The notes under the pieces are model-generated. The model saw nothing but the letters and a program-made list of their open reading frames with translations, was not told where the DNA came from and did not search any database. Positions 1-24,902 of a stretch of DNA of 24,902 bases are shown piece after piece. The translations under genes were made by a program, and so were the position numbers. The first letter of the stretch is position 1; every line of letters starts with the position of its first letter. Source of the stretch: Promethearchaeia archaeon (GTDB taxonomy: Archaea > Asgardarchaeota > Lokiarchaeia > Sigyniarchaeales > SOKP01); assembly GCA_029856105.1 (NCBI GenBank), contig JAHQWH010000161.1, forward strand, positions 1 to 24,902, given 5' to 3'.

Positions 1-642
1 TTGAATGTTATGTGGTCGAAAATTAAGATTTTCAAACAAGTAATAATCTGTAAAATTTATCGATTTTTGAATAATTTCGCGAAAATCAGTTATTTCAGGA
101 AATAGAGGGGAAATAAAAACATAAGTCCTAATTCCATTTTTATGTAATTTTTTAATAGCGTCTATTCTTTCATTTGGTCTTGATGCCCCTTGTTCAATAA
201 TTTTAGAAAATTCCTCATCCAATGTACTAATTGAGATTCCAACTTCGATATTCTCAAACTTTTTAAATAGATCAATATCTCTTTCAACAAATTTTGATTT
301 AGTAAGAATTAAGATTTCTGCTCCACTTCCGACAAGTTTTTCTAGGATTTTCCGAGTATTTCGATATTTTAATTCTAAAGGAATATAGGGGTCTGTAACG
401 GAACTAAGTAAGATTTTCTTTCCAGTATACTTTTGAGGTTTAATTTTACTTAAATCAAATGTTTTAATGTCTAGAAATTGTCCCCATTTATCTCCCTTAT
501 GATTTGTAAACCTAATCATGAATTCTGCATAGCAATAAATACAACCATGCTGACAGCCAATATAAGGATTTATAACAAAATTCATTCCCGGAATATTGCT
601 TTTTGTAAAGATATTTTTAGTTTCTCGAAAATTTATTTTCAT
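1..642 (-). CDS. Radical SAM protein, SplB/COG1533-like (3' end runs off the window; absent from the supplied ORF track)
   Basis: Manual translation from ATG at 642 gives MKINFRETKNIFTKS...VINPYIGCQHGCIYCYA (CxxxCxxC motif)...LSSVTDPY...ILTKS...VGISIST...FISPLFP. The frame stays open to base 1. Confidence 0.9.
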   Translation of the reverse strand, partial: MKINFRETKNIFTKSNIPGMNFVINPYIGCQHGCIYCYAEFMIRFTNHKGDKWGQFLDIKTFDLSKIKPQKYTGKKILLSSVTDPYIPLELKYRNTRKILEKLVGSGAEILILTKSKFVERDIDLFKKFENIEVGISISTLDEEFSKIIEQGASRPNERIDAIKKLHKNGIRTYVFISPLFPEITDFREIIQKSINFTDYYLFENLNFRPHNIQ

Positions 643-679
643 ATAATTTAGCGCTAATTCTTTTTATTTCTAATATAAA

Positions 680-1324
680 TTAGTTAAATTTTAGCCAGGC
701 TTCACAAGTTCTTAACGCACTAAATTTTTGTAGTTTTATGTTAGCCGAATCCACAGCATCTTGAGTAATAACATGTTTTTTGAATCCTGCTTTTTCGAGT
801 TCGTCTACTTTATAAGTAATTGTTGTTATGATTTTAGTTGACATTTTTTCCGTGTATTTTAAGCTTTTTTCTTTAAGGTTTTTATCGTTTACCTCTAAGG
901 ATTTTAATTCGTTAATGTATCCCTTTTTATCCAAGTTGTCAAGTTTATATTGGAGGAAATCCATAGCTTGCCTGCGCAAAAGAATGGCGTCGTAAATAAT
1001 CTGCTTATGATCTTTCGAATAAGCAGCAAGAAATATCCCATAAATAGTGATTCCTGCTATGACGAACGCTAAAATTTCCGCTATCAAGCTAAAAACCCAA
1101 ATTACTATAACAGCACCGTAAAGAATTGGAAAATAAGCAAAAATTACGATGAATAAGCTAATTATTAAAGCGAATTTTAGTAATGTATTTCTTTTTTTTT
1201 CAGTGATATCCCATAGGACTGTGTGTGTTGCTTCGGCATCAATAGAACGATTAAACGCCACTTTGATCTTCCCAACGGCAATTTCTTTTAGATCTTCCAA
1301 CTCGGTTGACTTATTTTCTACCAT
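680..1324 (-). CDS. Hypothetical membrane protein with two adjacent TM helices (possible SLATT-like 2TM domain)
   Basis: 214-aa ORF with hydrophobic segments at about aa 48-72 and 74-101, flanked by charged helical regions. Confidence 0.7.
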   Translation of the reverse strand: MVENKSTELEDLKEIAVGKIKVAFNRSIDAEATHTVLWDITEKKRNTLLKFALIISLFIVIFAYFPILYGAVIVIWVFSLIAEILAFVIAGITIYGIFLAAYSKDHKQIIYDAILLRRQAMDFLQYKLDNLDKKGYINELKSLEVNDKNLKEKSLKYTEKMSTKIITTITYKVDELEKAGFKKHVITQDAVDSANIKLQKFSALRTCEAWLKFN

Positions 1325-1697
1325 TATTATTACATCGTTTTACTCTTGTAGGATTTAAAATGATTAGAACTAATAAAGCTTTGTCTAATTATTCATAATT
1401 GGCTCTAATCGTTTGAATATAGAATTAATGTGATTTCTTAGTTTAATTTATTAACAATAGAGTTTTTATTCTTAAACCTATAAAGAACATTTCAACAGTA
1501 TTAACCATACTTTATCAAATTAAAATTGCATATGAAACAATTAGATTTAAATATGAAATATTTTACTCAATATCGTAAAAAAACTTAGCAAAAAATCGTT
1601 AACAAAAGTTGGCTATTAAATTGAAAATCTTATATGGATAATCTTTAAATGTGTTAAATATCGATGACCATACTTTGGATCAAATTTTAGCGTTATG

Positions 1698-2423
1698 TCA
1701 GTAGATTTTTGGTATTAATTTGTATTTTACTCGAGTTCGATATTCATCATAGCCGTCCATTCCCTTAATGAGCATTTCCTCCTCGAATTTTATTCGGATT
1801 ATTAAGCTTAATACTCCTACTGCAGCGGGAATTAATGATATCCACGATCCTAACGCAATGGGCATTCCAAGAATCATTAAAGCTGCCCCCGAGTAGAGAG
1901 GATGGCGAACGTGACTATATAATCCTGTATCAATGAGTTTTTGGTCTTTGTTTATATCCAGTAGTTTTAAGGCGTACGCATTTTGTACCATTGCGATATC
2001 AATGATTATTAGACCAATATTCGTAACTACAAGACTTATAATCTCCACCGTGAAAGGAATTGTAGACCAATGATAGCGGTAATCGAATACTGGTAATATT
2101 ATTGCACCAATAAATCCTATACTAATAAGCGGCATTATGAATAGATCTGATCTTGCAGATCTTTTTGTTTTTTCTGTGACGCCAACCTTTTTCACTTTCA
2201 TCCGGTTCCGAAGAACTCGCGGATTCTTCTTGTTTATGAGATAGAAACTGATTGTCATGTTAATAACAAATGATATGATGAATAATCAAGCTTCAATCCA
2301 TGACCAATCTTGAGTGAGGGGGAAAAATATGATTATGAATAAGACAGAAATGTATACTGGGGTGATAGCTATTGCCCAAAGAGGAAATGGTTTATCACTC
2401 TTATCATTTTCATTTTGTGGCAT
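1698..2423 (-). pseudogene. Isoprenylcysteine carboxyl methyltransferase (ICMT/Ste14/PEMT) family protein interrupted by an in-frame TGA
   Basis: C-terminal motifs LIDTGLYSHVRHPLYSG and RIKFEEEML..Y..Y. The frame extends upstream of the called ORF (1698-2258) to ATG 2423: MPQNEND...FFPLTQDWSWIEA*LFIISFVIN, with TGA at 2286-2288. Confidence 0.8.
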
Positions 2424-2585
2424 TTTATTTGAGATGGTTTTAATGAATGTTTATCAGAATTAAAAATTGATGAGGATAATTTTTAAATATGAAAATATTC
2501 CCATTTAAGAATATTCATCTTTTTATAGAATAATCATGGAAAATTTAATTCGTTTCATTTATATGATAAAAAAAATGAAAAAAAA

Positions 2586-3602
2586 ATGAATGATTGGAAA
2601 TCCTTGTTGAATGAGGACCCTATAGATTGGCTTTTAGAAGAAAATAATCCTTCAGTTCGATTTTTTGCTTTAACTGAAATTCTAAATAAACCTGAAGATA
2701 ATGCAGAGGTAATTTTGGCAAAAAAAGAGATCATGAAATCTGGACTTGTCCCAAAAATTCTTAGCAAACAAATAAATGGTGAATATTGGTTAAACCGTAA
2801 TAACTTTTACGTTAAAGCAAAATATAAAGGAACTGTGTGGAGTTTCATACTCTTAGCAGAACTTAATGCGGATGCAAATGATGAGCGAATCAAAAAGACC
2901 TGCGAATTTATTCTTAACAATTCGCAACATCGAGCAAGTGGTGGGTTTTCTGCTCGTGGTAGCGACGATAATGGTGGAACTTCTGAGCTAGTAATCCCAT
3001 GTTTAACAGGAAATATGATATGGGCTCTTATTAAGTTTGGACATTTGGAAGACTCAAGGGTTCAAAGTGGAATTGAATGGATTTTGAAATATCAACGATA
3101 TGATGATGGAATAGACAAGTCTCCAAGTGGCTGGCCATACGAGAGAAAGGAACAATGTTGGGGAAAACACACATGTCATATGGGAGTTGTAAAAAATCTA
3201 AAAGCACTTTCAGAAATTCCTCCTAATATTAGATCAAAAGAAGTTGAAGAGATAATTAATAGAACAGTAGATTATCTGCTCAATCACCGCATATACAAAA
3301 AAAGTCACGATCAGAATGTTATAGCTAAGCAGGAGTGGACTCAATTTGGTTTTCCATTAATGTGGAAAATTGATGCCTTGGAAGTTTTAGATATTTTAAC
3401 AAGGTTAGGATATAAAGACGATCGCATGCGCGACGCTTTCGATTTAGTTATATCTAAACAAGATAAGAATGGTCGATGGAAGTTAGAAAAATCATTTAAT
3501 GGACGAATGCAAGTAAGAGTCGAGCAGATAGGCAAAGAAAGCAAGTGGATCACATTGAACGCTTTAAAAGTGTTAAAAGGATATTATAATTTAACAAATT
3601 AA
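2586..3602 (+). CDS. Prenyltransferase/squalene-cyclase repeat (alpha/alpha toroid) fold protein of unknown function
   Basis: QW-like repeats (ILSKQINGEYW, ILKYQRYDDG, VISKQDKNGRW) plus PCLTGN, HTCHMGVVK and SKWITLNALKVL motifs typical of this widespread family. Confidence 0.75.
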   Translation: MNDWKSLLNEDPIDWLLEENNPSVRFFALTEILNKPEDNAEVILAKKEIMKSGLVPKILSKQINGEYWLNRNNFYVKAKYKGTVWSFILLAELNADANDERIKKTCEFILNNSQHRASGGFSARGSDDNGGTSELVIPCLTGNMIWALIKFGHLEDSRVQSGIEWILKYQRYDDGIDKSPSGWPYERKEQCWGKHTCHMGVVKNLKALSEIPPNIRSKEVEEIINRTVDYLLNHRIYKKSHDQNVIAKQEWTQFGFPLMWKIDALEVLDILTRLGYKDDRMRDAFDLVISKQDKNGRWKLEKSFNGRMQVRVEQIGKESKWITLNALKVLKGYYNLTN

Positions 3603-3632
3603 ATAAACTTCAAATTTGAGGAGAAATAAAAA

Positions 3633-4061
3633 ATGTACGAAAAAAATTTAGCAGCTCCATGTGGAATTTATTGTGGTGCTTGCCGGCAATATCTTCTTTG
3701 GAAAAAGGATTTGCTTGAAGAGAGGGGCTATAAAGTGGGCTGTAAGGGTTGCCGTATTAGAGATAAAAATTGTGCGTTTATAAGAAGAGATTGTTCTCTA
3801 TTGAAGAAAAAGGAAATTGAATTTTGTTTTGAATGTGAAGTTTTTCCTTGCGAAAAGTTAAAAAAAATTGATAATCATTATAAAGAGAAATATTTTGTGA
3901 ATATGATTAATAATCTAAAGAGAATTAAGGAAATTGGGGCTAAAAAATGGCTAAAAGAGCAAGAAGAGCTCTATACATGCCCTATTTGTAAGGGTGAAAT
4001 TTGCGTTCACGATGCGGAATGCTATGATTGTGGGAATAAAATTAATCCGAATATAAAATAA
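3633..4061 (+). CDS. DUF3795 Cys-rich protein
   Basis: Motifs APCGIYCGAC, CKGCR, C..RDC, FCFECEVFPC and C-terminal CPIC...CYDC. GAGGAG RBS upstream. Confidence 0.85.
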   Translation: MYEKNLAAPCGIYCGACRQYLLWKKDLLEERGYKVGCKGCRIRDKNCAFIRRDCSLLKKKEIEFCFECEVFPCEKLKKIDNHYKEKYFVNMINNLKRIKEIGAKKWLKEQEELYTCPICKGEICVHDAECYDCGNKINPNIK

Positions 4062-4074
4062 TAGGGAAAAAAAG

Positions 4075-4158
4075 ATGTCATATAAAGAATCTTACACGCA
4101 ACAATTAAGGGTAAACTTTCTTAAATACACGAGAGAGGCATTTAAATTGCTTCCAAAG
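4075..4158 (+). pseudogene. Truncated 5' gene fragment, possibly the N-terminus of a class I SAM methyltransferase
   Basis: MSYKESYTQQLRVNFLKYTREAFKLLPK starts just after DUF3795 and resembles, from memory, the segment preceding the ILDIGCG motif of a methyltransferase family. It joins abruptly to a uvrA fragment. Confidence 0.4.
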
Positions 4159-4159
4159 A

Positions 4160-4243
4160 ACACTTTATATTTTAGACGAAACAACTGTAGGATTATCTTT
4201 CTATGATGTTGAAAAATTAATGGGATTACTCGAAAGATTAGTC
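4160..4243 (+). pseudogene. uvrA: uvrA-like remnant 1 (Walker B region of the C-terminal ABC domain)
   Basis: Translation TLYILDETTVGLSFYDVEKLMGLLERLV matches the UvrA 'TLYILDEPTxGL...D..kL...L.rLV' segment. Confidence 0.75.
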
Positions 4244-4330
4244 CATCTTTCATTTTTTATAAACATGATTAGAATAGTAATAATGAGAGATGTTTACAAA
4301 AAAAAAAAATTAGTTTATATTTTGGAAGTT

Positions 4331-6352
4331 TTATTTTCTCTTAGATAATATTAATAGTACTATGCCTATAACGGCTAAAGAGCCTCCTCCAGCACCTAGA
4401 GCAATAAGTAGCGTATTTCCAAGATCGTATGGTTCCATCGGTAAGCTCAATTCCTCCTTTGCTAATGTATTTGTGATTTCATCCCTAAATTGTGCTAGCC
4501 AATCAAGAATTTGGATCATTTGCGCAGTAGAAAGACCACCATTAGCTGATTTTAAATCATTATAACTAGTACTGGATGATTCGGGGTTATACCACTTATT
4601 TATTCCAATTGCACTTACGAGTGAATAGTCGCTTGTCTCATCCCAGAGTGCATCGCATTGTAAAGCTGTTAGGCCTGTTGAGCCTTCTGTTAAGCCCACT
4701 TCGAAGTAGGGAGGTCCTAGTATAGGTGGATCAAGTTCACTTAAAAATCCATCAGGTAAAATACTTAGACCCTGAATAGTACCGTTTGCCCATTGTTCAT
4801 AGAATGCGAGTTGTGCTAGTTCTGGTATGGTATATCCTGTTTCATACTCAATAAGTTGTGGAACTCGTACTGTGAAAAAAGCACCCAACCAGACTAGAAG
4901 TGCTGTTAATTCACCAGTAGATATGCCAAAGGTTGCTATTAATGTACCTTGAAGAGTTGCGTTTGAAATTGCTCCAAGCCAGACTAAGATACCATCCATA
5001 TTGACAAAAGAGTAAGCATTCGCTTCATTCCATAAATTCATAGTTTCAATAAGTGAAAGTCCACTAGGACTTGGTAAGCCAACTTCGAAATATGGCACAC
5101 CTGCAAAGGCAGCACTAAGTTCACTTAAAAATCCATTAGGTAAAACGGCGGCCCCTTGTATTGTCCCATTAGCCCATTGTTCATAGAATGCGAGTTGTGC
5201 TAGTTCTGGTACGGTATACCCTGTTTCGTCAAAAAGCAAAAGTGGAACGAGATTAGTCATAAAATTCCCTAGCCAACCTAGTAGTATGGTTAATTGAGCT
5301 CCATTGAGACTAAATGCTCCGATTAACATACCTTGGAGGGTTCCATTTCCGTACATCGCACCAACCCATACTAAAATCCCACTATCGTTTACAAATGATA
5401 ATGGATTTGAATCATCCCAAAGATCCATACATATTGGTATCGTTAAGTTAGTGGGATTTGGAACGCCTGCTTCAAGACCTTTAGTATCTTCTGGTAGCGT
5501 ATCCTTGAAGAGACTTAAATCAATTCCATCTTCGGCAATCGTGCCATTAGCCCATTGTTCATAAAACATTAATTCGGCTACATATTCTATGGGCGCTGGG
5601 AAATAACTTCCTTTAACCACAACATCCCACAGATAATTTGCTATATAGCCCGCAAGAGCTTCAAGTTGATCCCAATTAGCATTGTAAAGAGATTGCATTG
5701 TTGCATTTAGCACTTGGTCGCCCAAAGTTACATTAACGTAGAGTTCCATATAACCCAGAAGATCAATCCCTAATTCAAGATCTGTAATTAACCCTGGTAA
5801 AGGACCTACGCCATACAGTAAATTATTTTGAGCAGTAACGGTATAACTAAGGTTTACCGTATCAGGGTCACCATAATACGTATCCCAATAGTCTGAAACC
5901 CCTTGGGGCGTGGTATACCCATAGTCTGCTTGAAATGTAGGGCTATTAAAGAATTGTTCCTTAGCAGCAGGATAACCAATGCCAAAAGCAATACCAGTTA
6001 TTGTTTGATTTATAGCTAAAGCTGCTCCTGTACCGTTGATTATCGCAGGTAATGCGTCTACTGCCTCTTCCTTAAGACCATCTAAGACGGCAGGAGTTGT
6101 AAGAACGGGCAGTTGTGTTTCTAAGGAAATAAGTGCTTCTGCTTCAACACCCAAAAGTACACTTGGTGTGCCTAAAGGTGGTAACTGTTCTTCTAACGAT
6201 GGAAGAGCTTCCTCTTCAATAGCTAAAAGGGCGTCAGGAACTCCTTCAGCAATTTGGTCGACGAGCATTTGGTTTACAAAAAATCCTGTTGGTATTAAAC
6301 CACCACCAACAACGATTAAAATTATTCCTATTATTAATTTAGATTTGGACAT
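4331..6352 (-). CDS. Membrane-anchored surface protein with N- and C-terminal TM helices and three internal ~127-aa repeats
   Basis: The repeat unit contains (L/A)FYEQWANGTI...(F/L)E(V/A)G...LW(D/N)E...S(F/L)V...GI..W. Many N-x-S/T sequons are present. Oligo-T on the minus strand at about 4297-4308. Confidence 0.85.
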   Translation of the reverse strand: MSKSKLIIGIILIVVGGGLIPTGFFVNQMLVDQIAEGVPDALLAIEEEALPSLEEQLPPLGTPSVLLGVEAEALISLETQLPVLTTPAVLDGLKEEAVDALPAIINGTGAALAINQTITGIAFGIGYPAAKEQFFNSPTFQADYGYTTPQGVSDYWDTYYGDPDTVNLSYTVTAQNNLLYGVGPLPGLITDLELGIDLLGYMELYVNVTLGDQVLNATMQSLYNANWDQLEALAGYIANYLWDVVVKGSYFPAPIEYVAELMFYEQWANGTIAEDGIDLSLFKDTLPEDTKGLEAGVPNPTNLTIPICMDLWDDSNPLSFVNDSGILVWVGAMYGNGTLQGMLIGAFSLNGAQLTILLGWLGNFMTNLVPLLLFDETGYTVPELAQLAFYEQWANGTIQGAAVLPNGFLSELSAAFAGVPYFEVGLPSPSGLSLIETMNLWNEANAYSFVNMDGILVWLGAISNATLQGTLIATFGISTGELTALLVWLGAFFTVRVPQLIEYETGYTIPELAQLAFYEQWANGTIQGLSILPDGFLSELDPPILGPPYFEVGLTEGSTGLTALQCDALWDETSDYSLVSAIGINKWYNPESSSTSYNDLKSANGGLSTAQMIQILDWLAQFRDEITNTLAKEELSLPMEPYDLGNTLLIALGAGGGSLAVIGIVLLILSKRK
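4788..5211. repeat. 40-bp identical intragenic direct repeat (4788-4827 and 5172-5211), with a shorter third copy near 5550
   Basis: gcccattgttcatagaatgcgagttgtgctagttctggta occurs twice, 384 bp apart. The third copy starts 378 bp further on. Confidence 0.9.
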
Positions 6353-6422
6353 AAATAATATTTTGTTAGTAGTATATTTAAAGTTATCACATATGGGTAA
6401 AAAATTGATCGAACCGAAGTAA

Positions 6423-6727
6423 CGAGTAAAACTTGCTAAAGAACTTGGAAGAGCTAGAAAAACGAAATCCTTGAATATTTTAGATGAACCTACAGTTGGA
6501 TGTCTTTTTATGATATCGTTAAATTAATGGAACTTCTAGATCAACTAGTTCGAGAAGGAAATTGTGTTCTAATTATAGAACATGATCCAGAAATTTTATC
6601 TTACATGGATTACATTATCGAATTAGATCCTGAAGGTGGTCTAAATGGAGGAAAAGTGATCAGAACAGAAACTCCGTAAGAGATAAAGGAAAATATAAAT
6701 TCTAAGACCGGCTCCTATTTATTATAG
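6423..6727 (+). pseudogene. uvrA: uvrA 3'-end remnant 2 (about 100 codons, one frameshift, one internal stop)
   Basis: RVKLAKELGRARKTKSLNILDEPTVG / 1-bp deletion at about 6501 / SFYDIVKLMELLDQLVREGNCVLIIEHDPEILSYMDYIIELDPEGGLNGGKVIRTETP*EIKENINSKTGSYLL*, which is the UvrA C-terminus. Internal TAA at 6677-6679. Confidence 0.92.
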
Positions 6728-6731
6728 ATAT

Positions 6732-7286
6732 TTATTTACTTTTTCTCAAATCTAACACTTCTACAGCACTTGAAGGATCTACAGGATCTACAGGATTATC
6801 TTGAAGATCCAAGTTCTTCAATTCATGCAGATTATCTAATCCCACGATCTCCGTTATTCTGTTAGACTGTAGATTTAGAGTCTGTAAATTTTTAAGATTA
6901 CTTAACCCCTTAATTTCGGTGATTTGATTGCGGCTAAGATTAAGCTCTCGTAGATTAGCCAGCTTCTCTAATCCTTGAATCTTGGTGATTTGATTGTGGC
7001 TAAGATCTAATTCCTGGAGATTAGTTAGTTTTTCTAAGCCAGAAATCTCTGTTATATTATTGTCAGACAAATTTAAATGAAACATTTTTGTAAGATTTTC
7101 AAGACCGCTAATTGCTGACAGTTCATTGCTTCTTAAATCTAAATCTTCTATATGCTTAAAACCATCAATATCTTGTATATTTCTTATATGAGCGCCCATC
7201 AAATCCAGATAGGCACCGATGATGTCTGAATACTCAACCTACACACGTTCTCCTTCAATTATAATGTAATCCTCGCGCTTCTGCAC
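6732..7286 (-). CDS. Leucine-rich repeat protein (SDS22-like 22-aa LRRs); probable 5' part disrupted by an in-frame TAG
   Basis: Repeats of LxxLxLSxNxITEIxGLExLxN. The called ORF is 6732-7202. The frame continues to GTG 7286 (VQKREDYIIIEGERV*VEYSDIIGAYLDL) with TAG at 7239-7241. Confidence 0.8.
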
Positions 7287-7417
7287 GATTTACTCACTTC
7301 TCATATTCTTGCTTAAAAGTTTTCTAATTATATAATCGAAATAACCCTATTTAAATACAAAGTATCTGCCGCATTAACTATAAACTAACATAGTAGTTAA
7401 AAACTACAAGTTTTTGA

Positions 7418-7543
7418 GTAGGCAAAAATTTGTCGTATCTGGTCACCAACAACACCGAACAAAAGACAAAGTTCGTGAAAGCTAAAGAACAAGGCATGAA
7501 AATCATCTTAGAAAAAGAGTTTCTCGCCATGATTAATGAGTAA
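7418..7543 (+). pseudogene. ligA: BRCT-domain C-terminal remnant, like the end of NAD-dependent DNA ligase
   Basis: Translation (*)VGKNLSYLVTNNTEQKTKFVKAKEQGMKIILEKEFLAMINE* matches the LigA/RFC-type BRCT tail 'SVsKk..yLV.....sK..KA...G..Ii.E.eFl.m'. There is no start codon. Confidence 0.7.
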
Positions 7544-7560
7544 TAATAACTTAAAATCGA

Positions 7561-7684
7561 TTTATCACAATCTTGCAATTTTAGCTTAGGCAGCCTTTAA
7601 GAGGCGTTTTAGACGTATATGCCTTCTTTAATGAGCTCCCCTTCAGGAAGGTGTGTCCACTAATTGCGTCACCATTGTGACAAA
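7561..7684. other. Locally GC-enriched, multi-stem element bounded by inverted repeats (candidate ncRNA or MITE)
   Basis: Nested pairings: tttatcacaat 7561-7571 / attgtgacaaa 7674-7684; gcaatt 7575-7580 / aattgc 7662-7667; agct 7583-7586 / agct 7634-7637; aggca 7588-7592 / tgcct 7620-7624; gcct 7593-7596 / aggc 7602-7605; cctt 7640-7643 / aagg 7648-7651. Confidence 0.45.
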
Positions 7685-7905
7685 GATTTAAATATTAGTT
7701 TTATTTTTATCATAATAACAAACTCAAAAAAGTTTGAAGGGATTTAATAAACAACTCGAGAGATACGTAATATTAGATAGTTTTAGACAATCTTCAACAA
7801 AGAAATTATTTACTTAGCCGAGGTATTATTAAGGTCCCTAAAAAAATAATCGTAATAAAAGATATGAAAAAAGGTGGGGTTTAAATTTCAGTTAATGGGG
7901 ATTTT

Positions 7906-9024
7906 TTGAAGCCAGTTGTTTTAGATAATGGTACGGGAATATCTAAGAATGGATATGCTGGAGAAGACCAACCTCGTTCTGTTTTTCCAACTGTAATTGG
8001 CGAACCAAAGTATGGGGTCGTTTTACCAGATGTAAGGCATTATTCACGAGATTTTTACATAGGTGAAGAAGCTATGCAATTAAAAGGTCTGATGCGATTA
8101 ATGTTTCCTATTGAACATGGAATTGTTGAGGACTGGCCCGCTATGGAGAAGATTTGGCATTACACTTTCTATACTGATCTTAGAATTGATCCTTCTGAGC
8201 ATCCTGTATTATTAACGGAGGCGCCCTTAAATCCTAGAATGAATCGAGAAAAAATAGCGGAAATTATGTTTGAGACTTTTAATGTTCCTGCACTTTACAT
8301 TGCAACTCAAGCTATTTTATCGCTTTACGCTTCTGGGAGAACTACGGGCTGTGTAATAGACATTGGGGATGGAGTGTCTCATATCGTACCGATTTTTGAA
8401 GGTTTTGCTTTAAGTCACGCAATTCAGAGAGTTGATCTTGCTGGTCGAGATATAACGAATTATTTGCAGAGATTATTAAGGCAAAAGGGATATTCCTTTA
8501 CATCTTCGGCAGAAAAAGAAATAGTAAGAGACATTAAGGAGAAGCTATGCTATGTAGCCACTGATCCAGAAAAAGAAATGATTCTCTCGAAGAAAGTTTC
8601 TGGAATGGAAAAAAGTTTTATGTTACCCGATGGAGAGGTTATTAATGTAGGAATTGAAAGATTTTTAGCCCCAGAAAGCTTTTTTAATCCATCGGTATTA
8701 GGAAAAGAATTAGATCCTTTAGATAATATCCTTGTAGATGCCATTTCTGAATGTGATGTTGACCTAAGGCGAGATCTTTATAGTAACATAGTTCTCTCAG
8801 GAGGGTCTACTATGTTTTCTGGCATTAAAGAGCGTTTAACAAAAGAAATAAAAGAATTGGTTCCAGAATCGATCGATGTAAGAATACTTTCACCTCCAGA
8901 AAGAATGTATTCTGTTTGGATTGGTGGTTCAATATTAAGTTCTCTGAAAACATTTCATAGAATGTGGATAACGCGCCGTGAATACAAAGAAATTGGACCA
9001 GGAGTAATCCATCGATGTTTTTAA
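7906..9024 (+). CDS. Asgard archaeal actin (eukaryotic-type actin homologue)
   Basis: Actin hallmarks in order: [156 protein letters not shown]-terminal HRCF. Confidence 0.98.
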
Positions 9025-9045
9025 ACTTTTAAAAATTAATTAAAA

Positions 9046-9057
9046 TTTTTTTTTTTT
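9046..9057 (+). terminator. Oligo-T (T12) archaeal terminator candidate after actin
   Basis: Twelve consecutive T starting 22 bp downstream of the actin stop. Confidence 0.55.
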
Positions 9058-9063
9058 ATAATA

Positions 9064-9095
9064 TTTAAACAAATAAATGAACAAGTAAGGGGTGG
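9064..9095 (+). promoter_or_regulatory. TATA-like box (TTTAAA 9064-9069) and RBS (GGGGTGG 9089-9095) upstream of the profilin-TrmB gene
   Basis: Position and spacing relative to ATG 9106 fit archaeal signals, but the AT-rich background limits certainty. Confidence 0.4.
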
Positions 9096-9105
9096 TAATA
9101 AAATA

Positions 9106-10347
9106 ATGGAAAAATACGTATCTGTTCTTGATAAATATATAAAATCCGACTCTAAAATAATATCAACAGCTATTATTGAAGATGAAAATAAGATTGTATA
9201 TTCGTCAGATAATTGGGATATTAGTAACGATATAGAAAACATAAACACGATTTGGCGAAATTTAGATGAAAGATATATTACTATTTCTGGAATTAAGTAT
9301 ATGATTCTTCAAATTTCTACTGAGAGGCTTGTTGCTAGTAATATAGATAAGAAGGGAAGCGTTATTGGGTTTAAAGAAGAAGAAAGAAAAATTATTTGTA
9401 AAATTGAACCTGAAGGACAGATTCATCTAGGAATAATGGAAGCATCAAGAACTTTGGGAAAACTTAGGTCTAAAAAACCTTATTTAGAACCTGATACGCC
9501 TTTAGGAAAGGTTGAGGAAATAAAGTGGGCTACTCCCAAAGTTTTGCTTGATGAAACCCAAAATTTGCAAAGATTAGGCTTATTAAAAGCAGGTTTAAGC
9601 TTAGAAGAGGCTAAAGTTTATTTAGCTTTGTTGAAAAAAGGAGAGAAAGGAGATAAAATTGGAAATATAAATAAAGAACTGGAAATAAAAAGAACTACGA
9701 TATATCGAATAATTGATCGTTTAGTTAAAAATTATTGGGTAGAAAAGGTATCGAGAACTCCAAGTGGCATACAAATATATGTTGCAAGGCCACTAAATGC
9801 TTTAATCGATGAGATTATTCGAGATAAAGAGGAGGAATTAAATATATTAAAAAGTTTTCGGTATGTAATGGGTGAGGATCTTGAAAATGGATGGATAGAT
9901 ATTGTTGAAGCTAAAAAAGACTTTCATGCATATGACGAAAAATCATACGATTTTAACACGCTTGGAATAAGAGGTGTAGATAAAGATTGCGGTCTTATAA
10001 TTTTAGAATACGATAGAGCTATAGAGAATAAGATTGTGATTCGGGCAGCTTTACAATTATCGTACGAGAAAATTTGGAATAGTTTACAACCAGATAAAGG
10101 AAATAAAGAATATATTATTCAAGATTTAGAAGATATCAAAGTTGAAGACATTGTAATCCAAGATTACTTGGGAGCCATCATGTATTTAAAATTTAAAGCT
10201 GGAAGCGATGCGGCTAAGAACGTTGGAAGTAGTTGGATTACTCTTGCTAAACACGTCGCGATTCCTATTGACGATAAAATCTACGTCATCTGGGGCACAG
10301 AAGAGAAATTTCCAATTCTTTTGAGCATGATATTGAAACTCAAGTAA
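9106..10347 (+). CDS. Profilin-like domain + TrmB-type winged HTH + C-terminal alpha/beta domain fusion (putative transcriptional regulator)
   Basis: aa 1-122 match Asgard profilin motifs (AII...IVYSSDNWDISND, ITISGIKYMILQISTERLVASN...GSVIG, C-terminal helix). aa 159-250 match the TrmB N-terminal wHTH (LLKAGLSLEEAKVYLALLKKG...INKELEIKRTTIYRIIDRLVKNYWVE......YVARPL followed by a coiled helix). Confidence 0.85.
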   Translation: MEKYVSVLDKYIKSDSKIISTAIIEDENKIVYSSDNWDISNDIENINTIWRNLDERYITISGIKYMILQISTERLVASNIDKKGSVIGFKEEERKIICKIEPEGQIHLGIMEASRTLGKLRSKKPYLEPDTPLGKVEEIKWATPKVLLDETQNLQRLGLLKAGLSLEEAKVYLALLKKGEKGDKIGNINKELEIKRTTIYRIIDRLVKNYWVEKVSRTPSGIQIYVARPLNALIDEIIRDKEEELNILKSFRYVMGEDLENGWIDIVEAKKDFHAYDEKSYDFNTLGIRGVDKDCGLIILEYDRAIENKIVIRAALQLSYEKIWNSLQPDKGNKEYIIQDLEDIKVEDIVIQDYLGAIMYLKFKAGSDAAKNVGSSWITLAKHVAIPIDDKIYVIWGTEEKFPILLSMILKLK

Positions 10348-10349
10348 AT

Positions 10350-10520
10350 CTACATTATTTCTTCTCTTATTTTGTTATAAAAGTCTACAATTATTTTACT
10401 TCTCTCTTCTGCGATTTGCTTAGAGACTTCTAAGTACAATCCATCCTTTAATTTTAAAATTTTTTTTTCCAAATGGTTAATTACTTGTTCGATGCCCCCT
10501 TTATTTCTAATGGTAAATCC
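10350..10520 (-). pseudogene. Orphan duplicate of the 3' end of the HD-hydrolase gene (displaced gene end)
   Basis: GFTIRNKGGIEQVINHLEKKILKLKDGLYLEVSKQIAEERSKIIVDFYNKIREEIM*. By manual alignment, 33 of 48 residues are identical to the C-terminus of ORF 14469-15059. Confidence 0.9.
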
Positions 10521-10526
10521 ATAGTC

Positions 10527-12965
10527 TTATAAAATTTCTTTTCCAAAAAAATACTTATTTTGTTTCATCTTCAGCTGATATTCTACGTAATTATTTTCCC
10601 AAATATCAATTAAATCTCTGAATCTTTTCGGAAAATCATTTAATTTTTGATTAATCAATTCTCTTGCTTTTTCCTTACCTTTAGGAGTAATATGATAAAT
10701 TCTTTGAAAATTCTCAACAACTTGTATATAATCAATATGAATTAATTTATGTTTAAAATTCCTAAATGAACGCGCCTTATTAATAATAAAATTCAACTCA
10801 CCAGAAGTAAAGAAAGGATTCTCTTTATCTTTTGAAAAAACTTCACAAATATAGTAAATACAGATTAAATTTCTCTTTAAACCGTCTCCCTTTTCAAAAA
10901 TTAACTGTAACGGATTTGGAATTTGAATCAAATGATTTTCAATTTTTTTTTTAAAAATTAAGATTCTATTTTTTAATTTACTTATCTGTTTGTCTAATTG
11001 ACTATAATAATTCCTTACAAATATCTCATCGGTTTTACTTTCCAAGATAGTAAGAGCATAATCTCGAAAATTTACAGCATGAAGCATTTGATGACAATTT
11101 ATACAAATAAAAACACATTCTTGAATAATTATATTTTCAATTAACCAATCAATATCCTTTTTTTTATATTCTTTACCAAATTCTATTTTTTCAAGATCAT
11201 CTCTAAAAATATCTTCATTAGTATGATGAGCAACAAAACAATTGAGGTGTTCATTAATATTAGCTTTTCGACAAATAGGACAAACATAATCATTTCCAAA
11301 TAGAAACTGAATACTATATTTTTTTTTAACGAATGCTAAAGTCGATTTTCTAATACCATCTTTTATCATTGTTTTTTGTTGAGCTTGAGTGTAATTTTTC
11401 GACATTTTAGTTTTTTCTTTTTTTTGGTTGTAATATATGCTTACTAATGACTTCAATTTGATTAAAACATCTGATGGATTTTCATTGATATTTTCTAAGG
11501 ATAGTTTCTGAAGAAATGTAAAAATCGGAGAAAAATTATATATTACATGATGTTTAGAAAAATGGCAATTCAGACATGCTAAACCTAATCCACCAATTTG
11601 AGTCTGCATTAATTTAATAGCTCTCTCAAATTTTAAGTTTAGAATAGTATGAGGAAGGATATATTTAAATTCTTTTCTTGTTATGAGTTTTTTGTAATTT
11701 TTGAGTAGATGGTGATGGGAGAGAGCAGGTAAGAATCTGTAATCAACATTGAATTGACAAGTTCCATTATTTCCTTGACATATTCCATTGTAATGAATAT
11801 CTATTTTCATCTGTAAATCTTTTTTCAAATAAGTAATTGTAATATCATCAACTAATTTATACAAATTCCTAAAATTCCTAATCGATACTTGAGCAGATTT
11901 TTGGAATGTATCATGATGACATGATCTAATATTAAAATCAAGATTTTGTCTTAAATACTGAATAATCTTCGTTGAAAAAACCACCCAAGATTTTAAGGAA
12001 ACTATATTTTTATCATGAGTTTCTTTTGCTACTTCAGTAATATTTATTTTTTGTTTGGTCTCATTTAATAATTTTATTTTTATAAGAAGCTTAACGATAA
12101 GTTGAATATAATTCTTAATATATTGTCTAAAATCGGCATCAGCTTGAATTCTATTGTCTAAACTCGGAATCTTTTTGATTTCTATTTGTCTGAAAACAGA
12201 ATCTCTTATAGAAACTATATTTTCTAAAATTTCCTTTTCTACTAAATTGTAAATAGTGATTTGTCTTAATTCAACTAAAACATATTGTGCAATTTTTTCT
12301 CTTAATTCTTCAGGAATATAAGTATTAGGTCTTAATTCTGGAAAACAGAAAGGGCAAGCTATTTTTGGTTCTTTTCTTCTTTTTATATTCTTGTATATAT
12401 CTTTAAATTCTTTATTGCATTCCTTACATCTAAAAATTATTTTATTTTCATCAGATTTGTATGTAGTGAGCATTTTAGCATTGTTTTCTTCAGCTATTTT
12501 TTTTAAATCATTCTTGATTTCTTCTATTGAACGAATAACAATGTTATTTTCTGAGGACATTAATTCTTTATTATATTCTTTATATCGCTGTTCTAATCTG
12601 AGTGTTAAATCATTAAAAAGATTAGAAAATTCTTGTATTTTTGACTCAATAATTTCCGCTGCAAAATCTGCGCCTTGTTTTGTAATTGTATAAATTTGTA
12701 CAAAGCTATGTTTTTTTTTAGAAATTGTTCCGCAGTATTGAACAAAATTTTCGTCTAACAGTTCCCTTCTAATATTATTAAAAAAAAATTCAGATCTGCT
12801 AAGAATCTTACTTAATTCCTTTCCAGAAAAAAATAACTTATCAATTTCATTCTTTTTTGGAAATATATCACAAATATAATATATCGTTAAAATTCCTAAT
12901 TGTAGAGATTCCCCGAACTTAAAAATTTTGCCTAGAAGTTCTTCTTGAGTATATTTAACTGTCAT
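10527..12965 (-). CDS. Large protein: wHTH - Zn ribbon - two HNH-like Zn-binding domains - wHTH (putative endonuclease)
   Basis: Duplicated IYYIC(D/E)(I/V)F...FF(S/T)..EL..I...IY.IT..G motif at both ends; FRCKEC...CPFC; GICQG...C...ALSHHH...ACLNCHFSKH and VCPIC...FVAHH...ICINCHQMLH. Confidence 0.75.
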   Translation of the reverse strand: MTVKYTQEELLGKIFKFGESLQLGILTIYYICDIFPKKNEIDKLFFSGKELSKILSRSEFFFNNIRRELLDENFVQYCGTISKKKHSFVQIYTITKQGADFAAEIIESKIQEFSNLFNDLTLRLEQRYKEYNKELMSSENNIVIRSIEEIKNDLKKIAEENNAKMLTTYKSDENKIIFRCKECNKEFKDIYKNIKRRKEPKIACPFCFPELRPNTYIPEELREKIAQYVLVELRQITIYNLVEKEILENIVSIRDSVFRQIEIKKIPSLDNRIQADADFRQYIKNYIQLIVKLLIKIKLLNETKQKINITEVAKETHDKNIVSLKSWVVFSTKIIQYLRQNLDFNIRSCHHDTFQKSAQVSIRNFRNLYKLVDDITITYLKKDLQMKIDIHYNGICQGNNGTCQFNVDYRFLPALSHHHLLKNYKKLITRKEFKYILPHTILNLKFERAIKLMQTQIGGLGLACLNCHFSKHHVIYNFSPIFTFLQKLSLENINENPSDVLIKLKSLVSIYYNQKKEKTKMSKNYTQAQQKTMIKDGIRKSTLAFVKKKYSIQFLFGNDYVCPICRKANINEHLNCFVAHHTNEDIFRDDLEKIEFGKEYKKKDIDWLIENIIIQECVFICINCHQMLHAVNFRDYALTILESKTDEIFVRNYYSQLDKQISKLKNRILIFKKKIENHLIQIPNPLQLIFEKGDGLKRNLICIYYICEVFSKDKENPFFTSGELNFIINKARSFRNFKHKLIHIDYIQVVENFQRIYHITPKGKEKARELINQKLNDFPKRFRDLIDIWENNYVEYQLKMKQNKYFFGKEIL

Positions 12966-13093
12966 GATACTTTTAGGTTTTTGATTTTGAAAGGGAATTT
13001 TATATTTTGTCTCATCAAGTATATCAATATTATCTTGATAAGTGAACTTAGCTTTTACTAAATCACAGATTGCGGATTTTGTAAATTTTCCAG

Positions 13094-13714
13094 TTAATTG
13101 CGCTTTAATATGGTCTTTTGATAATCCTTCAAATAATTTCGGAGGTTTTTAGAAAGTGATTTAAGCGTTTGATGATCAATGAGAATCTCGGAATGTGCTC
13201 TCAGGTGCTTGAGAATCCTCGTATATTGAATAGTAATTTCATCCATTCCATCCTTAATCGTCTTATTCACGAGATTTGGTTTTGAATCATCTCCCTTTTT
13301 AAGTGCCTTAATTTGTTTCTTGGTTAATTGCTTGAGATACGCATTCGAAATCGTATCCATATAACGTGAAATAATGGACACTCCCCTTCCAGCCGTGATG
13401 CAATACACCCATCCTTCTACAAACGAGGTAACTTCATTATGAAATTTTGATTTTACACCCTCGAGTAATTCACTTGGGGGGAGTCCTGCTTTATCAAACA
13501 AGCATGCTAGGGCAGCATCCACGAAATCACCGATTCTTTCATCAACATATACTAAAGGAATGTGATGTTTCTTGCATTTAGGATGCTTCCCAAAACCTAA
13601 GAACCTAAATTTAAGAGGCTTAACTCGTGTCATGTACTCGCATCCAAAATTAGGGCAGATTGCTACTCGATCCTCTCCTACGGTTTTCCGTGATACATTT
13701 GTGTATGCTTTCAT
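13094..13714 (-). CDS. Hypothetical protein with an N-terminal Cys/His Zn-finger-like motif; may be the 5' part of the 812-aa gene
   Basis: CPNFGC...PKCKKH motif. The start overlaps the upstream stop (ATGA). Confidence 0.7.
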   Translation of the reverse strand: MKAYTNVSRKTVGEDRVAICPNFGCEYMTRVKPLKFRFLGFGKHPKCKKHHIPLVYVDERIGDFVDAALACLFDKAGLPPSELLEGVKSKFHNEVTSFVEGWVYCITAGRGVSIISRYMDTISNAYLKQLTKKQIKALKKGDDSKPNLVNKTIKDGMDEITIQYTRILKHLRAHSEILIDHQTLKSLSKNLRNYLKDYQKTILKRN

Positions 13715-14322
13715 GAAGTTAATCTCTCCTCAAGTTGCTTTTTTAATTTTTGCTTCTTAATTGGCGTGATTTCGATTAAATCTTCAAGTTCTTCTTCTAA
13801 ATTGTTGTAATTTATTTCAAGTTCCCCATAAAATTCACTAAATTGCGCATTCAAGCATTTTTTCACTAAACAAAGGTGTTGTGCTAATATTACGCTAAAT
13901 TTGAGAAATTTAGGATGAGTGTAAAGGCTTTCTTCTGAAAAATAGTGAAGTAGCATGGATAATTTCTCAGTTATTTCTGAGAGTTTATTCAATGGTGTTT
14001 TATTATTGTCAAAAAAGAGAGATCGAATCCCTTCCTCAAGTGTTTTGGTGGGTTTTTTTAACTTCTTCAGCATGGTTATGAATTCACGAGTTAATGATTC
14101 AATTTCTTGCTTTTGACTGAAAAATTTAGTGTTTGTGTCATTTTCGGCAAGATGTGGACTGGGTCGAAATCGATATCTTATTACTTCAGCCTTATAATTA
14201 AAAAAAGTTCGGAGTTGGCGTGAAAGTTCTTTTATTTTTCTTGCACCCTCAATTTCATACCATTCATTAAAAATATCATCGTATTCAGATCCCATATAAG
14301 GATCTTCAATATAGTCTGTCAT
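13711..14322 (-). CDS. Hypothetical helical protein, first gene of the cassette
   Basis: 203-aa ORF translationally coupled to the next gene by a 4-bp overlap. Confidence 0.7.
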   Translation of the reverse strand: MTDYIEDPYMGSEYDDIFNEWYEIEGARKIKELSRQLRTFFNYKAEVIRYRFRPSPHLAENDTNTKFFSQKQEIESLTREFITMLKKLKKPTKTLEEGIRSLFFDNNKTPLNKLSEITEKLSMLLHYFSEESLYTHPKFLKFSVILAQHLCLVKKCLNAQFSEFYGELEINYNNLEEELEDLIEITPIKKQKLKKQLEERLTS

Positions 14323-14468
14323 AATTTATTTTCATAATTCTTTTACTACCTAATTATGATAGTTATATTTAAAGAACAAAATAAACAAAAAAGGCTTATG
14401 TCCGAATACAGGACTTGAAAGGAAAGAAAAATGAAGGTGGTTTTCAAAAAAGTACAAAAATTTAGATA

Positions 14469-15059
14469 TTACACTTCCTTTTTTATTTTATAATAAAAAT
14501 CTAAGATAATTTTCTGTCTTTCTTTTGCTATTTCTTTTGAAATGTCTAAATACATTCGATCTTTTAATTTTATTATTTTTTTTTCTAAATGTTCAATTAC
14601 TTTCTCTATTCCACCATTTTTCAATTTAAATGAATATATAATAGTTCTGTATAAACCTATTGCTCCAAGCGCGTCGAGTTTATCTGCGTCCGATAAAATT
14701 TTAGCTTCAAGAGTTTTAGGTTTTATTTTATTAGAAAAAGAATGCGCTCGAATACTGTGAAGAATATTTTCAATATCGTCAATACTAATGTTGAAGTTAG
14801 TTTTTTGGAAAAATTTTTCAGCCATTTCAGCGGAAATTTCAGCGTGATTCTTTGCATCATTATTTTCCTCATGAATTCTACCAACATCGTGAAGTAAGGC
14901 AGCTATTTTAATTGTCAATAAATTCGCATTTAAAGCAGTTCCTATTTGCACACATAAATTGAGTACTCGCTCAACGTGTTTAAAACCGTGGAGATCGTCA
15001 TTTTCAGAATTATTAAATGCGAAAGTTCTTACAGCTGAAAGTATTTCGTCGTCATTCAT
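14469..15059 (-). CDS. HD-domain metal-dependent phosphohydrolase (YedJ-like)
   Basis: Motifs HGFKHVERV, AALLHDVGR, HAEISA, IRAHSFS, EAKILSDADKLDALGAIG. Confidence 0.93.
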   Translation of the reverse strand: MNDDEILSAVRTFAFNNSENDDLHGFKHVERVLNLCVQIGTALNANLLTIKIAALLHDVGRIHEENNDAKNHAEISAEMAEKFFQKTNFNISIDDIENILHSIRAHSFSNKIKPKTLEAKILSDADKLDALGAIGLYRTIIYSFKLKNGGIEKVIEHLEKKIIKLKDRMYLDISKEIAKERQKIILDFYYKIKKEV

Positions 15060-15162
15060 AATATTTATTATTAATATAAAAGGAAAAAATTGATTTAATT
15101 AAAAAATAAGTTTGCTATAATAAAAATAGTTATAAAAAGTAAGAGTTGGATAATATTGTAGA

Positions 15163-16848
15163 TTAAACTTCTTCTCCACGCTTTCTGGCTTCGATATCTT
15201 TCAGATCTTTTCTTAAAACTTTACCAACGAGGGTTTCAGGAAGTTCTTTTCGAAATTCTATAAATTTAGGAACTTTATAAACAGCGACAGTTTGTCTTAA
15301 GAATTCCTTTATTTCAGCTTTCATTTCTTCGCTTTCTTTAAATCCATCCTTAAGAACGATAAACGCCTTTACTTTTTCACTACCCGGTATATCCGGATTA
15401 GGAAGCCCAATTACGGCAGCGTTTTCAATAGCTTCGTGTTCAAACAATACATCTTCCAATTCTCTCGGGTAAACTTTAAAACCGCTAACATTTATCATAT
15501 CCTTCTTCCTATCAACTATAAAGAAATAGCCATCTTCGTCCATTATCGCGATATCTCCTGTTAAAAGCCAGTCACCCTTTTTTTGATCAGCAGTTTCTTC
15601 AGGCTTGTTCCAATAACCTTTCATAACTTGAGGTCCTTTTATCATAATTTCCCCCGATTCGCCAAGAGGCATAATTTTGGTATAATCGTCAATATCTACG
15701 ATTTTTAGTTCCGTGTCCGAAATTGGCATTCCAACAGAACCTATCTTCCTTTCTCCTTGAACAGGATTAGTAGTAGCTACCGGTGACGTCTCTGTCAGTC
15801 CGTAACCCTCGAGAATTTTACCTCCCGTCCTCTCTTCAAATTCCTTAAGAACTTCTGGGGGCATCGGTGCTGCTCCAGTATTGCAAATTCTTATAGATTT
15901 AAGGTCTCTTGCATAATCTTCTAAGTCGTCTCGTTCTAACAAACGCATGTACATTGTTGGTACCCCTGGAAACATTCTTGGAGAAGTAGCTTTAATTATT
16001 TCGAATAAAGACTTTTGATCGCGTGGGTCTGGATTTAGTGCAATAGTTGAGCCATTGTAAATCAGAATATTCATGCACACCGTTTGACCGTATATATGGA
16101 ATAGTGGTAAATTAGTAAGCCCCGTATCTTTGCCTCTTTTAACTTCCGCACCTAACCATTTGTGGGTTGCTATGCAATTGGATACAATATTACTATGAGT
16201 TAGCATTGCGCCTTTAGGCAATCCGGTTGTACCACCCGTATATTGTAAACATGCAATAGCTTCTTGACTATTTGTTTCGAATTTTGGGGGATTAGGTTTT
16301 ATGTCATTAATTAAATTAATAAACTGCATCGTTCCAGCGATCTCAGGTGGGTTTCTTGGTGCCATCATTGTATAATCGAGAACATTTGTTATTATAACAT
16401 GTCTCAACCGGGTTCTATCTCTTATTTTATTAATTTTTTCAATCTGATTATCCCAAGCTAATAGGATTTCTGCTCCAGAGTCATTAAGCTGATAAGCCAA
16501 CTCGTGTTCAGTGTGGAGAACGCTACAAGCCGTAACAATCGCACCTGCTTTTAATATACCGTAATAACTGAAAATAAATTGGGGGAAGTTTGGAATCATA
16601 ATTGCTACGACGTCTCCTCTTTTAACTCCTAAATTGACGAGAGCGGTTGCGAGTCCATCAGCAATATCTTTAAACTTTTTATATGTGATCTTGTTTTTCA
16701 TAAACCAAATTGCAGTTCGACCGCCAAAATCCTTAGCAGAGTTATCTAAAAATTCGTAGATATTCATGTTAGGATAATCTATGTGATGGGGTACATTCTG
16801 GTCGTAATGGTCCAACCAAGGTTTTTTAGCATAAGGGTTTTCACTCAT
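15163..16848 (-). CDS. fadD: Long-chain-fatty-acid--CoA ligase (AMP-forming)
   Basis: Motifs LQYTGGTTGLPKGAMLTH, LPLFHIYG, EGYGLTETSP, GPQVMKGYW, TGD, DRKKDMI, GKVLRK. Confidence 0.93.
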   Translation of the reverse strand: MSENPYAKKPWLDHYDQNVPHHIDYPNMNIYEFLDNSAKDFGGRTAIWFMKNKITYKKFKDIADGLATALVNLGVKRGDVVAIMIPNFPQFIFSYYGILKAGAIVTACSVLHTEHELAYQLNDSGAEILLAWDNQIEKINKIRDRTRLRHVIITNVLDYTMMAPRNPPEIAGTMQFINLINDIKPNPPKFETNSQEAIACLQYTGGTTGLPKGAMLTHSNIVSNCIATHKWLGAEVKRGKDTGLTNLPLFHIYGQTVCMNILIYNGSTIALNPDPRDQKSLFEIIKATSPRMFPGVPTMYMRLLERDDLEDYARDLKSIRICNTGAAPMPPEVLKEFEERTGGKILEGYGLTETSPVATTNPVQGERKIGSVGMPISDTELKIVDIDDYTKIMPLGESGEIMIKGPQVMKGYWNKPEETADQKKGDWLLTGDIAIMDEDGYFFIVDRKKDMINVSGFKVYPRELEDVLFEHEAIENAAVIGLPNPDIPGSEKVKAFIVLKDGFKESEEMKAEIKEFLRQTVAVYKVPKFIEFRKELPETLVGKVLRKDLKDIEARKRGEEV

Positions 16849-16945
16849 TTTTCAAACCTTCTATTTTAATTATTTTAATTATATTGATTTTTTGATTTTA
16901 CATCTTTTCATTTTAATTTATTTTTGAAATAAAATGAGTAAGAAT

Positions 16946-18301
16946 TTAAATATTTTCTGTAATGTTATCTATTGCGACATCAGCGGATTCGCAAACATAA
17001 TCGCATTTGTCATGAATGAGGTTTTCTAAAGCTGAAATTACCTCAGGCTTGTTTATTTTAATTTTTCCTAAGGCTTCAGACGCTCTCCATCTAACATCTG
17101 GTTTTTTATCATCTAAAGCTCTTAATAAAGAAGGAATAGCTTTCTCTGAAATAGTTCCAATTTTACCTAACGAAAGAGCAGCTTCTCTCCTTACAATAGT
17201 TTTGCTATCGTTCAAGGCTTCTTCTAAAGCTATTAACGCTTCTTCTGAACCTTTTCCAATTGCGCCTAAATTTCGAGCTGCTTCTACGCGCACGAAAGTT
17301 TTTTCACCTTTTAATGAAGTTATCAAATGAGGAATTGCCTCAATCGCGTCTACTCCAATCCCTCCAATAGCGGAAATTATAACTATTTTCATCTTTTTAT
17401 TAGCATTTTGAAGCGCGTTAGTTAAAGCAGGAACGGCTTCTTTACCTAAGCTCCGTAAAGAATCGGCTGCTTTTCCTCTGACTTCTTCTTTCTTATCTTT
17501 TAGCATTAAGGTTAAATTTTCAATTATTTCTGGACTTCTTATATTTAACTCTCCTAAACATTCGACTGCACATTTTCTAACAACTCTGTTTTTATGGTTT
17601 AAGACACTTAGCAGATGAGAAACAGACGGCTCACCAATTTGAGTAAGTGTATTAACAATATGATACCTAACCCTCCAATCACGGTCATCAAGTGCGCTTA
17701 TTAATGTAGGAATTGCTTTAATTGTACCTCTTCCAATACCACTCATTGCTCGTGCTGAAGCGGTTCTAACAGCCCAACTTGGATCGCTAATACTACGCAT
17801 TAAGTCGGAGATAACCTCGAAAGCTTCAGATCCCAATAAACTTAAGGCGTTAGCTGCTTTAGTGCGCACTTCTTCGTTTTCGTCTTTTAGCGCGTTTTTA
17901 AGAGAATTTAGAGATTCGTTCGTAGCTTTACCAATTTTTCCAAGTGAAGTAACTACGGAAGTTCTAATAGAGACTTCGTTATCAGAAGAACATTTAGACA
18001 ATTTTGGTATTGCGGATTCAGAAAGTTTTCCAATTTTTCCTAAAGATCTAACTGCTTCTCGACGGATACTCCAATCTTCATCATCTAGGTATTCAGTTAT
18101 TTTAAGCACTGCATTTTCGCCAGATTTCTCTCCTATTTCACCTAACACAAATATTGAATTAAACCGGATAGAACGGATTTCACTTTCCATATTTTTTATT
18201 ACTTCACCAATAACGGATGAATCCTTTTCAATTCTTGATAAAACTAAATCAATTCTTGCATCCCTCAACAATTGTTCTAAAGTAGCTGACATTTTTATCA
18301 C
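16946..18301 (-). CDS. HEAT/PBS-lyase repeat protein
   Basis: Many ~31-33-aa repeats of the form AIPxLxxALxDxxxxVRxxAAxALGxIG. Confidence 0.92.
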   Translation of the reverse strand: MIKMSATLEQLLRDARIDLVLSRIEKDSSVIGEVIKNMESEIRSIRFNSIFVLGEIGEKSGENAVLKITEYLDDEDWSIRREAVRSLGKIGKLSESAIPKLSKCSSDNEVSIRTSVVTSLGKIGKATNESLNSLKNALKDENEEVRTKAANALSLLGSEAFEVISDLMRSISDPSWAVRTASARAMSGIGRGTIKAIPTLISALDDRDWRVRYHIVNTLTQIGEPSVSHLLSVLNHKNRVVRKCAVECLGELNIRSPEIIENLTLMLKDKKEEVRGKAADSLRSLGKEAVPALTNALQNANKKMKIVIISAIGGIGVDAIEAIPHLITSLKGEKTFVRVEAARNLGAIGKGSEEALIALEEALNDSKTIVRREAALSLGKIGTISEKAIPSLLRALDDKKPDVRWRASEALGKIKINKPEVISALENLIHDKCDYVCESADVAIDNITENI

Positions 18302-18302
18302 C

Positions 18303-19016
18303 CTATATTCCTAGATAGACTTTTTTAATTCGAGGTTCTTTTTCTAATTGTTCTTTTGTGCCCCTCATTTCTATTTTGCCTTCTTCCAACAGGTGTATGG
18401 TTTCACCAACTTCCATTGCTAATACAGCATCTTGTTCAACTAGTAAGGTTGTAGTCCCCTCTTTTTTAATCTTGTTTACAGTATCAAATATTTTATTCTT
18501 TATTTTAGGAGCTAAACCCAATGAGGGTTCATCTAATAAAAGTAGTTTTGGATTTGCCATAATTGCACGACCGATTGCAAGCATCTGTTGTTCGCCTCCA
18601 CTCAACGTTCCTGCTCTTTGTTTTTTCCTTTCTTTAAGGCGAGGGAAAACTTCAAATACAAAACCTAATAACTCTTGGAATTTTTTTCTATCTTTTAAAG
18701 TATATGCCCCCATTTCCAAGTTTTCCATTACGGTCATATCATAAAATAAGCGCCTACGCTCGGGACAATGAGCTATCCCTTTTTTGGCGATTTTATGAGC
18801 TTTTAAGTCGTCAATTCTTTCTCCCAAAAATTCAATTTTTCCTCTATCTGGTTCTTCTAATCCAGATATTACTCTAAGAAGAGTTGATTTTCCCGCTCCG
18901 TTAGGACCGATAACAGCATCCAGAGCTCCATCTTCTATCGTTAAGTTAATCTCTTCAAGAGCCCTAGCTTTCCCATAATAATGATATATTTTTCTTATTT
19001 CAAGCAAGTTGTTCAC
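18303..19016 (-). CDS. livF: Branched-chain amino acid-type ABC transporter ATP-binding protein
   Basis: Motifs GPNGAGKST, LSGGEQQMLAIGRA, LLLDEPSLGLAP, LVEQ. Confidence 0.95.
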   Translation of the reverse strand: MNNLLEIRKIYHYYGKARALEEINLTIEDGALDAVIGPNGAGKSTLLRVISGLEEPDRGKIEFLGERIDDLKAHKIAKKGIAHCPERRRLFYDMTVMENLEMGAYTLKDRKKFQELLGFVFEVFPRLKERKKQRAGTLSGGEQQMLAIGRAIMANPKLLLLDEPSLGLAPKIKNKIFDTVNKIKKEGTTTLLVEQDAVLAMEVGETIHLLEEGKIEMRGTKEQLEKEPRIKKVYLGI

Positions 19017-19743
19017 TTCCTTTTCCTAAATACGCTTCTAACACAATTTTATTGTTTGCAACCTCTTGAGGAGGCCCTTCGGTAATATACTTACCTTGAT
19101 TCATAGCTATTACTCTAGGCACTAAGTGCATTAATTCTCTTAAAACATGTCCTGTCATAAAAACAGTTACTCCATCGTCATGCAATTTTTTAATTAGTTC
19201 AGTAATTCCTTGTTGTTCCTCATGTGATAACCCACTAAAAGGTTCGTCTAAAAGTAGTAGTTGAGGATTTGTACCTAATGCTTTTCCTATTTGGAGTTTT
19301 CTTAAATCACCGTGGGGTAAAATCACAGGAGGAATTCTTGCTTTGTCAACGAGACCAACTGCAGCTAAAATTGAACTCGCAGATTCGTCTATTCCATATT
19401 GCTTAGCTAATTCTTTACCTCTTGTTGATAAGCATGAAACTTTAATATTGTCTAAAAGAGTCATGAATTTAAATGCTCTAACTATTTGGAATGTCCTTGC
19501 TATTCCTAAATTCACAATTTTAAAGGGTTTCATGTTAGTAATATCTTTACCATTAAATGTAATCTTTCCTGAGCTAGGTTTCTCAAAACCGCTTATTAAA
19601 TTAAAGATAGTAGTTTTTCCAGCGCCATTAGGCCCAATAAGTCCTACAAATTCTCCCCTTTTTATCTCAAAACTAAAGTCATTAACCGCTGTTAACCCAC
19701 TAAATTTTTTAGTTAAATTTTTAACTTCTAATATTACACCCAT
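19000..19743 (-). CDS. livG: Branched-chain amino acid-type ABC transporter ATP-binding protein
   Basis: Motifs GLIGPNGAGKTT, GIARTFQ, LLLLDEP and C-terminal V.EAYLG. Confidence 0.95.
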   Translation of the reverse strand: MGVILEVKNLTKKFSGLTAVNDFSFEIKRGEFVGLIGPNGAGKTTIFNLISGFEKPSSGKITFNGKDITNMKPFKIVNLGIARTFQIVRAFKFMTLLDNIKVSCLSTRGKELAKQYGIDESASSILAAVGLVDKARIPPVILPHGDLRKLQIGKALGTNPQLLLLDEPFSGLSHEEQQGITELIKKLHDDGVTVFMTGHVLRELMHLVPRVIAMNQGKYITEGPPQEVANNKIVLEAYLGKGSEQLA

Positions 19744-19763
19744 AATTCCACACTTTTCTTTTT

Positions 19764-20768
19764 TTACCTCCCAATTAAAACATCCCAGAATTCCTTAAGA
19801 CGTTCTAATGCAGATTTTAATATACCTTCTGAAGCGAACCTTACAATAAGAATTAATACAATAGAGAATATGAACAATGGATCAGCCAAATCTCTAACAA
19901 TTTCACCAAGGAAAACGAAAATAAATGCTCCTAATGCAGCACCAGAGATAGTTGCTATACCTCCTAATGCTGCCATTACAATAGGATAAAATGAATATAG
20001 TGATTGAAATATTAGAGGGTTTACAGCTCTGTTGATCATAACAAATAGTCCTCCAGCAATTCCAGCAAATATACTGCTGATCATAAAAGCAATTATCTTA
20101 TACTTGACAGTATTAATTCCTGATGCATCCGAACCTGTTTCATCATCACGAATAGATCTGAAAATTATACCAATATTTATCTTTGTTAACTTTATCATTA
20201 CTATAAAAGAGATTATCATAAAGATTAAAATTACATAATACACTTCAATTGCATTTGTAGATAATGGTGGAATACCAGAAATCCCTTCATCACCCCATAA
20301 AAGAGGTTTAAGTTCATATAATGCAAATAATTTTTGTAAAATTATCGCTATTACCATAGTACCTAAAGCTAAATATGGACCCTTTAATCTTAATGTTATT
20401 AAACCAATAATCAATCCCACAAGGGCTGCAAACAAACTTCCAAATATTAATGCCCCCCACCAAGGATAATGAATGAATTTTAATGAAGCTGCTGTTATAT
20501 AACCTGATAATCCAAAAAAAATCGCTTGACCAAAACTAACTTTACCTACAAATCCGGCAAGAAAGTCCCAACTCGCAGCGTAGATTGAATAAATCATAGC
20601 GAGAATAAATATACCGAGAAAATAAGGACTTGTTGTAACTAATGGCATTAAAAAAAGCCCGATTAAACATAAAACTGTTAGTCCTCCTTTAAAAGTTTTT
20701 GCCCAATCCTTTAAATATTTTGGGAATTCCTTTATTTCGTTGCTTATTCTTTCAATTTGTTTTGTCAT
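19764..20768 (-). CDS. livM: Branched-chain amino acid-type ABC transporter permease
   Basis: Motifs G..SFGQAIFFGLSGY, LRLKGPYLALGT, SIRDDE......GIN...YK...F.ISS..AGIAGGL. Confidence 0.93.
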   Translation of the reverse strand: MTKQIERISNEIKEFPKYLKDWAKTFKGGLTVLCLIGLFLMPLVTTSPYFLGIFILAMIYSIYAASWDFLAGFVGKVSFGQAIFFGLSGYITAASLKFIHYPWWGALIFGSLFAALVGLIIGLITLRLKGPYLALGTMVIAIILQKLFALYELKPLLWGDEGISGIPPLSTNAIEVYYVILIFMIISFIVMIKLTKINIGIIFRSIRDDETGSDASGINTVKYKIIAFMISSIFAGIAGGLFVMINRAVNPLIFQSLYSFYPIVMAALGGIATISGAALGAFIFVFLGEIVRDLADPLFIFSIVLILIVRFASEGILKSALERLKEFWDVLIGR

Positions 20769-20784
20769 GTAAAAATCACTAGAT

Positions 20785-21648
20785 TTATTTTATTTCTTTT
20801 TTACCAAAAAGACCTCTGGGTCTAATAACTAATATAATTATGATTACTACTACAGGTAGAATTGTAGAAATAGTTTCTGAGATGAAAAAATTTGTAAACA
20901 TCCTAACATAACCTAATATAAAAGCACCAACTAAACTTCCTGAGAGACTATCCATCCCTCCAAGAATTACTATCGCAATTGAATCAATTAATACGACCCA
21001 ACCCATATAAGGGGCTACTCTATCAATTGGAGCATAAAATACGGCTGCAAGGCCTGCAAGAAATGCTGAGATTGTTACTGTATACATTAAAATTCTATCA
21101 ACATTTATTCCCATTAAAGATGCTGCTTCTCTGTCTTGAGATACTGCGCGTATAGATTTACCAAGTTTACTTTTGTTAATAAAAAGAGTGATTGATCCTA
21201 CAGCTAGTAATGCAGCAATTATTAATATTATACGATGAAGTAATATTGAAACTCCCAAGAATTCAATATTAATATTCCAAATTGATCCGATAACTTTCGA
21301 TCGTGGATCGAAAAGGAAAGAAACGAGTTGCTCACAAAAAAAAGCTAAAGCAAAAGTTCCTATTAAAACACTTATTTCATGATCTTGTAAAGGCTTAATA
21401 ATTAATAAGTAAGATGCCATCCCTATTATGCTTACAATAATTAAGGTTAAAATCATTCCTAGAATGAAACCAAATTCACCAACAAAAAAGGGTAGAATCC
21501 AATAGAAAATATAAGTTGCAAGTAAGTAATAAGCTCCATGGGCTAAATTCAAAATACGTCCTACTCCATAAACCAAGGAATAACCCATCGCAAGTAATGC
21601 ATAAACCGCACTCTGTACAGCACCAAAAACGAGAAACTCTTCAAACAT
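20785..21648 (-). CDS. livH: Branched-chain amino acid-type ABC transporter permease
   Basis: Motifs YALLAMGYSLVYGV..ILNLAHG, LGKSIRAVSQDREAASLMGIN, LVIRPRGLFG. Confidence 0.95.
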   Translation of the reverse strand: MFEEFLVFGAVQSAVYALLAMGYSLVYGVGRILNLAHGAYYLLATYIFYWILPFFVGEFGFILGMILTLIIVSIIGMASYLLIIKPLQDHEISVLIGTFALAFFCEQLVSFLFDPRSKVIGSIWNINIEFLGVSILLHRIILIIAALLAVGSITLFINKSKLGKSIRAVSQDREAASLMGINVDRILMYTVTISAFLAGLAAVFYAPIDRVAPYMGWVVLIDSIAIVILGGMDSLSGSLVGAFILGYVRMFTNFFISETISTILPVVVIIIILVIRPRGLFGKKEIK

Positions 21649-21864
21649 GATTAAAAACCTAATTAATTTTATATTTTAGTAATTTTTGTTTCTTCAAGAA
21701 TAAATCGTATAATAAGTTTTTGGTCTTATTATTTATAAAAATTTCTCTTGAAAGTCTTAATTAACCATAAATAGCTTTCTTCGAAAATATAAATCTTTAA
21801 ATAGATGTTAATCTGAATATGATAATGTAAAACAAAAATTTAAAAAAAAATAAGTGATTAAGAA

Positions 21865-23292
21865 ATGGAACCATTAACCAAAAGAATATTAGCAATAGTA
21901 CTAATCGCGGTAATTGGCATAAGCGTTGGAGTTACTGTATGGCTTTTTGTTGCCCCTTATAAATGGGAATCCAAAGATTGCCCTGGGGCTCCTACAGGTC
22001 TGACTGAAGATCAGATTATTAGAATCGGTGTTATAGGTGATACTGAACGTATTCATGGAGAAGGCCAACTATGGGGGGCTGAATTAGCAGTATACGAACT
22101 AAATCAAGCGGGAGGAATCACTATCGGTGGAAAAACGTATTATTATGGTCTTACAAGTGAAAATACTGATGAGGCAAATCCATTATTAGATATAACTAAA
22201 GGCGTCGCAGCAGCTCAAAGAATTATAAGCTATAAAAATATTCAACTTGCTATAGGTGGATTTAGAACAGAAGCTTTACTAGCATATCGAGATTTATTTA
22301 TGGAGGCAAATATTCCTTTCATGAATACTGGGGCTGCTACAACCACATTCTGCCAAAGTGTTTTGGATGATTATGATACCTATAAATACTTCTTCCAAAA
22401 TAACCCAATTAATTCAACTGCTTTAGCTATGGAGTTGATAGCCTTAATCGTTACTACTTCAGCAGTTTTAACTTTAGGAAGTGGAGGTGCGTTAAATATA
22501 CGAAATTTTGCTATTGTTAGAGAAAATCTTGCATGGACGGCAGGATTTGCGGGATTAATGATAGGTGCTTTAACTAGTAATTCAATTTTCAACTTGACAT
22601 TTACGGGTGTAAATATTGCTATACCTCAAGATGTGGGTAGTACTGAAATGGCGTCCCATTGGTCCAAAATCAATGGTAACCGTACCCAAATAGTCATTCC
22701 AATAATATCTGGTGAAGCTGGTTTAACTTTTACTACTTCTTATGCTACTGCTAAACCAAACTGTAGTATATATGGAATTAATGTAATGTCTCAAGATGCT
22801 GCTTACTGGGACCTTACAAATGGAGCATGTGAGTATGGAACTACCTTGGAATCATTGTTTTTAACTAATAAAACAACGAAAACTATTGATACATGGAATG
22901 CTTACGAGTTAAGATTTGGAACAACACCGATATATACTGCTGCTGGAAGCTATGATGCTGTATATCAATTTCATTATGCCATTAACAGTACAGGATCACT
23001 TTCTTCTGCTTCTATAGTTACAGGTTTAGAGAGCCTCACTACAGCTAATACACTAGAGGGTGCTTCAGGTTATGTCGCTTTCGATAGCTCACACTGCACA
23101 GTTGAAGGATGGCCATATGGAGTTGCATTAGCACTTCAATGGATAAATGGCACTAAGAGATTAGTACCTGGAGTAGGCGTCTATCCTAGCGATCCGTGGA
23201 GTACTGCTGCTGGGGGGCCGCCTTTTGGCACTTTAGCAAATATGGAACCCTTTAGACTGCCATGGTGGGGTATTTTCCCAACACCTACATAA
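21865..23292 (+). CDS. Membrane-anchored ABC substrate-binding protein (LivK/LivJ-like), divergent from livHMGF
   Basis: N-terminal TM anchor, IRIGVIG, GAELAV.E.N..GGI, IGGFRTE, YDAV and GASGYVAFD motifs; adjacent to the liv operon. Confidence 0.88.
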   Translation: MEPLTKRILAIVLIAVIGISVGVTVWLFVAPYKWESKDCPGAPTGLTEDQIIRIGVIGDTERIHGEGQLWGAELAVYELNQAGGITIGGKTYYYGLTSENTDEANPLLDITKGVAAAQRIISYKNIQLAIGGFRTEALLAYRDLFMEANIPFMNTGAATTTFCQSVLDDYDTYKYFFQNNPINSTALAMELIALIVTTSAVLTLGSGGALNIRNFAIVRENLAWTAGFAGLMIGALTSNSIFNLTFTGVNIAIPQDVGSTEMASHWSKINGNRTQIVIPIISGEAGLTFTTSYATAKPNCSIYGINVMSQDAAYWDLTNGACEYGTTLESLFLTNKTTKTIDTWNAYELRFGTTPIYTAAGSYDAVYQFHYAINSTGSLSSASIVTGLESLTTANTLEGASGYVAFDSSHCTVEGWPYGVALALQWINGTKRLVPGVGVYPSDPWSTAAGGPPFGTLANMEPFRLPWWGIFPTPT

Positions 23293-23299
23293 AAATTAA

Positions 23300-23312
23300 T
23301 TTTTTTTTTTTT
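23300..23312 (+). terminator. Oligo-T terminator candidate after the substrate-binding protein gene
   Basis: A long T run begins 8 bp after the stop codon. Confidence 0.6.
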
Positions 23313-23418
23313 ATTATATTATTTTTATTCTTTTTCTTAGAATTTTATATAGAATTAAATAGGAAGCAAATCCTATAGTCTATTTTTCATGATAATAAAA
23401 ATGTTGATAATTATTTAG

Positions 23419-24402
23419 CTAAGATGTAAGTTTCATTCTATATAACTGGCTGTTAGATTTTACTCTATTATTGAAACCTTCGACCTCGTTAACTAATTTA
23501 TTTTTAACCAAATCAAATACAATTTCAAGAGAGTACATATGACCTGACATAAAACTTTCAGCTAAAAATAATATTATTATGATGTTTTTTTCATCTTTCT
23601 TGATAACTGGTATAATAAATTCCCATTTAGAAAAAAAAGAATATTTCTTACTTAGCAAAACTGCTTGTTCAAACAATTTCATTTCATTGGAAAACAGTTT
23701 TATTTCAGATTCTATTAATTTAGAATTCTTCGAACGAAATTGGAATTTTTTAACTAGTTTAAATGATATAATTTCCTCTAATTTCTTATTTTCGTAAACT
23801 AAATAAGTGAACGGAAAAATTCCTGGAATGTAATACATATTTTTAGGTAATCTAAATTGGACCCATATTTTAGTTAAAATTCGATAAGTAAAATACACGA
23901 CATAAAAACCTAAAAAATAATTTACTAAGTTTGAAAAATATAACTCTGGCCAGAGGAAGAAAATTATAAAGTAAAATAATATAATACTTCCAGATATAGT
24001 TGCTAAGAAAATATTTATTGCCCTATCGATAAAAAATCGATATTTTTTTTTTGAAAGTGGGTAAAATAGCGGAATTTTGGAAGCTGTAAGAAAATCGAGT
24101 AAATTGTGCATACTATAAAATAAAAATCCGATTAACCATGCTAGAAAGAACGGCTCTCCTGTAATTGTTGAAAATATACTTCCTGTAATCGCGGTAATAA
24201 TTGCCGCGTAGAAAAAAGAATGGGAAATCCCTTTATGTGCTAAAAGATTTGATTTTTTTATTAATTGTAATGGTTCTAAAATGATGTCGAAGTCAGCTAA
24301 AACAGACATCACACCAGCATATAAGACAATGCTAAAACTCAATTTATTCAGAGTGAAAATGCTAACTAATATTCCAATTAAAAAATGAGAGAAGAAATCC
24401 AT
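23419..24402 (-). CDS. Membrane-bound metal-dependent hydrolase (YdjM-like)
   Basis: MDFFSH, LADFD, HKGISHS, SMHNLLD, LFYPLS motifs with TM helices. Confidence 0.85.
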   Translation of the reverse strand: MDFFSHFLIGILVSIFTLNKLSFSIVLYAGVMSVLADFDIILEPLQLIKKSNLLAHKGISHSFFYAAIITAITGSIFSTITGEPFFLAWLIGFLFYSMHNLLDFLTASKIPLFYPLSKKKYRFFIDRAINIFLATISGSIILFYFIIFFLWPELYFSNLVNYFLGFYVVYFTYRILTKIWVQFRLPKNMYYIPGIFPFTYLVYENKKLEEIISFKLVKKFQFRSKNSKLIESEIKLFSNEMKLFEQAVLLSKKYSFFSKWEFIIPVIKKDEKNIIIILFLAESFMSGHMYSLEIVFDLVKNKLVNEVEGFNNRVKSNSQLYRMKLTS

Positions 24403-24459
24403 TTAATATCGAGTTATTAAATTAAGATCAGTTTTTTAAATTTCATATTTTAATAATTA

Positions 24460-24891
24460 TTAATTTACATTTCCTCTTTCTTTTAACCATGATTTAACGT
24501 GTTCATGCATTTTATCTCTAATTTCTCTGAATTTGATAAGTTTTTCTTTCTCTGTACCCTTAAACGAGGCCGGGTCTTCAAAAGGCCAATATATTTTAAT
24601 TTCCACACCGGGAATGATAGGGCACATTTCTTCCGCTTTTTGACAGACTGTGATTACAATTTTAAAATGTATTTTATCTAAATATTGATTTAACGATTTT
24701 GAGTAATGGCTACTCATATCATAGCCAATTTCCTCCATAACTTTAATTGTGTAAGGATTAACTCCTTTAGGGACGAATCCCGCACTATAGATGTCAAAAC
24801 GCTTGCTTGCATATCTCCTTAAAAAAGCTTCTGCCATTTGACTGCGCGCTGAATTTCCGGTACAAAGAACAATTAATTTAGTTTTATTCAA
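24460..24891 (-). CDS. arsC: Arsenate reductase / LMW-PTP family protein
   Basis: CTGNSARSQMAEA P-loop, ITVC...CP resolving cysteines, WPFEDP, FREIRD. Confidence 0.88.
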   Translation of the reverse strand: MNKTKLIVLCTGNSARSQMAEAFLRRYASKRFDIYSAGFVPKGVNPYTIKVMEEIGYDMSSHYSKSLNQYLDKIHFKIVITVCQKAEEMCPIIPGVEIKIYWPFEDPASFKGTEKEKLIKFREIRDKMHEHVKSWLKERGNVN

Positions 24892-24902
24892 ACTTAAACC
24901 AT

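Follow-up and report, generated by a model that had tools for sequence, protein, structure and literature searches.

The locus analyzed here lies in the window, a 24,902-nucleotide stretch of DNA from a Promethearchaeia archaeon, and is best read as a compact, self-contained regulatory cassette consisting of a putative operator, a second actin gene, an optional 65-aa gene, and a profilin-TrmB regulator. The earlier note had described an actin gene followed after 81 bp, on the same strand, by a 413-aa ORF, and both reading frames are present at the positions it gave, the regulator occupying 9106-10347 of the plus strand. From the N to the C terminus, the regulator is composed of a profilin fold, a TrmB winged helix with a coiled coil, and an unclassified C-terminal domain (Table 1). 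A one-component circuit, in which profilin-bound monomeric actin would switch a winged-helix factor on the promoter of the second actin, is possible but far from assured. Neither a profilin-TrmB fusion, nor a second-Lokiactin cassette, nor an Asgard analogue of MRTF was found in the searchable literature, which took in few subscription papers. The only extensions dealt with in a published survey of 256 Asgard profilins are N-terminal and ≤25 residues long.

Table 1. Features of the cassette and their coordinates in the window.
Feature	Position	Strand	Remarks
Putative operator	7653..7683	+	three GT(C/G)AC-type units (7654-7659, 7666-7671, 7677-7682), ~11 bp apart
TATA box TTTAAATA, cassette promoter	7687..7694	+	putative function, from archaeal promoter layout (PMC4158304)
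Shine-Dalgarno-like site, actin gene	7872..7877	+	spacing to start codon conserved in homologues
Cassette Lokiactin, second paralogue	7885..9024	+	PF00022; probably 379 aa from ATT (372 aa from TTG 7906)
T-run (12 T) after actin stop	9046..9057	+	candidate archaeal terminator or attenuator
Profilin domain, aa 1-124	9106..9477	+	without Loki-loop; descends from the extended profilins of the lineage
Conserved tail and linker, aa 125-157	9478..9576	+	Tyr126 contacts actin in the complex model
TrmB-type winged helix (aa 158-228) and dimerization-type helix (aa 230-255)	9577..9870	+	PF01978
C-terminal alpha/beta domain, aa 293-413	9982..10347	+	no named family; model pLDDT 88

The pairing of fusion and actin suggested by the earlier note was borne out by a survey of related genomes. 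The fusion occurs at 46 loci in 45 of the 135 genomes of one Lokiarchaeia family, and actin lies immediately upstream at 45 of these loci, which are spread over four genera. The single 413-aa reading frame is conserved across 164 clusters. Two single-contig genomes of the class, 4.4 and 6.0 Mb in size, gave no match. In a different study, sediment sequenced in 2019 yielded an independent contig of 3,938 bp that covers 6434-10371 without a gap, so the locus is not an assembly chimera, a possibility that the earlier note had named. Fusions without a neighboring or intact actin exist (G049, G111, G156, P0131, and P0150), and the fusion has decayed in G103, G126, and G078. The optional 65-aa gene lies between actin and fusion, and T-runs similar to the one in Table 1 are found in most of the short actin-to-fusion spacers. 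A broad distribution in the Asgard archaea was considered and rejected after a search of 301 genomes of the phylum (see below); the Hod-, Odin-, Thor-, and Hermodarchaeota source labels on some homologues are doubtful.

Sequence and structure comparisons agree with the earlier claim that the N-terminal domain is a profilin. Residues 2-120 match the Odin, Loki-2, Loki-1, and Thor profilins (5zza, 5zzb, 5yed, and 7pbh) with E 1e-9 to 1e-5, and a family profile matches the characterized profilins with E 8e-14 compared to 1e-9 for the single sequence. The score against Pfam Profilin (PF00235) was 17.1, below the gathering cut-off of 25 bits. The canonical profilin of the genome (22.4) also fails, which places the shortfall in the Pfam model. 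The AlphaFold model of aa 1-124 gave a Foldseek match to 5yed (E 7e-9) and a profilin VIA Z of 18.3 (rmsd 2.0-2.2 Å over 118-123 residues), compared to 11.5 for the best roadblock domain; ten profilins outrank every roadblock in this comparison. The profilin fold is a sheet of seven strands flanked by terminal helices. The mean identity of the fused profilin is 33% to the 202-aa extended profilin subfamily and 25% to the canonical profilins. The profilin tree (FastTree, 125 columns) supports coarse grouping only. The origin of the fusion is shown by sequence and structure: a profilin-plus-linker from the extended profilin of the lineage was grafted onto an existing TrmB/C-terminal-domain regulator. 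The same module also heads an LCM-type methyltransferase and a protein with an unknown domain.

The selection acting on the fused profilin was compared to that on its neighbors and relatives. The dN/dS of the domain is 0.22-0.24, which indicates purifying selection, versus 0.10-0.12 for the winged helix and C-terminal domain, and it is 2-3 times as high as in the free profilins (0.07-0.13; 4-5 pairs each). The predicted actin face has a modal frequency of 0.50 compared to 0.59 for the rest of the domain, and the same face scores 0.87 in canonical and 0.75 in extended free profilins; the actin surface opposite it is almost invariant. Tyr126 does not vary across the 64 aligned homologues or the extended profilins, Gln69 is near-invariant, and both sit in the modeled actin interface. 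The best-conserved profilin patch (Trp50, Gly88-Arg94, and Lys99) lies mostly off that interface, and Lys99 of the fusions stands against an invariant Tyr in both free profilin families. K60 and K71 of Loki profilin are predicted to bind PIP2 (PMC8410842). The K71 equivalent is Leu75 in the fusion, and the K60 equivalent, Lys64 here, is Glu in 21 of the 64 homologues, findings that weaken the earlier idea of a phosphoinositide signal.

The complex model with actin, a test proposed in the earlier note, docks the profilin domain on the actin barbed end with a score of 0.79 compared to 0.01 for the best of three controls. At least 92% of contacts recur between runs, and the partner pLDDT is at least 85. 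Of 80 solved complexes, 58 attain the docking mark, compared to 2 of 110 mismatched pairs. Profilin-actin complexes have already been solved (5zza, 5zzb, and 5yee), so the model may simply be reproducing them. The expected docking at the profilin site was thus obtained, but like complexes are solved and the face is not selectively conserved; the model shows a likeness to profilin-actin complexes, not binding. The profilin-contact residues of the cassette actin, which the earlier note had taken as support for the interaction, have no evidence value because the main actin carries them as well.

The winged helix named in the earlier note is a TrmB domain: residues 161-227 match PF01978 with E 7e-11, above the cut-off. 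The modeled structure aligns with TrmBL2 (5bpd) with Z 11.9 and rmsd 3.2 Å over 107 residues. The recognition-helix residues are invariant among homologues, and Tyr200 aligns by eye with the DNA-contacting Tyr50 of TrmB. A winged helix followed by a long dimerization helix is the TrmB layout (PMC4158304). Six other TrmB-family genes in the genome score above the cut-off. The 120-aa C-terminal domain, which the earlier note did not mention, is as well conserved as the winged helix and is shared with profilin-less TrmB paralogues (34% identity). We did not detect a Pfam match, an Atlas feature match, or a Foldseek match at E 0.001 for this domain. Its best VIA Z is 5.9 (rmsd 4.2 Å over 97 residues), a weak Mog1p/PsbP-like resemblance, and only its own family is clear in the Atlas shape search. 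Across 301 genomes of the phylum, the domain was found in the family of the window plus one profilin-less match. The sugar-binding effector domain of TrmB/TrmBL1 gave no Pfam match and is not among the fold-search matches of the isolated C-terminal domain. The true effector site may lie in this C-terminal domain.

The cassette promoter carries an inverted-repeat site at the BRE/TATA region that is cassette-specific and is the predicted target of the regulator. In most relatives, it is a TGTCAC-N6-GTGACA palindrome with or without extra units, which resembles the TrmBL1 motif TATCAC-N5-GTGATA (PMC4158304). The last unit overlaps the BRE position, and the TATA box lies 3-4 nt past it in nearly all loci. 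A weight matrix built without the site of the window and its three closest relatives ranks this site first in the 3.66 Mb genome (21.8 bits; runner-up 15.3). The strict pattern is present in 37 of 45 fusion genomes versus somewhere in 6 of 90 fusion-less genomes, and a second pattern detects the site at 41 of 44 loci; of the three misses, one is deleted, one falls at a contig end, and one differs by a single base. The site was not found upstream of any of the 38 other actin genes examined. It is missing where the fusion has decayed, and a degenerate copy precedes an orphan fusion without actin (L160), which ties the operator to the regulator rather than to actin. A similar site precedes the own gene of one profilin-less TrmB/C-terminal-domain paralogue (L132). 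The first stretch earlier proposed for EMSA begins a little downstream of the site, which falls within 7650-7700, and binding of the regulator to the site is likely. The earlier idea that the fusion regulates the neighboring actin gene gains a promoter site, but the target would be a spare actin; the main Lokiactin promoter lacks the site.

Two other readings of the site were rejected. A generic BRE was discarded since the right unit plus TATA is no commoner outside the cassette than a reversed control; G152 is an exception, with ~27 copies in one repeated element resembling an IS200/IS605 end. Left of 7674, the site of the window departs in sequence from its three closest relatives. Breakage by an insertion (IS end) was discarded since the genome holds no second copy of the putative end, the three-unit variant is seen in other members of the genus, and the site still has the top score. 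Upstream DNA has evidently been exchanged.

The cassette actin matches PF00022 (E 4e-128) and has the actin fold; its phosphate loops are intact, and its identity to Lokiactin is high. The earlier note was correct that an actin is encoded here, but the start is probably upstream of the one it used, and the gene is a spare copy rather than the main Lokiactin. The frame is open from ATT 7885 behind the Shine-Dalgarno site, and homologues have ATG, TTG, or ATT at the equivalent position followed by the same N-terminal residues (of 43 loci, 21 have ATT and 8 have TTG or ATG). Translation therefore probably begins at 7885 rather than 7906 to give a protein of 379 aa. The main Lokiactin is on another contig of the same genome and is 85% identical. 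The mean identity to Lokiactin is 84%, with the phosphate loops and profilin face almost unchanged and most changes at the filament contacts of the D-loop and subdomain 4. In a quick tree that left out two broken actins, the cassette actins form their own clade of 42 sequences apart from the main actins (SH-aLRT 99). Their dN/dS is 0.039 versus 0.010, about four times higher, and identity among copies is 84% versus 99% among main copies. The cassette actin is thus a separate, patchy, and faster-evolving clade, not a near-invariant universal main copy. The tree largely tracks genus, which suggests vertical descent with losses.

These features suggest a mechanism. Most likely, the fusion would bind the 11-bp-spaced cassette site through its winged helices, as a dimer or small array, and would control the cassette promoter only. 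With less certainty, the modeled profilin domain would bind monomeric actin at the barbed end, and either paralogue could be the ligand because their profilin faces are nearly identical. Actin binding may then change promoter occupancy or activity, a step held with similar caution, so that a shortage of free actin would turn on production of spare actin and an abundance would stop it. We lean toward an activator disabled by G-actin because TrmBL1 and Tgr activate from sites upstream of the TATA box, where the array lies. The alternative, a repressor for which G-actin is the co-repressor, has not quite an even chance; it is allowed because TrmB represses malE from the BRE, which the last unit overlaps. 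Both versions would be negative feedback. The whole explanation, an operator-binding regulator with an actin-sensing profilin, is our tentative choice at somewhat under even odds, and actin-controlled transcription of the cassette is plausible but less likely than not. Points against the explanation are the variable predicted actin face, the fusions that persist without a neighboring or intact actin, the possible effector role of the C-terminal domain, and the six other TrmB-family genes of the genome.

The fusion could instead be an ordinary local TrmB-type regulator with a repurposed or vestigial profilin that senses another ligand or partner, with actin merely the regulated gene. The relaxed actin face, the fusion-specific conserved patch that includes Lys99 off the interface, and the profilin-less paralogues, one with a similar site of its own (L132), are consistent with this reading. 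However, the profilin domain is kept in all full-length cassette members and is under purifying selection, Gln69 and Tyr126 are retained, and docking is confident apart from the caveat of the solved complexes. This reading would also leave unexplained why an actin-binding fold sits next to an actin gene at nearly every locus if it does not bind actin. Its candidate inputs are a small molecule acting through the C-terminal domain or the 65-aa neighbor, but that gene is missing from about half of the loci and was lost in the genome of the window. We consider this reading somewhat unlikely. Sensing may also be uncoupled from transcription: the profilin would bind actin and the winged helix the promoter, making the fusion an autoregulated chaperone or sequestering factor that keeps a divergent actin monomeric or stops it from poisoning the main filaments. 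The concentration of actin differences in filament contacts fits this purpose, the module on unrelated proteins may be a portable actin-targeting tag, and the linker has pLDDT <50 at 131-148. Against it, no part of the protein is under stronger constraint than linker aa 135-157 (dN/dS 0.09), which is what a coupling element should show. Moreover, regulators are rarely abundant enough to sequester actin in bulk, and three free profilins are already encoded in the genome. These data make an uncoupled fusion unlikely.

A type II partition-like tether following ParMRC logic, with autorepression as a side effect, is improbable. The order and anatomy recall parC-parM-parR, with tandem repeats upstream and an adaptor that both represses the promoter and engages the barbed-end pocket of the actin-like motor (PMC5016525), and there is one site per genome with presence in only 45 of 135 genomes. 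But the cassette has 2-4 units (~35 bp) compared to ten repeats at R1 parC, and it lies on contigs up to 1.05 and 1.28 Mb beside recurring chromosomal neighbors (uvrA / HD-hydrolase), although the flanks are fluid. The suggested vertical descent and the weak ATT start, which suggests low actin output, also argue against a tether. Moreover, profilins bind actin monomers rather than filament ends. The probability is negligible that the adjacency is due to chance, that the assembly produced the locus as an artefact, or that a roadblock/GAF-like domain was mistaken for a profilin; the sub-threshold Pfam score is the sole point in favor, and conserved synteny, the independent spanning contig, and the fold ranking refute these readings.

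Asgard profilins have so far been known only as free actin regulators. The cassette supplies candidates for the sensor and the operator, together with a target gene. If the actin-sensing circuit is correct, the fusion would be the first example outside eukaryotes of a transcription factor that senses actin, independent of MRTF-SRF, and profilin would be a portable actin-sensing module with several uses in Lokiarchaeia. Cytoskeletal feedback on transcription would then have arisen in a prokaryote that has no nucleus. Even without coupling, the locus presents a duplicated Lokiactin, so far undescribed, that has a regulator of its own, and it is a case of profilin reused as a fusion module. Its confinement to one Lokiarchaeia family points to a parallel invention with little direct bearing on the eukaryotic ancestor.

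In the eukaryotic circuit of G-actin, MRTF with its RPEL motifs, and SRF, monomeric actin controls a factor that controls the actin gene. The proposed cassette logic is alike, and to that extent the MRTF-SRF likeness drawn in the earlier note holds. The parts are not homologous (profilin versus RPEL, winged helix versus MADS box), there is one component and no nucleus, and RPEL motifs and a MADS box gave no Pfam match in the fusion at E up to 1. The likeness is convergent at best, since the cassette is a lineage-restricted innovation. [quoted passage not shown] Those of known structure (5yed/5yee, 5zzb, 5zza, 7pbh, and 6yrr; PMC8410842) share with the fused domain the fold (Z 18.3), 25-28% identity, the NW motif, the beta-4/beta-5 strands, and the modeled barbed-end face. 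They are small single proteins, whereas the fused copy heads a DNA-binding protein, lacks the Loki-loop, and has a more variable actin face. TrmB, TrmBL1, and Tgr of Thermococcales (PMC4158304) share the winged helix, the long dimerization helix, a TCAC-spacer-GTGA site at BRE/TATA, and autoregulation, which is probable in the fusion. The fusion differs in its N-terminal profilin, a C-terminal domain with no Pfam or fold match to the sugar-binding effector domain, the 6-nt spacer and 11-bp arrays of its site, and a target of one actin promoter instead of a sugar regulon. Lokiactin (PMC9834061) resembles the cassette actin in overall identity, phosphate loops, and profilin face; the cassette copy is set apart by its second-copy clade, its D-loop and subdomain 4 changes, and its frequent ATT start. 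ParMRC and AlpAC (PMC5016525, PMC5539076) have the same order of repeat site, actin-family gene, and DNA-binding adaptor, a likeness of layout only, and their barbed-end binding and autoregulation correspond to what is modeled or proposed for the cassette. They use ParM and a ribbon-helix-helix protein with a peptide tail, whereas the cassette has a Lokiactin paralogue, a profilin/winged-helix regulator, few repeats, and a probably chromosomal location.

The window contains an actin gene (PF00022, E 4e-128) and, 81 bp beyond its end on the same strand, a 413-aa ORF, as an earlier note had described. The first 120 residues of this fusion match Odin, Loki, and Thor profilins by single-sequence comparison (E 1e-9 to 1e-5) and by profile (E 8e-14), and residues 161–227 match a TrmB winged helix over the Pfam cut-off; both of the note's domain assignments hold. 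The AlphaFold model, built with 64 homologues, has three folded units. Ten profilins top the structural ranking for residues 1–124 (Z 18.3, rmsd ~2 Å) and roadblocks fall below them (Z ≤11.5), which answers the note's caveat of a roadblock fold. Residues 151–262 resemble TrmBL2 (Z 11.9). Residues 293–413 form a confidently modelled α/β domain that is at most weakly Mog1p/PsbP-like, and structural searches with the model gave it no assignable fold. By domain content, the fusion is a TrmB-family regulator plus a profilin. An assembly chimera, another of the note's caveats, is ruled out by a contig from a separate study that spans the locus without gaps; runs X6 and X7 in this check appear to be a single data set. 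The spanning contig differs from the window at ~50 places, those listed being mostly in the fusion gene and one in actin, a possible allele exchange of the regulator.

Coordinates of features in the window and in other stretches (L handles; G, genome; C, contig)
Feature	Coordinates	Sequence	Basis
Putative operator, three-unit variant	7653-7683	window	pattern and weight matrix
Probable ATT start of cassette actin	7885-7887	window	
Profilin-TrmB fusion	9106-10347 (+)	window	
Span of separate-study contig	6434-10371	window	
Stretch of contig differences	9228-10005	window	
Upstream replacement	6661-7673	window	
LRR gene	6732-7202	window	
BRCT-like fragment	near 7420-7540	window	
Replacement junction, inside operator	7674	window	
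3' insert	10356-14470	window	
812-aa Cys/His-rich protein	10527-12965	window	
uvrA remnants	4160-4246; 6423-6721	window	
673-aa membrane-anchored protein	4331-6352 (-)	window	
Tandem main-type actins	2650-6490	L084 (G104:C48)	
~65-aa gene (example)	2236-2442	L163	
Profilin-less TrmB paralogue	2329-3165 (-)	L132 (G048)	
Extended profilin, 202 aa	1294-1902 (-)	L002	
Extended profilin, 210 aa	1501-2133 (+)	L003	
LCM-type fusion	1293-2615 (-)	L147	
LCM-type fusion	1656-2978 (-)	L148	
LCM-type fusion	1950-3212 (-)	L149	
255–281-aa profilin fusion	1948-2790 (+)	L142	

Homologues of the fusion fall into 164 clusters, many of them labelled Promethearchaeota. A count over 161 genomes of the class gives 46 fusion loci in 45 genomes, all from four genera of the window's family. 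Actin lies directly upstream at 45 of the 46 loci; the sole exception is in genome G049. About half of the loci (22, e.g. L039-L044) carry between the two a conserved ~65-aa gene encoding an N-terminal hairpin-like motif and a C-terminal amphipathic helix; it is missing from the window locus and was not found elsewhere in that genome. Five very divergent metagenomic members have actin in two cases and lack it in three. Two genomes (G111, G156) retain the fusion next to a broken actin, and three with a fusion remnant only have neither cassette actin nor promoter site. The surroundings vary. An insert of ~4 kb 3' of the window fusion, between a partial and a full HD-hydrolase gene, holds the 812-aa protein and 206- and 203-aa ORFs; in close relatives the HD gene directly follows the fusion. 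Several genomes have an intact uvrA upstream of the cassette. The 673-aa protein (internal repeats of ~128 aa, 384-nt spacing) has no Pfam family and is also found near the cassette in other genomes.

The window actin is a second Lokiactin copy. Its genome has five actin-family genes, and the main Lokiactin, on another contig, is 85% identical to it. A quick tree places 42 cassette actins and 37 others on opposite sides of one branch (SH-aLRT 99). Identity is 84% within cassette actins and 99% within main actins, and dN/dS is 0.039 and 0.010, respectively. The differences lie mostly in the D-loop and subdomain 4, with almost no change in the phosphate loops and profilin face. The retained profilin-contact residues, cited earlier as evidence, count for nothing here, since the main actin has them as well. 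The cassette actin probably starts at a non-canonical ATT, since the open reading frame extends back to it, a Shine-Dalgarno lies ahead, and homologues have ATT (21), TTG (4), or ATG (4) at the same codon. The ATT is shared by 21 of 43 loci in two genera and may limit translation. Elsewhere, L084 has two main-type actins in tandem, the second diverged, with neither fusion nor operator.

A GTGACA unit lies 3–4 nt ahead of the TATA box in 41 of 44 cassette actin promoters. It is usually the right arm of TGTCAC-N6-GTGACA, often with further units added in 11-bp steps. In the other three, the promoter has a deletion, runs into a contig end, or carries a one-base variant. The site precedes none of the 38 other actin genes examined. 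Across 135 genomes, the strict pattern finds the cassette in 37 of the 45 that have the fusion and matches anywhere in 6 of the 90 that lack it; the latter matches are no commoner than with a reversed control, and one of them is a complete palindrome at the end of a contig. The window site ranks first in its genome by weight matrix (21.8 versus 15.3 bits for the next); the matrix left out this site, its three closest relatives, and the TATA box, and is anchored on the right unit, so the ranking is partly built in. One orphan fusion, which has no actin, carries a degenerate array ahead of its own gene; this links the site to the regulator. The site's core is similar to the TrmBL1 motif. TrmBL1/Tgr activate from sites upstream of TATA, and TrmB represses malE through a site on BRE/TATA (PMC4158304). 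The window site fits both placements, so activation and repression are both possible. Upstream, ~1 kb holding the LRR gene and BRCT-like fragment replaces the DNA of three relatives whose actin is 98–99% identical. Genome G152, which also has the fusion, carries ~27 copies of one end of a repeated element (L119-L127, L136-L138); this end looks IS200/IS605-like by eye and contains the right operator unit and TATA box.

In the window's family, an extended profilin of 202 aa is near-universal, alongside a canonical profilin of 135 aa. The fused domain is nearer the extended type (33% versus 25% identity) and shares its tail with an invariant Tyr126. TrmB proteins that have the same C-terminal domain but no profilin also occur, often only a few kilobases away from the cassette. 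The simplest history would graft a profilin-plus-linker module onto such a regulator. One such paralogue (L132), 2.3 kb downstream of a cassette, has a short palindrome and TATA box of its own. The extended profilins in L002 and L003, from one genome, have a C-terminal helical module; the 202-aa form occurs in 54 of 61 genomes, near a TFB gene. The profilin-plus-linker module also heads a leucine carboxyl methyltransferase-type (LCM-type) domain (PF04072, E 3e-31; 421–441 aa; with one genome from another family among the carriers), a candidate actin-directed methyltransferase. Another profilin fusion (255–281 aa; L142-L146), with a C-terminal part of no recognised kind, is restricted to genus g11 among the matches seen.

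Modelling and sequence change bear differently on actin binding. The profilin domain–actin model scored 0.79 and the best control 0.01; of solved complexes, 58 of 80 reach the score mark, as do 2 of 110 mismatched pairs. Separate runs share at least 92% of contacts, and partner pLDDT is ≥85. The interface is the canonical barbed-end site, including Tyr126, present in all 64 homologues, and Gln69, present in 60 of them. Because like profilin–actin complexes are already solved, the model indicates likeness rather than binding. Conservation is 0.50 on the modelled actin face versus 0.59 in the rest of the domain; the same face reaches 0.87 in canonical and 0.75 in extended profilins, samples biased to close relatives. 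Within the fusion, dN/dS is 0.22 on the face, 0.24 elsewhere in the profilin, and 0.09–0.12 for the linker, winged helix, and C-terminal domain; free profilins give 0.07–0.13 from only 4–5 pairs each. These distance-corrected rates agree with the low face conservation, and both argue against tight actin binding. By these sequence measures the fused domain is maintained but relaxed. We lean toward actin binding by this domain; its having been repurposed is an appreciable, less probable reading. The case for phosphoinositide binding, proposed earlier, is weaker again: of two predicted PIP2 lysines, Leu replaces one, and Glu often stands at the other position in homologues.

The fusion very probably binds the cassette promoter, with the second actin and its own gene as its sole targets. 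It would sit on this promoter, and actin bound by the profilin domain would change that control. Given both activities, their coupling is rather likely. Combining these three judgments leaves the full actin-sensing circuit doubtful as a whole. Even so, no other single reading explains as well why one operator is found together with an actin gene and an actin-binding fold. Real but uncoupled actin and promoter binding is unlikely. Less likely again is a tether like that of ParMRC, which has the same gene order and the same logic of an adaptor at the barbed end (PMC5016525); however, the cassette site has few repeats, the cassette lies on megabase contigs with recurring chromosomal neighbours, and the actin tree is structured by genus.

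The searchable literature yielded no account of the fusion, the second actin, or the promoter site, and a survey of the C-terminal domain confines the fusion type to the window's family. The fusion is neither a member of the MRTF-SRF system nor a canonical sugar-sensing TrmB. Its restriction to one family points to parallel invention.
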